From positions 841,041 through 905,040 of the forward strand of contig CP181398.1 of NCBI GenBank assembly GCA_047946875.1: a stretch of 64,000 nucleotides of DNA. The letters run 5' to 3'. Positions within the stretch are counted from its first letter, which is position 1; each line of letters begins with the position of its first letter. The translations under genes were made by a program, and so were the position numbers. Origin of the DNA: Candidatus Kerfeldbacteria bacterium (lineage in GTDB: Bacteria > Patescibacteriota > Patescibacteriia > UBA10025 > JAHIVO01). Of the stretch, positions 1-64,000 are shown piece by piece. The notes under the pieces are model-generated. The model searched no databases, was not told where the DNA came from, and saw nothing but the letters and a program-made list of their open reading frames with translations.

Positions 1-260
1 TCACCACGAACATGGTCGCCATCTTTTTCTTCTACATCAACAACAACAGGCGCTGGTGTAGGAGCAGCTGTATTTGTATTTACTACAGCGGTTGTATTAG
101 TATTTGTTTTGGTAGTTGAATCATCATTATCATCAACCATTGAAAATATCATAAACATTCCAATAATTGCAGCAACTGCAACACCAGATAAAATACCCAT
201 AACGAAAGACATTTTTGGGGGCATTTTATATACTATTTTTTCTTTTTTCTCTTCAGTCAT
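1..260 (-). CDS. DsbA-like thioredoxin-fold protein, N-terminal part (gene continues beyond window start)
   Basis: Reverse translation from rc ATG at 258-260 gives MTEEKKEKIVYKMPPKMSFVMGILSGVAVAAIIGMF...DGDHVRG, with the same architecture as the 1776..2567 DsbA paralog (TM anchor, Thr/Asn-rich linker, DHxRG). Truncated by the window edge. Confidence 0.5.
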   Translation of the reverse strand, partial: MTEEKKEKIVYKMPPKMSFVMGILSGVAVAAIIGMFMIFSMVDDNDDSTTKTNTNTTAVVNTNTAAPTPAPVVVDVEEKDGDHVRG

Positions 261-352
261 ATTTTATTTTAATTAATTATTTATTAAATAAATGCTAATA
301 TATAATAACACAAAAAATTATGTTTTCCAAGGATAAAGCTTAATTATTAAGA

Positions 353-1123
353 TTAATTATAAATTACTAATAACTCCTCAATAATAGTCTTAAAATTATC
401 AACTGATATTGATCCTTCAAACTTAGTACCATTTATAAAAAAAGTTGGTGTACCGTCAACTCCAGCCACTATACCGCTGGCAAAATCCTGTTGAGTTTCT
501 TCATAATAACGACCACTGTCCAGACATTCATTAAACTGCTCTGTATCAAGACCTATTTCTCCAGCATATTGTTTGATTGCACTAACAGATAAATCAGAAT
601 TTATAAATAGTTTATCATGTAATTCCCAAAATTTATCTTGCTCAGAAGCACATTCCCCAGCTTCTGCAGCTTTTTGTGCCTGTGGATGTATTGTACTATT
701 GGTGAAATCCCTATAGATAAATTTTATTTGATCACCATATGTACTAATAATCTCTCTTACTGTTGGGAATGCTTGAGTACAATAAGGACATTGAAAATCT
801 GAAAATTCTACGATAACAATTTTTGCGTCATCGGATCCGGCATATGGATCATCATTAGTAGCAATGTCATGGATAGTAGCATTATCATCATATAAAATTG
901 TATCAATATTATCTTTAACTAAACCATAAAACCAAACTCCAATTACTATCAATAAAATTATAAAAAAACCAATAACTACCCACAAAACTCTGTGGGATTT
1001 CTTTTCTTTTTTCGGTTGTTTTTTACCTCCTTTAGACACTCGAACTTGCTGCGTTATTTGTATAGTGTCTTCGGATGGTAAATTTAAATCTAATTCATCT
1101 GTCATAGTATTAGTATATATCAA
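353..1123 (-). CDS. Membrane-anchored DsbA-family thiol:disulfide oxidoreductase
   Basis: N-terminal TM helix followed by a thioredoxin fold with the active site FSDFQCPYCTQ (CPYC), typical of the DsbA family. Confidence 0.75.
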   Translation of the reverse strand: MIYTNTMTDELDLNLPSEDTIQITQQVRVSKGGKKQPKKEKKSHRVLWVVIGFFIILLIVIGVWFYGLVKDNIDTILYDDNATIHDIATNDDPYAGSDDAKIVIVEFSDFQCPYCTQAFPTVREIISTYGDQIKFIYRDFTNSTIHPQAQKAAEAGECASEQDKFWELHDKLFINSDLSVSAIKQYAGEIGLDTEQFNECLDSGRYYEETQQDFASGIVAGVDGTPTFFINGTKFEGSISVDNFKTIIEELLVIYN

Positions 1124-1157
1124 ATTTGCATAATCTTAAAGTGTTAAAACTAAGAAT

Positions 1158-1724
1158 TTATTTAGTATTAATTTTACAAACATTAGGATTAATTATTTTT
1201 TTTGCTAATAAATATATTGCAAATAATATAAATATCATACCAATTAATCCAAATTCAACCCCATTAAATGGTAAAAAACCGATTAAAGCTGACGTCGAGG
1301 ATATTCCAAATATTGACGTTAATAATACTGACCCACATGAAGCACATCCAACACCTAAAACTCCAATTACCGTTCCTATCAACCCAGCACCACTCGCTCG
1401 TTCGTTCTTAATACGTACTTTTAGATAATAAACTAACATTGATAAATTAATTGAAGTAAATAGTGCTATAACAATTGCAATAATCCTAGAAGATGCACTA
1501 AAATTAGAACCTATTGAACCCAAACTATAATAAAAAACTTTTATTTTTTCTCCAAAATCATATACATTATTAGTTAGCACTTCCCATAAAAATTTATATA
1601 TTGGTGAATAAATAAAAAATATCATCATTAATATAAAAATAATTATGGTCAATATTATATATTTAGGCCTTCTCAAAACTTCAATAAATCCCAGCCAAGT
1701 ATTTTTTATTATATTTTTTATCAT
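1158..1724 (-). CDS. Polytopic membrane protein with conserved GCASCG (CxxC) motif; possible redox partner of the DsbA paralogs
   Basis: Four or more hydrophobic segments. A CxxC lies in a TM-like segment (GVGCASCGSVLL). The gene sits between two DsbA genes. Family unknown. Confidence 0.45.
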   Translation of the reverse strand: MIKNIIKNTWLGFIEVLRRPKYIILTIIIFILMMIFFIYSPIYKFLWEVLTNNVYDFGEKIKVFYYSLGSIGSNFSASSRIIAIVIALFTSINLSMLVYYLKVRIKNERASGAGLIGTVIGVLGVGCASCGSVLLTSIFGISSTSALIGFLPFNGVEFGLIGMIFILFAIYLLAKKIINPNVCKINTK

Positions 1725-1775
1725 ATCTATAACTAAGAGGGCGAATAAATATTCACCCCCTTATTATATTAATCA

Positions 1776-2567
1776 TTATAGCAAACCGTCAATAGCAGCT
1801 TTAACTGAAGAAATTGGTTGAGCGCCACTAATTGGGATAATCTCTCCATCTTTACTTATCGCAACTGAGTATGGCGTACCATTGCCACCGGCAGTAGTAG
1901 CATCTTGTAATTGACTGGCTACTTTTTCAGCATACTTCCCGCTATCAAGACATGTTTGAAAGGCAGTAGCATCAAGGCCAACGTCAGTAGCAATAACCGC
2001 TAATTGACTTGCTTCCAATCCATTATTAGTAGGGGTAATCTCATATAAGCGATCTATATAAGCCCAAAAGCCATCATTACCTCCGAGTTCTTCAGCACAC
2101 TCTGTTGCCTCTGCTTCTTTTCTTGCTTTAGAATGCAAAGAATCTAATGGGAAGTGTCTATAAACCCATGCTACTTGACCATCATAATCGGCAACAACCT
2201 GTTTTAAAGTAGGATGAAATCTCTGACAAAACGGACACTCTGTATCAGAAAACTCTACAATAACAACATCCGCTGTTTCAAGATCCCCTCTAATGTGATC
2301 ATCACTAGTAACTGGAGCTACTTGAATATCTTGACTTGGCGTTGGGGCGGCTGCTACTGGAACCGTATTTGTACCTGTAGCTGTATTTGTATTACCAAAA
2401 GTTGTTTTTGTATCTGACTTATCTAAATCAACTCCACCTGACAATAACATTACAAAAAAACCAATAGTAGCTATAGCCATTATTCCCGCTAAAGCCCCTA
2501 TCATAAAAGTTTTTTGACTACCTAACACTTCAAAAACGCTAGGTTTTTTTTCATTATTTGTTTCCAT
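1776..2567 (-). CDS. Membrane-anchored DsbA-family thiol:disulfide oxidoreductase (second paralog)
   Basis: TM anchor, Thr-rich linker, FSDTECPFCQRFHP active site (CPFC), DsbA-like C-terminal helices. Confidence 0.75.
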   Translation of the reverse strand: METNNEKKPSVFEVLGSQKTFMIGALAGIMAIATIGFFVMLLSGGVDLDKSDTKTTFGNTNTATGTNTVPVAAAPTPSQDIQVAPVTSDDHIRGDLETADVVIVEFSDTECPFCQRFHPTLKQVVADYDGQVAWVYRHFPLDSLHSKARKEAEATECAEELGGNDGFWAYIDRLYEITPTNNGLEASQLAVIATDVGLDATAFQTCLDSGKYAEKVASQLQDATTAGGNGTPYSVAISKDGEIIPISGAQPISSVKAAIDGLL

Positions 2568-2642
2568 AATAAAATTTAATTAATAATAATTTAATAAAAC
2601 AATATAAATACTTTACTAATTGTACTTATATTTTAAATATTA

Positions 2643-3020
2643 TTAATCAAAATATTTACCATGAATAATTCCTCTAGCTAATGCGAAGTTTAATGAATTT
2701 TTTGGCTTAATAACAGCTACAAAATAATTAAGATTAATTTTATTCCCTAAACGTCTATCCTTAATTGCAAAAGTTACTAGATAAAAAATAATGATAGATA
2801 AAACTAATTGCAAAAAATTTGAATTATTTATAATGGCTAGCATTAATTGTTTTATATGTTCAAATTGAACCTTGGTCTGAGTTAAAGTCTGCATCCGACA
2901 CATTAATGCTGAATCGCTTAGTCCAACTGGATTACAGTTTAAACTAACAAAAGGCATTATTAACAATGTTGATAAAAATACGATTAATACAATTTTTTTG
3001 ACTAATGGCCTATGTATCAT
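2643..3020 (-). CDS. Small hypothetical membrane protein
   Basis: ORF with two hydrophobic segments. No recognisable motif. Confidence 0.3.
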   Translation of the reverse strand: MIHRPLVKKIVLIVFLSTLLIMPFVSLNCNPVGLSDSALMCRMQTLTQTKVQFEHIKQLMLAIINNSNFLQLVLSIIIFYLVTFAIKDRRLGNKINLNYFVAVIKPKNSLNFALARGIIHGKYFD

Positions 3021-3078
3021 ATTTCAAGCATATTATACTAGATAACGATAAATTAGTTAAATAGTGCATTTCAAATTA

Positions 3079-3570
3079 TTATAATTGCTCATCAATTGAA
3101 ATGTCATATTTTTCCGAAATTATTTGCCTCAACACATCAATATGTTTCTCCCCAAGTTCTTCAGCGATTGATTTAGCAAAATATTGAGTTAAATATTTAT
3201 TACCATGGCCTTCGAGTATCTCTCCTATACATTCTCCACAAGGATGTACACCATTAACAATGTCCTCAATGCAGGTGCAAGATGCTCCCTCACCATGTTT
3301 TGGATCTTTTTCTATACAATATGTACATGACTTATCTAAACAGCATGTATACATGCCTGCATCTCTCATAGTATTTTGTATCTTATCTTTATGCTCAAGA
3401 TAAGCATCTCGATGTTCATCCATATTCATATGTTCCATATTATGACCATTGCTATACATAGGCATAAACTTCATCACCCCAGGTCCAACATATATAAATG
3501 CTAACATTGCTACTATTGCCCCAGCTGAAGCAAAACCAACCCCATTAAACCAAAATGTTTTATTTTTCAT
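3079..3570 (-). CDS. Membrane-anchored Cys/His/Met-rich metal (likely copper)-binding protein
   Basis: N-terminal TM. An HNMEHMNMDEH His/Met cluster. Eleven Cys in CxxC-like pairs (CTYC, CTC, CGEC). Located in the copper island. Confidence 0.45.
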   Translation of the reverse strand: MKNKTFWFNGVGFASAGAIVAMLAFIYVGPGVMKFMPMYSNGHNMEHMNMDEHRDAYLEHKDKIQNTMRDAGMYTCCLDKSCTYCIEKDPKHGEGASCTCIEDIVNGVHPCGECIGEILEGHGNKYLTQYFAKSIAEELGEKHIDVLRQIISEKYDISIDEQL

Positions 3571-3591
3571 AATTTTATTGAGATATTATTA

Positions 3592-4083
3592 TTAAAGCTT
3601 CATATACACAGACGAGACACCATCCTTTAATGCATAAATTGTAAACTTGCCAACTTTAGTTCCTGGCATACCAGGTGAACCGGCGGGCATATCAGGCAAT
3701 GCAATCCCGTCAATATCAGGTTTTTCAGTTAACATCTTATTGATTGCTTCCATAGGTACATGCCCCTCAACAATATAATCACCATAAATTGAAGTATGAC
3801 AACTCTCCATATCTGCAGGAATATTATATTTGTCTTTAATGGAAGACATATTACTTTCTTTAATTATATCTACCTCATATCCTGCATCTTCTACATAAGA
3901 AGCATGTTTTACACAACAACCACAAGTTGGTGATTTATACATCGTTACCTGATCAGATTCTCCATCACTGCTAATATTTATTTTCGTATTCGTTGATTTT
4001 TGTTCAGATGGTAGTACAAAATACACCCCACCCGCTAACACAATAATGCCTACTATTATAATTATCTTATTTCTTAAAATCAT
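3592..4083 (-). CDS. DUF411 (CopG-like) periplasmic metal-binding protein
   Basis: Signal/TM then YKSPTCGCCVKH, matching the conserved CGCC motif of the DUF411 family found in copper-resistance loci. Confidence 0.6.
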   Translation of the reverse strand: MILRNKIIIIVGIIVLAGGVYFVLPSEQKSTNTKINISSDGESDQVTMYKSPTCGCCVKHASYVEDAGYEVDIIKESNMSSIKDKYNIPADMESCHTSIYGDYIVEGHVPMEAINKMLTEKPDIDGIALPDMPAGSPGMPGTKVGKFTIYALKDGVSSVYMKL

Positions 4084-4095
4084 ATTATTAAATTA

Positions 4096-6252
4096 TTAAT
4101 TATCAATCTTTTTTGTTTTTATCCTCAAACTATTCAATACCACACTAACGCTAGAGAAAGCCATGGCGCCGGCTGCGATCATCGGACTTAATAATCCAAA
4201 AGCGGCTAATGGTATAGCGGCTACATTATAAAAGAACGCCCAAAACAAATTTTGTTTAATTGTATTATAGGTTATTCGTGACAAGGCAATAGCTTCAAGC
4301 ACTTTAGTCGGACTACCTTTTACCAATACAATATTGCCGGACTCAATAGCAATGTCAGTCCCAGTCCCAATAGCTATCCCAAGATCAGCCTGAACTAAAG
4401 CTGGCGCATCATTAATCCCATCACCAACCATGGCCACAATATTACCCTTTTTTTGTAATTCTTTTACCTTGTCTTGTTTGTCCTCCGGTTTCACTCTAGC
4501 CTTCCATTCATCAATACCAAGCTTATCTGCTATTACCTGGGCAGTTTTTTCATTATCTCCAGTTAACATAACGGGCTTAATCCCAAAAGATAATAATTTT
4601 TCAATAACCCCTTTTGATTCTTCTTTAACTTCATCCGCCACACTTATATATCCCATATATTTTCCATCGTAGGCTAATTCCATAACTGTCATTCCTTTTG
4701 ATTCTTCTTTATTTATTTCACCTGCTTCTATAGATGAGATAATAATATTATGCTCAACTAGAAATTCATTATTTCCAAAAAATGCTTTTTTACCATTAAC
4801 TAAGCCAGTAACACCTCGTCCTACCACAGATGAAAAATCTTTTGCCGAATCAACAACAATGTTTTCTTTTTGAGCCTTATTTACAATTGCTTTTGCAAGA
4901 GGGTGTTCGGAATTCTTTTCTAAGGCCAATGCTAACTTCAACACTTCACTAGACGTATAATCAACTACCTCTGGCTCACCTTTTGTAAGAGTCCCCGTCT
5001 TATCAAAAATAATCGTATCAATTTTCTTACCTCTTTCTAATGATTCACCATTTTTTATCAAAATACCACGACTCGCTCCTCTTCCCGTCCCAACCATAAT
5101 AGCTGTAGGCGTTGCCAGTCCTAATGCACAAGGACACGCAATAACTAATACTGCGACTGCGGGAATAATACTTTCTGAGATACTACCGGTAACCAAATAC
5201 CATATAATCGCAGTAACTATTGCTAAGCTAATCACCACTGGTACAAAAACAGCCGCAATACGATCAGCTAATCTCTGGATAGGCGCTTTTGCTCCTTGAG
5301 CTTCCTCCACCATATTAACAATCTGCGCTAATACCGTATTCTGACCGATCTTAACTGCTTCGACTTGTACTGCACCATCAATATTTATTGTTGCTCCATA
5401 AACACTATCCCCAACCTTTTTACCTACTGGCATTGACTCACCAGTTAACATTGATTCATCAATAGAGCTACGTCCAGAAATTATTTTCCCATCAACTGGG
5501 ACCTTCTCTCCTGGTTTTATTATTAACACATCCCCTACAGCTACTTGCTCCACTGGAACATCTGTCTCCTGACCATCTTTTAACAAATGTGCTGTCTTAG
5601 CGCCTAACTGTAATAACTTCTTAATTGCTTCACTTGCACTTCCCTTACTTTTTACTTCGAAATATCGTCCGAGTAATATCAAGGCAGTAATCACCGCACC
5701 AGTCTCAAAATATATTTCTGTTCCATTTTGTGTCATTACCCAGATGCTGTAAATAAATGCAGCCAATGTACCAATTGAAATCAGAGTATCCATATTTGCC
5801 GATACATTTTTAAGTCTATTCCACATACCTTTATGAAACTCAAAACCAATAACAAATATTGCGATTGCGCTCAATATCAATTGCAACCAAATAGACAAAT
5901 CAAAATTAAATATCTCCACTCCTAAATTAATCTTTGCCATAGCCAGGACCATAACTGGGATTGCAATAGCCAAAGATATAATTGCTTTATTTTTAGCTTT
6001 AGACAAGCTTTCTTCAGTCATTAACTGATTCTCTGTCGAGACATTTTTAACTACTCCGTAACCATTTTTCTTAACCACTTCATACAAATCCTCTTTAGAT
6101 AATTTTTTTTCATTATAAGTAATCGTTGCATTATTCAATGCCAAATTAACACTTACTTTATCAACTCCTTCCATTTTATTAAAACTTCTTTCATTCCTTG
6201 CACTACATGATGCACAATGCATACCGGTAATACCAAATTTTACTTTCTTCAT
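4096..6252 (-). CDS. copA: Copper-translocating P1B-type ATPase
   Basis: N-terminal HMA domain ([12 protein letters not shown]). CPC ion-transduction motif ([11 protein letters not shown]). DKTGTLT phosphorylation site. [10 protein letters not shown] hinge. Confidence 0.9.
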
Positions 6253-6261
6253 AAATTTAAT

Positions 6262-6477
6262 TTAGTTATTTTCTAAAGTTACTTGATATTCATTTCCATC
6301 TTCAATTTCTTTTTTTAAAATTTGTAAATCAAGATTTTCTTTATGATTAATTAGAGCTTTGTCCGTACTTTCATCTACATTACAAGATTCTACTCCCTCA
6401 ATATCTTGACATATGTCCTCTATCAGCGCCTTACACGATGAACAATGCATGCCCTTAATACTTATTGTTGTTTTCAT
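6262..6477 (-). CDS. copZ: Copper chaperone, HMA domain (CopZ-like)
   Basis: 71 aa with GMHCSSCKALIE (MxCxxC) HMA motif immediately upstream of copA. Confidence 0.75.
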   Translation of the reverse strand: MKTTISIKGMHCSSCKALIEDICQDIEGVESCNVDESTDKALINHKENLDLQILKKEIEDGNEYQVTLENN

Positions 6478-6495
6478 ATCTATATTTATTAATTG

Positions 6496-7875
6496 TTATA
6501 TCACTACTTCAATTGTACCCGATACCATACCCATCCAACAACTATACTTATATACCCCCGGTTCATCAGCCGTAAAGATCTTTATACTAGTCTGGCCTGG
6601 AGTTAATGCTATTTCTCCATTGAATAAGCTCCTTGAAATAATCGCATTTGTACATCCACTAGTACCAGTATCTAGTACCTCCCATCGAACAGGAATACCA
6701 GCTCTTACTTTCAAATTTTTGGGCTCATAACCATACACCGATGCTTCAGATTTTAATACCTGCACTCCATCGATAATTTGCGGTAAATCGTCATCAATAA
6801 TTTCTTGATCCGATGCATGAATAGTATCAAATCTAATATCACTTAAACTTGGTGCACCCAAAACATTTAATTGAGCATTAATATTATAAATAGCAAAAAA
6901 TAGTACCAAAATTCCAGCAACTTTAGAAAAATTCGCTGCAAGTTTTGGTTTTTCATAAAACTTAATACTTGAAATACCAATAGCTAATAAAGGCGCTAAA
7001 CTTCCTAAGGCAAAAAATAACATAATCAGACCACCTTGTATTGCGCTACCAGATAATAAAGCCATCCCTTGCGCAGTGATAGTAAATCCACATGGTAAAA
7101 TAAAGGTTAGTGCCCCCATAATCATAGGCATCGTTTTACCGTTAAATTTTGTTTCATCAGAAATTCTATGTGTAATAAAATTTGGCAATCTAATTTGAAA
7201 TCTTTGGAATGATTTTACGCCAAATAACTGGAGTCCAAGAAAAATCATCATAACCGATACACCAAAAATTACCACAGAATAAAATGATATTGATAACTGC
7301 AACTTACTTCCAATAGCTCCTAATATCAATCCAAATACAGAATATGAAACTAGTCGACCAATATTAAATAAAACGTGAGGCTGAGCGCGATGAATAAAAG
7401 TTTCTTTCTCTCCATATAGATCTGACCACTGTTTAGAAACTGATAAAATTATCCCACCAACTAAAGCCGCGCACGTAGATAACCCTGCTAACAAACCAAA
7501 TATGAAAAATGTTGGCAATGAAGAGTTCGCACTAACTGACACCAAGCTAGAAAGACCCGTCTTATTAATCAGTAAAAAACCGACAATTAATAAAATCGCA
7601 ATACCAATAACCATGTATGAATTTTTTGATTTAGATGATTTGGGTACAAACCCCTCCATTTCATAGAAGCTGTAATTTTCTGACTTAAATATTTTATTTA
7701 ACTCTTTTATACTTGGAATTTCCTCATTACCGCTGATTTGCACTTCATCGTTTGATAATGATACTTTAACCTTACTAACCCCGGATAATTTCTTTATTTT
7801 TCTTTCAATTAAAACAGGACATGCTGCACAATGCATACCTTCAATAAAATATTTTGTTTTGATATTATTTTCCAT
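6496..7875 (-). CDS. Fusion protein: N-terminal HMA domain + CcdA/DsbD-like thiol-disulfide membrane domain + C-terminal beta-rich cupredoxin-like domain
   Basis: GMHCAACPVLIE HMA motif. A 6-TM core with the two CcdA-type Cys (LSTCAALVGG and FILPCGFTI). The C-terminal ~120 aa ends in YKYSCWMGM. Confidence 0.55.
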   Translation of the reverse strand: MENNIKTKYFIEGMHCAACPVLIERKIKKLSGVSKVKVSLSNDEVQISGNEEIPSIKELNKIFKSENYSFYEMEGFVPKSSKSKNSYMVIGIAILLIVGFLLINKTGLSSLVSVSANSSLPTFFIFGLLAGLSTCAALVGGIILSVSKQWSDLYGEKETFIHRAQPHVLFNIGRLVSYSVFGLILGAIGSKLQLSISFYSVVIFGVSVMMIFLGLQLFGVKSFQRFQIRLPNFITHRISDETKFNGKTMPMIMGALTFILPCGFTITAQGMALLSGSAIQGGLIMLFFALGSLAPLLAIGISSIKFYEKPKLAANFSKVAGILVLFFAIYNINAQLNVLGAPSLSDIRFDTIHASDQEIIDDDLPQIIDGVQVLKSEASVYGYEPKNLKVRAGIPVRWEVLDTGTSGCTNAIISRSLFNGEIALTPGQTSIKIFTADEPGVYKYSCWMGMVSGTIEVVI

Positions 7876-7932
7876 ACATACTAAAAAATTAATGATAAAT
7901 TAATCACTACTCAAAAATAGTTTATATGGGTG

Positions 7933-8250
7933 TTACTCCTTTAAAAAAATTGTATTAAAAAGAAATAACTGTTGTAATTTAAATTCTTTTTCTTCTAACC
8001 AAATGAATTTATAAGTATATATAATTCCCAAAACAATAAAAATAAAAATACCAAAAATTTGTACTACTATAGGTATTGGTGCTGAATTATGCATATTTAG
8101 CGGGGTCATCTTAAGACAATAACCAATACAATCAGAGTCCATATTATTCATATCACCCATCATTGGATTCATGAATAATGACGGAGACAATGCTACAAAT
8201 CCAGACAATACTATTATACTTAAAGCTAATATTATTAATGATTTATTCAT
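7933..8250 (-). CDS. Small hypothetical membrane protein
   Basis: 105-aa ORF with two hydrophobic helices. Confidence 0.3.
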   Translation of the reverse strand: MNKSLIILALSIIVLSGFVALSPSLFMNPMMGDMNNMDSDCIGYCLKMTPLNMHNSAPIPIVVQIFGIFIFIVLGIIYTYKFIWLEEKEFKLQQLFLFNTIFLKE

Positions 8251-8344
8251 AAATATATAATATATAATAACTGTGAAACAATCAAGTGCTATATCAAAAA
8301 ACCATAAATTTCTAATACTTCATGGTTTTTATAAAATTATATTT

Positions 8345-8554
8345 TTACGGAACTAATTGTTTACCTTCATCGTCATATATTTCTATTGCCTGTGTTGGAC
8401 AAGATTTTGCAGCATCAATTATTGTTTGCTCATCATCACCATCTGGATTCTTTAATATGACAATACCCTCATCATCTAACTCAAACGTATCTGGTGCAAT
8501 CGCTACACAAGTAGCAGCAGAAATACATTTGTCACGTAGAATTTTTACTTTCAT
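8345..8554 (-). CDS. Single-cluster ferredoxin (3Fe-4S/4Fe-4S type)
   Basis: 69 aa with CISAATC...CP Cys spacing, typical of small monocluster ferredoxins. Confidence 0.7.
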   Translation of the reverse strand: MKVKILRDKCISAATCVAIAPDTFELDDEGIVILKNPDGDDEQTIIDAAKSCPTQAIEIYDDEGKQLVP

Positions 8555-8619
8555 AATTTATGTTTTTATTAATCTTAATTAATTAATTTTAACATATTCT
8601 TGTATAAAAATGCAAAACA

Positions 8620-9141
8620 CTATTCTGTTGCAGTATTATTAGCTGTTTCATCGACAAATGTTCTACTGGCTAATTGTTGGTCTATTAACAATAATCCATT
8701 GCCATCATCTCCAACTTTCTTAAGATTTTCTGCAATTTCAGTACTATTTGCCTCTTCTTCTACTTGTTCTTTAATAAACCAATGCAATAATTCTTGAGAA
8801 GCATAATCTTTTTCTTGAGTAGCTAATTCATATAGATCATTTATCATACCAGTAACTTTTTGTTCATGTTCATATGCTTTTTGAAAAACATCATGTGGTG
8901 AAGTAAAATTTATTTCTGGTTTATCAAGTGCTTGTAAATCTGTTTGTCCTCCTCGATCTAATATAAATTGAAATAATTTCAAGGCATGCGTTAGCTCTTC
9001 TTGATATTGAATTTTCAACCAATTAGCCATTCCTTTGAAATTATTTGTTTCACAATAAGCGGACATTGCTAAATATAAGAATGCGGAGTAAAACTCTGCC
9101 GCAACTTGTTTATTTATTGCTTCATTAATTTTTTTATTCAT
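8620..9141 (-). CDS. Ferritin-like iron storage protein
   Basis: Ferritin di-iron ligand pattern (E...ExxH...E). Recognisable ferritin helices (FYSAFLYLAMSAYCE, QYQEELTHALKLF). Confidence 0.7.
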   Translation of the reverse strand: MNKKINEAINKQVAAEFYSAFLYLAMSAYCETNNFKGMANWLKIQYQEELTHALKLFQFILDRGGQTDLQALDKPEINFTSPHDVFQKAYEHEQKVTGMINDLYELATQEKDYASQELLHWFIKEQVEEEANSTEIAENLKKVGDDGNGLLLIDQQLASRTFVDETANNTATE

Positions 9142-9153
9142 CTTCTTTGGATA

Positions 9154-9792
9154 TTAATTATTATATAATTCACTAACCTTATTCCAGTTTACCACGTTCC
9201 AGAAAGCTTTCACATAATCAGGTCGCCTATTCTGATATTTCAAATAATAAGCATGCTCCCAGACATCAAGAGCTAAAATTGGCTTCCTGCCTTCTGATAA
9301 TGGTGTATCTTGATTCGAGGTTTTCTCAACTACTAATTTATCACCATCTTTTGATAGCCAGGCCCAACCAGAACCAAACTGAGTGTTAGCGGAGTCTTCA
9401 AACTCTTTTTGAAATTTCTCAAAACTTCCAAAATCTTTTTCTATCGCAGTAAGTAAGTCACCCTCTGGTTTTCCAGAACCATCTGGTCCCATTACCTCCC
9501 AGAACAAACCATGATTTACGTGACCTCCACCGTTATTCCTAACAGAACTCCTAATATCTTCAGGGACTGAATCCAAATCCATTAATATTTCTTCTGCAGT
9601 TTTATTAAAAAATTCATCATTCCCTTCTAAAGCAGTATTAAACTTTGTAGTATAAGCCGCGTGATGCTTATCATGATGGATTGTCATTGTTTCTTTATCT
9701 ATATATGATTCTAGTGCATCATATGCATAAGGTAATTCTGGTGTAGTAAATTGTGTTTTCATATTATATCTATCAATTATTAAGTTATTCAA
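9154..9792 (-). CDS. sod: Fe/Mn superoxide dismutase
   Basis: [17 protein letters not shown] and [18 protein letters not shown] motifs. The true start may be the internal Met ([12 protein letters not shown]) at 9762. Confidence 0.9.
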
Positions 9793-9825
9793 CTATAAAT
9801 TATTGCTAAAATTAGTGCAAATCGC

Positions 9826-10203
9826 TCATTTCTTTTTTATTTTTAATGCTGCTCTAACAGTTTCCAAAGCTAATAAAGCACATTTTCTCCTAGCTGGGGT
9901 TATAGGTGCTTGCATCTCTTTTAGAAAATCTTTATCAGTATATTTATTCATCTGAGCTAATGATTTACCTTTAATTACTTCAGTCAGTATAGAGCCACCT
10001 GCTCTGGATACGCTACATCCAGCACCATGAAATTTAATATCATCAATTTTTCCAGCTTTACTAAGCTTGATATCCATAGTCATCTCATCTCCACAAAGAG
10101 GATTTTTTTTATCTGCAGTAGCGTTTGCATTTTTAATCTTACCGAAATTACGCGGATTCTTATAATGATCTAATATAATTTCTCGGTACATGTCGAATGT
10201 CAT
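9826..10203 (-). CDS. sufU: SufU/IscU-type Fe-S cluster scaffold
   Basis: YKNPRNFG...CGDEMTMDIKL...HGAGCSVS conserved Cys ligands. Adjacent to sufS. Confidence 0.8.
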   Translation of the reverse strand: MTFDMYREIILDHYKNPRNFGKIKNANATADKKNPLCGDEMTMDIKLSKAGKIDDIKFHGAGCSVSRAGGSILTEVIKGKSLAQMNKYTDKDFLKEMQAPITPARRKCALLALETVRAALKIKKK

Positions 10204-10505
10204 AATTTTTTGAAAGGATAATTTTTAGTTTTAAAAAAAATATAATAAAAGTCTTTATAATACAATCCTTGAATAAGCATACCAAACAATAAGCCATAGA
10301 CGATCGGATTGTAAAATTCTAGATTATATATAATAAACAAGCCTAATGCTGAAAAAATCCAATGATGCAACCATAAGGTATAATTGCCTATTTTCCATTT
10401 TAAAGAGAACAATCTACCTTCATCCCCCTCCTTATTTCCTGCGGTATACCTAGCTACTAGGAAACCAGCTACTCCAAATAACAAAAATTGAATAATCCAC
10501 CACAT
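10200..10505 (-). CDS. Small membrane protein (hypothetical)
   Basis: 101-aa ORF with three hydrophobic helices, between sufS and sufU. Confidence 0.3.
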   Translation of the reverse strand: MWWIIQFLLFGVAGFLVARYTAGNKEGDEGRLFSLKWKIGNYTLWLHHWIFSALGLFIIYNLEFYNPIVYGLLFGMLIQGLYYKDFYYIFFKTKNYPFKKL

Positions 10506-10508
10506 ACT

Positions 10509-11726
10509 CTATTTAAATAATTTCTTAACTTTGATAAGAGCTCTTACCAATTTTTTAATATCTTCTTCTGTATTATAAAGATAAAAACTTGCCCTAGTCG
10601 TTGCCTCAATACCTAAACTCTGATGAAGAGGTTGAGCACAATGATGGCCAGCTCTAATCGCAATATTTAACTCATCTAACATCGTTGCCATATCATGAGG
10701 ATGAATATCATCTAATGTAAAAGCAAAAACCGCTCCTCTATCTTTACTTTCTTTAGGCCCCATAATTTTTAGACCCTCTACTTTAGATAATTCTCTTAAT
10801 GCAATTTTGGTAATTTTCTGTTCATGCTTAAATATATTTTTCATACCAATTGAATTAAGATAATCAATTGCTGAACCAAATCCAATAACACCTTCAATAT
10901 TAGGAGTACCTGCTTCAAACTTAAATGGAATTTCATTCCACTCTGCTTCTTTGTGTGTAACATGAGCTATCATACTGCCACCAGTAAGAAATGGGTTCAT
11001 ACTTTCTAATATCTCTTCTTTAGCGTATAAAATTCCTACACCACTTGGTGCTAACATCTTATGTGGAGAAAAAGCATAGAAATCTGCATCAAGATCTGTA
11101 ACATCAACCGGAAAATGAGGCGCCGCTTGTGCTCCATCTACCATTACCTTAATACCTTTTTTATGTGCCTTGGTAACAATCTTTTTAATTGGATTAATTG
11201 TACCCAAAACATTAGACATATGAGTAATAGCTAAAAGCTTTACTTTGCTAGTTAACATTTTATCTAGCTTAACCATGTCCAATCGTCCATTACTCTTAAC
11301 AGGTACATATTTAATAATTGCTTTTTTTTGTTTAGCTAATTCACGCCAAGGTAATAAATTTGCGTGATGTTCCATCTCTGTTACTAAGATCACGTCCCCT
11401 TTTTTAATATGTTGATAACCCCAAGTAAAAGCTAAAAGATTAATACTCTCAGTTGTATTTTTTGTAAATACAATTTCTCTTTCACTACTAGTATTAATAA
11501 ATTTTGCAACTTTTTCTCTTGTTTGTTCATAAAGCTCTGAGGATTCTTCAGATAGTTTATAAATGCCACGATGTACGTTTGCATAATATTTTTCATAAAC
11601 TTCTTTGACCGCATCAATCACTACTTTTGGTTTCTGCGTACTAGCTCCAGAGTCTAAAAAAACTAACCCAGAATTATTTTTAAAAATTGGAAAATCTTTT
11701 TTTATACCTTTATCAATTTTTCTCAT
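10509..11726 (-). CDS. sufS: Cysteine desulfurase SufS (class V aminotransferase)
   Basis: HHANLLPW, PLP-lysine region FSPHKMLAPSGVGILY, and the active-site Cys loop RAGHHCAQPL. Confidence 0.9.
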   Translation of the reverse strand: MRKIDKGIKKDFPIFKNNSGLVFLDSGASTQKPKVVIDAVKEVYEKYYANVHRGIYKLSEESSELYEQTREKVAKFINTSSEREIVFTKNTTESINLLAFTWGYQHIKKGDVILVTEMEHHANLLPWRELAKQKKAIIKYVPVKSNGRLDMVKLDKMLTSKVKLLAITHMSNVLGTINPIKKIVTKAHKKGIKVMVDGAQAAPHFPVDVTDLDADFYAFSPHKMLAPSGVGILYAKEEILESMNPFLTGGSMIAHVTHKEAEWNEIPFKFEAGTPNIEGVIGFGSAIDYLNSIGMKNIFKHEQKITKIALRELSKVEGLKIMGPKESKDRGAVFAFTLDDIHPHDMATMLDELNIAIRAGHHCAQPLHQSLGIEATTRASFYLYNTEEDIKKLVRALIKVKKLFK

Positions 11727-12385
11727 AAAGTTATATTACTTGGTAATTTATCAAATATGGGTTGAAAAAAGCCATCTATTATCATTTTCTTGGCTTGTGA
11801 ATTACTTACTCCTCGACTGGTCAAATAGAATAATTGATCTTCATCGATTTTACCAGTAGTTGAGCCATGTGAAGCTTTTACATCATTTGCCTCTATCTCA
11901 AGATTAGGAATAGAAACACCCATACCCTGATCTAATAATAATACATTATCAGTAAAATAGGAATTAGTTCCTTGAGCTTTTTTATCAATCTTAATAAGCC
12001 CAATAAATTTGCCTATACTTTTATTAGTATATACCCCTTTGATTAATATACCCCCCGTTGTATTTTTAGCTTTATGATTCATAGTAATATCAAAACCGTG
12101 TCTATTATCTGCATTACCATAAAAAGCATAATATACATTTGCCTTTGCACCATTACCAATTAATTCAACTAATACTTTTGTATCCATCTGCTTAACATTA
12201 TGGATATAATTAATGATAGTAAAGGTTGCTTTTGAATCTACTTTTACTTTAATATTGGCTGGATTATTTTTTAAAATTAATAAAGATTCTGCTTCTTTTC
12301 TGACAATAATATTAAAATCCTTAAATTCTTTATTATCTTTTATTAAATTATATATTTCATTTTTTGAAATAACCATTCGTTTCAT
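11723..12385 (-). CDS. sufD: SufD-like Fe-S assembly protein (short form)
   Basis: C-terminal SufB/SufD beta-helix signature GKIDEDQLFYLTSRGVSNSQAKKMIIDGF. Confidence 0.7.
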   Translation of the reverse strand: MKRMVISKNEIYNLIKDNKEFKDFNIIVRKEAESLLILKNNPANIKVKVDSKATFTIINYIHNVKQMDTKVLVELIGNGAKANVYYAFYGNADNRHGFDITMNHKAKNTTGGILIKGVYTNKSIGKFIGLIKIDKKAQGTNSYFTDNVLLLDQGMGVSIPNLEIEANDVKASHGSTTGKIDEDQLFYLTSRGVSNSQAKKMIIDGFFQPIFDKLPSNITL

Positions 12386-12386
12386 A

Positions 12387-13787
12387 TTATCCTACACTCC
12401 CTTCCATTTCCAATTCTATTAATCTATTTAATTCTACTGCATATTCTACTGGAAGTTCTTTGGCAATTGGTTCTATAAAACCAGCTACAATCATACTCAT
12501 AGCTTCTGTTTCTGATAAACCACGACTCATCAGATAAAATAATTGATCTTCACCAACCTTACCCACACTAGCTTCATGACCAACTTGTACATCTGGCTCT
12601 CTTATTTCCATAGTTGGATATGTATCTGATCTAGCATATCTATCCAATAGCAAAGCGTCACAAACTACATTTGATTTACATCCTTTCATGCCTTTAGGTA
12701 TTTTAACCATCCCACGATATGAAGTACGACCTGTCTCTTTCGAAATAGATTTACTAACTATGGAAGATGAGGTTTCTGGAGCACCATGGATCGCTTTAGC
12801 CCCAGCATCTTGATGCTGACCTTTACCGGCAAATGCGATAGACAATACCTCTCCTCTAGCTTTACGGCCAAGTAAGTAGACTGAAGGATATTTCATTGTT
12901 AACTGACTGCCTAGATTTCCATCAACCCATTCCATCGTCCCTTCCTCATGTACAAAAGTTCTCTTAGTAACCAGATTATATACATTCTTAGACCAATTTT
13001 GTACAGTAGTATATCTGACTCTGGCGCCTTTCTTCACAATTATCTCCACTACAGCGGAATGTAATGATCCAGAAGAATAAACAGGAGCAGTACAACCTTC
13101 TACATAATGAACTAAACTACCTGGCTCTGCCACAATTAAAGTTCGTTCAAATTGACCAGCCTTTTCTGCATTAATACGAAAATATGCTTGTAAAGGAAAT
13201 TCTACCTTTACTCCGGCAGGTACATAAACAAAACTACCTCCACTCCAGACAGAAGTATTTAGCGCAGAAAACTTATTATCACCAGCCGGGACTACAGTAC
13301 CAAAATATTTTTTTACTAGATCGGGATATTTACGTAATGCAGTATCCATATCAGTAAATATTACGCCAATTTTTTCCATCTTTGACTGTAAACTATGATA
13401 TACAGCCTCTGATTCATATTGAGCCATAACGCCAGTTAAATATTTTTGTTCATCTTTTACGATTCCTAATCTATCATAAGTATTACGAATATTCTTAGGC
13501 ACATCATCCCAACTTTTTGAAATTTTCTCCGTAGGTTTAAGATAATAATAAATTTCATCAAAGTTTAGTTGAGAGAGATCTCCACCCCAAGTTTGCATTT
13601 TCTTTTTTCGAAATATATCATAGGCCTTTAATCTTTCATCCAACATCCACTTTGGCTCATTTTTCATATAAGAGATATCTTGGACAGTTTTTTTATCTAA
13701 TCCTTTTTTTGCCTTATATAAATACTTAACGTCATCTGGACGCTCTTTTTCAGCTTGCTTATTAATATTTTTTAATTCTTGGTTCAT
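12387..13787 (-). CDS. sufB: Fe-S cluster assembly protein SufB
   Basis: 466 aa with [29 protein letters not shown] and conserved SufB core. Confidence 0.9.
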
Positions 13788-13790
13788 GTG

Positions 13791-14531
13791 TTATTTTATC
13801 CAATCATAGCCCTTCTTTTCTACCTGAGCTGCTAGAACTTCCTTTCCCGACTTTAATATTTTCCCATCTTTCATAATATGAACATAATCAGGTTTAATAT
13901 GATTCAATATTCTAAAATAATGAGTTATAATCAATATTCCCATTTTTTTGTTTTCCTTTTGAACTTTTTTTATACCTTCTGATACTGTTCTCAAAGCGTC
14001 AATATCTAGCCCGCTATCCGTCTCATCAAGTATGGCCAATTTTGGATTTAATACTGCTAGCTGGAGTATTTCTAACTTTTTCTTCTCACCCCCAGAGAAT
14101 CCTTCATTAAGAGAACGTTCTGCTAAGTCTTTTTTAATTTTTAACATTTTAATTTTGGTCTCGAAATATTTTGAAAATTCCAAAGGTGATAGTTTATCTT
14201 TTGGATGGAGATTATTATAAGCACTTCTTAAAAAATGAGGTACAGACAATCCAGGGACTTCTACCGGATATTGGAAAGATAAAAATATCCCTAACTTTGC
14301 TCGATCTTCAGGAGACATATTTTTGATATTTTTACCCTGAGATTTAATCACACCAGAAATAACATGAAAACTTGGATGACCCATAATAGTAGAAGCCAAG
14401 GTTGACTTACCAGAACCATTTGGTCCCATCAGAGCATGTATCTCGCCTGGCTTAATATCTAGATCAAGCCCTTTAATAATATTCTTTTTTCCAATATTTA
14501 TTTTTATTTTTTTAATTTCTAATAATTTCAT
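13791..14531 (-). CDS. sufC: Fe-S cluster assembly ATPase SufC
   Basis: Walker A GPNGSGKSTL and an ABC signature region. First gene of the suf cluster. Confidence 0.9.
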   Translation of the reverse strand: MKLLEIKKIKINIGKKNIIKGLDLDIKPGEIHALMGPNGSGKSTLASTIMGHPSFHVISGVIKSQGKNIKNMSPEDRAKLGIFLSFQYPVEVPGLSVPHFLRSAYNNLHPKDKLSPLEFSKYFETKIKMLKIKKDLAERSLNEGFSGGEKKKLEILQLAVLNPKLAILDETDSGLDIDALRTVSEGIKKVQKENKKMGILIITHYFRILNHIKPDYVHIMKDGKILKSGKEVLAAQVEKKGYDWIK

Positions 14532-14534
14532 ATT

Positions 14535-15095
14535 TTATTTTTTTAAATAATTACATTCTACTTGAAACTTACATTCTACGCAGACAGGCTCTTCAGTTTT
14601 TAAATCATCTGTTAGATGACCACAAGCTATACAGAACAATTCAGGTATTATTTTCTTTGGATGAGAATCTTTTTGACAATGTTTACACAAACCACGAATT
14701 TCATAATTCTCTGAACGAATATAAAATTTATTTTTGCTAGCAATATCCTTTAATCCTCTAATTAAAGGCACGTCTTTTGAATCTTTAATTTCTTCGATAC
14801 CATGGCATTTTTCACAAACAAAATGTACATGACTATCAACACGCGATTCGAAATGAGTCACCTTATCAACTATAAATTGTTTTAATAATCCATGATCTGC
14901 TAAAAAACTCAAATTTCGATAAACCGTAGCCAAGCTGATATTCTTTAATCTCTTTTTAACTCCTTTATATACATTCTCAGCATTAGGATGTACATGATTT
15001 TTTCTTACCCAATCTAAAATAACTAACCTTTGCTTGGTTAATCTATAATCTTTTTTAGCAACTTTATCCTCTTTTTTTAATACTTTTTTTGACAT
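14535..15095 (-). CDS. Fur-family metalloregulator (Fur/PerR-like) with extra C-terminal Cys-rich zinc-ribbon-like extension
   Basis: Winged-helix region (LATVYRNLSFLADHGLL), then the Fur dimerisation domain with HFVCEKCHG, then an additional ~50 aa with CKHC...CIAC...CVEC. Start set at MSKKVLKK (15095) because an AAGGAA RBS lies 8 nt upstream. The ORF track starts at 15125. Confidence 0.7.
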   Translation of the reverse strand: MSKKVLKKEDKVAKKDYRLTKQRLVILDWVRKNHVHPNAENVYKGVKKRLKNISLATVYRNLSFLADHGLLKQFIVDKVTHFESRVDSHVHFVCEKCHGIEEIKDSKDVPLIRGLKDIASKNKFYIRSENYEIRGLCKHCQKDSHPKKIIPELFCIACGHLTDDLKTEEPVCVECKFQVECNYLKK

Positions 15096-15110
15096 TGAAT
15101 ATTCCTTATT

Positions 15111-15129
15111 GATAATGATTCGCAATAAT
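15111..15129. promoter_or_regulatory. Fur-box-like operator (GATAATGATTCGCAATAAT) in the fur/NUDIX divergent promoter region
   Basis: 13/19 match to the GATAATGATAATCATTATC Fur-box consensus, with a perfect GATAATGAT half-site, 16-34 nt upstream of the fur start. Confidence 0.4.
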
Positions 15130-15269
15130 AATTCTACTACCCTATTCTATTTTTGTCAATAAATCATAAATACTATTATTCATTAAAGAGTAAATTGACA
15201 AATAAATACACTATGATAAAGTACCGAAATAAGAAATATATAAGCTCTTTTCATTTAGAGGGTAATAAT

Positions 15270-15818
15270 ATGGTAATAAAAAAACCAACTGTTTTAACAG
15301 TCTGCTACCCAATAGTTAATAATAGAATTTTGCTTGGAAAAAAGAAAAGAAACATTAAAGCAAGACATTATGTCTATGGGGTTGGATTATTTAATGGTTT
15401 TGGTGGTCATCAAGAATCAGATGAAACAATCATTCAAACTGCAAAACGAGAACTCGAAGATGAGTCTGGCTTAATAGCTACCGAACTAACCAAGGTCGGA
15501 GTCGTACTAATTGTCTACAAAGATAGTGATAAAATGATTGAGTTACATTTTTTTACAACAAAAACTTTTAAAGGTGTGGTAAAAGAATCAAATGAGATGC
15601 GTCCTGTCTGGTGTAACATTGATAGATTGCCACTATCTGAAATGTGGCCCAACGACTCATATTATATGGATATGATTATAACAAACCAGAAATTTATTGG
15701 GTACTTCATTCTCAATAATCCTGATGATAAAAAAATCCTATCCTATAATGTAAAACAAATTAAAACTCTACCCGAACATCTAAACCATGTACGATACCTA
15801 CGATCTTTGAACCTGTAA
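15270..15818 (+). CDS. NUDIX hydrolase (MutT-like)
   Basis: Nudix box GGHQESDETIIQTAKRELEDESGL. Start chosen at MVIKKPT (GAGGG RBS upstream) rather than the ORF-track start at 15153. Confidence 0.65.
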   Translation: MVIKKPTVLTVCYPIVNNRILLGKKKRNIKARHYVYGVGLFNGFGGHQESDETIIQTAKRELEDESGLIATELTKVGVVLIVYKDSDKMIELHFFTTKTFKGVVKESNEMRPVWCNIDRLPLSEMWPNDSYYMDMIITNQKFIGYFILNNPDDKKILSYNVKQIKTLPEHLNHVRYLRSLNL

Positions 15819-15875
15819 CTAATACTTACAGGTTTTTTTATATAAAAAAACGGTTCCATAAATTGAAACCGTTTA
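15812..15875. terminator. Bidirectional intrinsic terminator pair between the convergent NUDIX and phytoene-synthase-like genes
   Basis: cctgtaa...ttacagg + T7 (15812-15839) for the plus strand. aaacggtt...aaccgttt (15848-15874) followed by a U-run on the minus strand. Confidence 0.6.
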
Positions 15876-15883
15876 CAAACTTT

Positions 15884-16813
15884 CTATTGATTAAAGATGG
15901 ATACAACTTTAATAACTCTTGATTTTATTTCTTCTGGAGAAGGATTCATCTCGGCAGTTGTAAAATTACAACCAACTTGATCAATTCGCTCAAATATCTG
16001 CAGATAAAGACTGAAAAGAACTTCTAAACTAAGCAGATACCTAGGTTGCATTTCACTACCTACCCTATCTAACATCTGTCTAGATCCTATTCTGTAACCA
16101 TCGGCTAATTCCTGATATTTCTTTATCAATAGACGGAAATCATTATTAATTTTTCCATCTTTCGCCATCTTTCTTAGGATTGGTATAGTTAAGCCAAATT
16201 CAGCCAAAAAATCATCAGAAAAATAATTTAGACCATCATTATGATCTTCTTGAAAATCACGGATTATATGAACTAGATATGAGAATCTAGCTAAAGGTCT
16301 AGCCGTCTCCATAATATCAAAAGTTGGCTTAGTATAAATACTACCAGCATCATTAATACCACAAAGATGCATAAAAATTGCGCCTGGTGAGACAGCTGCC
16401 CCTTCCGTATATTTTAGAAAAACTGGGAAAGATTCAAAACCATTATTATCGATATCATATTTCATAGACTCGACTAATTTTTCCCATGGCCATATCGGAA
16501 GGTCAATCTTCTTCAACAAGTCTATTAGTTCTTGTTGATTTTTGTCAAATTGAAACTTGCCTTGGATAGCTAAGATCCACTGGCTTAACTTTGTATCAAT
16601 CAGGTCTCTAAGATGTGGTGGCACTTTGCCTTGATATTTCTCCTTAATATCATCAACAATGTTATCAATAATTCTCATTGATCTATAGCACAAGCGAAAT
16701 GCGTCCTGCCGTTCTTGGCTAAAAAAAATTGCCCCAATACCTAAGATCGGGCTCTTAGAAATAAACTCAAGTGTTAATTTTTCTAACACTTCATCTGAGT
16801 TAAATTGATCCAT
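15884..16813 (-). CDS. Squalene/phytoene synthase family (head-to-head trans-isoprenyl diphosphate synthase)
   Basis: Two Asp-rich regions matching the SQS/PSY signatures: SMRIIDNIVDDIKE (region II) and YLVHIIRDFQEDHNDGLNYFS (region IV). Confidence 0.55.
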   Translation of the reverse strand: MDQFNSDEVLEKLTLEFISKSPILGIGAIFFSQERQDAFRLCYRSMRIIDNIVDDIKEKYQGKVPPHLRDLIDTKLSQWILAIQGKFQFDKNQQELIDLLKKIDLPIWPWEKLVESMKYDIDNNGFESFPVFLKYTEGAAVSPGAIFMHLCGINDAGSIYTKPTFDIMETARPLARFSYLVHIIRDFQEDHNDGLNYFSDDFLAEFGLTIPILRKMAKDGKINNDFRLLIKKYQELADGYRIGSRQMLDRVGSEMQPRYLLSLEVLFSLYLQIFERIDQVGCNFTTAEMNPSPEEIKSRVIKVVSIFNQ

Positions 16814-16929
16814 CAGAACTCCTTTTTTGTTATATTAATGAACTAATATTTAAATAAACTTAACAATAATCAAGCTATGTGTCAATAAAAAAAGACCATA
16901 TAGACTATTGTATTTATTTTTTAAAATGC

Positions 16930-17160
16930 TATCATACATCTACCTTAACATCTTATGTATGAAGGAAACCGGTTAGAATCCGGTGCTGTCGCGCAACTGT
17001 ACTCCATAATTTTTATGGTAAGCCAGGTCGATCATACATAATTATCTTGCATATTTATTTCATAATATGCATTCTCTTCGCGTAAAAAGAGATGGGTAAT
17101 TGTTTATACAATTATGGTCGTCCAAATCCTTGTACTCGAAGTTAAGGATTTTTTTATAAA
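16930..17160 (+). promoter_or_regulatory. Cobalamin (AdoCbl) riboswitch with terminator-type expression platform
   Basis: GGAAACCGGTTAGAATCCGGTGCTGTCGCGCAACTGTA matches the cobalamin riboswitch core. AAGCCAGG B12-box-like segment. Terminator hairpin aatcctt...aaggatt + T7 at 17123-17157, just upstream of the DUF4430 gene. Confidence 0.7.
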
Positions 17161-17175
17161 CTAATTTTAACAAAT

Positions 17176-17613
17176 ATGAAAAACAATATAACAAAAATTA
17201 TTGTAGGGACAATTATTTTGGCTATCATAATTATTGGTATGGCATTAATTCAAAACAATGACAATAATACTAATACAAACATTGATAACACTAATACAAC
17301 CGTTACAGAGGAAATTACAATATCTACTACTATAGATAGCGGAGAAACTACTAATACCTATGATAAAAAAATATCTACAGATTCTACTGCCTTAAATGTT
17401 CTGAATCTTATTGCCGATGAAGATGATATTATCTTAGGAACAAGCACTACAGATTTTGGAGTTCTAATAAATTCTATCGATAGTATTGGAGAAGACGCTG
17501 ATGATGGTAAATATTGGTCATTTTACGTTAACGATGAAATGGCTAGTGTTGGAGTAGCTGACTACATAGTTAGTAATAATGATATAATTTTAATGAAATA
17601 CCAAGCTTTCTAA
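17176..17613 (+). CDS. DUF4430-family (transcobalamin-like) membrane-anchored B12-binding protein
   Basis: N-terminal TM anchor. C-terminal YWSFYVNDEMASVGVADYIVSNNDIILMKY matches the DUF4430 signature. Immediately downstream of the cobalamin riboswitch. Confidence 0.6.
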   Translation: MKNNITKIIVGTIILAIIIIGMALIQNNDNNTNTNIDNTNTTVTEEITISTTIDSGETTNTYDKKISTDSTALNVLNLIADEDDIILGTSTTDFGVLINSIDSIGEDADDGKYWSFYVNDEMASVGVADYIVSNNDIILMKYQAF

Positions 17614-17624
17614 ACTACTATTAA

Positions 17625-17670
17625 AAAAACTCGTTATTACTAAGCAATAGCGGGTTTTTTTATACCTACA
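17625..17670 (+). terminator. Probable intrinsic terminator after the DUF4430 gene
   Basis: AAAAAAACTCG...CGGGTTTTTTT imperfect A/U-tract hairpin followed by a T-run. Confidence 0.4.
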
Positions 17671-17745
17671 TATTGACATATTAATATTTTTTTGATAGTA
17701 TTAATAATTATAAAAAACAATAACAAAAATAAATACGGAGGTTAA

Positions 17746-18033
17746 ATGGAGTTCAACGCGAAATCACGGAAGCTATTCAAAAAAGTCATTGATGAATATA
17801 ATGACAACCAACGCACCTTAATACTAAACGGGCATACAGAGGAAGAACCTTTTCAATTATACCCAATCAAAAATTCTGAGTTAGAGAAACCAGATGATAT
17901 TTTTGGGATTAATGATGCATCACGAATTAGTCGCATCATTACGACTAAAGAAGCTATTCAGCTCAAGGATGACCCCAATTGTGATAACAGTACTGTTATT
18001 AATTTCTTCCTTAGTTCCATCGGTGCTATCTAG
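17746..18033 (+). CDS. Small hypothetical protein
   Basis: 95-aa ORF with GGAGG RBS 8 nt upstream. The terminator hairpin tagcg...cgcta + T7 lies at 18047-18091. Confidence 0.45.
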   Translation: MEFNAKSRKLFKKVIDEYNDNQRTLILNGHTEEEPFQLYPIKNSELEKPDDIFGINDASRISRIITTKEAIQLKDDPNCDNSTVINFFLSSIGAI

Positions 18034-18091
18034 CACCAAATACAAAATTATTAATAGCGTCTAAGTTTAAATCTATGGCGCTATTTTTTTA

Positions 18092-19597
18092 TTATTTCTT
18101 TTTGATAGTAAAAATTTTCTTTTTCTTTAAAGCTTCTAATGCTAGAACTATTCTATCATTATTTTGAGCATAAAGAGTATAGAGCCTTCCACCTTTTCTA
18201 ATTTTTTGACCTAACCTTTTATTAATATAAATACCGGCTAATTGCTCATGTGGCGCTCCTAATATTCTAGCAATTTTATCTACCATATCATCATCTATAC
18301 CAACTATAGTACCAGTAGCTGGCGAATGATATCGATGACGAATTGCAGCCATAGTCAAATCTTCTGAATCAATATTTACTTTACCGCCTTGTTCTCTTAT
18401 AATATCTTTCATCTTCTCCCAAGCTTTACCAGAAGTAAGTGCTTCAACTGCCAACATATGTCCCTGTCCTGGTTTAGCTTTGCCAGTTAATTCTAATAAT
18501 TTTGCGGAAAGCTTAATACTTTTGTTTTGCAAATCTGATGGTCGATAATCTTTTTGCTGTAATACACGTAGCACATCCCTTGCTTCCAAAGATGGTCCTA
18601 TGCCACGTCCCACTGGTTCCCTAGTATCTGTCAAAACAGTTTCTATTTTAATATTGAATCTCTTAGCTAAATATTCAAACTTTTCTTTAACACGTAAAGC
18701 AATTTTTTTACTAGTCAATTTTACTGTTGGACCATATGGCAAGTCAATGACTAAATGAGTTATTCCCATAGCAACTTTCTTGGCCATAATACTAACTACC
18801 ATTTTATCCATTGGTTCTAGTGCTAAAGAATGTTGTACTCTAATAATATAATCATCAGCAGGAGCTAAACGAAAACTACCACCCCAAATCAAACAACAAT
18901 TAATTTTTTTAATTATTTCTCTAACCCTATCAAACTTTATTGCTACTGGCGCTAAAACCTCCATAGTGTCAGCTGTACCGGCTGGTGAGGTAATAGCTCT
19001 AGACGAAGTTTTTGGGATAAATACCCCAAGAGAAGCAACTATCGGGACAACCACCATCGTAGTACGATTACCTGCTACTCCGCCTACTGAATGTTTATCC
19101 GCAACTACCTTGCTCGGTAATTTCAGCATTTCTCCAGTTTCTGCCATTGCTTTAGTCATATAATAAAGTTCTTCATTTGAAAATTCATCCACAAAACTCG
19201 AGGCAACAAAATAAGTTGTTTCTACTTTACTTAATTTATGATCAACAATATCTTGAATAATTGAGTGCATCTCTTCATATGATAGACTTTTACCTAATAA
19301 TTTTTTTCGAATTGCTTCAATAGAAGGTGGTCGTGACAACACCTTTATAGATATCGGTTCACCTTGTTTTACCTTTCGAAATTTCCAAATCTCCCTAAAT
19401 ATACCAATTTCACCCTTATTAACTTTCTTACGTGTGTAATAAGCAACTACCACAGCTTTATTCTTACCCCAGCGAATCTCAACCCTGTCTCCCATAACAA
19501 TACCAAAAGTTTTTGCTTCTTTCTCTTGAAGAACTACTACCCACGGTTGCTCCCCAGATTGAAAATCTAATTTTTTAGCATGAAGAAAAAATGGCAT
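18092..19597 (-). CDS. AMP phosphorylase (archaeal-type thymidine phosphorylase family, DeoA-like)
   Basis: ~80-aa N-terminal extension typical of AMP phosphorylases. Phosphorylase core DKHSVGGVAGNRTT...KTSSRAITSPAGTADTME. 501 aa. Confidence 0.65.
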   Translation of the reverse strand: MPFFLHAKKLDFQSGEQPWVVVLQEKEAKTFGIVMGDRVEIRWGKNKAVVVAYYTRKKVNKGEIGIFREIWKFRKVKQGEPISIKVLSRPPSIEAIRKKLLGKSLSYEEMHSIIQDIVDHKLSKVETTYFVASSFVDEFSNEELYYMTKAMAETGEMLKLPSKVVADKHSVGGVAGNRTTMVVVPIVASLGVFIPKTSSRAITSPAGTADTMEVLAPVAIKFDRVREIIKKINCCLIWGGSFRLAPADDYIIRVQHSLALEPMDKMVVSIMAKKVAMGITHLVIDLPYGPTVKLTSKKIALRVKEKFEYLAKRFNIKIETVLTDTREPVGRGIGPSLEARDVLRVLQQKDYRPSDLQNKSIKLSAKLLELTGKAKPGQGHMLAVEALTSGKAWEKMKDIIREQGGKVNIDSEDLTMAAIRHRYHSPATGTIVGIDDDMVDKIARILGAPHEQLAGIYINKRLGQKIRKGGRLYTLYAQNNDRIVLALEALKKKKIFTIKKK

Positions 19598-19601
19598 ATT
19601 T

Positions 19602-20525
19602 TTATATCATTTTATTTTTTTTAGCAAAATATATACTTCCTGCAACCATCCCACCCATAACAATAAAAATTATCCAAATACCTATCGGATGATTTGCAAA
19701 CGGTAATCCTGTCACATTCATTCCATAGATACTAGCTATTAAAGTAAGTGGCAACAAAGCAACCGAAATAATTGTTAATACCTGGATTACTTGATTTGTT
19801 TTTTGGTTAATAAAAGATTCATTTGTATTATATAGTCCATCAACTACTTCTCTATAATTATCTAAAGCTGACCACATATTCTCAATATAATCGTCAACAT
19901 CATCAAAATATGTAGATAAGACTTCAGTCAAAAAATCATTACGCATCTCTACAATCTTATCCATAATCTTTAACTGCGGATCCAGAATCCTACGTAAGTT
20001 TAGAATATTACGTCGACTAATAGCCAAATCTCTTGTTGCCTCTTTATTTTTGCCAGTATACACTTCATGTTCTACAACGGCTAATTGATTACCTATCTTA
20101 TTAACCACAGGTAAAGTTTTTCTAAATAGCACATCTAATATTTTATACAACAAATACCCCGAGCTGCCATCAAGAATATCTTGAGATATTTTTTTATTTA
20201 TTTTTTTTCTTGTTCGTAAGATTAAATTTTCTAAAAATCTATCTTTATCACCACTTAACGTAATCAAAAAATTACGCCCCAAAAAAACATTCAAAGGCTT
20301 AATATTAACTTTCTTTGTTTTTTTATTGTAAATTGGAAAGTGAAATATAATAAATAGATAATCTTTATAAATATCAATTTTTGGCCTCTGAACTCCCTCA
20401 CGACAATCCTTCAAATCCAAATGATGAAATTTATAATTCTTTTCTAAAAATCCAATATCCTCTCCAGTAACTGGACTAATATGTACCCAATTTAATTTTG
20501 GCAAATTAGCTACTTGTCGTGCCAT
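19602..20525 (-). CDS. corA: CorA family magnesium/cobalt transporter
   Basis: Two C-terminal TM helices with the YGMNV (GMN) signature. Confidence 0.85.
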   Translation of the reverse strand: MARQVANLPKLNWVHISPVTGEDIGFLEKNYKFHHLDLKDCREGVQRPKIDIYKDYLFIIFHFPIYNKKTKKVNIKPLNVFLGRNFLITLSGDKDRFLENLILRTRKKINKKISQDILDGSSGYLLYKILDVLFRKTLPVVNKIGNQLAVVEHEVYTGKNKEATRDLAISRRNILNLRRILDPQLKIMDKIVEMRNDFLTEVLSTYFDDVDDYIENMWSALDNYREVVDGLYNTNESFINQKTNQVIQVLTIISVALLPLTLIASIYGMNVTGLPFANHPIGIWIIFIVMGGMVAGSIYFAKKNKMI

Positions 20526-20664
20526 AAAAATTTCGATATAAAATAATCTATAGTTATTATACTATATATAAGTCTTTTTCGCCAAAAAAGAAGACCCACT
20601 TTAAAAATAGTGGATCTCTTATATATGAGTCGGAATTTTATACAGCTACCGCTGTTTTATTATC

Positions 20665-20814
20665 CTAGGAAGTCTTTATTGACTCACCTTCATCGTAAGG
20701 CGCTGTGTAATCACATCCATCAGTGGTACATTCAGTCTTACCATCCTTGGTAAACAATTTATTGTACCCACATCTTGGACATTTAACTGGGGGGTACGAA
20801 TTTAGAATCGTCAT
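20665..20814 (-). CDS. Small zinc-ribbon protein (49 aa), not in supplied ORF track
   Basis: rc translation MTILNSYPPVKCPRCGYNKLFTKDGKTECTTDGCDYTAPYDEGESIKTS. CPxCG...C..GC four-Cys ribbon. AGGAG-like RBS (ggagacttaaggATG). Confidence 0.45.
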   Translation of the reverse strand: MTILNSYPPVKCPRCGYNKLFTKDGKTECTTDGCDYTAPYDEGESIKTS

Positions 20815-20844
20815 CCTTAAGTCTCCTATTTTGGGTTGTTGTTT

Positions 20845-21174
20845 TTATTTGGTTTTTGTTATGACTTTATTTAAATCTTTTAATAATGGTTTCAAAGAAA
20901 TTCCATGAACCGATACACCAGCTTCAAGTGATTCATATGGCGATAACATACAGCCGACACAATGTAATCCGTATTGCATTAAAACTTCACTGGTTTGTGG
21001 GTATTTACTAACAAGCTCTCCCATCAAAATATCTTTAGTAATTTTATCTTTTTTTGATTTTTTAGTTTTTACAACATTCTTAGTTTTTGATTTTATAACT
21101 GACTTTTTTTTAGATATCTTTCCTTCTGCTTTTTTCTTAGTTATAATAACCTTAATTTTACTCACCATATTCAA
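20845..21174 (-). CDS. DUF1858-domain protein with Lys-rich N-terminal tail
   Basis: C-terminal KYPQTSEVLMQYGLHCVGCMLSPYESLEAG matches the DUF1858 (hybrid-cluster-associated redox disulfide) signature. Confidence 0.5.
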   Translation of the reverse strand: MNMVSKIKVIITKKKAEGKISKKKSVIKSKTKNVVKTKKSKKDKITKDILMGELVSKYPQTSEVLMQYGLHCVGCMLSPYESLEAGVSVHGISLKPLLKDLNKVITKTK

Positions 21175-21245
21175 ATTTACTTTATAATTATTTTGTAAAG
21201 CTTATTCTATAGATTAACTATACTATTGTCAATAGACTATTGATC

Positions 21246-21995
21246 CTATTCAATAAATAATAATAAAGCCATTATTCCGATACCGAATAAGAAAGAAATC
21301 ATTTGCAGAATTGATTTTTTCAAATTTTCTTCTTTTTTTAATTCAGGTATTAAATCCGCTGTAGCAATATAAATAAAGCCACCGATAGTTAGAGGAATAA
21401 TATATTCTTCTGCATTTGCAAAATGATCACCCATTAATAATACAGCAATAGCTCCCAAGATTGCCAAGGTAGCAGATAAGTAATTAAACAGCAAAGCTTT
21501 GACCTTAGAATATCCAGCATAAATCAAAATCCCAAAGTCTCCAATTTCTTGTGGTATTTCATGTAATAACACAGCGATCGTTGTAGCAATACCTAATGGA
21601 ATACTTACCATGAAACTACCAGCAATAATCATACCATCTATAAAATTATGCAATCCATCTCCAACCAAATTATTTATGGCTAGTGGATGTGGATGGTTTT
21701 CAGTTGTAGGTTCGTGGCAATGTCTCCAATGTAAATATTTTTCTAACATAAAGAACATTACAATCCCAGCTAATATTAAAAAAGGGGTTGTATATTCATA
21801 AGTAGCATTAGCAAAAGCTTCGGGTAATAAATGTATAAATGCTCCGCCCAATAAAGATCCAGCCGCAAAACTGACCAAGAATAATAAAGATTTCTTTAGT
21901 CTTTCCATGTTTGCAGACAACGTAAGAATCCCAATCAAGGATACTAAGCTAACAACGAAAACACTTAATAATGTATAAATCCAAACTTCTGTCAT
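21246..21995 (-). CDS. zupT: ZIP-family divalent metal (zinc) transporter, ZupT-like
   Basis: 8-TM protein with HNFIDG and HEIPQEIGDFGIL ZIP signature motifs. Confidence 0.8.
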   Translation of the reverse strand: MTEVWIYTLLSVFVVSLVSLIGILTLSANMERLKKSLLFLVSFAAGSLLGGAFIHLLPEAFANATYEYTTPFLILAGIVMFFMLEKYLHWRHCHEPTTENHPHPLAINNLVGDGLHNFIDGMIIAGSFMVSIPLGIATTIAVLLHEIPQEIGDFGILIYAGYSKVKALLFNYLSATLAILGAIAVLLMGDHFANAEEYIIPLTIGGFIYIATADLIPELKKEENLKKSILQMISFLFGIGIMALLLFIE

Positions 21996-22060
21996 AGATT
22001 ATATTATATCATAAATTAAAGATACTATCTGCCATATAAACCAAATAATTTTAAAGATTC

Positions 22061-22190
22061 TGAAATAAATTCAGAATGAGGAGGGATTTAATATTAACAT
22101 TTTTCATATTCCCTCATCCTAAATTTGATTCCTCCGGCCCGCTGAAAGCGGAGCCTCGCCGAAGGCAGGACGTGCAGGATCTCAAAAAAG
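22061..22190 (-). ncRNA. GC-rich structured element in the 5' leader of the ZIP transporter gene (candidate cis-regulatory RNA, function unknown)
   Basis: ~55% GC patch in a ~30% GC context. Several hairpins on the minus-strand RNA (CCGCUUUCAGCGG, GCCUUCGGC, GAUGAGGGA...UCCCUCCUCAUU, UCUGAA...UUCAGA). It lies between the YibE/F stop and the ZIP start. Confidence 0.3.
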
Positions 22191-22197
22191 AAGTAAA

Positions 22198-23307
22198 CTA
22201 ATTATTCTTTTTTATTTTAATATATTTAGATGCTAAAAACGTTGCCAATGGTATTGATAATACTAATCCAATGCTACCGGTTATCATCCTAACTATTTCA
22301 GTAGCAACCATCTCATTATTTATTACTTGGCTAAAAGTCAAAAATGGCGGCTGATTAATACTAAACAATATCAATAGAGGAAGAGCTGCTCCAGCATAAG
22401 CTAAAAATAATGTATTAACCATGGCACTCATATGAGTAATACCAATTTTCATTGATTTCTTATAAATATTCCTTGTAGATAATTCTGGATCTGTTTTTTT
22501 AAACTCTCTCACTAAACTAACTTGAGCAATAATAACATCATCCAAAACACCAAGCGAACCAATAATAATACCGGCCAATAATAATCCCTGCATATTAATC
22601 TCTACTCCAGATAAACTGGTAATAAATGCAGCCGCTTCATCATAACCAGTCAGATGAGTTAACGAAGTAACCCAGACTGACAGCAAACCAGTAAATATTA
22701 AAGCTATTAAAATAGAAATGACTGAAATAGTAGAAGTTTGATTGAATCCTTCCGTAATATATATAGCCAAAACTAGAATAAATAATGAACCAACGATACT
22801 AATAATCAATGGATTGCCACCATCTAATATCCTAGGAATAATAAAATACAAAATTATCACGAAAGTTAAGACCAATACAAATAAGGCACGCAAACCTTTT
22901 AATCGTCCAACCAATACTACTACCAAGGCAAAAATAAAAACTATCAAATATATTGATCCTTGGCGAACATAATCAATCACAAAAAATACATCTTTTCCAT
23001 CACTATCCTTGGTATAATCAACTATCACTTTATCACCCACTTCATACTCCACCGCTGATATTATCTCAAACTGAGTTCCATCAAATTCAAACTCTTTGTC
23101 TTCCCAATTACCATCCAGACCAATCAACTTTAACCTTTGCTGAACTATAGTAGATCCTTCTTCACTAGTAACATTTTTCTGGCCAATTACTTCCAACACC
23201 CTAGCCTTAAAAGTTTCATCTGCAGTCACAGGCTCTTCTTGAGCATTAGTAAAGAATGGTACAAATAATACCAAGGTAATAATAATAAATAATAATATTC
23301 GCTTCAT
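22198..23307 (-). CDS. YibE/F-family membrane protein
   Basis: Signal peptide, ~120-aa extracytoplasmic domain, then a polytopic membrane domain. Layout resembles YibE/F. Confidence 0.4.
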   Translation of the reverse strand: MKRILLFIIITLVLFVPFFTNAQEEPVTADETFKARVLEVIGQKNVTSEEGSTIVQQRLKLIGLDGNWEDKEFEFDGTQFEIISAVEYEVGDKVIVDYTKDSDGKDVFFVIDYVRQGSIYLIVFIFALVVVLVGRLKGLRALFVLVLTFVIILYFIIPRILDGGNPLIISIVGSLFILVLAIYITEGFNQTSTISVISILIALIFTGLLSVWVTSLTHLTGYDEAAAFITSLSGVEINMQGLLLAGIIIGSLGVLDDVIIAQVSLVREFKKTDPELSTRNIYKKSMKIGITHMSAMVNTLFLAYAGAALPLLILFSINQPPFLTFSQVINNEMVATEIVRMITGSIGLVLSIPLATFLASKYIKIKKNN

Positions 23308-23403
23308 ATAATAAGTAGTAAATTATAATAAAATAATAGCAGGTTTACCATAATAATCAAATAAATACTTGCCCATAAATATAAAGCATGTTAATTTGAT
23401 AAT

Positions 23404-24273
23404 ATGCAAAACGCGCATTTTACCCCACCACAACTAGCCCCTCTTTTTGGAGTTAACGTCTCCACTATAAAGAGGTGGGCAGAAAAAGGATATTTACCCA
23501 CTCATACCACTCCGGGTGGTCATAGACGTATAAGTAAAGATCAATTATCAGAATTCATTACTAAGTACCCTAAACATGCAAAGAATTCATACGTGCTTAA
23601 AAGATTGTTGAAAAAAGATTACTGTCCTGATAATAAATGCTGGAAACAATATTACCAATATCTAAAACATAATGATAATACCAAGGCTATCCAATTACTT
23701 GAAAAACAATTCTTAAGTGGTGCTTCTATTATCAATATTTTAAAAACAATAATCACTCCCACCCTAAGGCACTTAGGACAAGAGTGGACCAAAAATAATA
23801 TTACTGTATTTGATGAGCATCGAATAAGTTTTAATATGCGAGTTCATCTGATGAGATTAGATCAATTGATTCCTGACAAAACTACAAATAAATCTCTAAA
23901 TACTATTCTTGCTTGTGCTCCAGGAGAATATCATGAACTGCCTCTCCAATTAGTAGCTCTAATCTTTAAACTTAATGGATGGTATACTCATATTTTAGGA
24001 GTTAATATTAAAATTGTGGACCTACTCAAAACCGCAAAGAAAATAAAACCAGAAGTTATAGTCATAAGCAAAACTTATACCAAAAAAACATCAGCTGCCT
24101 ATTTTAATAAGCTTGGTAGTTTTATGGATGAAAATAACATCTGCATAGCTATGGGCGGAGGTGCCTGGGAAAAAGAAACTAACAGTAAATTTGTACGTAA
24201 TCGAAAATGCGCTAAATATTTTCCTGCCTTAAAACTTTTTAGCGATTTCCTTGCTGATTATAAACGAAAATAA
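23404..24273 (+). CDS. CarH/LitR-like regulator: MerR-type HTH fused to a B12-binding domain
   Basis: N-terminal MerR HTH (PQLAPLFGVNVSTIKRWAEKGYLPTHTTPGGHRRISKDQL). Helix bundle IITPTLRHLGQEWTKNNITVFDEHRISFNMR typical of B12-binding-2 domains. Rossmann B12 motif CAPGEYHELPLQLVALIFKLNGW (ExHExG variant, as in CarH). Confidence 0.6.
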   Translation: MQNAHFTPPQLAPLFGVNVSTIKRWAEKGYLPTHTTPGGHRRISKDQLSEFITKYPKHAKNSYVLKRLLKKDYCPDNKCWKQYYQYLKHNDNTKAIQLLEKQFLSGASIINILKTIITPTLRHLGQEWTKNNITVFDEHRISFNMRVHLMRLDQLIPDKTTNKSLNTILACAPGEYHELPLQLVALIFKLNGWYTHILGVNIKIVDLLKTAKKIKPEVIVISKTYTKKTSAAYFNKLGSFMDENNICIAMGGGAWEKETNSKFVRNRKCAKYFPALKLFSDFLADYKRK

Positions 24274-24329
24274 AAAAGAACGTCGCTCGTGCAACATCCT
24301 TATAAGATCCAAGTTGACGCAGGATGTGG

Positions 24330-24692
24330 TTAGATTTTCTTCCCATCCTGAAGTTCGTTGTCAGTACCGACATTTTGACGGGAGTGTCCATCATCCTCTT
24401 CCACTACATGGTACACCTTCATACCGACTTTGAATTGCCCTCCGATCGACGAACCAATTTTTATCCCACACTGATCACCTACTTTCACCTCGGTTACCTG
24501 TTGGTGATCGATCTCGATTGAGTCAGTGATAATAGTTGAGTCGTTCTCACCAGAGTCATCCAGCTTGAAGCAAAGCTTGGCTCCTTTTTCGAAGCCGATG
24601 CCTGTTACTTTAACACCAACACATTGAAGGTCGTAATACAACGCATCAACAGTGCCGATAAGTGTCATGTTATCACTGGACGATTTGTTCAT
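24330..24692 (-). CDS. Small beta-barrel protein resembling translation-factor domain 2 (EF-Tu D2-like), in a GC-elevated patch
   Basis: LIGTVDALYYDLQCVGVKVTG...VKVGDQCGIKIGSSIGGQFKVGMKV resembles the EF-Tu/IF2 domain-2 barrel. Local GC is about 45% against the ~30% background. Confidence 0.35.
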   Translation of the reverse strand: MNKSSSDNMTLIGTVDALYYDLQCVGVKVTGIGFEKGAKLCFKLDDSGENDSTIITDSIEIDHQQVTEVKVGDQCGIKIGSSIGGQFKVGMKVYHVVEEDDGHSRQNVGTDNELQDGKKI

Positions 24693-24812
24693 GATGTCCT
24701 CCTCTTTTTTTGGAGTTCTTGATTTTTGGTTTACTTATTTTATATTTATATTATATGTAAATAACAACTAATTGTGAATAATAACATGGTCACTTGTTTT
24801 TGTCAATACTAG

Positions 24813-26570
24813 CTAATCAATATTCGTTTCCTGTGTTGCCTGTTGTTGTCTCCACATAGCGTAATACAATCCACCTTCTTTTACTAATTGCTGGTGATTC
24901 CCTTGCTCTACTATTTTACCTTTTTCTAATACATAAATAACGTCCGCATGAGCAATGGTTGATAATCTATGCGCGACCAACACCGTGATCAAATCAGGAC
25001 GACTTTTCTCTATATCTCTAATAGTTTCTGTAATTGATTTTTCAGTAATAGAGTCCAGACTACTAGTTGCCTCATCGAATATTATTAAATCAGGATTACG
25101 AAGTAAAGCTCTGGCAATAGCAAGACGTTGTTTTTCGCCGCCTGAAATTTTTATACCCCCTTCACCTATCTTCGTATTTAAACCCTTATCGCCTCTATTA
25201 AGAATTGGCATGGCTACAGCTGATTCCAAAGCATCTAAACATTCCTGATCAGTTGCTTTAGGATTCACAAATAATAAATTCTCCCTAATTGTCCCAGCAA
25301 ATAATTGCGTTTCCTGGGCAACTAAACCAATTCTTTTCCTAAAAGCTTCAAAATCTATTTTTCTAGAATTTATTTTATTATAATTTATTTCACCATCAGT
25401 AGGTATGTAAAGTCCAGCCAATAATTTCATCATGGTGGTTTTACCTGATCCCGACGGGCCCACAAAAGCTACTGTTTTACCTGAGTTAATTGTAATGTCT
25501 ACATTTTTTAATGCATCATCATTTGTTCCATTATACTGAAAATTGACATTACTAAATTGTATCTCTTCTAATTTACCAACTGTTTCAGGATTATCAGGCT
25601 TAACATCTGGTTTAACATCTAACACTTCTTGTAGTAGCTTACTACTAGCCTTAGCCTCCTGATACTGAGTTGCAACATTACCTAATTCCGCTAAGGGAGA
25701 AAAAATAAAAAATGAATAAATATACAAACTTAAAAATTCACCTAGACTTACATTTCCTTGAAATATCAACCAAAGCATCAGCAGTAACAAAAGCGATCTC
25801 AATGCATTAATAGCTGTGCCTTGTGTAAAGCTTAATTTTCTAACAAGTACAACTTTTTTTAATTCTAACTTTAAAATTTTATCATTAGTAAGATTCAATC
25901 TTTCAATCTCCTGTTGTTCTAAACCTAAACTTTTAACCAATTCTACATTACGTAAAGTTTCTGTAGTGGCTCCAGCCATCGCTGCTGATTCTTTAACGAT
26001 TTGCTCTTGTGCATTCTTGATCCTTTTGCTCAGAATATAAGTTATCGTACCTAAAATAGGTATGATCAAAAAATAAGCCAAACCTATTATCCAGTGTACG
26101 ATAGATGCATAAATAATAACAAACGTTATCCCAATTAAAGATAGAATCAAAATATTAATAATACTTTTAACCAAGGCTTGAGCATCGGTTCTTGCCTTTT
26201 CTAATTTCTGTAATAATTCTCCCGAACGTTGATCTTCAAATGCTGCAAAAGGTAGGGAGAAAGAATGTCTAATACTATCAGCGTACATTTTTGCACCAAG
26301 TTTTTCTGTAATTACATTTACATAATAATCTTGGAAATTCTTGGCTATCCTCGATACCAAAGCTACTCCCACCGAAGCCAATAAAAGTAAAACGACTCCC
26401 GTCAAAAATTCGTTTTTTGATAGCTCTTCATATTTACTAGCAAAATTATCCACGATCATTCTAAATATCTGTGGATCCATTAAAGAGAAAACCTGATTGA
26501 TAGTAGCTAATACTATCGCACCAAATAATGTCTTTCTATATTGTTTTAAATATTTCCAAATTAACTTCAT
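24813..26570 (-). CDS. ABC transporter, fused permease/ATPase (MsbA/multidrug-exporter type)
   Basis: 6-TM N-terminal domain. Walker A GPSGSGKTT. ABC signature LSGGEKQRLAIARAL. Walker B IIFDEATS. Confidence 0.85.
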   Translation of the reverse strand: MKLIWKYLKQYRKTLFGAIVLATINQVFSLMDPQIFRMIVDNFASKYEELSKNEFLTGVVLLLLASVGVALVSRIAKNFQDYYVNVITEKLGAKMYADSIRHSFSLPFAAFEDQRSGELLQKLEKARTDAQALVKSIINILILSLIGITFVIIYASIVHWIIGLAYFLIIPILGTITYILSKRIKNAQEQIVKESAAMAGATTETLRNVELVKSLGLEQQEIERLNLTNDKILKLELKKVVLVRKLSFTQGTAINALRSLLLLLMLWLIFQGNVSLGEFLSLYIYSFFIFSPLAELGNVATQYQEAKASSKLLQEVLDVKPDVKPDNPETVGKLEEIQFSNVNFQYNGTNDDALKNVDITINSGKTVAFVGPSGSGKTTMMKLLAGLYIPTDGEINYNKINSRKIDFEAFRKRIGLVAQETQLFAGTIRENLLFVNPKATDQECLDALESAVAMPILNRGDKGLNTKIGEGGIKISGGEKQRLAIARALLRNPDLIIFDEATSSLDSITEKSITETIRDIEKSRPDLITVLVAHRLSTIAHADVIYVLEKGKIVEQGNHQQLVKEGGLYYAMWRQQQATQETNID

Positions 26571-26643
26571 AATCTCAGCTTGAATAATAAAAAGTATAGC
26601 TAATTTTTACTTAGCAAGTCAAACCGTGCCATTGATAGCTTGT

Positions 26644-28431
26644 CTATAAATCTTCTGGCTCAATAATTCTTACTTGAGGGCCTGCATTGGACCTCGGTAC
26701 TACAATAATTTCTTCTATTCCATCATTATCAACATCCGCACCGCCAACCTGTACTCCTCCTAGATAACTAGAGACAAAAGCATAAAAACTATTAGTTTCT
26801 ACTTCTTGGATGTTATATACCTTTACTAACGGAGTTGCATCTTCTCCAACTCCGACCAATAATTCTTTAATTCCATCGCCATCCAAATCCAGACCACCCA
26901 CATCAACTCCTCCACGATATTCACTACTAAACGCATAGAATCCAGGTGATAAGCGATGAATATTATTCTGTCTTATTTGAAATATTTGAATATGTGGTGC
27001 ACCAAATTGAGGACCAGTAACTATTTCTTCTTTACCATCCCCGTCCATATCTATTGTACTAACATTAATACCCCCTCGAAAATTCTGATCATAGGCCATG
27101 AAATTAGCTAATATTCTGCCATTCAAATCATAAACTAATACATGTGGTCCACCACCAGCCATAGCCGATACGACAATCTCACTAATTCCATCGCCATGTA
27201 TATCGCCACATGATAGATTTACTCCTCCAGTGAATTTACCATCTAATACATAGAATCCTTCATTTATTATATTTCCATATCCATCAAATATCTTTACCAA
27301 CGGCCAACCCCCTTTACCTTGGGCGGTTATTATTTCTTCATAACCATCTCCATTTACATCACAAGCTGAAATAGATACCCCATTTCTTAGAGTGCTGTCG
27401 TAAGCAAAAAACTGCGCCATAACATTACCATCACCGTCAAAAACTCGGATCTGTGGGGAGCTACCAGAATCCGTACCAATTATTACTTCTTCATTATCAG
27501 TGCCAATAACATTGCCACCAGACAATTTAAATCCCCCAACCAAACCTGGGTCATAAGCAAAAAATGATTGAGCATCTACAACTGGATCTTGGTATTCCTC
27601 AGTATCAATAAATACTATAGTATTGGGCAAAGTACGACCTGGACCCACCTTAAATAATCCATCAAAATATAATGCTGAAGAACCACCACCATCTAAATTC
27701 ATAGCGTATTCCAATTCCATTGCCTGCATAATATAGCCTAGATCTAATACTGTAGCTCCCGAAGCAACGACCAAATATGCATTGTTGCCCAAGAATCCAA
27801 TCCCCGACCTATTTGATTTTACTGTTCTTTGTTTGTTATCCAACTGATCGTCACTAACAATAAATTCACCTGCAAATATAAGGCCTGGCCCATTAGAAAT
27901 TGCAGCTTGTAAAGTTACATTCTCCCTACTTTCAAATTCCTCACGTCCTGGCCAATCAACTCCTGTACGAAAATAGTGTACATTGTTATTGGTATCGAAA
28001 GCTATCACTGGCCCTTGATTGAATTGATTCTGATATGAATTAGCAAAATTACCAGTGACCGTATCAAACCACATCCAATAAAAAGACCCTTCTATTCCAG
28101 CACAAGACATATAATCTGCTGGACAAAAATAACTACCATTAATGGCAGCAAAAGCATTGTGATCATTTATATACGTTTGTACTGACTGAGTTGGTCCCGG
28201 TACATTTAACCTTTCACCAGATACAGGTGTTAAAGATTTTATACTTAGGCTGGGATTAGAAAGATTTATTTCTATTTGATTGATAGCAAAAGAACCTACC
28301 GATGTATCAATAGTTCTAGCTGTCCACGATGAATCTACCCCAACCAATGCATCTACTGGTAAAGCTAAAAGCATGAAACCAGTTATAAGTATTAATAATT
28401 GTAGTTTATTTTTTTTGTTTATGTATTCCAT
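26644..28431 (-). CDS. Secreted phosphodiester glycosidase-domain (DUF2233-like) protein with five C-terminal FG-GAP/VCBS-like repeats
   Basis: Signal peptide from the internal Met (MEYINKKNKLQLLILITGFMLLALPVDA). NGSYF and MNLDGGGSSALY motifs. Five ~50-aa repeats with the D.DGDG..EI signature. Confidence 0.55.
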   Translation of the reverse strand: MEYINKKNKLQLLILITGFMLLALPVDALVGVDSSWTARTIDTSVGSFAINQIEINLSNPSLSIKSLTPVSGERLNVPGPTQSVQTYINDHNAFAAINGSYFCPADYMSCAGIEGSFYWMWFDTVTGNFANSYQNQFNQGPVIAFDTNNNVHYFRTGVDWPGREEFESRENVTLQAAISNGPGLIFAGEFIVSDDQLDNKQRTVKSNRSGIGFLGNNAYLVVASGATVLDLGYIMQAMELEYAMNLDGGGSSALYFDGLFKVGPGRTLPNTIVFIDTEEYQDPVVDAQSFFAYDPGLVGGFKLSGGNVIGTDNEEVIIGTDSGSSPQIRVFDGDGNVMAQFFAYDSTLRNGVSISACDVNGDGYEEIITAQGKGGWPLVKIFDGYGNIINEGFYVLDGKFTGGVNLSCGDIHGDGISEIVVSAMAGGGPHVLVYDLNGRILANFMAYDQNFRGGINVSTIDMDGDGKEEIVTGPQFGAPHIQIFQIRQNNIHRLSPGFYAFSSEYRGGVDVGGLDLDGDGIKELLVGVGEDATPLVKVYNIQEVETNSFYAFVSSYLGGVQVGGADVDNDGIEEIIVVPRSNAGPQVRIIEPEDL

Positions 28432-29206
28432 AAAAAAATATTGCCGCAGCACTGGCGACGTTAAGCGATTCAATATCGCCATCCATACCGATAGTAACAA
28501 TCTCATTAGATAAATCTACAATCTCTTTATCTACCCCATGAGATTCATTTCCTAATACCAAACAAAATTTTTCTTCTTGTTTCAAAATATCGATTGATTC
28601 TCCCTCAATCATTCCAGTCGAATATATTTTCATTATTGATTTAATATCATTCAGAACCTTGAGATTATTATCAAAAGAAAAATTAACTTTAAGTATTGAG
28701 TCCTTTGCCGCCTGAATAGTTTTGTAATTATATAAATCTACACACTTTTCATCGAGTACAAAATTCTTTATTCCAAAAGCTAAGCCAGATCTCAAAATCG
28801 TACCCAAGTTACCTGGATCACTAATATTATTTAGATAAATAATATTATCATTCTGATCAAGTAAGTTAGTTTGCTTATCATAGATAGCACAAATACCAGG
28901 CGGAGTATCTAAATTCGAAAAAGAATTATTAATTTTTTGATTAATTATGTAATACTCATTTATATCTGCTGTGTTTAATATTTTCTCAACCCACTCTTCA
29001 TTCTTATTCAAAAAATCTTCTGTTATAAATAAATCTTTAAACTTTATCCCAGCTTCTTCTGCATCATTAATAATAACCATATTTTCAATAAAAAACTGGC
29101 TAGTTTCATTACGAAATTTCTTTTTATTCAATTTACGTAATAATTTTATTTTATTATTATCAGCTGACTCAATTACAATTTCATTCATACTATTATCATT
29201 ATACAA
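28406..29206 (-). CDS. SpoU/TrmH-family RNA 2'-O-methyltransferase
   Basis: SPOUT motif ISDPGNLGTILRSGLAFGI. The C-terminus overlaps the upstream gene start by ~26 nt. Confidence 0.7.
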   Translation of the reverse strand: MYNDNSMNEIVIESADNNKIKLLRKLNKKKFRNETSQFFIENMVIINDAEEAGIKFKDLFITEDFLNKNEEWVEKILNTADINEYYIINQKINNSFSNLDTPPGICAIYDKQTNLLDQNDNIIYLNNISDPGNLGTILRSGLAFGIKNFVLDEKCVDLYNYKTIQAAKDSILKVNFSFDNNLKVLNDIKSIMKIYSTGMIEGESIDILKQEEKFCLVLGNESHGVDKEIVDLSNEIVTIGMDGDIESLNVASAAAIFFYGIHKQKK

Positions 29207-29272
29207 TATTAATCAATTTTTTACGAAAAAAAACCACAACATAATATCATAGTTAGTCTAGACAAACCAATA

Positions 29273-30502
29273 TCAACCAATCATTACTAATTCCGGCTTT
29301 ATCATTAACAATATACCAATAATAAATATTATTACTCCTCCAATCAAAGTAGCATAACGACTATATTTACCTGTCGTACCCACTGCTTTCAATGTAATCA
29401 TAGCAATAGCAAAAATTATCATATCATCAAGCATAAATATAAATATGTAAAGCAAGAGATATCCATAATATTGCAAGCCAGTTAAATCATTCAAGGCAAT
29501 TACTTGAGTAAAAATAGCCGGTAACCCCGCGGAACATGCCAACTCAATTAAATTAACCACAAAAGCTAAACCTATAATTCCCGCCAAGGCCAACCAAATA
29601 CCACGTTCATGTACAATTTGTCTTAGCTTATCCGTAATTTTTCTTTTTTGTTCAGGATTAGTAACTTCACATTCACCAGGTCTAGATTTCCAAAAACGAC
29701 GCAAATAAAATACTCCAACTCCGGCCGCGAATATTCCAACCAATACTTGCACCCACCTGACAATACCAATGAATTTAAAAAAATTAAACCAAGCGGCTAA
29801 AAAAATAAAATAAACAAATGCCGAAGCAGCAATAAAACTTAATCCAAGAATCCACATTCGCCGACGATCTTTCATTCCAAGCAACATTGATATCAATATA
29901 AGTAAAACCCACATTGCGCATGGATTAAAACCATCAACAGCCGCCAAAACAACTGTTAATCCTAATAAAGAATATTGACCAATGTCAACAGATCCTAATA
30001 TAGGGATATGGATAATATTACTTTCAATTAATTCTACTTGAGTTTCTGATTCTTCTGCAACTTTTTCAAATTCTATCTCTCCGCTGATAATTTTTTTACC
30101 AACATCTTCACAATCATTAACTAAGCAATGATTAATTAGATTTCTCATTTCCTGACCAGAAATTTCATCAGTGCTCCAACCTACAAAAAATTGTTCTCCA
30201 ATAAACGTAGCCGGTATACCTGTTAATTGATAACCAGTTATAGAATTAAATTTACCAAATAATTCTGATTCTTCTGTTACTTCATATTGGTTAAACACTA
30301 CATTATCATATTCAAATTCAATTTCAATTTCGGATATAAATTGACTTTCTGCCCTGCAATGTGGACAAGATTCACTATAAAAAAAATAAATATTAACTGG
30401 ATTAGTAGTTACTTCTTGAGTTTGAGCCTGACTTATTGCCGGCAAAACAAAAAAAATACTTACTAAGATTGGTACAAAAATTTTCTTAACGGTAATATTC
30501 AT
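29273..30502 (-). CDS. Fused periplasmic thioredoxin (CPHC) + CcdA/DsbD-like membrane electron-transfer domain
   Basis: Signal peptide. YSESCPHCRAES thioredoxin motif. C-terminal 6-TM region with CcdA-type Cys (FNPCAMWVLL, ELACSAGLPA). Confidence 0.6.
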   Translation of the reverse strand: MNITVKKIFVPILVSIFFVLPAISQAQTQEVTTNPVNIYFFYSESCPHCRAESQFISEIEIEFEYDNVVFNQYEVTEESELFGKFNSITGYQLTGIPATFIGEQFFVGWSTDEISGQEMRNLINHCLVNDCEDVGKKIISGEIEFEKVAEESETQVELIESNIIHIPILGSVDIGQYSLLGLTVVLAAVDGFNPCAMWVLLILISMLLGMKDRRRMWILGLSFIAASAFVYFIFLAAWFNFFKFIGIVRWVQVLVGIFAAGVGVFYLRRFWKSRPGECEVTNPEQKRKITDKLRQIVHERGIWLALAGIIGLAFVVNLIELACSAGLPAIFTQVIALNDLTGLQYYGYLLLYIFIFMLDDMIIFAIAMITLKAVGTTGKYSRYATLIGGVIIFIIGILLMIKPELVMIG

Positions 30503-30566
30503 TATTTTTTCTCAATTATTATAGCTAACTTTAGCTACATATCAATTTAAATTATATCTTATATTA

Positions 30567-31082
30567 TTATAAAGGTAAAATTATAAAAGCATTATTAAAC
30601 CTATTAATATAATTAAATAAGCCTATTACTGATACAATTTCTACCATTTGTGGTTCTGATAATTTCTTTTTTAATTTATCCATTATTTTAGGCTGATCCA
30701 GATGCCCATCAGAAGTGATATCTACAACCAAAGCTAATATCTCCTTTTCCTCTTCAGGTAAATCTTTTATTTTTTTAATTTTTTTTAACAAATCATCATC
30801 AGCTCCTAATTTTTTTAGCATATTTATTGTTACACTAACACAAAACTCACATTTTAATGTTTCGGATACTACATAGGCAATTTTCCATTTTAGATAGGGA
30901 TCAATTTCACCATCTCCCATAATAGTTTTGAAAAGCTCTGTAAACTCTTTGAGAATCTCAGGACGATGAGCCATAACCTTAACCCATTCAGGAATATTCC
31001 CCGACTGTTCTTTAAAGCTCTCATAGATTTTTTTACTTATGTCGTTTGTTTGACTTTCTTCAACTTCTTTTATAATTGCCAT
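30567..31082 (-). CDS. Carboxymuconolactone decarboxylase/AhpD-like family protein
   Basis: CMD-family core with CEFCVSV (CxxC) in a helical protein of 171 aa. Confidence 0.5.
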   Translation of the reverse strand: MAIIKEVEESQTNDISKKIYESFKEQSGNIPEWVKVMAHRPEILKEFTELFKTIMGDGEIDPYLKWKIAYVVSETLKCEFCVSVTINMLKKLGADDDLLKKIKKIKDLPEEEKEILALVVDITSDGHLDQPKIMDKLKKKLSEPQMVEIVSVIGLFNYINRFNNAFIILPL

Positions 31083-31093
31083 TTTATTTTATA

Positions 31094-31834
31094 TTAATTA
31101 TTTATTAACTTTACTAAAAACATAAGAACTATACCTAATATAAATATTCCGAAAGAACTCATGGATCTTTTTAAATTAGGCTCTTTTCTTATTTCTGGCA
31201 TCAGATCAGAAGCCGCTATATATATAAATCCTCCGGCCGCAAAAGGCAAAAGATAAGGAATAATACTACTAAGAAAGAAAGATATAAAATAACCAACTAC
31301 TCCTCCCAGAACAACGGTTAAAGCAACTAAATAATTGATAATTAATGCTTTTTTCTTTTTAAATCCAGCATGTATTAACACTCCAAAATCTCCAATCTCT
31401 TGAGGAACTTCATGTAAAGCTATAGCCAAAGTAGTTGCTATTCCTAATTTTACATCAATCAAAAAAGCGCTTGCTATAACCAGCCCATCAATAAAATTAT
31501 GGACTGCATCACCAAATAAATTCATATACCCAAAAGTATGAATTTTACAATTTTCTTTATGACAATGACGCCAAAATAATAATTTTTCCATCAAAAAAAA
31601 GAAAAGAAAAGCAACTAATACTATTAAAAACATTTTTTCAGGATCAATCTTTTTTGATGCTTCTGGCAATAAATGGATAAAAGCTCCACCCATCAAAGCG
31701 CCGGCCGAAAGTGATACTAAGAATATTGTAATTTTAGATAGAAATTCTTTTTTAAAATATAAAAATAATACAGCAAACCAGACTGATAAACTAATTAGAA
31801 AGGTAGCTATTAAAATATTTATTAAAACACTCAT
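31094..31834 (-). CDS. ZIP-family metal transporter (second ZupT-like paralog)
   Basis: HNFIDGL and HEVPQEIGDFGVL motifs. 8 TM. Confidence 0.8.
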   Translation of the reverse strand: MSVLINILIATFLISLSVWFAVLFLYFKKEFLSKITIFLVSLSAGALMGGAFIHLLPEASKKIDPEKMFLIVLVAFLFFFLMEKLLFWRHCHKENCKIHTFGYMNLFGDAVHNFIDGLVIASAFLIDVKLGIATTLAIALHEVPQEIGDFGVLIHAGFKKKKALIINYLVALTVVLGGVVGYFISFFLSSIIPYLLPFAAGGFIYIAASDLMPEIRKEPNLKRSMSSFGIFILGIVLMFLVKLINN

Positions 31835-31843
31835 TTTTTTTAT

Positions 31844-32119
31844 TTATTTTTCAATCAAAATTGCTTTACCACTAATTAAAGCATAACCAACTTTATAGTT
31901 AGCTGAAATTAAGATTCTTTGAAATGTACTTTGAGAAGTATTCATCTCTTTGGCGCATTTCACTTGTTCTAATCCTTTAACATTTTTCAAACGTAAAGAC
32001 TCAGCCTCTTCTTTGCTTAATTCGATAATTTCTAACTCACGCATCGGTACACCACTTGGCTTGAAGTATGTTATTTTTGGATTATGTTGTATTCTACGAC
32101 ACAATCGTGGTCTTGGCAT
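31844..32119 (-). CDS. DUF134-family predicted DNA-binding protein
   Basis: MPRPRLCRRI...YFKPSGVP...LSKEEAESLRLKNVKGLEQVKCAKEMNTSQSTFQRIL...SGKAILI matches the DUF134 (UPF0251) pattern. Confidence 0.6.
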   Translation of the reverse strand: MPRPRLCRRIQHNPKITYFKPSGVPMRELEIIELSKEEAESLRLKNVKGLEQVKCAKEMNTSQSTFQRILISANYKVGYALISGKAILIEK

Positions 32120-32227
32120 AAGATAATATAATTTAATAATTATTCAAAATAGAGTTAAATTATTTTTGTAACTCCATTTTGAATTACTATGAAGAGTCTA
32201 AAGTTGTTTGGCAACATTTAAAATTTA

Positions 32228-32419
32228 TTAATTATTACCTTTACCAACTCCACGTCCTGGACCTCTTCCTAAACCTCGTCCTCTACCTTGACCTCGCCCC
32301 ATTCCTTGTCCACGACCATCAAACGGCCTTTGTTGCGGTTTAGCATCAGTACATTTTCCCATTTGTCCACCTGTTTTTGCACCTTTACCTGCAGGACCTG
32401 TTTTATCTTGATTTGGCAT
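32228..32419 (-). CDS. DUF5320-like Gly/Arg-rich small protein
   Basis: MPNQDKTGPAGKGAKTGGQMGKC then GRGQG repeats. Small proteins of this type (MPRGDGTGPMG...C) are frequent neighbours of DUF134 genes. Confidence 0.45.
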   Translation of the reverse strand: MPNQDKTGPAGKGAKTGGQMGKCTDAKPQQRPFDGRGQGMGRGQGRGRGLGRGPGRGVGKGNN

Positions 32420-32661
32420 ATTATTATTCCTTTCTTATTATATTAATATTTCGACCTTTTGGGTTATCCACAGTTATGAATATATACCCATAATTAATTA
32501 TACCCCCTTAAATTGCTTTGTCAATAGAAATAACCATGGGTTAATTCCCCTACTAAACATTATAACTAATCCTCTCTTCTTTTAATCATGAGAAAAGCCA
32601 TATCTTGCATTTTAAATAATATATGATAAACTAGTTTGTTAAGTTAATCTCAGTAAATAAC

Positions 32662-32690
32662 TGGACAAATGTACTAAAATGTGATATAAT
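32662..32690 (+). promoter_or_regulatory. Sigma-70-like promoter for the 32740-37830 operon
   Basis: TGGACA - 17 nt - TATAAT located ~50 nt upstream of the first ORF. Confidence 0.45.
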
Positions 32691-32739
32691 ACATTTATAA
32701 CCGATTAAATTCGGCATTTAATGAATTAATAAAAAAAAT

Positions 32740-33060
32740 ATGGAAGATGAATTATTAAATAAAGACATTATTGAGATTTTAGGCTTGGAAAAAGTATCAG
32801 AAGATAAAAAAACACAGCTAAGAGAAAAAATGGCAAAAGTGTTGCAAAATCGTATTGCAAATAGACTAGATGACGAATTTACAGAAAACCAAAAGCAAGA
32901 ATTTAATACTATTAGTGAAGCTGGTGATGAAAATAAAATCACTGCTTTTTTAGATGCAAATGTTAAAAATATGGAGCAACTAGTCATGGAGGAAACTTTA
33001 AGATACAAACATGAAATGGCTGACCAAGCAGAAGATCTTAAAAAAATGATTCAATCTTAA
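32740..33060 (+). CDS. Small acidic coiled-coil protein (hypothetical)
   Basis: 106-aa ORF, first of three co-oriented genes. Predicted all-helical. Confidence 0.45.
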   Translation: MEDELLNKDIIEILGLEKVSEDKKTQLREKMAKVLQNRIANRLDDEFTENQKQEFNTISEAGDENKITAFLDANVKNMEQLVMEETLRYKHEMADQAEDLKKMIQS

Positions 33061-33064
33061 TAAT

Positions 33065-33244
33065 ATGACAAACCAACAAACTGACAATACTAAAAAAATT
33101 AAAGAAATGGTTGAAGCATATTCTGAGTTTAAAAAAACTATGGAAGTTTTGAGAACCGATCAAAGACATTTAATCAAAAAGTTTGTTGAAACAATGGATA
33201 AATCAAAAGCTGACGATATATTAAATAAAATTAAAAAATTATAA
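33065..33244 (+). CDS. Small coiled-coil protein (59 aa), not in ORF track
   Basis: MTNQQTDNTKKIKEMVEAYSEFKKTMEVLRTDQRHLIKKFVETMDKSKADDILNKIKKL. It fills the gap between the two flanking genes exactly. Confidence 0.4.
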   Translation: MTNQQTDNTKKIKEMVEAYSEFKKTMEVLRTDQRHLIKKFVETMDKSKADDILNKIKKL

Positions 33245-33246
33245 TT

Positions 33247-36200
33247 ATGACTACTCCAGAAAAAGACAAAGAGGGAAATAATAATAATGAAAGTGACACT
33301 CCAGCCACACCTGAACTTACCGAAACAGAAAAGAAGCTAGTAGATGCTCAAGCAGAGCTAAGTTTTGATGATGTAGAATCAACAACACCAGATGAAATTG
33401 CTGATAAGACTAAAGAAAAAGCAGCAGGTGATGTCGACAAAATTAAGAGTGATTTTACCGACGCCGGAATAAATATAACAGATGTTCCAGAAGCTGAAGC
33501 AGTCATTGAAAGTGCTACAGATGCAGAGACAACTCTGGGAAAAAAAGTAGATAAAATACAGAACAATACAGCTACACCCGAAACAGAAAAAACATACACA
33601 CCCAGAGAAATAGAAAACTTGGAAAATGGTAGCGATACAGCAGTAACTGGAGAACACCTAACCATAAATACAGCTAAAGACTCCTCTATTACCGTAGAAG
33701 ATGATGCCAAACTAACAATTAATGAAGGGAGAGATAATAAAATTACAACACATGGTAGTGGTACTGCTAATATAAAATCAGGATTGGATAACGAAGTAAT
33801 TGTCGCAGAACCAAAAGATGAGAAAGAAGAAGAACCTAAATATTCAGTTGGACAAGAAGTGAGTTTTAGAAATGAATCATTTGATAGATATGAACCAGGA
33901 ACAATCAAATCAGTCCGTATAGATGACACAGGGAAGAAAAAATATACAATACACAATCCAGAAAATGGAAGAGTATTCCCAACAGAATTAAATGAGGAAG
34001 ATTTTGAAACACCTAAAGAAGAAGAAATACAGGATAATACAACTACACCCGAAACCGAAGAAACTCCAGAAGGCGAAATGCCGGTAGAAATCAGAGAAGC
34101 CAAAGAAAAAAGAAAAGAAATATATTCTGCAATCGAAGTGGGTGAAGAATCCATTCAATTACTGGAAAATAGTGATCGTAAATCATGGCTAGCCAAAACT
34201 ATTTCAAAAATAAAGAAAGCAATTAATCCCAAAACTGGTAAATATAATATTAGAGAAAGATTTGACAGCTCTTCATTAACAGGTACCGCAAAAGCTGAAG
34301 AAGGAACAATATCTAAAGAAGAAGGAATTCCTTCAGATGATATGATATCAATCATATTAGAGCGAGCAGAAAAAATTAAAGAAAGTGCCGAATTACCAGC
34401 CAATGAGCTCAAAAAAGATTTAACAAAAAGAGGTCACTATAAAAAATTAGATGCCGCTGATTCAATCAAACAATTGGTAACAGAAAAGATTAAAGAACAA
34501 GAACAAGCATCAATTAGACATTTTAAACAAGACGGAACCCTGGCAGTAGGAATGAAAAAAAACGGAAAAGGATTTACAAAAAATCATAAAGAATCTTTGG
34601 CAGGAAAAATAGTAACTGACATTTCTAATGATGACTACGATATTAATGCAGAACTTAACCAGATGGTTAGTAATCTTGATAATACCGCAGCAATATTGAG
34701 TGACAATAGTGATACATATCATGATGCAAGATATAAAGAAAACCCCAAAATGAGTGATGAAGAATATCAGACAATGCAAGAAGAAAGAATAAACAGAGAA
34801 GCAATAATTGCTGCAGGAGATTATCGTGGGGGTGAAAATGCAAGCGCAACTCTTGATATAGACAGTGCTCGTGAAACTTTGAATGGTCGTCTAGAATTAG
34901 TTATACCAGGAATATCAGATGAAGAAGAAGAATTGGATAAAAAACCAACTCCAGAAAAACCTAAACCAGAAGACGAAGAAGAAAAACCAACTCCAGAAAA
35001 ACCTAAACCAGAAGACGAAGAAGAAATAACTCCTAAATCTGAAGATGATGATGAACCTAAACCAGAAGACGAGAAAGAAGAGGAAATAAACATCAAGGGA
35101 GCAACTGATAAATATGCTGAAATGATTTCTAGAGGTAGTAAATTCTTCAAAGGTAAAAATTACGATAAAGATCTAGATCAAGCAAGAGAAGAATATGAGA
35201 CTTCTTTAATGCATTATTTAGATAAAGAAGTTAAAGAAAAACTAGATGGTATTGATCCTTTTGATCCTGAAAATCCTGAACATCAACAAAAATTTGCGGA
35301 GATAAATGAAGCGGTCATGGACCAAAGAGAAGCGCTTGGAGAAGCTATTAAAGAAATACATGAATCAACTGCTGGCAGAAAGTTCAAAAACTGGTGGAGA
35401 AAAAGTGCTAAACTTAGAATGGTAGCTGGTCTTACTTTGACAGGTGGAGCTATTGTAGCCGGTGCAACTGGTGCTGGTTTACCAATCACTGCAGCTCTTC
35501 TAGCTGGTAGAGTCGCTCTGTCAGGCGTAGGCACTACCCTAGCAGTTGAGGGTGGCTATGAATACGCAAGAACCAAATATGGTAAAACTAAAGAACTTAC
35601 GAGTAAGGAAGTAGATAAAATGAGTTTATCTGAGCTTGAGGATGCTTATGCGGCTCATACCATTAACTCATCACTCAAAGGTTTAGACAGAGGGCAAGAA
35701 GCCAGTTTCTCTGGAGGAGTTAATACTGAAAAAACATTTATTAAACCTGATGACATGTCTGACGCTAATTGGGACATATTATCAGAAAAAGATAAAAAGA
35801 AAATAGAAGGCATCGAAAAAGAATATATTAAACCAAAGATACTTCTGGACGCTGATTGGGATAAGTTATCAGAAAATAATAAGATGTTGAACCCACTTAT
35901 ATCAAGAAATAGGATTATTAAAGAAAGAAAGGATATAAAAATGATCACTGACAGACTTATGGTGCTTAAGGCAGAACAGTTTAAGGCTGATCTAGATGTC
36001 AAAAAAGAGACAGGTGAATCAGACAGTGATATTGCATATGATGTTATCATGAACAGTATGGATACTTCTGAAAAGGATGCTGACAAAAAACTTGAAGGTA
36101 GAAATGCTGCAATATTAAAAAGTAATAAAAAGAAATGGACTATCGCAGTAGCTTCAGGATTAATCATGGCAAGTGTAATCGGGGTGAGAGGATTTAACAA

Positions 36201-37830
36201 CTTACCGGAAACACCAAAACCAACCACCGAAGATGTACCAGAAGCAACTCCTATACCAGAAGAGACTCCTATAGTTGAAGATGTACCAGAAGCAACTCCT
36301 ATACCAGAAGAGACTCCTATAGTTGAAGATGTACCAGAAGCTTTTGATGGTGCTGTAACTATTGAAAAGGGTGATAACTTATGGAACATAATTAAAGATC
36401 AAGTCAAAACCCAAATGGGTGAAGAAAAATGGGATGCTCTTGGCGAAGGACAACAAACTCATTTAATTGATCAATTCAAAGACACTGTAGCTGATAATCC
36501 TGGGGCGTTTGGACTAGAAAACCCAGATAATCTAGAAATTGGTCAGCAAATTGATCTATCCTCTCTTTATGAAAAAGGTAGCGAACTTGGTACAGCTCTT
36601 GAATCGTCAGCAACCCTTACAGAAAGTCAGTTAGAAAATATAACCGCCAATAATGATACATTGCAAGATTGGGTAACAGACAATCCAGGTAAAAGATTAA
36701 CAAGTGAATTGGTTAATGAAATTTTAAGTGATGATACAGTTGACTCCGACATAGGAGCTGCTTCTGAAGCAGTAGATGGTGCAGCTGCTACAGCTGAAAC
36801 TGCTACTGAAACTTCTGCAGAAGGTGCAGCTAAAAATATAACTAATAGTACCTCAACTACCGAGACAATGACAGATGTTGCTGATACTTCAGAAGCTTCT
36901 GAAGTTGCAGATGGTGGGGATGAGACTGTTACAGAAACAGCACCTGAAGCTGTAGAACAGGCAAAAGAGTTACTGCCAGTGAATGAAAATTGGAAAGAAT
37001 TGAAAAAACTTAGAGAATCTACAAAATACCTAACTAGTAGAACGTTAGACAGAGTGACTGATATGAAAGTACAAGACTTTGTTAAAGGTGAAATACTGGG
37101 TTCGGATGGAAATCCAGTAGACCTCCAAGATCATTTATCCAAAATGGAGGGCTTCAATAATAATGAAGCGAAAAGTTTTGTAAAAAACATGAAGAGTTTC
37201 ATTGAGCATGTTGGCAAAGAAGTTGGTAATGTTGATAGGAACTGGACTGTAGGTGAATTTAGTCAGAAAACTGGATTAATAGGTCCTGATGGTCCAATCG
37301 CATCCCCTTCAATCGGTAGTGGTCTAGATCGATTCCAAGAAGCAGGTGAACAAGCAACAGAATCATTTAAAGACAAATTAACATCTGCCGACGCCTCATT
37401 AGGTGAAGCTCCGACTGATCAACTAGCCGAATTACAAGCCAGTAACGCTGATACGGTAGCTCAATCACAAAAAGTCTCTGCAAACGTTAACGAAGTGCTT
37501 AATACTAAAATCCCAGTTGAAGCTGATATGAAAGATTATTTATCAATCCAAGAAGCAACAAATAGTATTGATGAAAAAACTATGGAATATCTGACCGACC
37601 ATCTAACATTAGATGATATTATAAAAAACAAAGAAGCCGTATTTAAAGGCGATACCATTAATGTTAAAGAAATACTTTCAAGATTTGAAGGTATGAATGA
37701 TAAGCAGGCAAAAGGGCTAATAAGTGGAGTGAAGGGATTATATAAGCAACTCACCGGGCAAGGTTATCCTATCAACACGAATATGACCTTAGGAGAGTTT
37801 AGTAGCAAGATAGATATAATAGAAAAATAA
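33247..37830 (+). CDS. Giant (1527 aa) acidic repeat-containing surface/membrane protein with LysM-like segment
   Basis: Highly acidic low-complexity protein. Two predicted TM regions (MVAGLTLTGGAIVAGATGAGLPITAALLAGRVALSGVG and WTIAVASGLIMASVIGV). Tandem peptide repeats. LysM-like motif VTIEKGDNLWNIIKDQ...NPDNLEIGQQIDL. Intrinsic terminator at 37846-37874. Confidence 0.7.
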   Translation: MTTPEKDKEGNNNNESDTPATPELTETEKKLVDAQAELSFDDVESTTPDEIADKTKEKAAGDVDKIKSDFTDAGINITDVPEAEAVIESATDAETTLGKKVDKIQNNTATPETEKTYTPREIENLENGSDTAVTGEHLTINTAKDSSITVEDDAKLTINEGRDNKITTHGSGTANIKSGLDNEVIVAEPKDEKEEEPKYSVGQEVSFRNESFDRYEPGTIKSVRIDDTGKKKYTIHNPENGRVFPTELNEEDFETPKEEEIQDNTTTPETEETPEGEMPVEIREAKEKRKEIYSAIEVGEESIQLLENSDRKSWLAKTISKIKKAINPKTGKYNIRERFDSSSLTGTAKAEEGTISKEEGIPSDDMISIILERAEKIKESAELPANELKKDLTKRGHYKKLDAADSIKQLVTEKIKEQEQASIRHFKQDGTLAVGMKKNGKGFTKNHKESLAGKIVTDISNDDYDINAELNQMVSNLDNTAAILSDNSDTYHDARYKENPKMSDEEYQTMQEERINREAIIAAGDYRGGENASATLDIDSARETLNGRLELVIPGISDEEEELDKKPTPEKPKPEDEEEKPTPEKPKPEDEEEITPKSEDDDEPKPEDEKEEEINIKGATDKYAEMISRGSKFFKGKNYDKDLDQAREEYETSLMHYLDKEVKEKLDGIDPFDPENPEHQQKFAEINEAVMDQREALGEAIKEIHESTAGRKFKNWWRKSAKLRMVAGLTLTGGAIVAGATGAGLPITAALLAGRVALSGVGTTLAVEGGYEYARTKYGKTKELTSKEVDKMSLSELEDAYAAHTINSSLKGLDRGQEASFSGGVNTEKTFIKPDDMSDANWDILSEKDKKKIEGIEKEYIKPKILLDADWDKLSENNKMLNPLISRNRIIKERKDIKMITDRLMVLKAEQFKADLDVKKETGESDSDIAYDVIMNSMDTSEKDADKKLEGRNAAILKSNKKKWTIAVASGLIMASVIGVRGFNNLPETPKPTTEDVPEATPIPEETPIVEDVPEATPIPEETPIVEDVPEAFDGAVTIEKGDNLWNIIKDQVKTQMGEEKWDALGEGQQTHLIDQFKDTVADNPGAFGLENPDNLEIGQQIDLSSLYEKGSELGTALESSATLTESQLENITANNDTLQDWVTDNPGKRLTSELVNEILSDDTVDSDIGAASEAVDGAAATAETATETSAEGAAKNITNSTSTTETMTDVADTSEASEVADGGDETVTETAPEAVEQAKELLPVNENWKELKKLRESTKYLTSRTLDRVTDMKVQDFVKGEILGSDGNPVDLQDHLSKMEGFNNNEAKSFVKNMKSFIEHVGKEVGNVDRNWTVGEFSQKTGLIGPDGPIASPSIGSGLDRFQEAGEQATESFKDKLTSADASLGEAPTDQLAELQASNADTVAQSQKVSANVNEVLNTKIPVEADMKDYLSIQEATNSIDEKTMEYLTDHLTLDDIIKNKEAVFKGDTINVKEILSRFEGMNDKQAKGLISGVKGLYKQLTGQGYPINTNMTLGEFSSKIDIIEK
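34942..35025 (+). repeat. Tandem 42-bp coding repeat x2 (KPTPEKPKPEDEEE) plus a degenerate third unit
   Basis: aaaccaactccagaaaaacctaaaccagaagacgaagaagaa repeated perfectly at 34942-34983 and 34984-35025. Confidence 0.8.
36229..36341 (+). repeat. Tandem 48-bp coding repeat x2.3 (EDVPEATPIPEETPIV)
   Basis: gaagatgtaccagaagcaactcctataccagaagagactcctatagtt at 36229-36276 and 36277-36324, with a partial third copy. Confidence 0.8.
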
Positions 37831-37892
37831 ATTTAAATACAAAAAGGTCTCCAGTAAACAAGGAGACTTTTTTGGTATCTAAAAACTATCAT

Positions 37893-38471
37893 CTAATAGA
37901 AATATAATCCTTTTTTCTTTAACTCCTTCCGTAACTCTTTATAATTTGAAATTGTTTGTGATACTAAATTCCAAAATCTATATGAATGGTTCATTTCTTT
38001 TAGATGGCAAATTTCGTGAGTTATAACATATTCAGCGATATGAACAGGTAAAAATAGTAATTTATAATTAAAATTTAGATTACCATTTTGAGAGCAGCTC
38101 CCCCATCTTGTAGTTTGATTTCTAATACTAATCCTATTGTAATTATAGTTATAGTGTTTATTTATATCTCTTGTTTTTGTCTCAATAAAGTTTCGTGCCT
38201 CTTCCTTATATTTTTGATAATCCACTTTACTGTTTTTAATACTTTTTGTACCCTTAAATTGTTTGAAATATTCAATCTTAATTAATATCCATCCAGCCTT
38301 ATCACGTAAAAAAGAATTTACAAACATTGATGGCAGTCCATATGGTTTAGTAATAACTAAAGAACCGTCAGGATGTACTGACATCCGAAGTCTCTTAGAG
38401 CGTTTACTAATTTTTAGAGTATAATCAATCTCTTGATCATTAATAATTATTTGTTTATTCATTATTAACAA
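37893..38471 (-). CDS. YgjP/DUF45-family metal-dependent hydrolase (M48-like, HExxH)
   Basis: WGSCS...HEICHL zinc-binding signature typical of the DUF45/YgjP family. Confidence 0.6.
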   Translation of the reverse strand: MLIMNKQIIINDQEIDYTLKISKRSKRLRMSVHPDGSLVITKPYGLPSMFVNSFLRDKAGWILIKIEYFKQFKGTKSIKNSKVDYQKYKEEARNFIETKTRDINKHYNYNYNRISIRNQTTRWGSCSQNGNLNFNYKLLFLPVHIAEYVITHEICHLKEMNHSYRFWNLVSQTISNYKELRKELKKKGLYFY

Positions 38472-38512
38472 TTATAGCAAAAAATTAAGTATTTTATAAG
38501 CCATGAAGTTAG

Positions 38513-39001
38513 TTATCGCCTTTTTTTGACCATTTCCAATATTTTTTTTGTCTGGGGAAAAATAAGATTATTCATTTCCATAACATTCTCAACCTTGATC
38601 CATTCCGGTTTTTCTGCGTACTCTTTCTCAAATTTATCAACATTATTATTATTCACTTCACCTTGTTCAAATCGACAAATAAAAAACATCAAAATTGCAT
38701 GGACAGGCTTATTTTCATATGGAACTAAAAAAAAGGAATCATCACATTCAACTATTTCCGAACTAACAATTTTCAAACCAGTCTCTTCTAAAATCTCTCG
38801 TGTTAATGCGTCAGATATTTTTTCGCTTATTTTGACACCTCCACCAGGAAGGCAATACTTATCCCTGTGTTTTATCATGAGAACTTCCTGATTATCATTT
38901 ATTAATACACCATAAACTGACGGTCTGAATGACAGCTTCTCCACTGAAAAGTATTGTTCTACTCCATTGAAATCAACACATTTAACTTTTTTTGTATCCA
39001 T
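38513..39001 (-). CDS. NUDIX hydrolase
   Basis: Nudix box GGGVKISEKISDALTREILEETGL. Confidence 0.7.
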   Translation of the reverse strand: MDTKKVKCVDFNGVEQYFSVEKLSFRPSVYGVLINDNQEVLMIKHRDKYCLPGGGVKISEKISDALTREILEETGLKIVSSEIVECDDSFFLVPYENKPVHAILMFFICRFEQGEVNNNNVDKFEKEYAEKPEWIKVENVMEMNNLIFPQTKKILEMVKKRR

Positions 39002-39334
39002 AATTTTTTTTGTTAATTATTTAAAATATCAAATCCCGTTATATCCTAAACAACGAGTTTTACCCTATCGATTACAAGCACTGTCTTACAACCTTTTGAT
39101 ACAGAAAAAATCCAACCTCCTTTAAAACTCAATTTAGTGATCTCGATAAAATTTTCTGATTATATACAAAATTCTTCATAGTTAGGTAATTTAAATATAA
39201 TTACTAACACCAATTTCAGATACTAAATATAAGATAGTAACTCCTTTAATTCTATCTTATTTATACCTATTTTTTCCTTTAAAATCAACAAAAAAAACGA
39301 TTTTTATCGTCTTTCACTGCACATAAGCATCCAG

Positions 39335-39632
39335 CTCCGCGAGTCAGATTCGAACTGACGACCTACCGGTTACACGTAATCCATACGTTTCCGTACGGCA
39401 TGGACTATATCTTTGCCATATTCTCAAAGTGAGAATTTAGACACTCTGGTATCTAGTCTCTACGGCGCTCCCCTCCTTTAATAAAGTTTCGGAGGAGTTC
39501 CCACGGTATTAGCATATTCAAAATTAATTGAACGTAGCCTTCACCGTTATCCCAGAGAGTTCATCCCGACATTTCTGTCGGAAGCTGCGTTTTCGTTCAC
39601 AGCCGGTTGCTCTACCGCTGAGCTATCGCGGA
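39335..39632 (-). tRNA. tRNA-Asn(GUU) interrupted by a 226-nt group I intron in the anticodon loop
   Basis: Exon 1 (39599-39632 rc) UCCGCGAUAGCUCAGCGGUAGAGCAACCGGCUGU. Exon 2 (39335-39372 rc) UAACCGGUAGGUCGUCAGUUCGAAUCUGACUCGCGGAG. Together they give a cloverleaf with a 7-bp acceptor (U1:A72), loop CUGUUAA, G73 discriminator and GUUCGAAUC T-loop. The pattern matches bacterial tRNA-Asn. CCA is not encoded. Confidence 0.75.
39373..39598 (-). mobile_element. Group I self-splicing intron (IC3-like) in the tRNA-Asn anticodon loop
   Basis: Contains the group I R element GUAGAGACUAGA and S element AAGAUAUAGUCC. P1 can form between exon CUGU and the guide GCAG (U.G at the splice site). The intron ends with G. 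It resembles the Azoarcus/cyanobacterial tRNA introns. Confidence 0.75.
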
Positions 39633-39677
39633 ATTGGATGCTTATGTATTTTTAAACTTTTTAATATTTATAAATTA

Positions 39678-39971
39678 CTACTTATTTTTTGCATGAATTT
39701 CTCGATGACAGTTTGCACATAATAAAACGCATTTCTCTAATTCTTGCTTAACTTTTTGCCATCCCCTTGTATAACCCTTACTTGAAATTCCAAAATCTTT
39801 TTTACCACTTGAATGATGAAACTCTAATGCTTCCTTACAAATTTTATATCCACAGATACTACATTTATTACCTTTATGTTTTAGGGCTAATTCTCTTATC
39901 TTTTTTCTTCGCTGTGCTACAGCTTTAATTAAATACTTTGCCCGATCAGCATATTTTCTTTTATCCTTCAT
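39678..39971 (-). CDS. Free-standing HNH endonuclease
   Basis: CSICGYKIC...LEFHHSSGKK...CVLLCANCHREIH HNH/zinc-finger signature. Located immediately 5' of the intron-containing tRNA. Confidence 0.7.
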   Translation of the reverse strand: MKDKRKYADRAKYLIKAVAQRRKKIRELALKHKGNKCSICGYKICKEALEFHHSSGKKDFGISSKGYTRGWQKVKQELEKCVLLCANCHREIHAKNK

Positions 39972-40005
39972 ATATTACAAAATCTAAGTACAATATGCCA
40001 TTAAT

Positions 40006-41295
40006 TTAATAATCCCTTAATTTTTTCATTCCTTGGTGTTCTTCAATCCTTTCCAATGCTTTTGCTTCAATCTGACGAATACGTTCACGTGTTACACCAA
40101 ATTCTTGACCAACTTCTTCTAGAGTATGAGAAACTCCATCTACTAAACCAAAACGCATTTCCAAAATTTTATGTTCACGAGGTGACAACTCTCTAATAAT
40201 TTCTAATACGTGATCTTTTAATAATTGCATTGCAGCGACACGGTCAGGTGTGACAGTTTTCTGATCTTCTATAAAATCTCCTAATACAGAATCTTCATCA
40301 TCACTATCCCCTACAGAGGTTTCAAGAGATACTGTATCTTGTGATATTTTCATAATATGATGAACTTTTTCTACTGTTTCTCCAAGCTCAGCAGCTATCT
40401 CTTCGGCTAGTGGTTCTCTACCCAAATCTTGAATTAATTGTCTAGATACGTGGGTGTATCGATTAATAGTTTCCACCATATGTACTGGAATTCTAATAGT
40501 ACGTGATTGATCAGCCAATGCTCTTGTTATAGCTTGTCGGATCCACCAAGTAGCATATGTAGAAAATTTATAACCTTTTCGATAATCAAATTTTTCTACC
40601 GCTCTAAATAATCCAATATTTCCTTCTTGAATCAAATCTAATAAAGATAAGGAGCGCCCAGTAAATTTCTTGGCTATTGATACAACCAACCTAAGATTTG
40701 CCTCTACCAATTTTCTCTGTGCTTCGATCTCTCCTTTTTCTTTCAATTTTGCGAGTTTAACTTCTTCTTCACGTCGTAATAATGGTACCTTACCAATCTC
40801 TCTCAAATACATCTGAATTGAATCATTAGAAATATCAGACATATCCAAACGTTGCTTGTCCGATGCCTTTTTTTTCTTTCCTTTAACCTCAGTTTCGATT
40901 AAATCTTCTGGCCTACTTAAAACAGTGCCAGTAATTTCAACTACCTGAATTCCAGAACTTTCTAAATCATCCAAAAAATCTTCATATTCTAGTATATATT
41001 CTTCTAGTTCTGGGAAGCTATATAATATTTCTGTTTCTGTAATAAACCCTCTTGATCTTGCTTTTTCATAAAGCTTTTCAACTTTAGACATATCCAGCTC
41101 AATCTTTTTTGCCTTTTTAGCTGAAATTTTTGGATCTTTAGATTTAGATGTTTTTTTAACGGCTTTTTTTGCAGCCGTCTTTTTGTTTACAGGTTTAGAT
41201 GTTTTTTTAACGGCTTTTTTTGCAGCCGTCTTTTTGTTTACAGGTTTAGATGTTTTTTTGGTTTTTGTAATCAAACTAGCTTTTGTTTTAGGCAT
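40006..41295 (-). CDS. rpoD: RNA polymerase sigma-70 factor RpoD, with Lys-rich repeated N-terminal extension
   Basis: Regions 2-4 present ([23 protein letters not shown], region 4 HTH). The N-terminus contains 2 x [17 protein letters not shown]. Confidence 0.9.
41143..41244 (-). repeat. Tandem 51-bp direct repeat x2 inside the rpoD 5' coding region
   Basis: tttagatgtttttttaacggctttttttgcagccgtctttttgtttacagg at 41143-41193 and 41194-41244. Confidence 0.75.
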
Positions 41296-41306
41296 ATCTA
41301 AAAAAA

Positions 41307-43106
41307 TTATTCTAAATGTTTAAGCTCATTTGCTAATTCAGAAAATTTTTGACTATATTCATTAGCGGCCACCGAATCACCGGATTGTTCAAATTTTTGT
41401 AATTTTAACTCAATCTCCTTTAATTCTAGATGAATTAAATTCTTTTTTAAGTCTTTAGTCCCAGTTTTAAGCTCTTTTTGAATTTCTTCATCTTCCATTT
41501 CACCAAAAAGATTTGAGGCTTTTAAAGACAAAATATTAGCATAAGTTGCTAATTTTTGATCGTTAGCTAAATTTACTTTTATAAATTCATTATAGTCAAA
41601 GTTGTGCTTTTCAGTATAGTAAATTATCATACTTTTGTAAAGTTTTTTCAATTGTTCATTTGGCATAAATTCAGGTAATAACACGTCAACATATTCTTCT
41701 AATAACTCTGGCTTATTTATTATCATGCCAATTACATTCTCTGCCAAGTTTATAAAACGATTCTTTATTTCTGGCTTTGCTATTTCAGGATCAGATTTTT
41801 GTTTTTTTTGACTAGCCGTATCTTTATTTAATATTTGTAATAATTTATCTCTTAAAATATTCTCCTCTACATTCAAAATCCCTGCCAACTTTTGTAAGTA
41901 ATGAGTTTGCTCAATTGGGTCAACTAATTTTGAAATGACAGGCAATAATACTTTTGCAATTTCTTTTTTATCTTCAACTTTTGTTTCATCATATTTATTC
42001 AATGTTGAATCGAAATAATATTCCATAACAGATTGCGCATTTTCAATAGCTCTGGTCCAAGCTGATACATCTTTTTTTATTAAATCGTCAGGATCTTTTG
42101 CGTCAGGCAACTGAATAACTTTTGTATTCATATCTTCTTGCCAGGCCACTTCTATTCCACGTTTTGCAGCAGCATCGCCAGCTACATCTTGATCAAAAGC
42201 AAAAGCAATATTATTTGAAAATCTTTTTAGCATTTTTACTTGCTCAGAAGTTAAAGCTGTGCCAGAAGACGCAACTACATTAATAACTCCAGCCTGATGT
42301 GAAGATAAGCAATCCATATATCCTTCTACTACCACAGCTACTTTTTTTTGCTTTATCTCTTGTCTAGCTTTATCTAAACCAAATACTACATAACTCTTAT
42401 TATATACCAACGTTTGTGGAGAATTAATATATTTTGCAATTTTTTCTTCCTTGCCTAACCATCGTCCACCAAAACCAATTATATTTCCTTGTGTATCGCT
42501 GATTGGAAACATTAAACGATTTCTAAATCTATCATTATATCCGACTCCTCTATCTTTTTTTATAGTTAGGCCAGCCTGAAAAATATCATCCTCTTTATAA
42601 CCTTTTTTTACCAAGTAAGTATTTAATGTATCCCATGCATCCGGAGAATAACCTAATTTCCATTCTTCTATAGTCTCGTCTTTTACCTGACGATCAATTA
42701 AATATTTTTTGACAAATTCTGCTTTAGGATGGTCAACTAAAATTTTATGATAAAAATTTGCAGCTTCCTTACAAACATCCATTAATCTAGTTTTTTGATT
42801 ATTTACTGCTGGATCTTGATATTGCAATTCTACTCCTGCTTTTTTTGCCAACATACGCAATGCTTCAGGAAATTCCATGCCTTCCATCTTTTGAACAAAA
42901 CCATATATATCTCCTCCTTCACCACAGCCAAAACAATGCCATATTTGTTTATCTCTAGATATCATAAAAGACGGCGTCTTTTCATTATGAAAAGGACAAT
43001 TTGCTTTAAAATTATTTGTACCTGCTGGCTTTACTTGAATGTACTCTTGAATCAAGTCAACCACATCAATTTTACTTTTTATTTCTTCAATATTATCTTG
43101 TGCCAT
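41307..43106 (-). CDS. dnaG: DNA primase DnaG
   Basis: Zinc ribbon [11 protein letters not shown]...[12 protein letters not shown] polymerase domain, Toprim EGYMD. Confidence 0.9.
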
Positions 43107-43136
43107 TTATTTCAATTTGTTTATATAATTTTACTC

Positions 43137-43228
43137 TGGCGGAGAGAGAGGGATTCGAACCCTCGAAGGAATTTGACTCCCTTACTTGCTTTCCAAGCAA
43201 GCGCACTAGACCACTATGCGACCTCTCC
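43137..43228 (-). tRNA. tRNA-Ser(GGA)
   Basis: rc GGAGAGGTCGCATAGTGGTCTAGTGCGCTTGCTTGGAAAGCAAGTAAGGGAGTCAAATTCCTTCGAGGGTTCGAATCCCTCTCTCTCCGCCA. Anticodon loop UUGGAAA. Long variable arm. Encoded CCA. Confidence 0.85.
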
Positions 43229-43233
43229 AAGTC

Positions 43234-43485
43234 TTATTTAATATCAGATCGCAACATTTCTTTAAATTGAATTCCACCTTTAAAGCTTTTTATCATTAAT
43301 TCTCTCAAGTAAGCCTCCGATTTTGACTTAAACATTTCTTTATAAATTATTATCCATGGAATACCAGACTTTGTTGATCTTACAGAGCCACTATTATGTT
43401 TTTTAAGTCGTGCAATTAAATTTTTAGTATGTCCAATATAATGCTTTCTATTTTTTTCACTCTGTAAAACATAAGTAACAAACAT
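43234..43485 (-). CDS. Small stand-alone GIY-YIG nuclease (UPF0213/YhbQ-like)
   Basis: FVTYVLQSEKNRKHYIGHTKNLIARLKKHN matches the GIY-YIG motif in an 83-aa protein. Confidence 0.7.
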   Translation of the reverse strand: MFVTYVLQSEKNRKHYIGHTKNLIARLKKHNSGSVRSTKSGIPWIIIYKEMFKSKSEAYLRELMIKSFKGGIQFKEMLRSDIK

Positions 43486-43529
43486 ATATTTTTACTTTCT
43501 GCCGCAGAGCGGCATCCCGCTTTGCGGGG

Positions 43530-43566
43530 CAAGCAAGCGCACTAGACCACTATGCGACCTCTCCAA
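43530..43566 (-). repeat. 37-bp perfect direct repeat of the tRNA-Ser 5' half (copy 2; copy 1 = 43194-43230), bracketing the GIY-YIG gene
   Basis: caagcaagcgcactagaccactatgcgacctctccaa occurs at both sites. Copy 2 lacks the rest of the tRNA and is followed (on the minus strand) by two GC hairpins (CCCGCAAAGCGGG, TGCCGCTCTGCGGCA). A further short remnant GGAGAGGTCC sits at ~43655. Confidence 0.8.
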
Positions 43567-43841
43567 ATTTAACTACTATAAAATATCTTATTTCATCATA
43601 ATCACTAGCATAAGGACATTTATATTATGCGCCTGCCCACCGAAGCATAGCAAAGGTGGGACCTCTCCTTATTTTAACTAAAAATAGCCAAAAATGCTAC
43701 TAATTCAGTATACCATAGCATTTTTATTCACAAAAGAAAAGGTCATAATAAGCCAATTTTGCATAATTTTATAAATATACTTGACTTATATTAATAATTT
43801 GCTAAGATGGGTGCTGGAACCTAGTATTAGGAGGGAGTAAT

Positions 43842-44102
43842 ATGATTCCATTTGACACTTTAGCTGTCATTGGGTTTATTATTCAGCCCTTTCTAATCTC
43901 TAGCCATCCGATCCTGTTGGAGGACGAAAATCGTCTCTCGGACAGGCAACTGGCAAGTGCTATTCTCTGCGGAGATTTACGATACGGTCCCGAGTGGACC
44001 AATATCGAGCGCTGCCAAGTATTTTTCCCAAATGTTGAAGAAGCCCATGATGCAATTGGTCTGCTTGGGAATCGTGATTGGCTAGAGGGTAGGACCTCAT
44101 AG
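43842..44102 (+). CDS. Module A of a tandem duplicated element: 86-codon ORF (or structured RNA) with its own promoter, strong SD and terminator
   Basis: TTGACT-N17-TAAGAT promoter (43786-43815), AGGAGG SD 7 nt before ATG, ~50% GC body, terminator AGGGCGG...CCGCCCT + U-run at ~44167-44212. Near-identical to module B except a 45-nt patch. No family recognised. Confidence 0.35.
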   Translation: MIPFDTLAVIGFIIQPFLISSHPILLEDENRLSDRQLASAILCGDLRYGPEWTNIERCQVFFPNVEEAHDAIGLLGNRDWLEGRTS

Positions 44103-44279
44103 GGTTTGGAGTTGTTGTAACTCCATTGTTGCTCTTGAGGAGAGGGTTGGTTCTACCCAACAAAAAAACTAGGGCGGCTCCTTTTTAGAAACCGCCCTAC
44201 TTTATATTGTTTTTGAAAATATTCAGGACAGCTAAAATTAATTAATAAAAAACCCATCTTCACATTTGTAATGACGGGT

Positions 44280-44465
44280 TTATTCTTTTGACGCCTTGCT
44301 CGTTTCATCTTTCACCTTCTTTTTTTCTTTGTTCCGATCGTATCCTTTTTCACCCTTTTTTTCTGAATGTGGTCCACCAGTTTGTTTTGGTAGTGGGATA
44401 CGACCATGTAAACGTTTAAAACGTTCTAGGTCAGTTTCTTTTTTCTTCTTTTTCTTTTTTGACAC
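44280..44465 (-). CDS. Lys-rich small basic protein (61 aa, GTG start)
   Basis: AAGGAG RBS + GTG. A divergent TTGACA promoter overlaps the module-B promoter. Terminator hairpin at ~44239-44272. Confidence 0.35.
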   Translation of the reverse strand: MSKKKKKKKETDLERFKRLHGRIPLPKQTGGPHSEKKGEKGYDRNKEKKKVKDETSKASKE

Positions 44466-44614
44466 TTTTTACTCCTTTATTTTGAAAGTGACAATTTATT
44501 ATTACTTATTTTATGCCCAATGTCAAGTATATTTATAATATTATTCAAAACTCTTGACATATACCATTAACCTGCTAAGATGGGTGCTGGAACCTAGTAT
44601 TAGGAGGGAGTAAT

Positions 44615-44875
44615 ATGATTCCATTTGACACTTTAGCTGTCATTGGGTTTATTATTCAGCCCTTTCTAATCTCTAGCCATCCGATCCTGTTGGAGGACGA
44701 AAATCGTCTCTCGAGCAGGCAACTGGCAAGTGCTATTCTCTTAGGAGATTTACGATACGGTCCCGAGTGGACCAATATCGAGCGCTGCCAAGTATTTTTC
44801 CCAAATGTTAAAGCAACATCAGGCATTTGTTATCGGCCCCGGGAACGTGAATGGCTAGAGGGTAGGACCTCATAG
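44615..44875 (+). CDS. Module B of the tandem duplicated element (paralog of 43842..44102)
   Basis: Identical promoter (TTGACA-N17-TAAGAT), SD and first ~190 nt. Internal 45-nt segment replaced. Conserved 3' region and terminator (~44940-44985). Confidence 0.35.
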   Translation: MIPFDTLAVIGFIIQPFLISSHPILLEDENRLSSRQLASAILLGDLRYGPEWTNIERCQVFFPNVKATSGICYRPREREWLEGRTS

Positions 44876-45007
44876 GGTTTGGAGTTGTTATAACTCCATT
44901 GTTGCTCTTGAGGAGAGGGTTGGTTCTACCCAACAAAAAAATTAGGGCGGCTCCTTTTTAGAAACCGCCCTACTTTATATTGTCTTAAATTGTTTAATTC
45001 TCCATAA

Positions 45008-47347
45008 CTACTGAACTTTGTGGTAAGTACCCAAAGTAGTAGCCTCTTTGATGCACTCGGAAAATATCAATGGCACCATTTCCTCTTCACTTTGCAAAAA
45101 TGTACTCGCATTACCGATGATTATCAAAGCATCTTCAGCACGAGACAATGCAACACGCAACCGATTTATATTCTTATTAAAACCGATTTTGCCGTTGGTA
45201 TTTGAGCGTACAAAGCTGAGAATAATCACTTTTCGCTGTGATCCCTGGAAAGCATCCACTGTATTTACCGATTGGTATAATATCCTGCGGATAGCTGCTT
45301 CAGTCATGTCAGCAGTTTTTCTCCACTCTTTCAGTCGCCTATCCATAAACAGAGCATCTCGCAGTTTTCTTCTAATCAGATCAATCTGCGCCCTGTATGG
45401 AGTAATTGTGGCAACATCTTCCAGACTATAGCCTTTTAGAAGAAGTTTCACAATACGCTCAACAACGATATTAGCCTCACGACTGTTCAGATAAGAAGTT
45501 CCCTTCCTTTCCTCTTCGTTATCTTGCGCACCTGAAGTGTCAAAGAAAGAAAAATATCCGTCATCATCAGTATCAAACCTCCCGGGTATCAGCATTCCTT
45601 TATAAAAAAGTCTGCTAATAAGCCTGCAAATTACAGGCAATGACCTTCTGTTAACATTTAACAAATTAACAGGAAGCAAACCCATAGAGATAATGCAGTT
45701 GAACCACCCCTTGGAAAAGTTATCAATATCTATCGGAGAAAAACCAGCATGACCCAGATGCTCTCTGGCATCAGGAACAATATCAATATTTCCAAGCTGC
45801 TCGGGATCACCTATAAACACAATCTTGCCAGTTGTTTGCTGGACAATGGGAAGGATTTCAAAAAGAAATCCTCTAGATGCTTCATCAATAAATGTCAGAT
45901 CAAAGCTATATCCCAATTTCCTCAATGCATTCAAGGTGCGATCAACGAGAAAGGAAGACATTGTACAAGCCAATACCACATTACTGCCACCATAAAGCAT
46001 ATTATCAATTTTTTTAGTTTCTCTCTTTGACAATTCGCTGTCCGTATTAGCCTTCTCACTGTCTCTGAATTCGTCATTTACCACAAATCTTGTGGAACGA
46101 TGAAAACTTTTCCCGGGATCAGTTATACTGTCTGCATTGTTTCCAAGCCTGAATATTAAATCTTCATTGCCAATACCCTTAGATACGAAAGAAACTAAAT
46201 TATCCGTACCTTGGTTGCTGTGTGACACAAGAAGAGTTATCCTATTTTGGAGCCATGACTGCTTTATGGCCAAGGAAGTCATAAATGACTTACCTGTTCC
46301 AGCAGGACCCTGCACAAGAACAATACCTCTATTACTAGCAAAGCTAGACAGAGACAATAGCTGCGAACGGTCTTGGAAAAGCATACGGGCCTGAAATTTA
46401 TCAAGAGATAACGAGTCGTACTGCTCTGCACCGTTGTTGTGCTGAACACCCGACATAATGCGATAAGACAATGAAAATTCATCATCATCCACCAAACTAG
46501 TACATAGATCATACTGAGCTTGTGCAATACCGCTACTCACTTCTCTCTTAAATTGAACGATGTCATTGACAGCGAACCTTGGAATAGGTACGGGAAAAGA
46601 AACAATTATTTCTTCTTCGCGTACGGATTCAACAATAGCTGAAATTTCTAAGCCTCTGGAATTAAAAAAGATAATTACATTATCTTCATAAAAAACTGGC
46701 ATTCCACGAAACATAAATTCTTCAGTTATTGGAATCGTCACCCTCTTGACCTTGGGCGCTTTTTTCTTCCCTCTTTTCAAAGGAAATTTGAATCCTATTG
46801 AAAAAGCAAGATGATCAATCCCTTGGAGCCACCCCAAATACCATTCCAGATAAGAAACCGAAACTCTAAGCATTGGACTAAAAAGATCCAAACTCAGTTT
46901 TTGGTCTGGAATTCCGGTAGGACCGAGAGAATGCACCTTAGAATAGTTACATCCCTGATCTGGTGTATGATCAAAAATTATTGGCAAAGGTTCTATAACC
47001 TGACCAATAAGTCCAACAAACTTATCCCAATCTCCTTCAAAATAATGGACATCATAATGCCCATCTTCATGAATAACGAAAATCTGTGGAGAAAAACTCT
47101 TCTTCCCCCCGCCTCGACACAGTATCACCTGCGTATCAGGAAATTCCTTTTTAATAGGAATCGCTACGGTTTCAAGACTTTCATTTATGATGACAATCAG
47201 ATCCGGATTACCTTCTATCTTATCAGGTTTCTTCTCACTGCTTGTTGTGAAGGGAATTTGTCTGCGTTTCAGCTGATCACTGAACACATTATCTCCCCCA
47301 CGTGCAATGAAGAGAACAGATTTGAAACTGAACTCTGGATTTTGCAT
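45008..47347 (-). CDS. Upf1-like superfamily 1B helicase (AAA_11/AAA_12 type) with ~330-aa N-terminal domain of unknown function
   Basis: Walker A LVQGPAGTGKSF. Motif II LTFIDEASRG (DEAS). C-terminal NTVDAFQGSQRKVIILSFVR and RLRVALSRAEDALIIIG (motifs V/VI of Upf1/DNA2-like helicases). Local GC is about 43-45%, well above background. Confidence 0.7.
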   Translation of the reverse strand: MQNPEFSFKSVLFIARGGDNVFSDQLKRRQIPFTTSSEKKPDKIEGNPDLIVIINESLETVAIPIKKEFPDTQVILCRGGGKKSFSPQIFVIHEDGHYDVHYFEGDWDKFVGLIGQVIEPLPIIFDHTPDQGCNYSKVHSLGPTGIPDQKLSLDLFSPMLRVSVSYLEWYLGWLQGIDHLAFSIGFKFPLKRGKKKAPKVKRVTIPITEEFMFRGMPVFYEDNVIIFFNSRGLEISAIVESVREEEIIVSFPVPIPRFAVNDIVQFKREVSSGIAQAQYDLCTSLVDDDEFSLSYRIMSGVQHNNGAEQYDSLSLDKFQARMLFQDRSQLLSLSSFASNRGIVLVQGPAGTGKSFMTSLAIKQSWLQNRITLLVSHSNQGTDNLVSFVSKGIGNEDLIFRLGNNADSITDPGKSFHRSTRFVVNDEFRDSEKANTDSELSKRETKKIDNMLYGGSNVVLACTMSSFLVDRTLNALRKLGYSFDLTFIDEASRGFLFEILPIVQQTTGKIVFIGDPEQLGNIDIVPDAREHLGHAGFSPIDIDNFSKGWFNCIISMGLLPVNLLNVNRRSLPVICRLISRLFYKGMLIPGRFDTDDDGYFSFFDTSGAQDNEEERKGTSYLNSREANIVVERIVKLLLKGYSLEDVATITPYRAQIDLIRRKLRDALFMDRRLKEWRKTADMTEAAIRRILYQSVNTVDAFQGSQRKVIILSFVRSNTNGKIGFNKNINRLRVALSRAEDALIIIGNASTFLQSEEEMVPLIFSECIKEATTLGTYHKVQ

Positions 47348-47439
47348 TCTATATCTCCCATTTGAATATTTTACATTTTATTAAAGAACAAACAATTAAA
47401 AAACCTTAACAAATATTTTGTATCTAGTCAAGCTTTAAA

Positions 47440-47476
47440 AATAACAAAAGAGGCTTATTTTAAGCCTCTTTTGTTT
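47440..47476 (-). terminator. Intrinsic terminator downstream of ppsA
   Basis: aaagaggctta tttt aagcctcttt hairpin flanked by A/T runs. Confidence 0.55.
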
Positions 47477-47485
47477 GAATATTGT

Positions 47486-49921
47486 TTATTTTCTTTTTTC
47501 TGCTTTTACTATATCAATTGTAGTTTTGATTACAGTATCTGGTATAAGAGACATACTATCAATATCTTCTTTGGCAATAAATCTTGCAAACTCTGGATAG
47601 TCAGATGGCGCTTGTCCACAAATACCAATTTTTCTCTTATTTTTTCTAGCAGCCTTAATCACATCTCTAACCAATCTTTTAACAGCATCGTTACGTTCAT
47701 CATAGATATGAGCCACCAACTCTGAATCACGATCAACTCCCAAAGCTAATTGCGTAAGATCATTAGATCCTATAGAAAAACCATCGAAAATCTTGGAAAA
47801 CTGATCGGCTAAAATAACATTAGCAGGTATCTCACACATAACATAAACTTCTAGCTTATTCTTGCCTCTTTCTAAACCATATTTTTTCATTGTGGCTAAT
47901 ACTTTTTTACCTTCTTCGACAGTTCTACAAAATGGTACCATTACTTTTAGATTATTTAGACCCATTTTCTCTCGTACTCTACGAATAGCTTCACACTCTA
48001 AGGCAAAGGCAGGTTCGTAGTTTGGATCGTAATACCTTGAAGCTCCGCGCCAACCAATCATCGGATTACTCTCTTCTGGTTCAAAATATTTACCACCAAC
48101 TAAACTTGCATACTCATTAGATTTGAAATCAGAAAATCTTAAAATAACATCTTTAGGATAAAATGCTGCAGCGATACGTCCAATACCTTCTGCTAATTTT
48201 TGAATATAGAATTCCGGTTTAGATTTATATCCATCAGTTGCTTCTTCAATTATTTTTCTTTCTGCTAGATCAGTAACTTTATTAAACTTCAATAATGCTA
48301 ATGGATGAATCTTAATATAAGATGTAATAATAAATTCTTCACGAGCCAATCCTACACCATCATTGGGAATCAATGAATCAGCAAAGGCTGTTTCTGGATT
48401 ACCCACGTTCATCATAATCTTAGTACGTGGTCTCTTCAAAGTTTTTAAGTTTGTTTTCTTGATAGTAAATGGCATCTTACCTTTATAAACAAATCCACGC
48501 TCACCTTCAGCGCAAGATATTGTAACAATACCTCCTTTTTTTAAATCCTCAGTAGCAGTAGACGTACCTACTACACAAGGCACTCCTAACTCACGAGAGA
48601 TAATAGCGGCATGACAAGTTCGTCCACCAGAATTTGTTACTATAGCAGCTGCTTTCTTCATAATTGGCTCCCAGTCCGGATCAGTCATTTCTGTAACCAA
48701 CACCTCTCCCTCTTTAAACTGATGAATATCTTTAACGTCTTTAATGATATGTACTGGCCCAACTGCAATCTTGGATCCAACTGAAGCTCCTTCAGTTAAT
48801 ACGGTACCTCGCTTGTCCAAAATATATGATATTAATTCATTTGGGTTTTGCTGACTTGTTACAGTCTCTGGTCTAGCTTGCACAATAAATAGCTGACCAG
48901 TTTGACCATCTTTAGCCCATTCCATATCCATTGGCTTGAAATGACCCGCTTTGGCAGAATAATGATCCTCAATAATCATTGCCCATTTAGCAAGTTTTAA
49001 TATTTCATTGTCAGTTAAAGAATATTTTTTTCTATCAGCTTTAGATACAGGGACGTTCTTAACTGGCTTATTACCAGTATCTGCATAAATCATTTTGATT
49101 TCTTTACTACCAAGAGTCCTGCCAATAATGGGTCTAAATCCTTGTTTTAATGTTGGCTTATGAACATAAAACTCATCTGGTGTTACAGCACCTTGTACAA
49201 CATTTTCACCAAGTCCATAAGCTGAGTTAATTAGTACAGCATCTTTGAATCCTGACTCTGTATCAATGGAAAACATAACTCCAGAAGATGCTAAATCAGA
49301 ACGTACCATTTTTTGTACGGCGATTGATAAATAAACATCAAACTGGCCAAAACCTTTAGTCTTACGATAAGAAATAGCACGGTTAGTAAATAGTGATGCA
49401 AAACAAGCTTTACATGATTCTATTAATGCGTGAGCTCCATGTACATTTAAATATGTTTCCTGTTGTCCAGCAAAAGAAGCGTCAGGCAAATCTTCAGCAG
49501 TAGCACTTGATCGAACTGCCGTATCCACATTAGCTATTTTATATTGTTTTGATAATTTTTTATAAGCAGCTACTATTTCATCCTGTAATTCTTGTGGAAA
49601 ATGAGCGTGCATAATAATATCCCGTACTTTCCTACCCCTTTCGTACAAATTTTTCAAATTATGAGTATCTAAACCGCTTAAAGCCCTTTCAATATCATCA
49701 TGAATTCTTGCTTTTTTTAATAAATATTTATATGCATATGATGTAATAGCAAATCCATTTGGCACTTTAACACCTTTCTTAGCCAATTCTCGATACATCT
49801 CACCCAATGAGGCATTTTTACCTCCAACTAGTGCTATATCCTTAATTGTTATTTCATCAAACCAAAGAATAAAACGTTTATTTCTTGAAACAGTACGTTT
49901 TGTTTTTTTTGCTTTTGCCAT
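47486..49921 (-). CDS. ppsA: Phosphoenolpyruvate synthase (pyruvate, water dikinase)
   Basis: 811 aa with N-terminal ATP-grasp, phospho-His domain GGRTCHAAIISRELGVPCVVG, and C-terminal PEP-utilising TIM barrel. Confidence 0.9.
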   Translation of the reverse strand: MAKAKKTKRTVSRNKRFILWFDEITIKDIALVGGKNASLGEMYRELAKKGVKVPNGFAITSYAYKYLLKKARIHDDIERALSGLDTHNLKNLYERGRKVRDIIMHAHFPQELQDEIVAAYKKLSKQYKIANVDTAVRSSATAEDLPDASFAGQQETYLNVHGAHALIESCKACFASLFTNRAISYRKTKGFGQFDVYLSIAVQKMVRSDLASSGVMFSIDTESGFKDAVLINSAYGLGENVVQGAVTPDEFYVHKPTLKQGFRPIIGRTLGSKEIKMIYADTGNKPVKNVPVSKADRKKYSLTDNEILKLAKWAMIIEDHYSAKAGHFKPMDMEWAKDGQTGQLFIVQARPETVTSQQNPNELISYILDKRGTVLTEGASVGSKIAVGPVHIIKDVKDIHQFKEGEVLVTEMTDPDWEPIMKKAAAIVTNSGGRTCHAAIISRELGVPCVVGTSTATEDLKKGGIVTISCAEGERGFVYKGKMPFTIKKTNLKTLKRPRTKIMMNVGNPETAFADSLIPNDGVGLAREEFIITSYIKIHPLALLKFNKVTDLAERKIIEEATDGYKSKPEFYIQKLAEGIGRIAAAFYPKDVILRFSDFKSNEYASLVGGKYFEPEESNPMIGWRGASRYYDPNYEPAFALECEAIRRVREKMGLNNLKVMVPFCRTVEEGKKVLATMKKYGLERGKNKLEVYVMCEIPANVILADQFSKIFDGFSIGSNDLTQLALGVDRDSELVAHIYDERNDAVKRLVRDVIKAARKNKRKIGICGQAPSDYPEFARFIAKEDIDSMSLIPDTVIKTTIDIVKAEKRK

Positions 49922-50018
49922 ACAAAATTTAAAATTAATTTATTAAGATAATATCATTATAACACAAAAAAAGCCTAAAGTTAAAATAACTTAAGACTTT
50001 TTTTATAATTCAAAAAAA

Positions 50019-50369
50019 TTAAATGTTAATTTTTTCTGCTAAATCACCAACTACGGGAATTCTGTATTTCTCTCCTGATAAAGCTTTAATAAATCCTATT
50101 ATTTCTAATACAATAATTACCAACCATAGTGCCCATCCAATTATTGGAATGACGCCGATGAATGAAGCAATAAATAATATTACTCCTTGCTTAGCATGAA
50201 AATTTACAAATTTATCATCTTTTTTGATGATTAACATTACAATACTAATTATCCAGATATAAGAAAGTGCTGCCATCAAATTACTGTCTGAATTTGTTGG
50301 AGCTTGACCTCCATCATTAGGCTGTTTGTTATCTGAATCTACTGTTGACATTGGTTTGTCTGCTGTCAT
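50019..50369 (-). CDS. DUF4870-family small membrane protein
   Basis: LMAALSYIWIISIVMLIIKKDDKFVNFHAKQGVILFI matches the DUF4870 signature. Start placed at internal MTADKPM. Overlaps the upstream gene end by ~40 nt. Confidence 0.5.
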   Translation of the reverse strand: MTADKPMSTVDSDNKQPNDGGQAPTNSDSNLMAALSYIWIISIVMLIIKKDDKFVNFHAKQGVILFIASFIGVIPIIGWALWLVIIVLEIIGFIKALSGEKYRIPVVGDLAEKINI

Positions 50370-50829
50370 ATATTCCACCCCCTTTCGATTTATTATTATC
50401 TCTTTTTGATAATAAATTTTTAAATAATAAGAAAAATGTAAAACTTGATACTGCACCAACTACTGTGATAATAAACGGCTGAATTATTAAGCTCAATAAA
50501 TATACAAATTCATGAAACCAGATTATTTCAAAAATTGCAAGTCCAATACCGCCACCAATACCTATAAAAATACTTGCTACCAAAGCTGTATTGAATTCTA
50601 ATCGCCTTATTCTTAATAACCAAAAACTAAATACAATGAATACAAACACTTCAATAATCCAGTGTCCATATTCATAAACATTAAACGTAATATTTATTAC
50701 CTCTAATACTATTAGCAATAAAATAAACCATTTAACAGTCTGCCAATAAAAACTCAAACTTTTCCCAGCAATCAATGATTCATCGCCAGATAACTTTACT
50801 TTATTTTCTAAGTTTTTCTTATCTGTCAT
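50329..50829 (-). CDS. Hypothetical 4-TM membrane protein
   Basis: 166-aa ORF with four hydrophobic helices, overlapping the next gene in another frame. Confidence 0.4.
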   Translation of the reverse strand: MTDKKNLENKVKLSGDESLIAGKSLSFYWQTVKWFILLLIVLEVINITFNVYEYGHWIIEVFVFIVFSFWLLRIRRLEFNTALVASIFIGIGGGIGLAIFEIIWFHEFVYLLSLIIQPFIITVVGAVSSFTFFLLFKNLLSKRDNNKSKGGGIYDSRQTNVNSRFR

Positions 50830-50882
50830 AAATATTATTCAATACTTATTCCTATTTATAGTATAACGCATTTTAAATATAA

Positions 50883-50912
50883 ATAAAACAAAACCCTCGA
50901 ATAAACGAGGGC
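50883..50912 (-). terminator. Intrinsic terminator of the groESL operon
   Basis: Minus-strand CCCUCGUUUAUUCGAGGG followed by UUUUGUUUUAUUU. Confidence 0.65.
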
Positions 50913-51038
50913 CTGTTCTAAATATTAAACATATAATTGCTCGCGAGGATACGGGTCTTGTGGGTCCCGATCCGAGCGAAACATATGATTTGCGGAAAGC
51001 ATTGAAAACCACTTTCTTAAAGGGGTTTTCAAAGATTT

Positions 51039-52694
<1,656 letters not shown>

Positions 52695-52773
52695 TTAGTA
52701 TTTAAATTTCCGGCATAGCCGGATCAGGCCTGCCTGCCGGTAGGCGGGCTCTGCCTGAATTAATTATTAACAG

Positions 52774-53049
52774 TTAGACAACCTTTGCTAACACATCTTC
52801 ATCTTTAAGAACTTTATGTTCGACATCGTCAATGGTAACTTCCTCTCCAGAATATTTACCAAAAATTACCTTGTCGCCTTCTTTTAGACCAAGTTTTATT
52901 ATTTTCTCTCCATCACCAATAGCTATTATCTCTCCCTCTTCTTTCTTTTCTTTCTCAACTGTATCAGGTAAAACAATTCCTGATTTTGTTACTTCTTCTT
53001 CTGTGACTGGTTTGACGATTACTCTATCGCCCAATGGTTGTAATTTCAT
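52774..53049 (-). CDS. groES: Co-chaperonin GroES
   Basis: MKLQPLGDRVIVKP...GEIIAIGDG typical GroES. Confidence 0.9.
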   Translation of the reverse strand: MKLQPLGDRVIVKPVTEEEVTKSGIVLPDTVEKEKKEEGEIIAIGDGEKIIKLGLKEGDKVIFGKYSGEEVTIDDVEHKVLKDEDVLAKVV

Positions 53050-53086
53050 ATTTTAGACTTATTTTAATTATTAAATTGTCTCTAAT

Positions 53087-53113
53087 TTAGCACTCAACCT
53101 TATAGAGTGCTAA
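53087..53113. promoter_or_regulatory. CIRCE operator (HrcA binding site) upstream of groES
   Basis: Perfect TTAGCACTC-N9-GAGTGCTAA inverted repeat. Confidence 0.85.
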
Positions 53114-53129
53114 TTAACTTGTGATATAT

Positions 53130-53158
53130 ATTGTATATATACTCTAAATATTTGTCAA
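53130..53158 (-). promoter_or_regulatory. Sigma-70-like groESL promoter
   Basis: Minus-strand TTGACA - 17 nt - TACAAT directly upstream of CIRCE. Confidence 0.5.
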
Positions 53159-53439
53159 CCATTACAACTACTACTTCTGTGAATAACTAATTTTTTTTAT
53201 TATTATACCTAATATTAGCCAATAAATTAATCCTAATCCTTCACCATTTTAAAAAAAGTTAAAAAAATAGTGAAGCAGAATGATTCCACAATATTATATT
53301 ATTGTGGGACTTGGCTCAATAAAAACGTAGTGGCTTTGAGCCAAGAATAATAATGAGATATTTTTTGTTATTTTTTTTAAACAGGTGAAAACTCTTTGGT
53401 ACTTTCTAGTTACAGAAAGTACGAAAAGAAAAGCTAGCA

Positions 53440-53616
53440 CACTATTTAAATCAACATAATCCTCTACAATTCCACCGGCCCATTATCCCTCTGAGTGCAA
53501 CTAAAGAATCTTATCGTCAAAGGTGATGCAATGCCGCCTTCGGCGGAGATTCTCACGTCCCTTTCGACTTCGCTCAAGGTCCTCAGAATGACAATAAGTA
53601 GATGCTAACGAAATTA
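53440..53616. ncRNA. GC-rich structured region (candidate small RNA or 3'-UTR element; strand and identity unresolved)
   Basis: ~50% GC over ~170 nt. Stable hairpins including CCGCC-UUC-GGCGG (plus strand) and flanking CUCUGAG/CUCAGA repeats. Two more hairpins lie at 53300-53345. No ORF. Confidence 0.25.
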
Positions 53617-54939
53617 TTAAGAAATATAAATATTAATTTTCTTCACACACAACCCCATCACCAACCAAAAAAACATACTACCAAATGAAAGACTCCAAAG
53701 ATAATGATCAAATAAACCAATAACTATTAATGAAATAAATAATACGAGCATTATTGAATGCCAGTTATTAATATCTTTTTCTTTGAAAATTGCTTCGTAT
53801 AAACTCTTAGCTACCCAAAATAATAAAACTAAAAAAATTGCCACACCAAAGATACCTAATTCTACTGCTGCCAATAAATAAATATTATGGACAGGCTGAT
53901 AATCCCAAGCCTCATGAGTCGTATCAATATCATATAAAGCGCCAGTATAGCCACCTATTCCAGCACCTTTGTACCAGTGTCGCTTAAATAGATCGCCGGC
54001 TTCTGTATAATATTCAGAACGCTCTACAGACGACATCTCTTCCAATCTCCCACCTTCCAACCTAGTTTGCCAAACTTCTGGTAGCATAAATACTGTTGTA
54101 ATAACTATTAATAAAATTAGCAACCCAGAAATTCCAATCACCTTAAGTCTATCTTTATTTTTTTGCCAGAGATAAATAGCAAACAGAATCAAAAATCCTA
54201 AAACAAAAACCAACCAAGCTGACCTAGAAAAAGTTAGGATTAAAGCAAAAAACATTATACCCATCGCAACTAAGCTATAAGTGCGTTGCCATATATATTT
54301 TCGTTGGCCCATTTTGGCAGTCATAAAGACACCAATCAATATTAATAAACAAATAACTAACCACCCTGCCAAAATATTTGGGTGAGGTAAGGCACCATAG
54401 GCTTTTAACCAGCGGCCACTACTCGTCTCGATAACAAAATCACCTAATATACTTGGATCGTGTTCAGCTAAACCAAACCATTTATTAGCAAAAACCTTTT
54501 GTATTACAAATTGATAAATGCCTAATCCAGCTTGAATAACTCCAGAAATTATAAATGCACCAGCTAATTTATGCCAATCAAATTTAATTTTTAATACTAA
54601 CCAAAATAATAAAATACCCTCCAAAACTTTACCAAACCAAAACCATGAAATTTCTTTGTTCTGTGCTATTAAGGATGATGCAAATATTAATAATAAAAAA
54701 CTTAAGATAATAACCCAATATTTTTTTATAGTTACAAAAACTTTTTGCCTACTAATTAACAAAGCTAAAATCACAATAATAATTAGTATTATATCCACTG
54801 CATACAAACTAAAACTGCCATATTCCCAATACTGCCCATTTAATAATTCCTCATGCCAAATCCATCTTGTCTGCCAAGGCAACAATATAATAAAAACATA
54901 AAAAATATATTCTAAGGATTTTTCAAATAAATATCTCAT
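53617..54939 (-). CDS. O-antigen ligase (Wzy_C)-family polytopic membrane protein
   Basis: ~12 TM with the periplasmic-loop signature YQPVHNIYLLAAVELGIFG (HN.YL....E.G). Confidence 0.55.
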   Translation of the reverse strand: MRYLFEKSLEYIFYVFIILLPWQTRWIWHEELLNGQYWEYGSFSLYAVDIILIIIVILALLISRQKVFVTIKKYWVIILSFLLLIFASSLIAQNKEISWFWFGKVLEGILLFWLVLKIKFDWHKLAGAFIISGVIQAGLGIYQFVIQKVFANKWFGLAEHDPSILGDFVIETSSGRWLKAYGALPHPNILAGWLVICLLILIGVFMTAKMGQRKYIWQRTYSLVAMGIMFFALILTFSRSAWLVFVLGFLILFAIYLWQKNKDRLKVIGISGLLILLIVITTVFMLPEVWQTRLEGGRLEEMSSVERSEYYTEAGDLFKRHWYKGAGIGGYTGALYDIDTTHEAWDYQPVHNIYLLAAVELGIFGVAIFLVLLFWVAKSLYEAIFKEKDINNWHSIMLVLFISLIVIGLFDHYLWSLSFGSMFFWLVMGLCVKKINIYIS

Positions 54940-55856
54940 ATTATTTCACTTTTACGAGTCTCCCATTTTTGTAAAAAAATCTCCCGGCGATCATTATCAT
55001 GAAATTTTAAAACATTATCATTAACTACTACTCTAGTATCTTTATTTGCTAATTTGCTTAAATTAGCTGGCATTATCTTTAATTGATAATTTTTAAATAT
55101 TTTTTCAGGAAAAAATGTTAAAACAAAGTCAATAATTACTTTAAATAATTTAACTTTACTAAGTGATCGTTTTTTTACAGGATTAATTTGTAATGTATTT
55201 GGCAATATCTTTTTGGTCCAAGTATTAGCAGAAACAAATTTATCATAAATATCATAATTATATACTGGTATGATCTGCGTTATCCAATACAATAAATATA
55301 TATCATTTTTTATAGAGAATTTTTCTAAATTTAAATGATCCTCATCTACAAAAAATGACGAACAAATAGTATCTTTACTTTTGTTATTGCTTGGTCGCAT
55401 TTTAAAAAGTTTTAAAAATCCTGCTACCCAAAATCTAGATTGCCAAACTCTATTTCTCTTAGTCACTATAAATAAATCTATATCTGATTCATCCCTACTA
55501 TTACTAAATGCCAACGTATTACAAATTGCGACCATTTTTACAAAAGGTGCAAATCTTAATATCTTGATTACATTAAGTGCTCTTCTATATTTTTTCTCAG
55601 CCAATGAATATCTCTGACGACGAATATTGATTATATCTTTCCGTCCTCTAAAAAAATAGTGCCCCTGGCTAAATTCAATCTTACTTTGCAAATAATCGCT
55701 ATCGCTCAAAATACTCTTAACATCAAATAAAGACACACTTTTAATCTCGTCATTATTAAAAACTAACCACTTCCAAATCTCCATATCCGTTAACGGATAA
55801 TCAAAAATATCAAAATATGCAACAGTATCAATAATGGCTTTCTCTAAATCTTTCAT
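54936..55856 (-). CDS. Hypothetical protein with possible nucleotidyltransferase-like motif
   Basis: 306 aa. FSNSRDESDIDLFIV resembles the Pol-beta-type NTase hG[GS]-x-D.D signature. Weak assignment. Confidence 0.3.
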   Translation of the reverse strand: MKDLEKAIIDTVAYFDIFDYPLTDMEIWKWLVFNNDEIKSVSLFDVKSILSDSDYLQSKIEFSQGHYFFRGRKDIINIRRQRYSLAEKKYRRALNVIKILRFAPFVKMVAICNTLAFSNSRDESDIDLFIVTKRNRVWQSRFWVAGFLKLFKMRPSNNKSKDTICSSFFVDEDHLNLEKFSIKNDIYLLYWITQIIPVYNYDIYDKFVSANTWTKKILPNTLQINPVKKRSLSKVKLFKVIIDFVLTFFPEKIFKNYQLKIMPANLSKLANKDTRVVVNDNVLKFHDNDRREIFLQKWETRKSEII

Positions 55857-55906
55857 ATCCTTTATTATATCTGATTACTGAACAAAAAGAAAAAGCTTAG
55901 TAATAG

Positions 55907-56139
55907 CTAATCCCTTGGTTTGAGCGGCCGAAAAGCTGACTCTTTTTTAACGTGACCATCATAAGTAAATCTAGCGCCATGACACGGACAATCCCAAGTC
56001 TTATCCATTTCACATGACAATCTCCGTGTGTACAATGACTATCAAACTTCCATAGTTTTCCATCGTTATTACGACAAACCGCTAAATTCTCTTCCTTAAT
56101 TACTTTGCCTTCATTATTTTTTATGTCTTCGTAACTCAT
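55907..56139 (-). pseudogene. Rieske [2Fe-2S] domain gene interrupted by a frameshift/deletion
   Basis: Frame 1 encodes ...[23 protein letters not shown] (Rieske box 1, CxH..C). Box 2 [25 protein letters not shown] is in the +2 frame, only ~9 codons downstream. Normal spacing is 13-17 aa. Confidence 0.5.
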
Positions 56140-56948
56140 TGATTTTTATTAGATTTTTTATTAATTAGATATGCAGTGAAATAAATTATAAAAAATATTG
56201 GTGATAAGACTACAAGAAAAGGAATTGTAATATCCTGAACTGATACTAAGTATCCTGCAATCAATAATCCTATTGCCTGAACGATGGCATGAATTATTGC
56301 TATCTTTTTATTAAAATTACTTACTAGTATAAAAGTATATAGAGCTAGAAAAATAAAATCTCCAACTCCCAAACTAATATCTCCTACAGTTACCGAAGGA
56401 AAAGCGAAAAATGGAAAAGGACTTGCAGTTACCTTAGTGTATTTATCAAATACCTGTGTAACAAAATAAACGTCATAAGGCATCCAAATCGCTGTTAATA
56501 AAAAAACTAACCATGTTTTTATAATCCCTGACCGAACCAAATAAGCCGTACCTCCAATAGTCGCCAATATTATTATTAAATTAAAAGTTACAAAAGATTC
56601 TATTGAATAATGTAATGAGAAAATTCCAATAACTAATAAAATTGATAATAACACATTCAACCAATTTTTCTTTATCCAATACATAAACAAGAAAAAGAAA
56701 GTTTCGAATAAAAGTAATCCTAATACCAGGGCCATTAATCTAGATGCTCTCTGTAATCCATCAAAGTTAATAATAATTTGCCAAACCATGATCGATATAG
56801 CCAAAAATAAAACCACTGACTCTACAGTTGCTTTATTTGGCAATCTATCTCTTAATGTTTTCTTGTCTGGAATAATTTTATAATAAAACACACTTAAGAT
56901 ACCAGCGCCCAGAAACATTAAACTCAAATATACAAAATTTAAATTCAT
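56136..56948 (-). CDS. Polytopic membrane protein with YD...GxGD...PxL motifs (presenilin/SPP-like intramembrane aspartyl protease candidate)
   Basis: 8-9 TM. YDVYFV in one TM, GVGDFIF in the next, PFL in a later TM. The order matches the A22 family. Confidence 0.35.
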   Translation of the reverse strand: MNLNFVYLSLMFLGAGILSVFYYKIIPDKKTLRDRLPNKATVESVVLFLAISIMVWQIIINFDGLQRASRLMALVLGLLLFETFFFLFMYWIKKNWLNVLLSILLVIGIFSLHYSIESFVTFNLIIILATIGGTAYLVRSGIIKTWLVFLLTAIWMPYDVYFVTQVFDKYTKVTASPFPFFAFPSVTVGDISLGVGDFIFLALYTFILVSNFNKKIAIIHAIVQAIGLLIAGYLVSVQDITIPFLVVLSPIFFIIYFTAYLINKKSNKNQ

Positions 56949-56999
56949 AGTAGAAAATTACTTATGTCTTCGTAGCTCATAGTGCTATAATAATATCAT

Positions 57000-57719
57000 A
57001 TGGATGATAATAAGAAAAAAATTGGGGTTTTACTAATTCACGGCTTTACCTCATTCCGTGCAAGTTTGGAAATATTAATTCCTGAATTAGATAAAAAGAA
57101 TATACCCTGGCATTATCCAATACTAGCTGGTCATAATACCAAACCAGAAGATCTAGAAGGCAAAACATGGGAACACTGGCAAAAAGATGTAGAAGATGGA
57201 TTAAACTATTTACTGCCTATCTGCGAACAAATAATAATTATTGGACTATCTATGGGAGCCTTATTATCATTAGAATTAGCAGCAAAATACCCTGACAAAA
57301 TTAAAAGTTTAATATTGCTATCACCGGCCTTAAAATTTAAAAATCCATTAGCAAAATACACTTCCCAAGTAACTAAATATATAAAAAAAGTTCCCGGAAT
57401 TAATTTATTTAGATTTAGCACAATAAAACTTGCTGAATCACAAAAAGGATATTCTTGGTTTCCATTAAAAACCTTTCATCAATATTGGCTCCGAACTCAA
57501 CACTTTGATTCCGTATTAGAAAAAATCGTACAGCCCACTACTATCTTTCATTCAAAGAAAGATCGATTAGCAGATCCTGCTGGTGCTGAATATATATACA
57601 ATAAAATAAAAGCAAAAGACAAACAAATTATCTGGCTAAAAAAATCTGGTCATGAAGTTTTATTAGATACAGAAACACAAGAAATAGTAACTAAAATAAG
57701 CTCTTTAATTAATACTTGA
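57000..57719 (+). CDS. Alpha/beta-hydrolase fold esterase/lipase
   Basis: HGF oxyanion motif, GLSMGA (GxSxG) nucleophile elbow, C-terminal GHEV catalytic His. Confidence 0.7.
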   Translation: MDDNKKKIGVLLIHGFTSFRASLEILIPELDKKNIPWHYPILAGHNTKPEDLEGKTWEHWQKDVEDGLNYLLPICEQIIIIGLSMGALLSLELAAKYPDKIKSLILLSPALKFKNPLAKYTSQVTKYIKKVPGINLFRFSTIKLAESQKGYSWFPLKTFHQYWLRTQHFDSVLEKIVQPTTIFHSKKDRLADPAGAEYIYNKIKAKDKQIIWLKKSGHEVLLDTETQEIVTKISSLINT

Positions 57720-57788
57720 CATATATAAAGAGTTAGATTAAAGTACTATTACAATAAAAAATAAAAACGCATATTCATAGGAGGAATA

Positions 57789-57995
57789 ATGCTCATACTT
57801 ACAAGAAGGTTAGGAGAGTCTATTACTATCGGAGACGATATTAAAGTCTCAGTGCTTGGGATTCATGGTAGACAGGTTAGGATTGGCATACAGGCCCCAG
57901 AGGATGTTGTCGTACATAGAGAAGAGATCTATATAAAAATCAAAGACGACAAAGCAAAAGTCGCAGCAAAAGAAAAAAAACCGCCCTCATCTTAG
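57789..57995 (+). CDS. csrA: Carbon storage regulator CsrA
   Basis: [48 protein letters not shown] with a Lys-rich C-terminal extension. GGAGG RBS. Confidence 0.85.
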
Positions 57996-58034
57996 ATAAA
58001 TAACATTATCAAAAGAATAAAAACATACCCTTCA

Positions 58035-58069
58035 AAACTCGACAATAAAAAGTCGAGTTTTATTTTTTA
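58035..58069. terminator. Bidirectional intrinsic terminator between csrA and uvrA
   Basis: aaactcgac aataaaaa gtcgagttt hairpin followed by T-run, with an A-run on the other side. Confidence 0.65.
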
Positions 58070-60906
58070 TCAATCATTCCTGATAAAAATCTACCAGTAT
58101 AACTTCTTTTTACTTTAGCTACCTGACGAGGAGTACCAGCAACTACTACTTCACCACCTTTATTACCACCTCCTGGGCCTAAGTCAACTATCCAGTCAGC
58201 AGATTTTATCACATCTAGATTATGTTCAATCACCAAGACAGTATTACCTTTATCTACTAGCTTATTCAAGACACTTAATAAACGCCTAACATCATCAAAA
58301 TGTAAACCAGTAGTCGGCTCATCTAAAATATACAAAGTCTTACCAGTTGCCCGCCTAGACAGCTCAGTAGCTAATTTTATACGTTGTGCCTCACCGCCTG
58401 ATAACGTTGTAGCAGACTGACCCAAATGTATGTAGCCAAGACCTACTTCATACAAAGTCTTTAACTTATTATGAATAGCAGGTAAATGTCGGAAAAAATT
58501 CATTGATTCTTCTACGGTCATACCTAATATATCAGCAATATTGTTTCCTTTGTAATGAATTTCTAATGCCGGTTGATTGTATCTCTTACCTTTACACTCT
58601 TCGCAGTCTACATAGACATCAGGTAAAAATTGCATCTCTATTTTTACTAAACCATCACCCTGACAAGCTTCACAACGACCGCCAACAACATTAAAACTAA
58701 ATCTACCAGGACTATAGCCTCGAATCTTAGCTTCCGGGACTTGGGAAAATAAATCTCTAATGTAGGTAAATACTCCAGTATAAGTTGCCGGATTAGATCG
58801 TGGAGTACGTCCAATTGGAGATTGATCGATATTAATAACTTTATCCAAATTCTCTATACCTTTAATTTCTTTATGTTTACCGGGCGTGTCCTTGGCACGA
58901 TAAAATTTCTGAACCAAAGCTTTGGCCAAAATCTCGGTCATTAGAGTAGACTTACCAGAACCCGAAACACCCGTAATGCAAACTAATTTTCCTAGAGGAA
59001 TATTTACATCAATATCTTTTAAGTTAAATTCACTAGCACCAATAATTGATATTTCTTTACCATTACCTTCCCGATACTTCTCAGGAGTAGGGATGGTCAA
59101 TTTGCCAGATAAATATTTACCGGTCATTGACTGTTTATTATTCATAACCTCTTTAGGTGTACCAGCTGCTACAATCCTACCTCCATGTTCTCCAGCACCA
59201 GGACCAACATCTATTACATAGTCAGATGCCATAATAGTCCCCTCATCATGCTCAACTACTATTACAGTATTACCAAGCTCTTTCAAAGATAATAAAGTAG
59301 TAATCAACTTTTCGTTATCACGTTGATGTAGTCCAATAGAAGGCTCGTCTAATATGTATACAACACCAACTAACGATGATCCAATCTGAGTTGCTAATCT
59401 GATACGTTGTGCCTCTCCACCAGCCAAGGTAGATGCAGCCCTATCTAATGTTAAATAATCCAACCCGACATTACTAAGAAATGTAAGTCTGGCAATTATT
59501 TCTTTAAGTATTTGTTTTGCAATAATTTTTTCTCTTGCAGTTTTCAATGGCAATTTCTTGAAAAATTTTCTACTATCTTCAACTGTCATGTCAGTGATCT
59601 CAGAAATAGATTTCTCATTCATGGTCACGGCTAGAATTTCAGGTTTTAAACGCTTTCCCTTACAACTTGGACAAGGCAAGACTCTCATATATCTTTCAAT
59701 TTCTGTTCGGACATAATCTGATTGAGTTTCTTTGTATCGTCTCATCAAATTTGGCACTACTCCTTCAAAATTTCTAGTAAATTCTCCATCAAATCTGTCA
59801 CTAGCATAATCCATAGTGTATTGTTTATCTCCAGTGCCATATAATATTATATCTAATTGTTTTTTGGTTAATTTCTCAGCAGGAACATCCAAAGAAAATT
59901 TATTATCTTTAGCTACATTCTCTAGAAATTTAAGATACCAAGATTGATTAGCTGAAGTTCTGGACCAAGGACGAATAGCTCCTTCAGCAATACTTAATCT
60001 CGGATTTGGAATAATCAATTTAGGTTCTATCTCCAATCTAGTACCTAAACCCGTACAATCAGAACAAGCACCATGAGGACTATTAAAAGAAAAATTTCTT
60101 GGTTCTATCGGCGGCAAATTAATATTACAATCTGGACAAGAAAAATGTTGAGAGAATAATATATCTTTTTTTTCTTCTGATTTATTAATAATTACCAATC
60201 CATCACCCAAATCCAAAGAAGCTTCCAATGATTCTAATAACCGATCCTTATCTAGACTATGATTATTGGTCAACCTATCTATAACAACCTCAATATTATG
60301 TTTTTTCTTTTTATCTATTTGTAAATCTTCCGCTTCTTCTACAGAATATATACTATTATCAATTCGAACTCTTACATATCCAGCTTTTCTAACTTCAGTA
60401 ATTGTATTTTTGTGCTCCCCTTTTTGATCTCGAATTACTGGGGCTAAAATAATAAATTGAGTGCCAGTAGAAAATTTTTGTATTTGATCTGAAATTTGTT
60501 CAATAGTTTGTTTAGTTATTAGTTGTCCACATTCTGGACAATGTGGAATACCCAATCTAGCATATAGTAAACGCATATAATCATAAACCTCTGTAACAGT
60601 ACCTACCGTTGATCGTGGATTATGAGAAGTCGATTTCTGATCAATAGAGATCGCTGGTGACAGCCCCTCTATCAGATCTACATCAGGTTTATCCATCAAC
60701 CCTAAAAACTGTCTAGCGTAAGCTGAGAGTGATTCTACGTACCTACGTTGACCTTCAGCGTAAATTGTATCAAAAGCTAGTGATGATTTTCCTGACCCAG
60801 AGATGCCAGTTATCACCACCAATTTATCACGTGGAATGTCTACATTAACATTTTTTAAATTATGAACTCGAGCTCCCCTGATAGTGATTTTTTGTTCTTT
60901 GCTCAT
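58060..60906 (-). CDS. uvrA: Excinuclease ABC subunit A
   Basis: Two ABC ATPase modules ([18 protein letters not shown]) and zinc-finger Cys clusters. Start taken at [20 protein letters not shown] (60906) rather than the ORF-track 60987. Confidence 0.9.
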
Positions 60907-61001
60907 ACAAATTAGCTCATTATTATGATTAAAATATACGAAAATTATTGTACACCCATTCCTGGCAAAGGTCAAGTCCTGAAGCATGATATACTAATAA
61001 T

Positions 61002-62765
61002 ATGAAAATAATTAAGCCAAAATCGATACAAAATATACCCCTTAAGCCAGGTGTTTATATATATAAAGACGGTAAGAAGAATATTCTTTATATTGGCAAA
61101 GCAAAAAAACTTAAAAATCGAGTAAGTTCATATTTTCATAATCAGGCGAGCTTAACACCAGATAAGGAAATAATGGTATCTAAGATAAAAAAAATAGAAT
61201 ACTTCATCACCTCTTCCGAAACTGAAGCATTATTATTAGAAACTAGCTTGATCAAAAAAAATCAACCTCCATATAATATCGATTTAAAAGATGATAAATA
61301 TTTTTTGTATATTAAAATCACAACTAGTGAAGATTACCCAAGAGTATTTACTGTTAGACGTATAGAGAAAGATAAGGAAAAATACTTTGGTCCATTTACA
61401 TCTGCCTTGTCGGTAAGAGAAACATTACGATTATTAAGAAAATTATTTCCCCATCGTAATTTCACCAAACCAAAATCACAACATCAATTAAAATTTCTAC
61501 TAAAACGATATGCTGAACTATTGGGGCCCCTTGATAAAAAAGAATATCAGCAATCAATAAATAAAATTATACAATTTCTAAAAGGAGATTATAGTCAAAT
61601 ATTAAAAGATCTTAAAACAAAAATGGAAGTATCGGCAAAAAATAAAAAGTTTGAAAAAGCGGCTGGCCTTAGAGATAAAATATATGCAATACAAAAAATA
61701 TCAGAAAAACAAAAAGTTGTCTCAATAAAACTCGTAAACGAAGATATTATCAGTATTTCTCATGAATCTACTATTAGTTCTATTAACTTATTCAATATCC
61801 GACAAGGAAAACTAATAAATAAGGAAAATTTCATTCTGGAGAATACTCATGGTCAAAATGAAAAAGATATATTACAAGCATTCATCGAACAATACTATTC
61901 ATCATCTCCAACCAAACCAAATAATATCATTGTTCCAATCCAGCCTGCAAATAAATCAATCATTGAAAAAACTTTTTCTTTTAAGGTGATTGTCCCTCAA
62001 AAAGGAGTTAAAAAACAATATATAAAACTGGGAGAGGAAAATGCTAAAAATTATTTGGAACAACAAAAAGCAACTTGGCAAAGAGAAGATGAAATATCAA
62101 AAGAATCACTCTCGGAAATTAAAAAATTGCTAAAACTAAAAAATAATCCAAAAAGAATTGAGATATATGACATATCTAACATTCAAGGAATAAGTGCAGT
62201 TGGCTCCATGGTTGTTTTTACTAATGGACAACCTGATAAAAAATGGTATAGAAAATTTAAAATTAAAACCATTGACCAGGCAAATGATCCAGCTATGATG
62301 GCAGAAGTTTTATCAAGACGATTCCAACATATTGATAAAAAAAATAAAACTTGGCCAAAACCAGATCTAATAATACTAGATGGTGGCAAAGGTCAACTCA
62401 ATACAGTTAACAAAGCTATAGAAATCAATATACCAATCATTGCTCTAGCAAAAAAGAATGAAGATATTTATCAATTAAATAAAAAAAATCCAGTAAATCT
62501 GACATATAATTCCCCTGCCTTTTTTCTTATTCAACGTATGCGTGATGAGGCGCACCGTTTTGCAATTACTTTTTTTAGAAAATCTCATCAAAAATCATCA
62601 TTCACTTCTCAACTAGATGGAATCCCTGGTATTGGTCCAAATACAAAGAAAAAATTAATTAAACATTTTGGTTCGTCACAAAATGTACTAAATGCTACCC
62701 AAGTAAAAATAAGTAAAATAATTGGTGAAAAAAAAGCTACTAATATTAAATCCTATGGTTCATAA
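61002..62765 (+). CDS. uvrC: Excinuclease ABC subunit C
   Basis: N-terminal GIY-YIG (GVYIYKDGKKNILYIGKAKKLKNRVSSYF), UvrBC domain, C-terminal RNase H-like and HhH domains. Confidence 0.9.
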   Translation: MKIIKPKSIQNIPLKPGVYIYKDGKKNILYIGKAKKLKNRVSSYFHNQASLTPDKEIMVSKIKKIEYFITSSETEALLLETSLIKKNQPPYNIDLKDDKYFLYIKITTSEDYPRVFTVRRIEKDKEKYFGPFTSALSVRETLRLLRKLFPHRNFTKPKSQHQLKFLLKRYAELLGPLDKKEYQQSINKIIQFLKGDYSQILKDLKTKMEVSAKNKKFEKAAGLRDKIYAIQKISEKQKVVSIKLVNEDIISISHESTISSINLFNIRQGKLINKENFILENTHGQNEKDILQAFIEQYYSSSPTKPNNIIVPIQPANKSIIEKTFSFKVIVPQKGVKKQYIKLGEENAKNYLEQQKATWQREDEISKESLSEIKKLLKLKNNPKRIEIYDISNIQGISAVGSMVVFTNGQPDKKWYRKFKIKTIDQANDPAMMAEVLSRRFQHIDKKNKTWPKPDLIILDGGKGQLNTVNKAIEINIPIIALAKKNEDIYQLNKKNPVNLTYNSPAFFLIQRMRDEAHRFAITFFRKSHQKSSFTSQLDGIPGIGPNTKKKLIKHFGSSQNVLNATQVKISKIIGEKKATNIKSYGS

Positions 62766-62990
62766 AAACGCCGAGCAAATACAGTCTGATTTAGAAAATA
62801 AATTAGCAAAGCGCAGAAAAAAGAAAAAACCTTCAATGAAAGTTTCAGGAAGACAAGTTAAAAATCTACAAAAGATAATAATAAGTAAAGGAAAATGACT
62901 ACCACCAGTCTATCTTGACATATCGTGGATGTTTTGATATATTACAATCTGACTATTAAATAGTCATTTTTTAATATCTATACAAATATA

Positions 62991-63212
62991 ATGGAAAACA
63001 CATTAAATATTATCCAAATAGTACTAGCCGTAGCCTTAATTGTAGTCATTTTATTACAAAATAAAGGTACTGGTCTAGGATCTATCATGGGTGGCGAAGG
63101 CAATGTTTATCGTACAAAACGTGGTTTTGAAAAAACTTTGTTCTATTCTACGATCGCCCTTAGTCTTGCTTTTTTCGGAATCGCTATAGCAAATATTCTG
63201 ATTCGCCAGTAA
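62991..63212 (+). CDS. secG: Preprotein translocase subunit SecG
   Basis: 73 aa, two TM helices, LLQNKGTGLGSIMGG signature. Confidence 0.7.
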   Translation: MENTLNIIQIVLAVALIVVILLQNKGTGLGSIMGGEGNVYRTKRGFEKTLFYSTIALSLAFFGIAIANILIRQ

Positions 63213-63336
63213 ATAAAATATTTATTTAACTACAAATACCTTGAAACGGATTTTTAATAAAATTTTAGAACTAATACAAAAACTATTCCAAAGATGGACT
63301 AAGGTTAAACCAAAATCCATCAAACTGCCTACAGCT

Positions 63337-64000
63337 ATGGCAGAACAGATTGACTTGGATAAAAAGTTAGTTTTTTCTTTAGCTAAAAAAAGATTTCCAA
63401 ATTGGAAACAGGTTCAATATCTACCTAAATATCTATCACCAAAAGAAAGGATTATTGTCCGAATTCTACTAGCAATAATTATAATTAGTCTTGGATTATT
63501 AGTAATTAGATTTTACCAAAGGCATATTATATATCTTCCCAAAGAAGGTGGTAATTATGTCGAGGCTTTAGTCGGCCAACCATCATATATTAATCCCGTC
63601 TTAGCCCAAAGTGATATTGATCGAGACATCAGCAAATTAATATACTCTGGACTTTTTAAATATAATGATGACTTAGATATTATTCCTGACCTTGCTGAAA
63701 GCTACGAAATTTCTGAAGATAAAAAAACATACACAATACACCTTAGATCCGGCATTCTCTGGCATAATGGAAATGAATTACTGGCCGATGATATTATTTA
63801 TACGTTTGGGATTATTCAAGATTCAGAATTCAATAGTCCAATTGCTACAAGTTTTTCTGGTGTAACAATCGAAAGAATTGATGATCATACAGTAACATTT
63901 TCTTTACCAAATCCTTTTGCTCCATTTTTATCCAATTTAACAGTAGGTATACTACCTGGACATATCTGGTACGATGTAGGTCCTAGTAATTTTAGATTAG
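63337..64000 (+). CDS. ABC transporter substrate-binding protein, family 5 (OppA/DppA-like), N-terminal part (runs off window end)
   Basis: MAEQIDLDKK... TM anchor, then YVEALVGQPSYINPVLAQSDIDRDISKLIYSGLFKYNDDLDIIPDLAESYEISEDKKTYTIHLRSGILWHNG, typical of SBP_bac_5 proteins. Confidence 0.55.
   Translation, partial: MAEQIDLDKKLVFSLAKKRFPNWKQVQYLPKYLSPKERIIVRILLAIIIISLGLLVIRFYQRHIIYLPKEGGNYVEALVGQPSYINPVLAQSDIDRDISKLIYSGLFKYNDDLDIIPDLAESYEISEDKKTYTIHLRSGILWHNGNELLADDIIYTFGIIQDSEFNSPIATSFSGVTIERIDDHTVTFSLPNPFAPFLSNLTVGILPGHIWYDVGPSNFRL

Follow-up and report, generated by a model that had tools for sequence, protein, structure and literature searches.

An AdoCbl-type regulator of the CarH family in a Candidatus Kerfeldbacteria genome and the conserved DNA element at its start codon

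The window analysed here, a stretch of 64,000 nucleotides from a Candidatus Kerfeldbacteria genome, carries a gene for a regulator of the CarH/CtMerR type, whose clade is widespread in Patescibacteria. Judging from sequence comparison, we consider it probable that this protein is an AdoCbl-dependent transcription factor of the CarH type, belonging to the HTH_17-CBD branch, and that it acts as an autoregulated repressor of oxidative-stress and surface genes that responds to light (plus oxygen). The first codons of the gene coincide with a nearly invariant DNA element, and a second copy of this element overlaps the predicted -35 box of a superoxide dismutase gene (sod). The features of the window are collected in Table 1. 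The reduced genome supposed in the earlier note was borne out, since the regulator is 100% identical to a protein on a 1.31-Mb contig of a Candidatus Kerfeldbacteria (Patescibacteria) MAG.

Table 1. Coordinates of the regulator gene, its candidate sites and the neighbouring features in the window
Feature	Position	Strand	Details
Fe/Mn superoxide dismutase gene (sod)	9154..9762	-	ATG at 9762; candidate target of the regulator
Predicted sod promoter	9792..9820	-	TTGCAC-17-TATAGT; -35 hexamer falls within the element's reverse complement
Second element copy, TGCAAATCGCTCATTT	9816..9831	+	nifU-sod intergenic region; antisense to sod; overlaps the sod -35 box
SQS_PSY protein gene	15884-16813	-	PF00494, 73.6 bits, E 2.8e-20
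AdoCbl riboswitch RF01482	16937-17073	+	61 bits (gathering score 50); model positions 1-149 of 149
DUF4430 protein gene	17176-17613	+	E 1e-15; riboswitch 102 nt upstream
Predicted regulator promoter	23369..23397	+	-35 TTGCCC (23369-23374), 17-nt spacer, -10 TAATTT (23392-23397), 6 nt to ATG
Candidate operator	23399..23425	+	-5 to +22 of the regulator gene
Regulator gene	23404..24273	+	ATG start, 289 aa, CarH/CtMerR-type
DNA-binding domain (aa 6-54)	23419..23565	+	BldC/excisionase-like HTH_17
Four-helix bundle (aa 79-155)	23638..23868	+	holds G125xxW128 and E138-H139 (Wx9EH)
Rossmann B12-binding domain (aa 166-285)	23899..24258	+	G174-E175-x-H177, lower axial His

Domains, fold and signature residues of the regulator

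Four Pfam domains were found in the regulator, all above the gathering score: HTH_17 (residues 6-54, E 2.9e-9), MerR (10-42), B12-binding_2 (82-142) and B12-binding (167-231). The fusion of a MerR HTH to a B12-binding-2 bundle and a Rossmann domain, as described in the earlier note, was thus recovered; the motif given there as ExHExG has to be corrected to ExHExP. The HTH scored higher with HTH_17 (37.5 bits) than with MerR (PF00376, 29.4 bits, cut-off 28.2), and it matched the BldC structures 6ama/6amk (E 3e-5) and the NCBIfam family HTH_BldC (NF033787, E 1.4e-11), the latter with 44.1 bits and so under the cut-off of 77. It also aligns with the DBDs of TtCarH and CtMerR. The best match of the regulator among the PDB sequences was CtMerR (8jbs, E 4.9e-23), and TtCarH was matched with an E-value of 2e-11; both are proven AdoCbl photoreceptors and the nearest relatives with a solved structure. 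The AF2 model (pLDDT 85.8) gave a TM score of 0.80 against the CBDs of both proteins, and its top 50 fold matches were exclusively B12 photoreceptors. With the NCBIfam CarH equivalog NF052513 the regulator reached 67.1 bits, below the cut-off of 400. These matches in sequence and fold, together with the signature residues described below, agree with its earlier classification as a CarH/LitR-like regulator of the AdoCbl type, and it is from them that cofactor binding and a light response are predicted.

The light signature of this kind of protein (SignatureFinder) consists of the elements GxxW, EH, GxxH and GxxxP and has been validated experimentally (PMC11796333). Three of the four are present in the regulator, namely GxxW (G125xxW128), EH (E138-H139) and GxxH (G174xxH177). 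W128-x9-E138-H139 aligns with W131/E141/H142 of TtCarH; in both TtCarH and CtMerR the Wx9EH residues form the cap over the adenosyl group (PMC11796333), and this motif is more diagnostic than GEYHELP (E175-Y-H177), the histidine of which aligns with H177 of TtCarH. The conserved Trp and His on which the classification had been made to depend (W128 and H177) are therefore both present on the alignment. Across about 66 CPR orthologue clusters, W128 is kept in 59/66, E138 in 64/66, H139 in 65/66 and H177 in 60/66, and the complete Wx9EH is intact in 58 of the 66 as well as in 38 of 40 FCB relatives. The proline of ExHExP is a hallmark of the clade (58/66 in the alignment, 48/55 regex matches); its place is taken by G in TtCarH and by A in CtMerR. 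The HTH hardly varies within the CPR clade (NVSTIKRW, T36, G38, H40, R42). Several orthologues come from samples of deep mines or groundwater, habitats in which the signal cannot be light.

Natural variation in this family affects both the upper His and the GxxxP proline, two positions to which an important role in the light response is ascribed. The GxxxP element is missing from the regulator, which has G199-V-N-I-K203; position 203 is S (27), P (21) or K (7) in the family, and in CtMerR the proline touches the adenosyl group of the cofactor from the neighbouring monomer (PMC11796333). The upper-axial His132 of TtCarH is replaced by Thr129, and S, A, Q, T or E occur there in the family. In TtCarH, H132 gives rise to the bis-His light state and the H132A mutant does not monomerise (PMC10442372), yet CtMerR, with an Arg at this position, photoconverts and monomerises (PMC11796333).

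The conserved element at the regulator start and upstream of sod

Since only 6 nt separate the predicted -10 box from the ATG, the regulator mRNA would be leaderless, as this spacing implies; the layout (-35, 17 nt, -10, 6 nt, ATG) is kept across the CPR orthologues. The core of the element in the window, TGCAAAACGCGCATTT (23405-23420), shows one mismatch to the family-invariant 16-nt sequence TGCAAAACGTGCATTT, whose 3' portion is AACGTGCATTT and whose -35 portion is TTGCAT on the complement. The element is readable as tandem 9-mers (AAAACRTGC / AAAACGTGC / ATTTnnnnC). TGCA is palindromic, so it can also be read as an inverted repeat, ATGCA-N5-TGCAT.

Nearly all CPR orthologues have an exact copy of the element at their start, and the synonymous sites are invariant in at least 33 orthologues. 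Codons 2-5 showed zero synonymous variation in 21-22 of 22 orthologues, whereas other invariant residues vary freely in their codons, and 11 further orthologues, some with as little as 30-36% identity, have an exact copy. In two lineages (L103 and L025) it is non-coding and takes the form of two perfect AAAACGTGC repeats. The near-invariance of the element parallels that of the HTH; the 13-mer core was absent from all the loci of FCB relatives examined. In a leaderless gene, an operator within the five initial codons would freeze the choice of codons across the clade. Co-occurrence and position, in a set of loci all chosen for having the regulator, suggest that the regulator binds the element; both the identity of the binding protein and the sign of regulation are proposals.

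Each locus holds one copy; extra copies were confined to L095, where a ZIP gene has one, and to L010, L009 and the window, each with one at sod. At relaxed stringency, the window gave additional matches at 15440, 36816, 42156, 55539 and 16433, all inside ORFs and at chance level, and one at 63113 that is weak and not credible.

The sod copy in the window has three mismatches to the consensus, and about 1.6% of 256 background intergenic regions reach three mismatches or fewer. The orthologous copies upstream of sod have none (L010) and two (L009). In all three sod genes available, the element occupies the same place and orientation and overlaps a TTGCAY-17-TATAGT/TATATT promoter of the same geometry (TTGCAT-17-TATAGT in L009 and TTGCAC-17-TATATT in L010). 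The copies at sod and at the ZIP gene of L095 run antisense to these genes and lie upstream of their -10 boxes, and hence outside those mRNAs. With respect to both the sod and the divergent promoters it spans about -34 to -49, with its centre near -41.

In most genomes the element is at the same time the -35 region of a promoter that drives fasciclin/DUF378 genes divergently, and TTGCAY-17-TAnnnT was present in 20/20 loci with such genes; ATGCAA within the element is the complement of the TTGCAT box, which lies 17 nt from a conserved TAnnnT in 29/35 loci. Departures from the sequence of the element are found chiefly in the subclade that lost the divergent promoter, where the element is still nearly intact. 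In the window this promoter is degenerate, with CTTTAT where TTGCAT is expected, and a separate TTGATT-16-TATTAT promoter is located nearer to YibE/F; for both reasons YibE/F is not claimed as a divergent target. In L022 the orthologue is divergent from a CrtI-family desaturase gene (441 bits). In L005 it adjoins a heliorhodopsin gene (HeR equivalog, 352 bits), which was rejected as a general partner because it was found in one genome only (L005/L006).

Proposed circuit and other readings

According to the reading we favour, the AdoCbl-loaded regulator would oligomerise in the dark via its B12-binding domains, and its BldC-like HTHs would then sit head-to-tail on the tandem 9-bp repeats. At its own gene the site would cover the leaderless transcription start, resulting in self-repression. 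The same DNA would serve in most CPR genomes as the -35 and upstream portion of a back-to-back divergent promoter for fasciclin and/or DUF378, heliorhodopsin or a UbiB/CrtI pair being rarer outputs of that promoter. In the present genome the divergent promoter appears to have decayed, and the predicted second site is that over the sod -35 box. By analogy with TtCarH and CtMerR, light would cleave the Co-C bond, the oligomer would fall apart and the targets would be derepressed, with a probable contribution of oxygen.

One important question is whether the element is the operator of the regulator at all, or instead promoter DNA (-35/UP), the site of another factor or a signal at the 5' end of the mRNA that serves its stability or its leaderless translation. 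We regard these alternatives as unlikely. The match between ATGCAA and the complement of a -35 box at a fixed 17 nt from TAnnnT would fit promoter DNA, as would the concentration of variants in the subclade that lost the divergent promoter; but the hexamer accounts for 6 nt and leaves 10 more invariant ones, and the element has stayed nearly intact in that very subclade. A role in the RNA is favoured by a possible 5-bp hairpin containing the AUG, and is opposed by the antisense copies at sod and ZIP, outside those mRNAs. The hairpin itself was rejected as the main explanation: at -2.9 kcal/mol (z -0.58) it is no stabler than shuffled sequences, its loop is invariant, and its pairing is broken in the window copy and in L095. 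The parallel near-invariance of element and HTH also argues against these alternatives. If the regulator does bind there, it might activate sod and the divergent promoters in a class II-like manner and repress only its own promoter, given that the element is centred near -41 and that the TTGCAY boxes are imperfect. To our knowledge, however, all characterised CarH/LitR proteins are repressors acting at target promoters. The CarH tetramer suppresses transcription from the promoter region (PMC10442372), and the present data offer nothing in favour of activation, which we therefore hold to be quite improbable.

The regulator could also sense the availability of cobalamin rather than light, with DNA binding only when it is loaded with scavenged AdoCbl; expression would then report the supply of B12 or of the host, and light would play no part in the habitats of these bacteria. 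Orthologues with an intact signature were found in a deep-mine MAG (L015, Afr_mines) and apparently in groundwater (GW1 in the sample names), the genome does sense cobalamin through a riboswitch, and CPR bacteria are unlikely to make B12. On the other hand, no B12 gene is among the candidate targets (sod, ZIP, fasciclin, DUF378, heliorhodopsin, CrtI), and the candidate for B12 uptake, DUF4430, is under the riboswitch without a copy of the element. What is conserved is the adenosyl cap, whose residues define photoreceptor CBDs; AdoCbl bound in this way is photolabile, and relatives adjoin carotenoid, photolyase-like and rhodopsin genes. Sensing of cobalamin in place of light thus seems to us a minor possibility. 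The light and AdoCbl-sensor readings are compatible, as the regulator in the dark is an AdoCbl sensor by default.

The SQS/PSY gene, the cobalamin riboswitch and the DUF4430 gene reported in the earlier note are real and lie at or close to the positions given there (Table 1), but its proposal of one light/B12 module, in which the PSY-like gene would be controlled by the regulator as crtB is by CarH, is very improbable. The three genes do lie within 8 kb of each other, relatives of the CarH family in FCB bacteria stand beside crtB and crtI, and one CPR orthologue has a CrtI-family gene as its divergent neighbour. However, this linkage was found in 1 of 23 CPR loci: in the 22 others, the 10 kb around the regulator contained no PSY-like or DUF4430 gene, both were also absent from 14 further metagenome loci (BLAST labelling), and both proteins remained singletons on clustering of 87 loci. 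Another 14 CPR genomes had no cobalamin riboswitch near the regulator. Between the riboswitch/DUF4430 unit and the regulator lie six genes, a thymidine-phosphorylase-like gene, CorA, ZIP and YibE/F among them. The element is absent both from 16814-16936 and from the region upstream of the PSY-like gene; the only match nearby is mismatched and inside the ORF.

The PSY-like protein has the Asp-rich motifs D50NIVD54 and D186FQED190, but its scores with the CrtB profiles (29.9 and 16.6 bits) are far below the cut-offs of 550 and 500, and those with HpnD and HpnC are 38 and 33 bits (cut-offs 279 and 250). It belongs to a divergent subfamily common to Asgard and Bathyarchaeota archaea, Zixibacteria and Chloroflexota. 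In the loci of Zixibacteria, the one lineage sampled, the gene stands alone, with no crt partners. A phmmer search of the PDB gave no relative, and an attempt to name the product was abandoned, as neither these sequence matches nor the genomic context was informative. The window contains neither crtI nor a crtB-type partner; the carotenoid link suggested for it holds instead for the FCB relatives and for one CPR genome (L022). The PSY-like gene is therefore a neighbour outside the regulator circuit, as is the riboswitch/DUF4430 unit, which shows just that the organism imports and senses cobalamin. Gene proximity alone was misleading here, which is a lesson for annotation.

Implications and known systems

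Very few sensory or regulatory systems are recognisable in CPR/Patescibacteria, and discussion of how they respond to light and oxygen has been limited to rhodopsins (PMC9166423). We tentatively suggest, as a possibility short of an expectation, that host-dependent CPR bacteria, presumably B12 scavengers, possess a dedicated light/cofactor circuit, for which scavenged AdoCbl provides the chromophore, with surface (fasciclin, DUF378), heliorhodopsin/CrtI and sod/ZIP outputs and with an operator in the first five codons that doubles as a -35 region. This would be the first transcriptional light sensing of CPR bacteria in the literature searched; in that collection, which is incomplete, nothing linking CarH with Patescibacteria or CPR was found, and a prior description is possible. 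If true, the predictable operator and the small regulon would give a testable handle on how ultra-small episymbionts sense surface conditions, on their dependence on a scavenged cofactor and on the roles of the fasciclin/DUF378 surface proteins.

CtMerR of Chloracidobacterium thermophilum (8JBS/8JBT; PMC11796333) is the characterised member of the HTH_17-CBD branch and the best sequence match in the PDB, with both HTH and CBD aligned at roughly 20-30% identity. The two proteins have in common the HTH flavour (TPGGHRR), the order of the three domains, GxxW, EH and GxxH, and the lack of the upper His of TtCarH; they differ in that CtMerR has GPNTP (GxxxP) where the regulator has GVNIK, and DLHEIA where it has ExHELP. 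The DNA site and regulon of CtMerR are not described in PMC11796333, so the proposed operator and targets have no counterpart there. The present analysis would extend this branch to a new phylum and supplies a candidate DNA site for it.

The FCB relatives (Marinimicrobia, Calditrichia, KSB1 and Bacteroidota), which are 24-31% identical to the regulator, show the same HTH_17-CBD architecture, Wx9EH and [E/D]xH[E/D]xP, without the MQNVH start of the CPR regulators. Unlike the regulator of the window, they flank complete carotenoid clusters: within 10 kb of them, CrtI was found in 33/58 loci, lycopene cyclase in 31, CrtB in 26 and CruF in 17, and an unannotated photolyase-like cluster in 8.

TtCarH of Thermus thermophilus (5C8D/5C8E/5C8F) is a full-length fold match (E 3e-15) and shares Wx9EH and the ExH motif with His as lower ligand. 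With AdoCbl bound, TtCarH forms a tetramer, which binds a promoter region and thereby represses (PMC10442372). It differs from the regulator in the HTH, which in the latter is nearer to BldC/excisionase than to canonical MerR, and at His132, where the regulator has Thr129. The candidate targets in the window are sod and the regulator's own gene, as against the crt genes of CarH-LitR systems. The candidate repeats are of 9 bp, compared with 11 bp in the TtCarH operator; according to the TtCarH-DNA structure paper, that operator reportedly covers the -35 box as well.

BldC of Streptomyces (6AMA/6AMK) binds 9-bp direct repeats head-to-tail, each made up of an AT-rich tetramer, 4 nt and C (PMC5859096). 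Read in this way, the element would consist of AAAACATGC, AAAACGTGC and ATTTnnnnC, with AATTAGTGC at the sod copy of the window. BldC is a stand-alone domain of 68 residues without a sensor, whereas the regulator joins its HTH to sensor domains.

The regulator protein and its relatives

The regulator gene was proposed in an earlier note to encode an HTH followed by two B12-related domains, and this was borne out by Pfam: HTH_17 (residues 6-54, E 2.9e-9), MerR (10-42), B12-binding_2 (82-142) and B12-binding (167-231) all scored above gathering. The B12 motif, previously read as ExHExG, is actually ExHExP (E175-Y-H177-E-L-P), and Wx9EH spans residues 128-139. Against all PDB sequences, the top match was 8jbs, the AdoCbl photoreceptor CtMerR of Chloracidobacterium thermophilum (E 4.9e-23, alignment covering the HTH and the B12 domain), followed by Thermus thermophilus CarH (TtCarH; E 2e-11). 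Light-responsive B12-binding modules (CBDs) carry the signature GxxW, EH, GxxH and GxxxP (PMC11796333). Three of these four elements are present in the regulator (G125xxW128, E138-H139 and G174xxH177) and GxxxP is absent, its position reading GVNIK. An AlphaFold2 model (input of 25 family members) had a mean pLDDT of 85.8, and its best 50 Foldseek matches in the PDB were all B12 photoreceptors; full-length TtCarH (E about 3e-15), the CtMerR CBD (TM 0.80) and, among the top matches, photocobilins were recovered.

The HTH resembles the BldC/excisionase type more than canonical MerR (NCBIfam HTH_BldC, 1.4e-11; BldC structures 6ama/6amk, E 3e-5 among PDB sequences). The NCBIfam CarH equivalog gave 67 bits (cut-off 400), which suggests that the regulator works like CarH without being a strict CarH orthologue. 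The CarH-like identity proposed earlier is thus upheld by sequence, signature and fold and can be refined: membership of the HTH_17-CBD branch typified by CtMerR, with a BldC-like HTH, is supported. By analogy with this branch, the regulator would bind AdoCbl and respond to light.

An annotated protein of a Candidatus Kerfeldbacteria MAG, whose contig reaches 1.31 Mb, is 100% identical to the regulator. Relatives formed a CPR tier of about 66 Patescibacteria clusters (26-68% identity) and a second, FCB tier with Marinimicrobia, Calditrichia, KSB1, Bacteroidota and similar groups (about 23-35%). Conservation in the CPR tier was high at W128 (59/66), E138 (64/66), H139 (65/66), H177 (60/66) and P180 (58/66), and position 203 was variable (S27/P21/K7). 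Wx9EH is kept in 58 of 66 CPR-tier and 38 of 40 second-tier sequences, and [E/D]xH[E/D]xP is common to both tiers. A CPR-wide clade of predicted B12-photoreceptor regulators is added here; a literature search of incomplete coverage found no link between CarH and Patescibacteria/CPR, and papers on freshwater CPR and heliorhodopsin did not mention B12 or MerR regulators.

Genomic neighbourhoods

Eighty genome and 80 metagenome loci, all chosen for carrying the regulator, were compared after ORF calling and clustering of neighbour proteins. Within 10 kb of the regulator, the 58 FCB-tier loci contained CrtI (33 loci), lycopene cyclase (31), CrtB (26; SQS_PSY score 266 bits), acyltransferase (21), glycosyltransferase (19) and CruF (17), as well as TonB-dependent receptors and a photolyase-like cluster. 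The regulator thus lies beside true carotenoid clusters in this tier, the classical CarH/LitR setting. In the CPR tier, 12-14 of 23 genome loci and 6 additional metagenome loci have a fasciclin-domain gene, frequently followed by DUF378, that is transcribed away from the regulator. The divergent unit of one CPR genome (L005) consists of DUF378 and heliorhodopsin (NCBIfam HeR equivalog, 352 bits), which would place two light-related proteins side by side. That of L022 pairs a UbiB/ABC1-like kinase gene with a CrtI-family phytoene desaturase (TIGR02734, 441 bits, cut-off 238); a carotenoid-type desaturase was unexpected in Patescibacteria. A group I intron (RF00028, 83 bits) was found in L014, a 1.03-Mb CPR contig, about 1 kb downstream of the regulator (11894-12204, minus strand).

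In the subclade of the window, the regulator sits inside a syntenic metal/oxidative-stress island (Cu-ATPase, DsbA/DsbD-like, ferritin, SOD, NifU, Suf, FUR, CorA, DUF1858, ZIP, YibE/F). The long minus-strand series of such genes within window positions 1-32000 also holds two DsbA-like genes, DUF411, an HMA-DsbD-cupredoxin gene and a CMD-family gene, and is partly syntenic in the related CPR genomes L003/L009, L010, L090 and L095. A separate promoter, TTGATT-16-TATTAT (23360-23333), is predicted for the divergent YibE/F gene. A convergent 120-aa ORF (24330-24692, minus strand) had no family match and no counterpart in the other loci compared. A 1527-aa ORF (33247-37830, plus strand) had no Pfam match; it lies at 32-38 kb, where alone in the window GC skew is positive and AT skew strong, a pattern indicating a local strand switch.

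The cobalamin riboswitch (full length, 61 bits against 50), the membrane-anchored DUF4430 protein and the SQS/PSY-family gene reported before were all recovered. Their proposed coupling to the regulator in a light/B12/PSY module is not supported: among the CPR loci compared, the linkage was seen in the genome of the window alone. Both proteins were singletons in the neighbour clustering, and in 14 other CPR genomes the DNA up to 10 kb from the regulator contained no cobalamin riboswitch. The crtI-type desaturase that had been sought is absent from the 64-kb window, as are nrdJ, adenosyltransferase and rhodopsin genes. The PSY-like protein retains both Asp-rich motifs (D50NIVD, D186FQED), scored 17-38 bits with the CrtB, HpnC and HpnD models (cut-offs 250-550) and had no PDB relative by phmmer. 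Its nearest relatives (45-50% identity), a tight subfamily, are from Promethearchaeota, Bathyarchaeota, Zixibacteria and Chloroflexota, and the gene may have entered this CPR genome by lateral transfer; no crt genes flanked the relative in two Zixibacteria loci, which share synteny and count as one independent sample. Given the singleton neighbours, the missing riboswitches elsewhere and the divergent PSY-like protein, chance is the best account of the proximity. What the riboswitch unit does show is cobalamin import and sensing by the cell, a possible cofactor supply for the regulator.

Features of the window and of fetched loci carrying regulator relatives (L handles)
Feature	Locus	Position	Strand	Remarks
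Regulator ORF	window	23404-24273	+	ATG start, 289 aa
YibE/F-family membrane protein	window	22198-23307	-	222 bits; divergent neighbour of regulator
ZIP paralogues (two)	window	21246-21995; 31094-31834
SQS_PSY-family gene	window	15884-16813	-	Pfam E 2.8e-20
AdoCbl riboswitch RF01482	window	16937-17073	+	Rfam; 102 nt upstream of DUF4430 gene
DUF4430 gene	window	17176-17613		Pfam
Heliorhodopsin gene	L005	8798-9904	-	1.18-Mb CPR contig; DUF378 ahead of it
UbiB-like + CrtI-family pair	L022	6998-9732	-	transcribed divergently from regulator
Element copy	L010	1071-1086		0 mismatches to 16-mer; upstream of sod
Element copy	L009	1228-1243		2 mismatches; upstream of sod
Element copy TGCAAATCGCTCATTT	window	9816-9831		3 mismatches; upstream of sod
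Element copy	L095	3847-3862		2 mismatches; between two ZIP genes, promoter of leaderless ZIP gene

A candidate operator at the regulator start

Aligned on the start codon, the CPR upstream regions show a fixed promoter layout: -35 CTTGCGT (TTGACA in distant members), 17 nt, TGnTAnnnT, 6 nt, ATG; the window reads TTGCCC-17-TAATTT-GATAAT-ATG. Because the ATG lies only 6 nt past the -10 box, the regulator mRNA is predicted to be leaderless. The ZIP gene of L095 also has a leaderless layout, TGATATACT-AACGGC-ATG (3826-3879; compare window 23392-23406), a hint that such mRNAs could be widespread in these CPR lineages.

Codons 2-5 of the regulator (CAA AAC GTG CAT) are free of synonymous changes in 21-22 of 22 orthologues; other invariant residues (V17, N18, S20, T21, K23, R24, G38, H40, R41, R42) use 2-6 codons each. 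The 16-mer TGCAAAACGTGCATTT is identical in 11 further independent orthologues, some just 30-36% identical in protein. In two lineages, L103 and L025, the true ORF is in a different frame and begins 61 or 25 nt later, and the element consists of two perfect 9-mers, AAAACGTGC AAAACGTGC. Since it is non-coding there, the constraint acts on nucleic acid and not on protein. The candidate operator overlaps the opening codons of a gene predicted to be leaderless. The non-coding element opens short upstream ORFs, VQNVHFSFNPFILLIYPQK-stop in L103 (1391-1450) and VQNVHFIL-stop in L025 (764-790), which are either a vestige of the MQNVHF N-terminus or a substitute for it. An RNA hairpin at the element was rejected as the main explanation: it is weak (-2.9 kcal/mol, z -0.58; loop invariant), and its pairing is disrupted in the window copy and in L095.

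The complement of ATGCAA is TTGCAT, and a minus-strand TAnnnT lies exactly 17 nt from it in 29 of 35 loci, including all 20 with fasciclin or DUF378 as the divergent gene. The element thus doubles as the -35 box, with about 10 bp upstream of it, of a divergent promoter set back to back with that of the regulator. In the six remaining loci, those of the window and its close relatives, the fasciclin/DUF378 gene has been replaced.

Each CPR locus has a single exact 13-mer, except for one extra copy in L010, and the degenerate core matches the window solely at 9816 and 23405. All three sod copies are antisense to sod and overlap a TTGCAY-17-TATAGT/TATATT promoter; L010, L009 and the window are every independent genome with sod in the fetched DNA. 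Among 256 intergenic background regions the usual best match had 6-7 mismatches, and about 1.6% reached 3 or fewer. Two weak copies with 3 mismatches, near chance level, were seen upstream of an SBP_bac_5 gene (window 63113-63128, plus strand) and of an unannotated 243-aa gene adjoining a ZIP gene (L014 17376-17391, minus strand).

A possible circuit and its comparison with known systems

We infer that the regulator itself binds the element and acts as a repressor. By analogy with BldC and TtCarH, the AdoCbl-loaded protein would oligomerise and occupy the tandem 9-mers, blocking its own leaderless start and the -35 boxes of the divergent and sod promoters; light, probably acting with oxygen, would set it free. 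Likely outputs are sod and fasciclin/DUF378, sometimes joined by heliorhodopsin or CrtI. Decay of the divergent promoter in the genome of the window leaves the regulator itself and sod as the credible targets there.

Some orthologues belong to groundwater and deep-mine MAGs; in such places AdoCbl sensing would be the protein's sole possible role. An activator positioned at about -41 is geometrically possible, and the element might be bound by a different factor.

Beyond the earlier note, the analysis adds the clade in CPR, the candidate operator in the first codons, the back-to-back promoter architecture and the likely outputs. BldC-type domains form head-to-tail cooperative multimers on 9-bp direct repeats of an AT-rich tetramer, 4 nt and C (PMC5859096). 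AdoCbl-loaded TtCarH forms a tetramer and represses through binding to a promoter region, and its light-driven dissociation also needs cobalt oxidation by O2 and the upper-ligand His132 (PMC10442372). The position of His132 is occupied by Thr129 in the regulator and by Arg in CtMerR.

Follow-up and report, generated by a model that had tools for sequence, protein, structure and literature searches.

What stands out at this locus is the company that a split tRNA gene keeps: an inverted repeat abuts its two ends, and a small nuclease gene lies a few tens of nucleotides upstream. The DNA analysed, called the window here, is a stretch of 64,000 nucleotides from a Candidatus Kerfeldbacteria bacterium, with a G+C content of 32.9%. 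The split gene occupies 39632-39335 on the minus strand, its GUU anticodon broken between positions 35 and 36, and the gene order along that strand is dnaG, rpoD, a 97-aa ORF, the split tRNA, NUDIX and YgjP-like. A dnaG-rpoD-tRNA-Asn arrangement is common to many related Patescibacteria loci (denoted below by L numbers), and RpoD of the window is 74-75% identical to RpoD of L089 and L034; a search for an exact copy of this RpoD sequence gave no match.

The explanation that we consider to account jointly for these elements, with a probability of roughly 80%, is a functional tRNA-Asn(GUU) gene that harbours, at 35/36, a group I intron lacking an ORF, is enclosed in a processing helix and is served by an outlying homing endonuclease of the HNH type. 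The transcript would end at a hairpin with a U run just past the gene, and the exons would adopt the tRNA stems. Through its end, GGCUGU, exon 1 would pair with the guide GCAGCU to form P1, leaving a U.G pair at the splice site; free guanosine would attack the 5' splice site, after which the terminal G of the intron would occupy the same site and the exons would be joined to recreate the GUU anticodon. The 5' leader and the 3' trailer would be joined by 13-14 bp that keep the register of the acceptor stem via U(-1).G73, and the resulting duplex of ~22 bp would block RNase P and 3' trimming until cut or unwound. CCA would be added after processing; since it is not encoded, it must be added later. 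Intron and outlying HNH gene would make up a two-part unit able to home together, or else the endonuclease would have been retained by the host.

Both exons can be read from the sequence. Exon 1 (39632-39599, minus strand; TCCGCGATAGCTCAGCGGTAGAGCAACCGGCTGT) supplies positions 1-35, that is the acceptor strand, the D arm and the anticodon stem followed by the loop bases CUGU, so that it ends in GGCUGU. Exon 2 (39372-39335, minus strand; TAACCGGTAGGTCGTCAGTTCGAATCTGACTCGCGGAG) supplies positions 36-73: it begins TAACCGG, continues through the remaining loop, the anticodon stem, the T arm and the acceptor strand, and ends TCGCGGAG with a discriminator G and no encoded CCA. Joined, the exons form a 72-nt cloverleaf that ARAGORN, given the spliced sequence, calls tRNA-Asn(gtt). 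In 102 aligned relatives pairing amounts to 96-100% in the acceptor, D and anticodon stems and to 100% in the T stem, and G73 is present in 138 of 142 loci.

A preliminary description, made from the sequence, had proposed that the two tRNA halves lie 226 nt apart and are separated by a group I intron. The spacing is exact: the intervening sequence (39598-39373, minus strand) is 226 nt long, starts GAACG, ends ACGUG, contains no ORF and can be drawn with helices P1-P9, of which P2 and P9 end in GAAA loops. The R and S core elements assigned in that description are in place, R (GUAGAGACUAGA; J6/7 and the 5' strand of P7) at 39463-39452 and S (AAGAUAUAGUCC; J8/7 and the 3' strand of P7) at 39413-39402, both on the minus strand. 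So is the proposed pairing of exon CUGU with guide GCAG: the 3' strand of P1, the internal guide CGCAGCU (39583-39589, minus strand), pairs with exon GGCUGU and the first intron G, so that the final base of the exon takes part in a U.G pair. In a permissive Rfam scan of 39100-39900, the whole RF00028 model matched 39609-39381 with 47.0 bits (E=1e-10 in this 801-nt search, against a curated cut-off of 50). Neither P10 nor P7.1/P7.2 is evident in the window intron.

Covariation among relatives was examined as well. Species-representative genomes were scanned with a pattern comprising the 3' strand of the D arm, then CTGT, AGACTA and GATATAGTC; this yielded 103 loci, nearly all in Patescibacteria MAGs and exclusive of the window's own genome. 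From these, 102 distinct precursors were aligned and base pairs were counted for the helices defined on the window sequence, P3 and P8 being set by hand because the P3/P7 pseudoknot cannot be drawn together in RNAalifold. P7 and the CUGU of P1 are fixed by the search pattern and thus uninformative, while their partners were free to vary. P2 is paired in 96% of cells with compensatory change in all 6 of its pairs, P4 in 98% (5/5 pairs), P6 in 100% (2/2), P9 in 88% (6/7) and P3 in 79% (5/6); P7 is paired in every relative, though partly fixed by the search pattern, and P6a and P8 are variable in length and align poorly. The U.G pair at the last exon base is found in 102/102 relatives, and the P1 pair across the splice site covaries (GC 53, AU 21, CG 16, UA 8). 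The identification of the intervening sequence as a group I intron is thus supported by the full-length model match, by scores of 49-96 bits for close relatives and by helix covariation, as had been proposed.

Compact, self-splicing introns in anticodon loops have precedents in the tRNA-Leu(UAA) gene of Anabaena/Nostoc and the tRNA-Ile(CAU) gene of Azoarcus. These likewise build P1 from anticodon-loop bases and cap P2 and P9 with GAAA loops, and their R and S core sequences are nearly identical to those of the window; they differ in host phylum, in belonging to class IC3 and in insertion site, the classical positions being Leu 34/35, Arg 36/37 and, in Williams' scheme, position class 5 for Ile2, against 35/36 in the window. 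Much closer are the introns of Patescibacteria. New classes of intron-split bacterial tRNAs, including "Asn.4Ug", were reported by Williams 2020 (10.1101/2020.01.27.920355), and group I introns at 35/36 of tRNA-Asn(GUU) as well as tRNA-Asp(GUC) in Patescibacteria by Nakagawa et al. 2026 (PMC13011429), who placed most 35/36 introns in subgroup IA and found two homologues to be spliced precisely in vitro, at this junction. The window intron shares with these its tRNA, its insertion site, its host group and the size range of ORF-less members; its genome is absent from Table 1 of that paper. The intron-split tRNA-Asn gene is therefore a further member of a published class, and its headline novelty is low. 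Absent from the literature examined on these introns are two other features of the locus, the free-standing position of the endonuclease gene and a covarying helix between leader and trailer; a word search of the main text of PMC13011429 returned no leader, trailer, inverted repeat or acceptor stem.

The 97-aa ORF (39678-39971, minus strand) is free-standing and ends 45 nt upstream of the tRNA. It has the signature CxxC...HH...CANCHRE...H of an HNH endonuclease, with C37, C40, H52, H53, C85, N87, C88 and H89 invariant or nearly so in the family alignment. Of 39 family members, 24 match PF01844 (best E 4e-6); the protein of the window does so weakly, at 20.3 bits with a cut-off of 21.4, and its CANCHRE motif aligns to the HNH domain of McrA (structure 6ghc, E 0.006). 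The protein has 549 detectable homologues, and at the loci reached via six of them the ORF lies within a tRNA-Asn intron of 500-560 nt. There the reading frame starts in loop L1, runs through the 3' strand of P1 and through P2, and stops at a conserved GAUGAA after P2; ACGCAGCUUCC in these copies is translated as a "TQLP" tail.

A metagenome scan with the family alignment recovered 577 relatives, of which the best 80 were retained. How often the gene lies inside or outside the intron was determined on the 82 HNH-bearing loci that could be classified. In 63 of these the intron contains it, in 16 it is the same-strand neighbour just upstream of the tRNA gene, in 2 it lies downstream and in 1 it is divergent; the motifs of 17 of the 19 unclassified and mostly truncated loci fit the same three layouts, and among the loci examined no HNH homologue was found away from such a tRNA gene. 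Conversely, 9 of the 103 short-intron loci selected by pattern have a free-standing HNH gene beside the tRNA, most others having none in the stretch fetched. The window thus presents the layout of an endonuclease gene outside, yet closely linked to, a gene with an ORF-less intron. PMC13011429 counts intron-encoded endonucleases alone (four such introns encode HNH proteins, most tRNA introns having no endonuclease gene) and infers limited mobility. The frequent stationing of the endonuclease outside the tRNA gene weakens the published inference that most tRNA introns cannot move.

Within its clade (window, L106, L116, L034 and L107) the upstream HNH gene is free-standing and the order rpoD-HNH-tRNA is stable. 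The sister of this clade in a neighbour-joining tree, drawn without branch support, is L129, whose intron contains the gene. L089 has lost it and carries in its place a small ORF that appears GIY-YIG-like by eye from its translation, and the copy of L060 has an in-frame stop. A free-standing upstream gene is found in the window and in at least five other groups, L096 and L060 being downstream or decayed cases; the same tree, without branch support, and a nearest-neighbour bootstrap suggest several independent switches between inside and outside. We have not relied on the number or direction of switches, as the tree is unsupported and the bootstrap is biased by intron-encoded sequences, which far outnumber the others. 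An exit of the gene from the intron through duplication of the exon should leave a remnant of exon 1 upstream of it; at 15 loci with a free-standing HNH gene none was seen above shuffled controls.

Sequence conservation of the family is high: identity is 65-88% across phyla, and dN/dS between the HNH genes of the window and L106 is 0.05, synonymous sites being saturated in the other pairs. The N-terminus of the protein is very basic. Purifying selection this strong, maintained through long vertical descent, is not what a purely selfish endonuclease usually shows.

The upstream gene is probably the homing endonuclease of this intron family in free-standing form, and its position suggests either homing in trans or domestication. 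By extension from its intron-encoded homologues, the protein would cut the intron-less allele and so drive co-conversion. The arrangement resembles the collaborative (trans) homing of phages (PMC3984707), in which an endonuclease gene likewise sits beside a gene with an ORF-less intron; the collaborative homing model predicts both inside and outside states, and both are seen in this pairing of HNH and intron families. The known cases concern phage protein-coding genes, whereas the window presents a bacterial chromosomal tRNA gene, and conservation also fits domestication. On that view the HNH protein would have ceased to act in mobility: it could have been taken over as, for example, a cofactor in splicing or RNA processing, or its gene could simply belong to the host as part of the rpoD operon. 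That possibility gains from the very strong purifying selection, the steadiness of the rpoD-HNH-tRNA order in the window's clade and the very basic N-terminus, but it has to contend with a family always tied to the intron and not to rpoD, being present within the intron or beside the tRNA in loci that lack rpoD; with the invariance of the catalytic HNH residues; and with loss of the gene in L089 and its decay in L060, the latter as a homing cycle predicts. We judge it unlikely, though substantial enough to be carried alongside homing. Loci with the gene inside and outside provide many natural intermediates for the question of how endonucleases and introns become associated.

The second feature is the inverted repeat that flanks the gene, given in the preliminary description as 14 bp. 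A repeat does exist, but it is perfect over 13 bp (39321-39333, ACATAAGCATCCA, against 39635-39647, TGGATGCTTATGT) and reaches 14 with one G.U pair, which adds 39320/39648. Of its two arms as first described, one, GCACATAAGCATCC, was placed off by one (39319-39332 is the true position), and the other was misread in its last two bases, 39637-39650 being GGATGCTTATGTAT and not ...GTGC. In the transcript these become a 5' leader arm (39635-39648, minus strand; ACAUAAGCAUCCA plus U for the terminal G.U) and a 3' trailer arm (39320-39333, minus strand; UGGAUGCUUAUGU plus G), both supported by the predicted fold, by compensatory changes in L034, L116 and L129 and by G.U changes in L089, L106 and L107.

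The proposal that the repeat prolongs the acceptor stem into one long helix was confirmed by the minimum-energy fold of 39652-39316 (-131.9 kcal/mol; z = -8.5 relative to shuffled sequences), in which 14 pairs, a 1x1 mismatch and 8 pairs follow each other. A repeat search returned the same structure as 22-nt arms, 39321-39342 and 39626-39647, that are 91% complementary and take in the 7 bp of the acceptor stem. In the RNA, pairing runs between leader position -k and trailer position +(k-1), with U(-1) opposite G73; the helix thereby prolongs the acceptor stem, and the two form a near-continuous duplex of ~22 bp. With 14 and 8 pairs, and with compensatory changes in seven clade members, this is a conserved leader-trailer helix of the kind with ~20 bp or more.

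Seven members of the clade keep 9-17 bp of this helix with three unrelated arm sequences, amounting to 86 Watson-Crick and 9 G.U pairs. L106, L107 and L089 share the arm sequence of the window, with changes of U-A to U.G and of A.C to A-U or G-C; L034 and L116 have a second arm sequence in which compensatory changes retain pairing; L129 has a third, of 17 bp, that takes in its encoded CCA. Wherever such a helix occurs, in this lineage and in four more, its register is the same, L129 excepted; the four are represented by L047, L182, L097 and L014, whose helices are unrelated in sequence and have C(-1)-G73. All 9 non-Watson-Crick pairs are G.U on the tRNA-sense strand, which speaks for a helix formed by the sense RNA and not for a repeat acting as DNA. 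Judged by its 13 bp, its abutment in register on both tRNA ends and its compensation in relatives, the repeat is not a product of chance.

It is not a trait of the whole family, however: a significant duplex was found in 10-14% of loci, and 14 of the 142 genes with an intron have a strong one. It is commoner where CCA is not encoded (10/49, against 4/93 where it is; Fisher p=0.005). Among uninterrupted tRNAs of the same loci, a control set too small for a firm contrast, 1 of 38 has such a helix, and the tRNA-Ser of the window has none. Since about 90% of the family lacks it, the helix is not needed for splicing in general.

What the helix does may be judged from two comparisons. RNase P acts more slowly by orders of magnitude when a leader is paired to the 3' end (PMC10731613), so the helix must go before 5' maturation. 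Bacterial rRNA precursors are enclosed by leader-trailer helices that are cut by RNase III (PMC10250234): as in the window, a stable RNA is held in a duplex of ~20 bp or more that is removed in maturation, although the window helix surrounds just one tRNA, is stacked immediately on its acceptor stem and, unlike the rRNA helices, occurs in just ~10% of its family. The helix would thus be a processing or stabilising element of the precursor and, by analogy with rRNA, most likely the substrate of a double-strand-specific RNase. A covarying helix that seals the ends of a tRNA precursor implies an extra maturation step in organisms whose RNA-processing machinery is very reduced.

The main alternative is that the helix serves chiefly as an exon clamp for splicing, holding the free 5' exon and favouring the tRNA fold, instead of offering a nuclease site. 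It does tie both exons together; and the preponderance among intron-bearing genes (14/142, as against 1/38 in the small control of uninterrupted tRNAs) would be expected of such a clamp. Self-splicing of the Anabaena pre-tRNA intron reportedly requires exon pairing in the anticodon stem. Yet ~90% of the family, including the homologues tested in vitro, splices without the helix, the exons are already tethered by a G+C-rich acceptor stem of 7 bp, and a clamp would still have to come off before RNase P could act. We therefore doubt that clamping is the main role, while granting it a real if minor share of the probability, and retain the processing helix as the preferred reading.

That the repeat acts at the level of DNA, as a protein-binding or recombination site or as the ends of a mobile element, or that it arose by chance, is very improbable. 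Nuclease genes do cluster beside tRNA genes in these genomes, which makes a mobile cassette conceivable, but the arms directly adjoin the ends of the tRNA and keep exactly to the register of its acceptor stem, pairing is kept with unrelated sequences in L034/L116 and in L129, all 9 G.U pairs would be A.C mismatches on the other strand, and there are no target-site duplications.

The processing helix and the outlying endonuclease lead to a broader proposal, to which we would give somewhat less than an even chance: that one HNH family and one tRNA-Asn intron family, occurring together in every arrangement, constitute a natural series that includes trans-mobile introns and a new packaging of tRNA. 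If the free-standing HNH protein still cuts intron-less tRNA-Asn genes, many of the Patescibacteria introns counted as lacking an endonuclease would be mobile in trans, and the series would represent collaborative homing for the first time in a tRNA gene of a bacterial chromosome; one could then trace how endonuclease genes get into or out of introns. In addition, the lineage-specific helix of ~22 bp would be a previously undescribed packaging of a single tRNA precursor.

Rfam at gathering thresholds reports for the window just the tRNA-Ser and a cobalamin riboswitch, the intron being missed because its RF00028 score falls just under the gathering value of 50. The score below this cut-off, the want of an ORF in the intron and the possibility of another tRNA-Asn gene, given that 64 kb of the genome is covered, could be taken as signs that the intron has decayed and lost its ability to splice, which would make the locus a tRNA pseudogene. 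Relatives, however, score 34-96 bits against the same model (L034 52.4, L116 65.1, L129 72.3), so the window lies inside the range of close relatives; all core helices are intact and follow the family covariation; the U.G pair is there, as is the terminal G; the tRNA stems pair perfectly; and locus, helix and terminator are kept in L106, L107, L034 and L089. Decay is on this evidence scarcely plausible, and we continue with a functional gene.

The remaining matter is the identity of the tRNA. Two junctions have a U before the intron and a G at its end, one after U35, giving GUU, and one after U33, giving UGU. ARAGORN allowed to find introns chooses the latter and calls the gene tRNA-Thr(tgt), i(33,226), with the intron two bases upstream at 33/34 and exons ...GGCU / UGUAACC..., and the product of this splice likewise folds into a cloverleaf. 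But in P1 U33 forms a Watson-Crick pair with A in 102/102 relatives and the wobble sits at U35; the terminal base of the intron is G in all 102 relatives at the Asn junction, as compared with 68/102 at the Thr junction; and the U1-A72 pair and G73 of the window tRNA are those of the uninterrupted tRNA-Asn genes of L129 and L097, whereas the tRNA-Thr gene of L077 has G1-C72 and U73. The same Asn-to-Thr miscall, by ARAGORN and tFind, is documented in PMC13011429 and was settled there by sequencing spliced homologues. With the P1 wobble position, conservation of the terminal G, the 1-72 pair and the discriminator all against it, tRNA-Thr(UGU) was rejected as extremely improbable. Splicing after U35 and the Asn(GUU) identity, both put forward in the preliminary description, are supported by the P1 wobble, the invariant terminal G and U1-A72/G73, and the sequence evidence favours Asn over Thr. 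Fourteen of the 102 relatives, with C36 and G1-C72, are tRNA-Asp(GUC).

For annotation the consequence is that the sole tRNA-Asn of the window escapes default ARAGORN, which reports tRNA-Ser alone, and Rfam at gathering thresholds, and is turned into tRNA-Thr by intron-aware ARAGORN. Such miscalls affect inferences on genome completeness and codon usage in Patescibacteria.

Of the signals that might bound the transcript, a promoter scan of the tRNA strand gave nothing convincing. At the other end, a terminator-like hairpin with a U run (39290-39314, minus strand; AAAGACGAUAAAAAUCGUUUUUUUU) can be read from the sequence directly 3' of the trailer arm and is kept in L089, L106 and L107; a consensus terminator scan did not flag it, as its stem has too few G-C pairs. 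The host was recognised from the 97-aa HNH protein, to which a protein encoded by a Candidatus Kerfeldbacteria MAG is 100% identical, and GCA_008633355.1 carries the same locus.

The complete tRNA-Ser(GGA) gene of the window (43137-43228, minus strand) looks like the insertion target of a free-standing GIY-YIG endonuclease cassette that carried in a replacement 5' half. A 37-nt perfect direct repeat, with copies at 43194-43230 and 43530-43566 on the minus strand, corresponds to the 5' part of this tRNA as far as the anticodon loop, and its two copies flank an 83-aa GIY-YIG gene (ORF 43234-43485, minus strand). The order is a partial tRNA-Ser 5' half, about 44 nt, the GIY-YIG ORF, 8 nt and the whole tRNA-Ser; a third, weak copy of the tRNA-Ser start lies at 43657-43681.

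The same layout recurs, with tRNA-Asn in place of tRNA-Ser, in a related locus, L097 (2237-3148): here 24 nt repeat the 5' end of tRNA-Asn, and after them come a GIY-YIG ORF, 45% identical to that of the window, then a whole uninterrupted tRNA-Asn and, in tandem with it, an intron-bearing tRNA-Asn.

Small nuclease genes are also found next to the split tRNA-Asn. In L089, a close relative of the window locus, no HNH gene separates rpoD from the split tRNA-Asn; its place (about 4500-4848) is taken by a small GIY-YIG-like ORF, assigned to this nuclease class by eye from its translation. Small nuclease genes seem to use the position immediately 5' of this tRNA as a landing site. GIY-YIG homologues also lie close to the split tRNA in four further related loci (L070, L081, L086 and L042). 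Three free-standing HNH ORFs (L056:5955-6269, L061:6249-6563 and L191:2498-2812) overlap the tRNA gene by 10 nt, their TAG stop codon falling inside the tRNA 5' end, TCCGGGGTAG. Another HNH homologue, downstream of the split tRNA in L060 (3757-4047), contains an in-frame stop codon and is therefore probably a decaying copy.

Two tRNA-Asn(GUU) genes are carried on a single contig in L129, one intron-bearing with the HNH gene within (688-1294), the other uninterrupted (2418-2493). Their anticodon stems are strongly divergent, CUGCA/UGCAG in the uninterrupted gene versus ACCGG/CCGGU, and the uninterrupted gene could be an endonuclease-resistant copy.

The intron is not confined to tRNA-Asn. In 14 of the 102 aligned relatives (among loci L001-L103) the first base of exon 2 is C and the acceptor stem begins with G1-C72, which makes them tRNA-Asp(GUC) genes; they carry the same intron, likewise at 35/36, in agreement with published tRNA-Asp cases.

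Elsewhere in the window, an AdoCbl (cobalamin) riboswitch aptamer was found at 16937-17073 on the plus strand (RF01482; its 61 bits exceed the gathering score). For a 1527-aa ORF (33247-37830, plus strand) a Pfam search gave no match; the NCBI version of this locus also annotates it as a gene.

Follow-up and report, generated by a model that had tools for sequence, protein, structure and literature searches.

Among the closest described systems to the locus considered here is the endonuclease F-CphI with the psbA group I intron of cyanophage S-PM2, a case of collaborative homing (Zeng, Bonocora and Shub 2009, as summarized in PMC3984707 and PMC6083498). There, the enzyme is directed at the site of intron insertion, the donor is protected by its intron, and the two are co-inherited; the present locus would resemble that system in these respects, with cleavage being predicted. 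F-CphI is an Endo VII-type enzyme associated with a protein-coding gene of a phage and is thought to have converged on its site independently. Here, by contrast, the enzyme is of the HNH type, the gene is a cellular tRNA gene, and the enzyme belongs to a family whose genes usually lie in this same intron. For this last reason, the HNH gene and its intron are probably the two parts of a composite element that has split.

Two other cases involve HNH enzymes. I-TslI with T3 gene 5.3 is a defined example of collaborative, or trans, homing (PMC3984707). As in the family described below, homologous HNH genes occur both within an intron and free-standing beside an intron-less target, and a single site is involved; however, that example is one pair in the DNA polymerase genes of T7-like phages, whereas the present family comprises hundreds of loci in many bacterial phyla and in phages, with three arrangements of nuclease and intron all represented. 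Bonocora and Shub are said to have reported in 2009 that I-TslI is encoded in an intron of phage PhiI and that T3 gene 5.3 is the free-standing member. In phage T4, the free-standing HNH endonuclease gene mobE promotes the mobility of a neighboring intron, that of I-TevIII (PMC2790892). There, mobE and the ORF of the nrdB intron are different genes, and the endonuclease of that intron is defunct, whereas the present intron lacks an ORF altogether and has the intron family's own ORF as its neighbor.

Other enzymes resemble the present one in its probable choice of target. I-Ssp6803I, encoded in a cyanobacterial tRNA-fMet group I intron (Bonocora and Shub 2001, as cited in PMC3984707), is likewise aimed at the anticodon region of a tRNA gene, but it is a PD-(D/E)XK enzyme in tRNA-fMet of cyanobacteria, unlike the ~100-aa HNH protein in tRNA-Asn(GUU) of several phyla. 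T4 SegB is free-standing in a phage tRNA cluster, has its preferred cut in tRNA-Asn, and carries neighboring tRNA genes along (PMC2330249). SegB is a GIY-YIG enzyme that recognizes the T-arm, and no intron is involved, so that it is a closer analogue of a GIY-YIG ORF found elsewhere in the same DNA, and of the phage relatives of the HNH gene. tRNA-Asn goes unmentioned in a review of group I introns in bacteria from 2014, and searches of the open-access literature found neither a group I intron in tRNA-Asn nor its HNH family described. The family, with its mobile tRNA-Asn introns, is large and apparently undescribed.

A free-standing HNH gene

The window analyzed here is a stretch of 64,000 nucleotides from a Candidatus Kerfeldbacteria genome. 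The features on which the argument depends are as follows:

41307..43106, minus strand: dnaG (from the ORF list; conserved upstream synteny)
40006..41295, minus strand: rpoD (from the ORF list; conserved upstream synteny)
39972..40005, minus strand: spacer of 34 nt from the rpoD stop to the HNH ATG (from the sequence)
39678..39971, minus strand: free-standing HNH endonuclease gene, 97 aa, ATG to TAG (from the ORF list)
39635..39647, minus strand: leader strand ACATAAGCATCCA, perfectly complementary to the trailer
39599..39632, minus strand: tRNA-Asn(GUU) 5' exon TCCGCGATAGCTCAGCGGTAGAGCAACCGGCTGT, 34 nt, ending in CUGU after anticodon nucleotide 35
39373..39598, minus strand: ORF-less group I intron, 226 nt, with a short L1 loop, AACGAAAA, and a terminal G
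39335..39372, minus strand: tRNA-Asn(GUU) 3' exon, UAACCGG...CGCGGAG, 38 nt
39321..39333, minus strand: trailer strand TGGATGCTTATGT, which pairs with the leader

An earlier note on this DNA had described the ORF at 39678-39971 as a 97-aa HNH protein with the pattern CxxC...HH...CxxCH, and the ORF list, the invariance of the motif, and matches to PHROG HNH families (1e-24) all bear this out. The motif consists of C37xxC40, H52H53, and C85-A-N-C88-H89; in an alignment of 20 sequences, C37, C40, C85, C88, H52, H53, N87, and H89 are invariant. The ORF thereby has what characterizes bba-metal nucleases, namely a catalytic His, a metal-binding Asn/His, and two CxxC zinc pairs. The match to the Pfam HNH model (PF01844) extends over residues 75-94 only and, at 20.3 bits, falls short of the cut-off of 21.4. 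A precomputed PF01844 match exists for two homologs. The AlphaFold model (pLDDT 83.7) has a helix at residues 5-32, strands at 49-53 and 81-85, and helices at 71-78 and 86-96. Its top Foldseek matches in the PDB are all HNH domains (Cas9, Cap5, Endo VII, Gme), with probabilities of up to 0.97 and E-values of 0.057 or more, none reaching 1e-3. A sequence search of the PDB returned weak matches only, to McrA and to the nuclease domain of a group II intron maturase. With Pfam below its cut-off, assignment to the HNH class is based on the PHROG families, the invariant motif, the AlphaFold model, and its structural neighbors. A terminase-associated or restriction-type HNH identity was considered and rejected, since every context in which the ORF is found is that of a tRNA-Asn gene.

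The protein consists of a single HNH module and, at the N-terminus, a long basic helix (residues 5-32). The claim that it has no other domain is correct for known domains, and no DNA-binding domain is recognizable in the 97 residues, but the helix is to be added. Many relatives are 200-420 aa long and have two complete HNH modules in one chain, which suggests that the short protein acts as a homodimer, each active site cutting one strand. At 97 aa, it would rank among the smallest homing endonucleases.

How might such a gene be expressed? The 34-nt spacer before the ATG has no evident promoter or Shine-Dalgarno sequence, and a promoter and terminator scan of the minus strand, from rpoD through the HNH ORF to the tRNA, gave no match. 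A TATAAT-like element found near the ATG in 58 of 116 relatives is absent before the ORF in the window. With rpoD, the ORF, and the tRNA thus separated by no promoter, Shine-Dalgarno sequence, or terminator, expression of the ORF is probably by read-through from dnaG-rpoD. Comparison with the HNH ORF of the relative at locus L081 gives a dN/dS of 0.054 (dN 0.072, with dS, at 1.33, saturated), and the pair L082 and L085 gives 0.088. Pairs of intron-encoded HNH genes give 0.03-0.08, the same range. The free-standing ORF is under strong purifying selection and, having a dN/dS in the range of the intron-encoded pairs, is not a decaying remnant.

The split tRNA-Asn gene and its intron

The HNH stop ends (39678) exactly 45 nt from the 5' end of the tRNA-Asn gene (39632), and both the coordinates and the joined exons agree with the earlier description of an intron-containing tRNA-Asn at this distance. 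The exons join into a 72-nt cloverleaf with a GUU anticodon, which ARAGORN recognizes as tRNA-Asn(gtt); the acceptor stem, UCCGCGA...UCGCGGA, is that of the intron-less tRNA-Asn in close relatives. In the P1 pairing, GCUGU|G pairs with CGCAGC, which puts the conserved U.G after CUGU, so that the intron interrupts the GUU anticodon between nucleotides 35 and 36. The leader and trailer form a 13-bp helix that encloses the tRNA and its intron and excludes the HNH ORF. Neither default ARAGORN nor Rfam at its gathering threshold detects the split tRNA-Asn and the intron; detection required the intron mode of ARAGORN and an Rfam search by E-value. The label that the intron mode gives to the gene, Thr(tgt), was rejected, as the joined exons are those of tRNA-Asn(gtt).

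Over the full insert, RF00028 scores 47.0 bits (E 7e-11 for the region), which falls short of the gathering score of 50; scores in relatives are 49.7 (L081), 52.4 (L001), and 61-96 bits (others). The ORF-less introns of 14 loci in which the HNH ORF lies outside the intron share one structure of 68 pairs, 47 of which have compensatory changes. Pairs 11-13/513-515 of this consensus fall in the leader/trailer helix, and all 14 introns have the U.G pair at their 5' splice site. With a common structure supported by covariation and an invariant U.G, the intron of the window looks intact: it is a structurally conserved group I intron that is predicted, from sequence, to splice.

A family tied to tRNA-Asn

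The HNH protein has at least 549 homologs, mostly 97-126 aa long and 64-88% identical. The hosts named are Patescibacteria, Omnitrophota, Elusimicrobia, Nitrospira, Acidobacteria, Planctomycetes, Ignavibacteria, and Melainabacteria. When 1.84 billion cluster representatives were searched exhaustively with a profile, 12,868 proteins matched at E ≤ 1e-10, and 309 did so at E ≤ 1e-30. Loci were sampled from species-representative genomes (80) and from metagenomes (80), and 165 were counted in total. The ORF lies inside a tRNA-Asn intron in 132 of them and outside, beside tRNA-Asn, in 16; the other 17 are undecided, nearly all having a contig end close to the ORF. Thus, in all 148 loci with a readable context, the HNH gene lies in or beside tRNA-Asn, and none was found without it. 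The earlier note had supposed a partnership between the nuclease and the intron next to it. The link is closer than that, as the family is the intron's own ORF in 132 of the 148 readable loci. Members are sited as homing endonucleases are, in or beside an intron of the self-splicing type at a conserved site of an essential gene.

The intron-encoded members are uniform in their arrangement. The ORF is on the same strand as the split tRNA, and in every split tRNA of the family the exons read UCC...CUGU | UAAC...GGAG with a single interruption point, a shared form that identifies all of them as tRNA-Asn(GUU). ARAGORN assigns some of the split genes to Thr, Tyr, Leu, or Pro, and these isotypes are artefacts of its intron placement. 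RF00028 confirms group I introns in the relatives' loci examined, at 52-96 bits. Where the ORF is inside, the intron has a median length of 551 nt, and the median distance from the 5' end of the tRNA to the start of the ORF is 69 nt. The ORF occupies loop L1, between the two P1 strands, in all 132 loci. Its end overlaps the ribozyme: of 112 inside loci, 110 have the P1 3' strand (GCAGC) within the ORF, with the stop following at a median distance of 40 nt, and by this read-through the ribozyme dictates C-terminal tails such as TQLP, AAS/AAF, and LQLP. A TATAAT-like hexamer ends 4-14 nt (mostly 6-8) before the ATG in 58 of 116 loci, as against 8 of 116 ORF-internal controls. This suggests that, in the intron-encoded loci, a leaderless mRNA is made from a promoter within L1.

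The family extends to phages, with 372 matching phage records (up to 61% identity) and more than 560 matches among viral contigs. Of 80 viral loci fetched, 76 have the HNH gene within a tRNA array. The nearest tRNA on either side is tRNA-Asn(GUU) in 50 of these 76, and within 400 nt in 48. As Asn makes up 10% of the tRNAs there, an Asn flank would be expected in ~19% of loci (binomial p ~2e-18, some of the loci being near-duplicates). For example, Bacillus phage Bastille has an annotated HNH endonuclease between two tRNA-Asn genes. The family thus follows tRNA-Asn irrespective of the intron, and there is no better evidence at present for a target in the tRNA-Asn gene itself. A search of the window for an uninterrupted target sequence found none. 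The earlier note took the presence of the HNH gene in relatives that lack the intron as an argument against the link. Such genes do exist, in the cellular loci L033 and L122 and in phages, and the objection holds in its letter; however, L033 and L122 retain 5'-exon remnants and the phage copies lie beside tRNA-Asn, so that targeting would occur with or without the intron and the link is unbroken.

The HNH gene is not the only endonuclease gene near a tRNA gene in the window:

43234..43485: GIY-YIG ORF, 83 aa (Pfam 4e-14), ending 5 nt before tRNA-Ser(GGA)

This ORF has only eight detectable homologs, and in the three contexts that can be read these lie 7-87 nt from a tRNA gene for Tyr, Ser(GGA), or Glu. 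All three readable relatives therefore adjoin tRNA genes, in line with the earlier suggestion of an endonuclease hotspot around tRNA genes in this region. Rfam has no family for a tandem repeat at 43.8-45.0 kb.

Occupied and empty sites after dnaG-rpoD

The nearest HNH relatives are all located after dnaG-rpoD. L081 (88% identity) and L001 (77%) have the arrangement of the window, dnaG-rpoD-HNH-[tRNA-Asn with ORF-less intron], with gaps of 26-34 nt from HNH to tRNA-Asn and introns of 224-230 nt. L082 (77%) has the same arrangement with an additional Exo_endo_phos gene between. In L083/L084 (77%), the HNH gene is instead in L1, giving dnaG-rpoD-[tRNA-Asn with HNH in L1]. When the window is aligned with L083, the ribozyme cores are near-identical, and the sole difference is the order of two segments: in the window, the ORF is followed by the leader, 5' exon, and P1 5' strand, whereas in L083 the order is the reverse.

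The same synteny also exists without the element. Six of the closest RpoD relatives (L246-L251, 82-94% identity) share dnaG-rpoD with L081-L084 and have an intron-less tRNA-Asn(GUU) 18-27 nt after rpoD, with no HNH gene. L246 (RpoD 94% identical) is the most informative for comparison with the window. Its uninterrupted tRNA-Asn allele contains AACCGGCTGTTAACCGGTAGG, it differs from the joined exons of the window at two positions that make up one compensated T-stem pair, and it is followed by a YgjP-like gene that is likewise found downstream in the window. The HNH gene and the intron are jointly present in the window, L081, L082, L001, and L083/L084 and jointly absent from L246-L251; among these 11 genomes, neither was seen alone at the rpoD locus. 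This agrees with the co-occurrence that the earlier note had proposed to look for in alleles with and without the intron. Close relatives are thus polymorphic for presence or absence at one site, and a pattern of both or neither is what would be expected of a mobile element.

What is the unit of mobility? The leader ACATAAGCATCCA is common to the window, L081, L082, and L085, although RpoD is only 80-83% identical where known, whereas each genome with an empty site has its own, different, covarying leader/trailer pair. The sharing of the leader despite the divergence of RpoD, together with the different pairs at empty sites, suggests that the segment [HNH-leader-tRNA(intron)-trailer] is exchanged as a whole. 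Alternatively, the leader may be shared by common descent, with later losses, and no near-identical cassettes, which would indicate recent transfer, were found in divergent genomes. GC-rich elements near tRNA-Asn in L248, L251, and L081 match no Rfam family.

Direction of change

If the free-standing and intron-encoded forms are related by descent, which came first? Several loci with the ORF outside the intron bear traces of an earlier position inside one. In L122 and L033, an intron-less tRNA-Asn lies just 3' of the ORF, and a recognizable remnant of a 5' exon lies 5' of it; in L122, this remnant reads TTCTGGGGTAGCTCAATTGGTAGAGCTGTTCGCTGT|GAAG. L164 also has a decayed 5' exon 5' of its ORF, and relative to L155, a relative with the ORF inside, ~24 nt and a new 5' exon are inserted exactly between the end of the ORF and the P1 3' strand. 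Fossil ribozyme-encoded tails persist in the outside ORFs of L122, L149, and L157; that of L122 is ITQFP, with ACGCAGTTTCC as its coding sequence. The spacer that follows rpoD in L081 still contains the leader and the initial 12 nt of a resident tRNA-Asn similar to the one in L247. In a neighbor-joining (NJ) tree, L164, which is outside, and L122 are nested in a clade with 86% support whose other eight members are all inside, and outside loci occur in at least nine places of the tree. These observations support repeated inside-to-outside transitions in the family. In each transition, the ORF and the old 5' exon would end up 5' of a complete copy of tRNA-Asn, and the old exon would then decay. 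Several outside copies in other phyla are on long branches, perhaps because they are in decay.

In the case of the window, the evidence is indirect. Upstream of the ORF there are only 34 nt, in which no 5'-exon remnant was found; they align weakly with the L1 sequence 5' of the ORF in L083. The ORF has no fossil tail, ending in AKNK. In NJ trees of the 95-aa protein, the deep nodes, the placement of the phage members, and the window clade, which has 29% bootstrap support, are all without resolution. With this support and poorly resolved deep nodes, the tree alone gives no direction for the lineage of the window.

It follows that the reverse history deserves consideration. The HNH gene may have been free-standing beside tRNA-Asn ancestrally in the lineage of the window, with the ORF-less intron arriving separately and the ORF entering L1 later, as in L083; its function, trans homing, would be the same. 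A pathway in which an ORF invades an intron has reportedly been proposed by Bonocora and Shub, and by Loizos. The phage relatives, free-standing beside intron-less tRNA-Asn, would fit such a beginning, as would a window that has neither remnant exon nor fossil tail, and the inside members L083/L084 fall among outside members of the window clade in the NJ tree. That placement, however, is within the clade with 29% bootstrap, the remnants and fossil tails of L122, L149, L157, L164, and L033 point the opposite way, and the ORF is in L1 in 132 of 132 inside loci, a constancy of position that argues for a single origin of a composite element. We consider the reversed history unlikely. The pairing of the HNH gene with the intron in the window is most likely the product of the splitting of a formerly composite mobile intron rather than a chance partnership.

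Proposed mechanism

On present evidence, which consists of sequence comparison, there is a good probability that the HNH gene is a functional, tRNA-Asn-specific homing endonuclease that works in trans with the neighboring intron. The window has a free-standing endonuclease gene adjoining a gene with an ORF-less intron, the arrangement by which collaborative pairs are recognized, and mobility would most likely take the form of trans (collaborative) homing, with the HNH gene and the intron-bearing tRNA as one cassette. The state of the window, in which the P1 hairpin is compact and ORF-less, would have arisen when a second complete copy of tRNA-Asn, or a new 5' exon, was set 3' of the ORF, the old 5' exon having since decayed. 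The HNH protein would be translated from the dnaG-rpoD read-through transcript, and a homodimer would cut an intron-less tRNA-Asn at or near the intron insertion site (GU|U). The host's own tRNA-Asn copy would be immune, because the intron splits the cut site. The cut allele would then be repaired by copying the donor. Since the exons are only 34 and 38 bp long, the recombination arms would lie in the flanking genes, and the upstream ORF would be carried over with the intron. An ORF 45 nt 5' of the tRNA would in this way be co-converted almost as reliably as one within the intron, which would explain why the outside arrangement recurs, and is selected, at tRNA genes.

There are other possible reasons for keeping the nuclease. 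One is that the pair serves as a self/non-self device, in which the nuclease cuts incoming uninterrupted tRNA-Asn genes and the intron is the determinant of immunity. If so, it would be a weapon in phage-host or phage-phage conflict, given that phage arrays often carry tRNA-Asn and kin of the nuclease, and the position of the ORF in the rpoD operon would be a step towards host-controlled expression. This appears improbable. Still less do the data favor a different host role for the nuclease, e.g., maturase-like help with splicing in trans or cutting of foreign intron-less tRNA-Asn, which we regard as very improbable. The protein is very small, purifying selection by itself is no proof of homing, and endonucleases may gain other functions once all alleles are occupied (PMC3984707). 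Nevertheless, the invariance of the catalytic His/Asn and of the zinc cysteines argues against such a role, and the presence/absence polymorphism among close relatives fits an element that is, or recently was, actively mobile. We know of no HNH maturase. Finally, it is hardly credible that the ORF is a leftover in decay, or that an unrelated HNH gene lies near the tRNA by chance, for although the Pfam score is under threshold, expression signals were not found around the ORF, and some outside copies in other phyla are on long branches, the ORF is intact with an invariant motif, dN/dS is 0.05 (with dS saturated), and all 148 readable loci are tied to tRNA-Asn.

Implications

What are the implications of a nuclease family of this kind? 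First, the formation and decay of mobile group I introns is a long-standing question that has so far been argued on a few phage cases, namely I-TslI with T3 gene 5.3, F-CphI with the psbA intron, and mobE with I-TevIII. The present family provides one nuclease and one target, the tRNA-Asn anticodon loop, and its hundreds of natural loci fall into three states. In phages, L033, and L122, the gene is free-standing and the target has no intron; in the window and ~10% of cellular loci, it is free-standing and adjoins an ORF-less intron; in the majority, it is embedded in the intron. With three states, and with empty sites in close relatives, the steps of the pathway and their direction are open to comparison and to simple assays. 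Second, tRNA-Asn(GUU) is added to the short list of bacterial tRNA genes with group I introns. Because standard tools miss the split gene, genomes of this kind would seem, from their annotation, to be without tRNA-Asn. Third, one selfish nuclease is available for direct comparison in both its intron-encoded and its free-standing form.

Elements beside the tRNA genes

What lies next to the tRNA genes of the window and of related loci? One gene encoding only a GIY-YIG domain directly adjoins tRNA-Ser:

43234-43485, minus strand: GIY-YIG-only ORF, 83 aa, stop codon 5 nt before tRNA-Ser(GGA)
43137-43228: tRNA-Ser(GGA), directly after the GIY-YIG ORF

Only 8 homologs of this ORF are detectable, and in 3/3 contexts examined, a tRNA gene (Tyr, Ser, Glu) is found 7-87 nt from the homolog. 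The ORF may encode a free-standing nuclease tied to tRNA genes, similar to SegB of phage T4. Just past it is a tandem duplication:

43780-44213 and 44553-44986: two copies, ~430 nt each, 96% identical, with 773-nt spacing

The 86-aa ORFs repeated in the duplication are probably spurious. No Rfam family scored above threshold for this sequence; there were only weak L20-leader-like matches (26-27 bits versus a gathering score of 58.7). Elsewhere in the window, there is an AdoCbl (cobalamin) riboswitch (RF01482; 16937-17073, plus strand; 61 bits versus a gathering score of 50).

A helix surrounds the tRNA-Asn gene:

39635-39647 and 39321-39333: 13-bp leader/trailer helix, ACATAAGCATCCA / TGGATGCTTATGT

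The helix recurs in L081, L082 and L085, which share the window's leader, in L083 (HNH gene inside the intron), and in L246-L251 (the closest RpoD relatives, without the HNH gene). Where the leader/trailer pairs of relatives differ, complementarity is kept; L247, for example, has the pair ATCTCCCCAGAAC / GTTCTGGGGAGAT. A T run often follows these pairs in relatives. The helix resembles a conserved stem around the tRNA, for processing or termination, where the rpoD operon ends.

Three relatives, with genomes that are otherwise AT-rich, have GC-rich structured elements adjoining the tRNA-Asn locus:

L251, ~3830-4010
L248, ~3840-4077
L081, ~2850-2960

No Rfam match was found for these elements. 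Their start resembles tRNA-Asn (CCGCGATAGC...), and the L251 element closes with the anticodon arm and the acceptor 3' strand of a tRNA-Asn (...ACGGCTGTTAACCGGTGGGTTGTC...CTCGCGGAGG), with a ~150-nt insertion in the D region. Such an element might represent a second tRNA-Asn-like gene with a heavily interrupted sequence, or else a pseudogene.

In L082, an inserted Exo_endo_phos gene separates the HNH gene from tRNA-Asn. A ~20-nt motif, GAAGTTGTC(G/A)GGCGACCG, possibly a small repeat element or the boundary of a cassette, occurs at:

L082, 3325-3390 and ~4190-4260: both sides of the Exo_endo_phos gene
L249, ~3845-3880: after the tRNA

Architecture and expression of the HNH family

Many of the top-scoring relatives (P0249-P0255; none in the window) have two complete HNH modules in tandem, at 200-420 aa. 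These look like single-chain pseudo-dimers, a parallel to monomeric versus dimeric LAGLIDADG enzymes. The HNH gene lies within the intron at 132 loci, and in 110 of 112 such loci its reading frame continues across the ribozyme's P1 3' strand, which is the internal guide sequence, for example:

L155, 2501-2815
L083, 3001-3318

The C-terminal tails TQLP, AAS(F)P and LQLP thus come from sequence that is also constrained as RNA, translated in three different frames. Half of the intron loci (58/116) have a -10-like TATAAT upstream of the HNH ATG, mostly by 6-8 nt, which suggests leaderless expression of the HNH ORF from inside the intron.

Follow-up and report, generated by a model that had tools for sequence, protein, structure and literature searches.

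A mini GIY-YIG nuclease gene bracketed by tRNA-Ser repeats in Candidatus Kerfeldbacteria suggests a widespread selfish DNA cassette at bacterial tRNA genes

In a Candidatus Kerfeldbacteria genome, the gene for an 83-aa GIY-YIG protein is located between an intact tRNA-Ser(GGA) gene and a partial, hairpin-interrupted copy of the same tRNA. Many uncultured bacteria have the same layout next to tRNA genes, a recurrence that suggests a selfish DNA cassette which is widespread and apparently undescribed. We consider it somewhat better than an even bet (roughly 55%) that the locus belongs to a large family of small selfish, homing-endonuclease-like cassettes living at tRNA genes, with a mechanism that is reconstructed from sequence comparison and by analogy. 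Such a cassette would consist of a domain-only GIY-YIG gene, a partial copy of the neighboring tRNA whose loops are interrupted by hairpins, and an intact tRNA copy, through which the host keeps tRNA function. The arrangement recurs at many tRNAs across phyla, empty, decayed and tandem copies exist elsewhere, and the nuclease gene is under purifying selection. A literature search returned no description of chromosomal tRNA-linked mini GIY-YIG cassettes.

The window, i.e., the whole 64-kb stretch of DNA that was analyzed, contains one GIY-YIG gene and one tRNA gene, tRNA-Ser(GGA), which is located on the minus strand (43228..43137) and was called by ARAGORN and by the Rfam tRNA model (56.7 bits). 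An exact 37-nt repeat occurs in only two copies in the window, at 43194-43230 within this tRNA gene and at 43530-43566 (minus strand), while 100 shuffles yielded 0 matches. The repeat comprises two leader bases and bases 1-35 of tRNA-Ser(GGA), ending with the first anticodon base (canonical G34), and its second copy is identical to the intact gene. The sole ORF between the two copies is the intact GIY-YIG gene (43485..43234, minus strand), separated from tRNA-Ser(GGA) by 5 nt, and the bracketed unit measures 336 bp from repeat to repeat with the nuclease as its only gene. The original prediction of a repeat-bracketed nuclease gene is confirmed in this respect. On the minus strand, the order of elements is the probable native tRNA promoter, an old remnant (tRNA bases 1-9 plus a hairpin), the partial copy, the nuclease gene, the intact tRNA-Ser(GGA) and dnaG (41307..43106, minus strand), the downstream neighbor that is conserved in the tRNA-Ser(GGA)-dnaG order of relatives. 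A MAG of the same organism that was assembled independently (L001; L numbers denote the compared loci) is identical to the window in this region, which is therefore not an assembly artefact.

A pair of GC hairpins (CCCGCaaaGCGGG, then TGCCGCtctGCGGCA; 43500..43529, minus strand) follows the first anticodon base of the partial copy. The first hairpin is CCCGC-aaa-GCGGG (43528-43516) and the second is TGCCGC-tct-GCGGCA (43514-43500). Both had been taken to stand in place of the rest of the tRNA. However, GAAAG (43495..43499, minus strand), which corresponds to tRNA bases 35-39, resumes directly after the hairpins, so that the partial copy has the order tRNA 1-34, hairpin pair, 35-39. The pair is thus inserted into its anticodon loop and does not replace the rest of the tRNA. 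The same pair is present at the same position in L002, L006, L007, L085, L089, and L118, with compensatory changes in 3 of 11 pairs, and the resumed tRNA sequence extends to 6-8 bases (GAAAGC or GAAAGCAA) in L002, L118, L006, and L089 as compared with GAAAG in the window.

A third remnant with a hairpin had been proposed near 43650. The nine nucleotides in question (tRNA bases 1-9, GGAGAGGTC; 43660..43668, minus strand) are not significant by themselves, as about 13 other 9-mer matches to the tRNA exist within the window, but their context supports a genuine remnant. They occupy the position at which the native tRNA starts, with a distance of about 39 nt to a preceding promoter-like block (ATGCTATGGTATACT, with the extended -10 motif TGgTATACT; 43707..43721, minus strand), and this placement is common to L118. 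In L118 and L092, the block is also conserved ahead of this tRNA locus, its alignment score being reached by 1 of 500 shuffles, and L096 carries a similar block, TATGGTAAAAT, about 47 nt upstream of its tRNA. It is probably the native tRNA-Ser promoter, a function assigned from sequence. A GC hairpin read from the sequence, CCCACC-13 nt-GGTGGG (43636..43660, minus strand), abuts the remnant; at the corresponding place L118 has a different hairpin that is still paired. An AT-rich spacer (43567..43635, minus strand), conserved with L118 in alignment, connects the remnant to the second partial copy. The possibility that the 65-nt spacer is the 3'-end relic of an older GIY-YIG gene was rejected, since the local alignments were reached by 197 and 234 of 500 shuffles.

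The original prediction also noted that a larger GC-rich island begins next to the insertions. The increase in G+C content is real (0.39-0.40 upstream versus about 0.31), but the GC-richer DNA was inserted separately, spans about 3.7 kb and is missing from L118; by this comparison the island is unrelated to the cassette. L118, whose DnaG is 87% identical, nevertheless carries the whole module. Module identity between the window and L118 is 88%, compared with 89-92% for other intergenic DNA, and the pS of the GIY-YIG gene is 0.40, compared with 0.44-0.61 for flanking genes. Because it is common to L118, the module is judged to be old and vertically inherited in the window lineage and not the product of a recent event. 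Identity and pS match the surrounding DNA, so there is no sign of recent movement at the window locus, and a recent horizontal arrival is unsupported. The structure is thus partly the old, fixed one that had been named as an argument against insertion, although the core insertion reading is still supported.

The encoded protein matches the Pfam GIY-YIG family PF01541 with 53.2 bits (cut-off 22.6; E=3.8e-14). Residues Y5, Y16, G18, R26, H30, and E62 are invariant among 8 homologues, in which no invariant Asn follows E62, and there is no extra domain. The AlphaFold model has a pLDDT of 92; its top Foldseek matches are 1zg2 and SLX1 (TM 0.64-0.68, 30-32% identity), with I-TevI at TM 0.55 and 22% identity. 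A phmmer search against the PDB agrees in placing UPF0213/SLX1 nearest and not I-TevI/UvrC. By sequence and model, the protein is a predicted nuclease of the SLX1/UPF0213 type that consists of the catalytic domain only. Neither Pfam nor AlphaFold indicates a DNA-binding domain that would confer a long recognition site; therefore, site-specific recognition of tRNA genes by the protein alone is not expected. The dN/dS of the nuclease gene is 0.04-0.15 in 20 pairs, i.e., it is under purifying selection, and the protein family comprises 5,760 clusters at E<=1e-10. Gene callers may be adding the hairpin region to the N terminus of the nuclease, since numerous homologues have called lengths of 100-140 aa while the match begins at residue 25-55. 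A noisy neighbor-joining tree of the proteins of about 80 residues displays loose grouping by tRNA identity with D-loop and anticodon insertion types mixed, and is too noisy to support the idea that nuclease clades track the insertion type. A phage origin was rejected: the viral collection gave one distant homologue, which is not beside a tRNA.

Relatives of the nuclease were surveyed at 80 loci, with a tRNA gene scored when it lay within 150 nt. This was the case at 69 of the 80 loci, always on the same strand, where about 3% (3.4%) is expected; the link between small GIY-YIG genes and tRNAs that had been put forward for checking holds across other genomes. The partner tRNAs represent at least 19 anticodon species, and a single tRNA cluster may contain several divergent copies (L010, L046, L082). 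A partial tRNA copy is located on the far side of the nuclease gene at 45 of the 57 loci with a downstream tRNA and at 19 of the 21 with an upstream tRNA. The breakpoints of these copies cluster past the first anticodon base and in the D-loop. GC hairpins abut them in 19 of 24 and 30 of 42 cases (49/66), compared with 52 of 2100 random positions (2.5%), and the density of GC hairpins in the flanks of the nuclease genes is five times that of other non-ORF DNA. Insertions of hairpin pairs in the T-loop (56|57) were read directly in L002, L004, L022, and L062, while none of the 5 T-loop-class breakpoints in the automated count had a hairpin abutting it. Solitary hairpin pairs flanked on either side by tRNA sequence also exist in D, anticodon and T loops (L088, L103, L040, L075, L002). 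Hairpin sequences are alike across different tRNAs and their stems co-vary. GC hairpin pairs are found away from tRNAs as well, for example in a groES-groEL spacer.

The form of the partial copy differs between groups. In bacteria of the Candidate Phyla Radiation (CPR), to which the window organism belongs, the copy is truncated past the anticodon arm and the 5' part of the tRNA is duplicated. In Bacteroidota, the second copy has a near-complete tRNA-like fold in which only the anticodon arm is swapped, scoring 53.7 bits as a tRNA in L072. The repeats often reach a few bases upstream of tRNA +1, including in L118, and the partial-copy/hairpin region is conserved where neighboring DNA is unalignable. 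Two loci carry a foreign allele in one of their two tRNA copies: in L089, about 9 of 35 bases of the partial copy do not match the resident tRNA, and the 3' remnant of L002 is a different allele from the intact tRNA. The sequences are compatible both with a tRNA part borne by the element and with a duplication of the target. Assemblies can break at such loci, with an N gap in L118 and several contigs ending at the repeat.

Comparison of synteny at the tRNA-Ser(GGA) locus revealed empty sites, in which the tRNA is directly followed by dnaG, in L096, L102, and L105, while L100 and L118, which carry the insert, retain the tRNA-Ser(GGA)-dnaG order except for one additional ORF separating the two genes. 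L100/L096 is a filled/empty pair with flanks that are 85% identical, and in L100 the partial copy stands behind the native upstream flank, followed by the nuclease gene and the intact tRNA. The proposal of a cassette with repeats of the tRNA 5' part and a working tRNA kept downstream is supported by this pair and by the empty sites. Repeated insertion, the other part of the proposal, gains support from the third remnant at the native tRNA start and from nested remnants and tandem units elsewhere (L007, L040, L075, L043), among them an exact tandem unit in L007 and nuclease-free arrays of hairpins and tRNA halves in L040 and L075. Decayed copies exist, in that L085 has an internal deletion and L118 a nonsense codon at the catalytic Arg26 of the nuclease gene, but most copies are under strong purifying selection.

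If the locus is a selfish cassette, the nuclease would break the DNA of tRNA genes at or near their loops (D-loop 14|15, anticodon 34|35, T-loop 56|57), for which the clustering of breakpoints at tRNA loops is indirect evidence, and repair would copy the cassette with conserved tRNA sequence on either side serving as homology, as in intron-less homing. The inserted hairpins would destroy the target in the displaced copy. Nested remnants and tandem units could arise when the intact copy is broken again and again or when the repeats undergo unequal exchange. The nuclease gene is probably transcribed from the tRNA promoter. Since no terminator-like site exists between nuclease gene and tRNA in the window, the two may be co-transcribed, and RNase P would then release the tRNA. 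Several observations count against the cassette reading. The 83-aa protein has no DNA-binding domain that could direct it to a tRNA gene. The intact tRNA copy retains the supposed target, so that self-cutting would need to be tolerated or prevented. The window module is vertically inherited without a sign of recent movement, and GC hairpin pairs occur away from tRNAs too. The foreign alleles of L089 and L002 are not predicted by simple repair with the tRNA halves as arms. In addition, strong long-term purifying selection together with a conserved partial-copy/hairpin region would fit a function useful to the host as well as a selfish one. A more far-reaching version, which we advance tentatively and would sooner bet against, holds that mini SLX1-type GIY-YIG genes, GC hairpin pairs and hairpin-disrupted tRNA copies form an unrecognized class of mobile elements. 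This class would target the loops of tRNA genes, possibly through cloverleaf or cruciform DNA structure rather than sequence, would keep the host alive by means of a duplicated or carried tRNA, and would have spread through CPR, Bacteroidota, Ignavibacteria, and other phyla in thousands of protein clusters.

The unit could instead be an operon that serves the host. The mini GIY-YIG protein would then be a structure-specific nuclease or a tRNA-related factor of use to the cell, with its gene transcribed together with the tRNA, and the partial tRNA and the hairpins would act in cis as an RNA element (a 5' or 3' UTR, or a signal for processing or stability) and not be a scar of mobility. The dN/dS of 0.04-0.15, the conservation of the partial-copy/hairpin region amid unalignable DNA, the invariable location of the nuclease gene on the strand of the tRNA, and the vertical inheritance in the window and L118 are in agreement with this explanation. 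So are the near-complete tRNA-like fold in Bacteroidota (L072, 53.7 bits), the position of the hairpins in loops, where folded RNA tolerates insertions, and a published GIY-YIG/TrmH fusion, a hint that prokaryotic Slx1 homologues may be connected with RNA (PMC1564403). A host operon would, however, hardly be expected to display a patchy distribution with empty sites in relatives, at least 19 anticodon species as partners, divergent copies sharing one tRNA cluster (L010, L046, L082), tandem and nuclease-free derivatives, or inactivated copies (L085, L118). Moreover, the truncated CPR copy permits no complete tRNA-like fold, and the single-sequence RNA fold of the partial-copy/hairpin region is not unusually stable (z = -1.07). 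A check for RNA-level selection counted 23 G.T versus 13 A.C mismatches in the hairpin stems in a noisy scan. On balance, we regard a host-serving operon as improbable.

A somewhat poorer prospect is a transposon-like system centered on the hairpins, in which the GC hairpin pairs would be small non-autonomous mobile palindromes that insert into single-stranded loops of cloverleaf-folded tRNA gene DNA, the GIY-YIG protein would be a structure-specific mobilizer acting in trans, and the tRNA duplications would be by-products of staggered cuts or replication restarts. Lone hairpin pairs in D, anticodon and T loops (L088, L103, L040, L075, L002), the similarity of hairpins across different tRNAs with their co-varying stems, a nuclease fold shared with SLX1, which acts on branched DNA, and repeats that extend upstream of tRNA +1, as duplicated resident DNA would, speak for such a system. 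Yet neither terminal inverted repeats nor target duplications of fixed length delimit an element, hairpin pairs are found in non-tRNA intergenic DNA, and insertions are seen only in non-functional copies, so that the loop preference could reflect survival instead of the insertion site. It also counts against this system that, to our knowledge, there is no precedent for a GIY-YIG transposase. Least probable by far is an ordinary origin with the nuclease gene present by chance, either through slippage or a tandem duplication confined to the tRNA gene, or as the attachment site of an integrase island. Islands typically have direct repeats of tRNA sequence at their attachment sites, the GC-richer 3.7-kb insertion adjoins the locus, and no nuclease is needed for units to be gained or lost by unequal exchange between the 37-nt repeats. 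The repeat is nevertheless the 5' and not the 3' part of the tRNA, no integrase is encoded in or beside the bracketed segment, the cassette is present in L118 where the island is absent, which makes the two independent, and independent assemblies agree. Neither chance nor a one-off duplication can explain about 70 independent loci with the same architecture, and recurrence statistics already largely refute an ordinary origin.

Known identities were also rejected. Rfam searches of the window at gathering and permissive thresholds, and of 8 related loci, returned tRNA only, with no match to a ribozyme core, and a full tRNA follows the interrupted copy, whose tRNA sequence stops at base 39; a group I intron or another known RNA was rejected. 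An integrase-island attachment site was discarded due to the missing integrase, the wrong tRNA half and the island-free L118. A simple array of duplicated tRNA genes, the alternative raised by the original prediction, did not hold either, as only one tRNA was detected, beside which there are just fragments of 35 and 9 nt.

For the numerous mini GIY-YIG proteins of the prokaryotic Slx1-like type (UPF0213/COG2827), whose function is not settled, the strong, strand-specific tRNA link with its recurrent partial-tRNA/hairpin module provides a concrete, testable context. If the cassettes are mobile, they would represent a minimal selfish occupation (336 bp from repeat to repeat) of an essential, conserved and highly transcribed gene that the host survives, being spared by duplication rather than splicing. 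In practical terms, tRNA fragments and repeats at such loci can break assemblies and may mislead tRNA annotation.

Several known systems share features with the window locus. The best sequence and fold matches are the prokaryotic Slx1-like/UPF0213 proteins (COG2827, YhbQ-type; PDB 1zg2, 1ywl), which are likewise domain-only and have no invariant C-terminal Asn. A 2006 survey described the Slx1-like group as vertically inherited repair-type enzymes and assigned selfish GIY-YIG proteins to the UvrC/HEase lineage (PMC1564403); in contrast to that picture, the Slx1-like clade described here is large and resembles a mobile, tRNA-linked cassette in its behavior. Group I introns that carry GIY-YIG homing endonuclease genes in the anticodon loops of bacterial tRNAs resemble the locus in the interruption of the anticodon loop and the adjacent GIY-YIG gene. 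Position 34|35 is the classic tRNA-Leu(UAA) intron site. Unlike such introns, the locus has no ribozyme, its interrupted copy lacks a 3' exon, and function is maintained via a second intact gene and not by splicing. Tyrosine-integrase islands and prophages similarly target tRNAs, are bracketed by tRNA direct repeats and restore a working tRNA, but they duplicate the 3' part of the tRNA and encode an integrase, whereas the CPR cassette duplicates the 5' part, spans 336 bp and encodes a nuclease only. Insertions in CPR rRNA genes affect structured-RNA genes in the same group of organisms; they are non-intron, encode GIY-YIG proteins, are situated mostly at the tips or bases of stem-loops and were reported to be sparse (PMC11270868). 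They lie inside the rRNA genes, and tRNA genes, partial gene duplication and pairs of GC hairpins are not described there (PMC11270868).

Phage SegB is the closest precedent. SegB is much longer than 83 aa and has a DNA-binding region. It is phage-borne, whereas the window protein is chromosomal, has 83 aa with the catalytic domain only and belongs to the SLX1/UPF0213 branch. A hairpin-disrupted partial tRNA copy, as present in the window cassette, is not described for SegB. In phages T4/T6, SegB is a free-standing GIY-YIG homing endonuclease within a tRNA gene cluster, which cuts inside tRNA genes at a 27-bp site that includes the T-psi-C stem-loop motif and which is preferentially inherited without an intron (PMC2330249; PMC13096335). 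It drives the recombination-dependent tandem amplification of a tRNA-plus-segB unit and is statistically linked to tRNAs across phage genomes (PMC2330249; PMC13096335). This precedent shows that tRNA copy number can be remodeled by a GIY-YIG enzyme whose cuts fall in tRNA genes, and a chromosomal counterpart might do so in bacteria with very small genomes. Like segB, the GIY-YIG gene of the window adjoins a tRNA gene, and relatives carry the same site empty.

The only tRNA gene of the window, tRNA-Ser(GGA) (43228..43137, minus strand; ARAGORN, Rfam), is part of a compact cassette in this Candidatus Kerfeldbacteria (Candidate Phyla Radiation, CPR) genome, and L001, an independent MAG contig of the same organism, is 100% identical over the cassette locus. 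A 37-mer, composed of two leader bases and tRNA bases 1-35 and thus ending with the first anticodon base, occurs in two exact copies (43194-43230 and 43530-43566; none in 100 shuffles). Along the minus strand, a promoter-like block (ATGCTATGGTATACT, 43721-43707) is followed by a first remnant, GGAGAGGTC, which equals tRNA bases 1-9 (43668-43660) and is fused to a GC hairpin (43660-43636). An AT-rich spacer of 69 nt leads to the 37-nt partial tRNA copy (43566-43530), a GC hairpin pair (43529-43500) and the motif GAAAG, i.e., tRNA bases 35-39 (43499-43495). The 83-codon nuclease ORF (43485-43234) begins after a 9-nt spacer and is separated by 5 nt from the intact tRNA gene, which is followed, after another 30 nt, by dnaG. 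This order confirms the original observation that two exact 37-mer copies bracket a GIY-YIG gene. The hairpins, however, do not stand in place of the remaining tRNA, as had been proposed: since GAAAG resumes past them, the pair was inserted into the displaced copy, directly behind its first anticodon base.

The ORF matches the Pfam GIY-YIG domain (E=3.8e-14), and the catalytic Tyr, Tyr, Arg, His and Glu positions show no variation among homologues. A confident AlphaFold model (pLDDT 92) best matches UPF0213 protein BH0048 and the SLX1 nuclease domain (TM 0.64-0.68), with the I-TevI catalytic domain ranking lower. With its 83 aa, the protein belongs to the minimal Slx1-like type, consisting of the domain alone, that is known from Dunin-Horkawicz et al. 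(PMC1564403). When 1.84 billion representative proteins were searched with a profile, 5,760 clusters matched at E<=1e-10, and dN/dS was 0.04-0.15 in twenty nuclease-gene pairs at 72-85% amino-acid identity.

The same pattern was already visible in the first homologues examined. In L002, two hairpins as in the window precede the nuclease gene and tRNA-Ser(GGA); in L003, the nuclease gene and an intact tRNA-Tyr come after a 5' part of tRNA-Tyr whose D and anticodon loops contain hairpins; and in L004, an intact tRNA-Glu precedes the nuclease gene and a copy of tRNA-Glu whose anticodon arm and T-loop carry hairpins. A survey of 80 loci (one genome per species; Patescibacteria, Ignavibacteria, Bacteroidota, Marinimicrobia, and others) revealed a tRNA gene at most 150 nt from the nuclease gene in 69 loci, always on the same strand (69/69), against 3.4% expected from tRNA density elsewhere in these loci, so that the suspected tRNA linkage of small GIY-YIG genes holds across genomes. 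Among 91 intact nuclease ORFs, the tRNA is located downstream in 57 and upstream in 21, and a partial copy of it was found on the far side in 45/57 and 19/21 cases, respectively. In most CPR loci, tRNA sequence picks up again past the hairpin pair, for example as TAAATCTG in tRNA-Tyr. Bacteroidota and Ignavibacteria exhibit the order intact tRNA, nuclease gene, near-complete tRNA copy; a GC hairpin replaces or interrupts the anticodon arm of this second copy, and the downstream terminator is sometimes included in the duplication. L006, which belongs to the few loci with no tRNA next to the nuclease gene, owes this to an insertion sequence (3260-4530), whose transposase-like ORF starts with MRQPSFLAIAQNKK and which parts the GIY-YIG gene from tRNA-Ser(GGA).

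Partial-copy breakpoints are most frequent directly behind the first anticodon base (24 right, 15 left) and in the D-loop. A GC-rich hairpin abuts 19/24 anticodon and 30/42 D-loop breakpoints, compared with 52/2100 random positions. Hairpin-pair insertions in the T-loop (56|57) were identified by direct reading in L002, L004, L022, and L062; the automated count found an abutting hairpin at 0/5 breakpoints of the T-loop class. GC-hairpin density in the flanks of the nuclease genes is five times that of other non-ORF DNA. Stems vary between lineages but are still paired (CCCGC/GCGGG, GCCGC/GCGGC, CCGCC/GGCGG, CCGGCC/GGCCGG, CCAGCC/GGCTGG), and an alignment of 18 hairpin pairs contains compensatory changes in 3/11 base pairs. 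In nuclease-gene pairs at 72-85% amino-acid identity, the partial-copy and hairpin region can be aligned, while DNA farther upstream cannot. The hairpins may act in DNA or in RNA: in a noisy scan of their stems, G.T exceeded A.C mismatches by 23 to 13, and folding the partial-copy and hairpin RNA as a single sequence gave no significant stability (z = -1.07). Similar GC-rich hairpins are also found in intergenic regions away from any tRNA, namely TCCGGCtatGCCGGA in the groES-groEL spacer (52700-52750) and CCGCCgaaGGCGG beside other GC-rich inverted repeats (53530-53600), so that GC hairpins could be a small repeat of wider occurrence in this genome.

Variation consistent with gain, loss, and decay is seen among 32 contigs retrieved by a metagenome scan with the 35-nt tRNA-Ser(GGA) 5' half. 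The cassette is present in L089, L092, and L100, carries an internal deletion in L085, and is reduced to a 5' fragment with hairpin but without nuclease gene in L088 and L103; at the empty sites L096, L102, and L105, tRNA-Ser(GGA) is directly followed by dnaG. The flanks of L096 and L100 are 85% identical, and their common upstream flank, with the promoter-like motif TATGGTAAAAT, precedes in L100 the partial copy, nuclease gene, and intact tRNA. L100 further contains an ORF of ~185 codons between tRNA and dnaG (3880-4600) that is absent from L096, indicating that the tRNA is variable on both sides. Amplification is seen as two exact tandem units in L007 and as arrays of hairpin and 3' half in L040 and L075. 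One and the same 35-nt 5' half is combined, across diverse CPR contigs (L085-L116), with a wide range of 3' halves (variable arm, T arm, acceptor strand). Stronger 5'-half conservation may be sufficient to account for this pattern, which would also be expected from cassette-driven 5'-half exchange.

The suggested comparison of synteny with relatives shows the empty sites and also the module in a close relative, L118, located via DnaG homologues (DnaG 87% amino-acid identity). There, the module likewise lies between ppsA and dnaG. Promoter block, first remnant, and spacer are as in the window, the remnant hairpin is paired differently, the second partial copy comprises only tRNA 1-14 joined to a hairpin pair and GAAAGCAA, and an intact tRNA closes the module. 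In its nuclease gene, the catalytic Arg26 codon CGA is changed to TGA, and an assembly gap is also present. As both genomes share it, the module is older than the split of the two lineages; its divergence resembles that of neighboring DNA and genes, so the window-L118 comparison shows no sign of recent transfer. Promoter homology between the window, L092, and L118 (1/500 shuffles) assigns the 9-nt remnant to the position where the tRNA originally began, which supports at least two successive events, in line with the predicted sequential insertions. Between tRNA-Ser and dnaG, the two closest relatives also contain additional DNA that is absent from the window (L118, 5471-6000; L119, 78-401): a GC hairpin followed by a 3' tRNA remnant, long inverted repeats rich in GC, and an ORF of 107 codons immediately next to dnaG. 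The DnaG homologue P0189 (984 aa) contains intein/LAGLIDADG-type Pfam domains (PF14528, PF14890), suggesting a primase intein in a CPR relative.

A GC-richer island of ~3.7 kb (~43760-47440, G+C 0.39-0.40) with a helicase gene and 773-bp repeats is located between ppsA and the tRNA promoter. It is missing from L118, where the promoter block follows within ~80 nt of ppsA; given that L118 retains the module, the island is a separate insertion. The superfamily-1 helicase (779 aa, 45008-47347, minus strand) resembles the Mokosh defense protein MkoA in its helicase part (PADLOC E=3.4e-62), and no partner nuclease gene was seen. A ~430-nt unit occurs twice (43780-44213 and 44553-44986; 96% identical, spacing 773 nt). 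Both copies carry an ORF of 86 codons together with a promoter-like site (TTGACT/TTGACA-16-TAAGAT with TG) and a strong hairpin resembling a terminator. Among 5.8 billion proteins, this ORF matches only itself, so it may not encode a protein. The two copies flank a Lys-rich ORF of 61 codons (44280-44465, minus strand). The sole difference between the window and L001 (~47 nt at 44620-44666 of the window versus 10 nt at 8857-8866 of L001) is located within the second 773-nt repeat copy and is probably a repeat collapse or a real indel. Elsewhere, an AdoCbl (cobalamin) riboswitch (16937-17073, plus strand) scores 61 bits, above the Rfam threshold.

We rate the cassette as being, somewhat more likely than not, a free-standing homing-type GIY-YIG element, in a variant that we did not find described. 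Because no terminator-like site lies between promoter and tRNA at the window locus, the nuclease gene would be transcribed from the tRNA promoter. The nuclease would break tRNA-gene DNA near the loops, and repair would copy the cassette using conserved tRNA sequence as homology. The hairpins would disrupt the target within the displaced copy, while renewed breaks or unequal exchange could generate nested remnants and arrays. Homing is opposed by the lack of a DNA-binding domain in the 83-aa protein, by the retention of the supposed target in the intact tRNA, and by the finding that one copy is a foreign allele in L089 and L002. The strong purifying selection on the nuclease also counts against it and would also fit a host-useful role. 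Less likely rival readings are a co-transcribed host function combined with an RNA element and, at slightly lower probability, a hairpin-centered, transposon-like system.

The interest of the proposed homing-type cassette lies in its breadth and in the testable context it provides for Slx1-like mini nucleases. Literature searches did not yield any description of mini GIY-YIG cassettes that are chromosomal, linked to tRNAs, and accompanied by partial tRNA copies disrupted by hairpins; GIY-YIG-encoding insertions are known from CPR rRNA genes (PMC11270868). A worked precedent for the proposed homing is the phage enzyme SegB: it recognizes the T-psi-C motif in tRNA genes, spreads by intron-less homing, and causes a unit of tRNA plus segB to be amplified in tandem through a recombination-dependent process (PMC2330249, PMC13096335).
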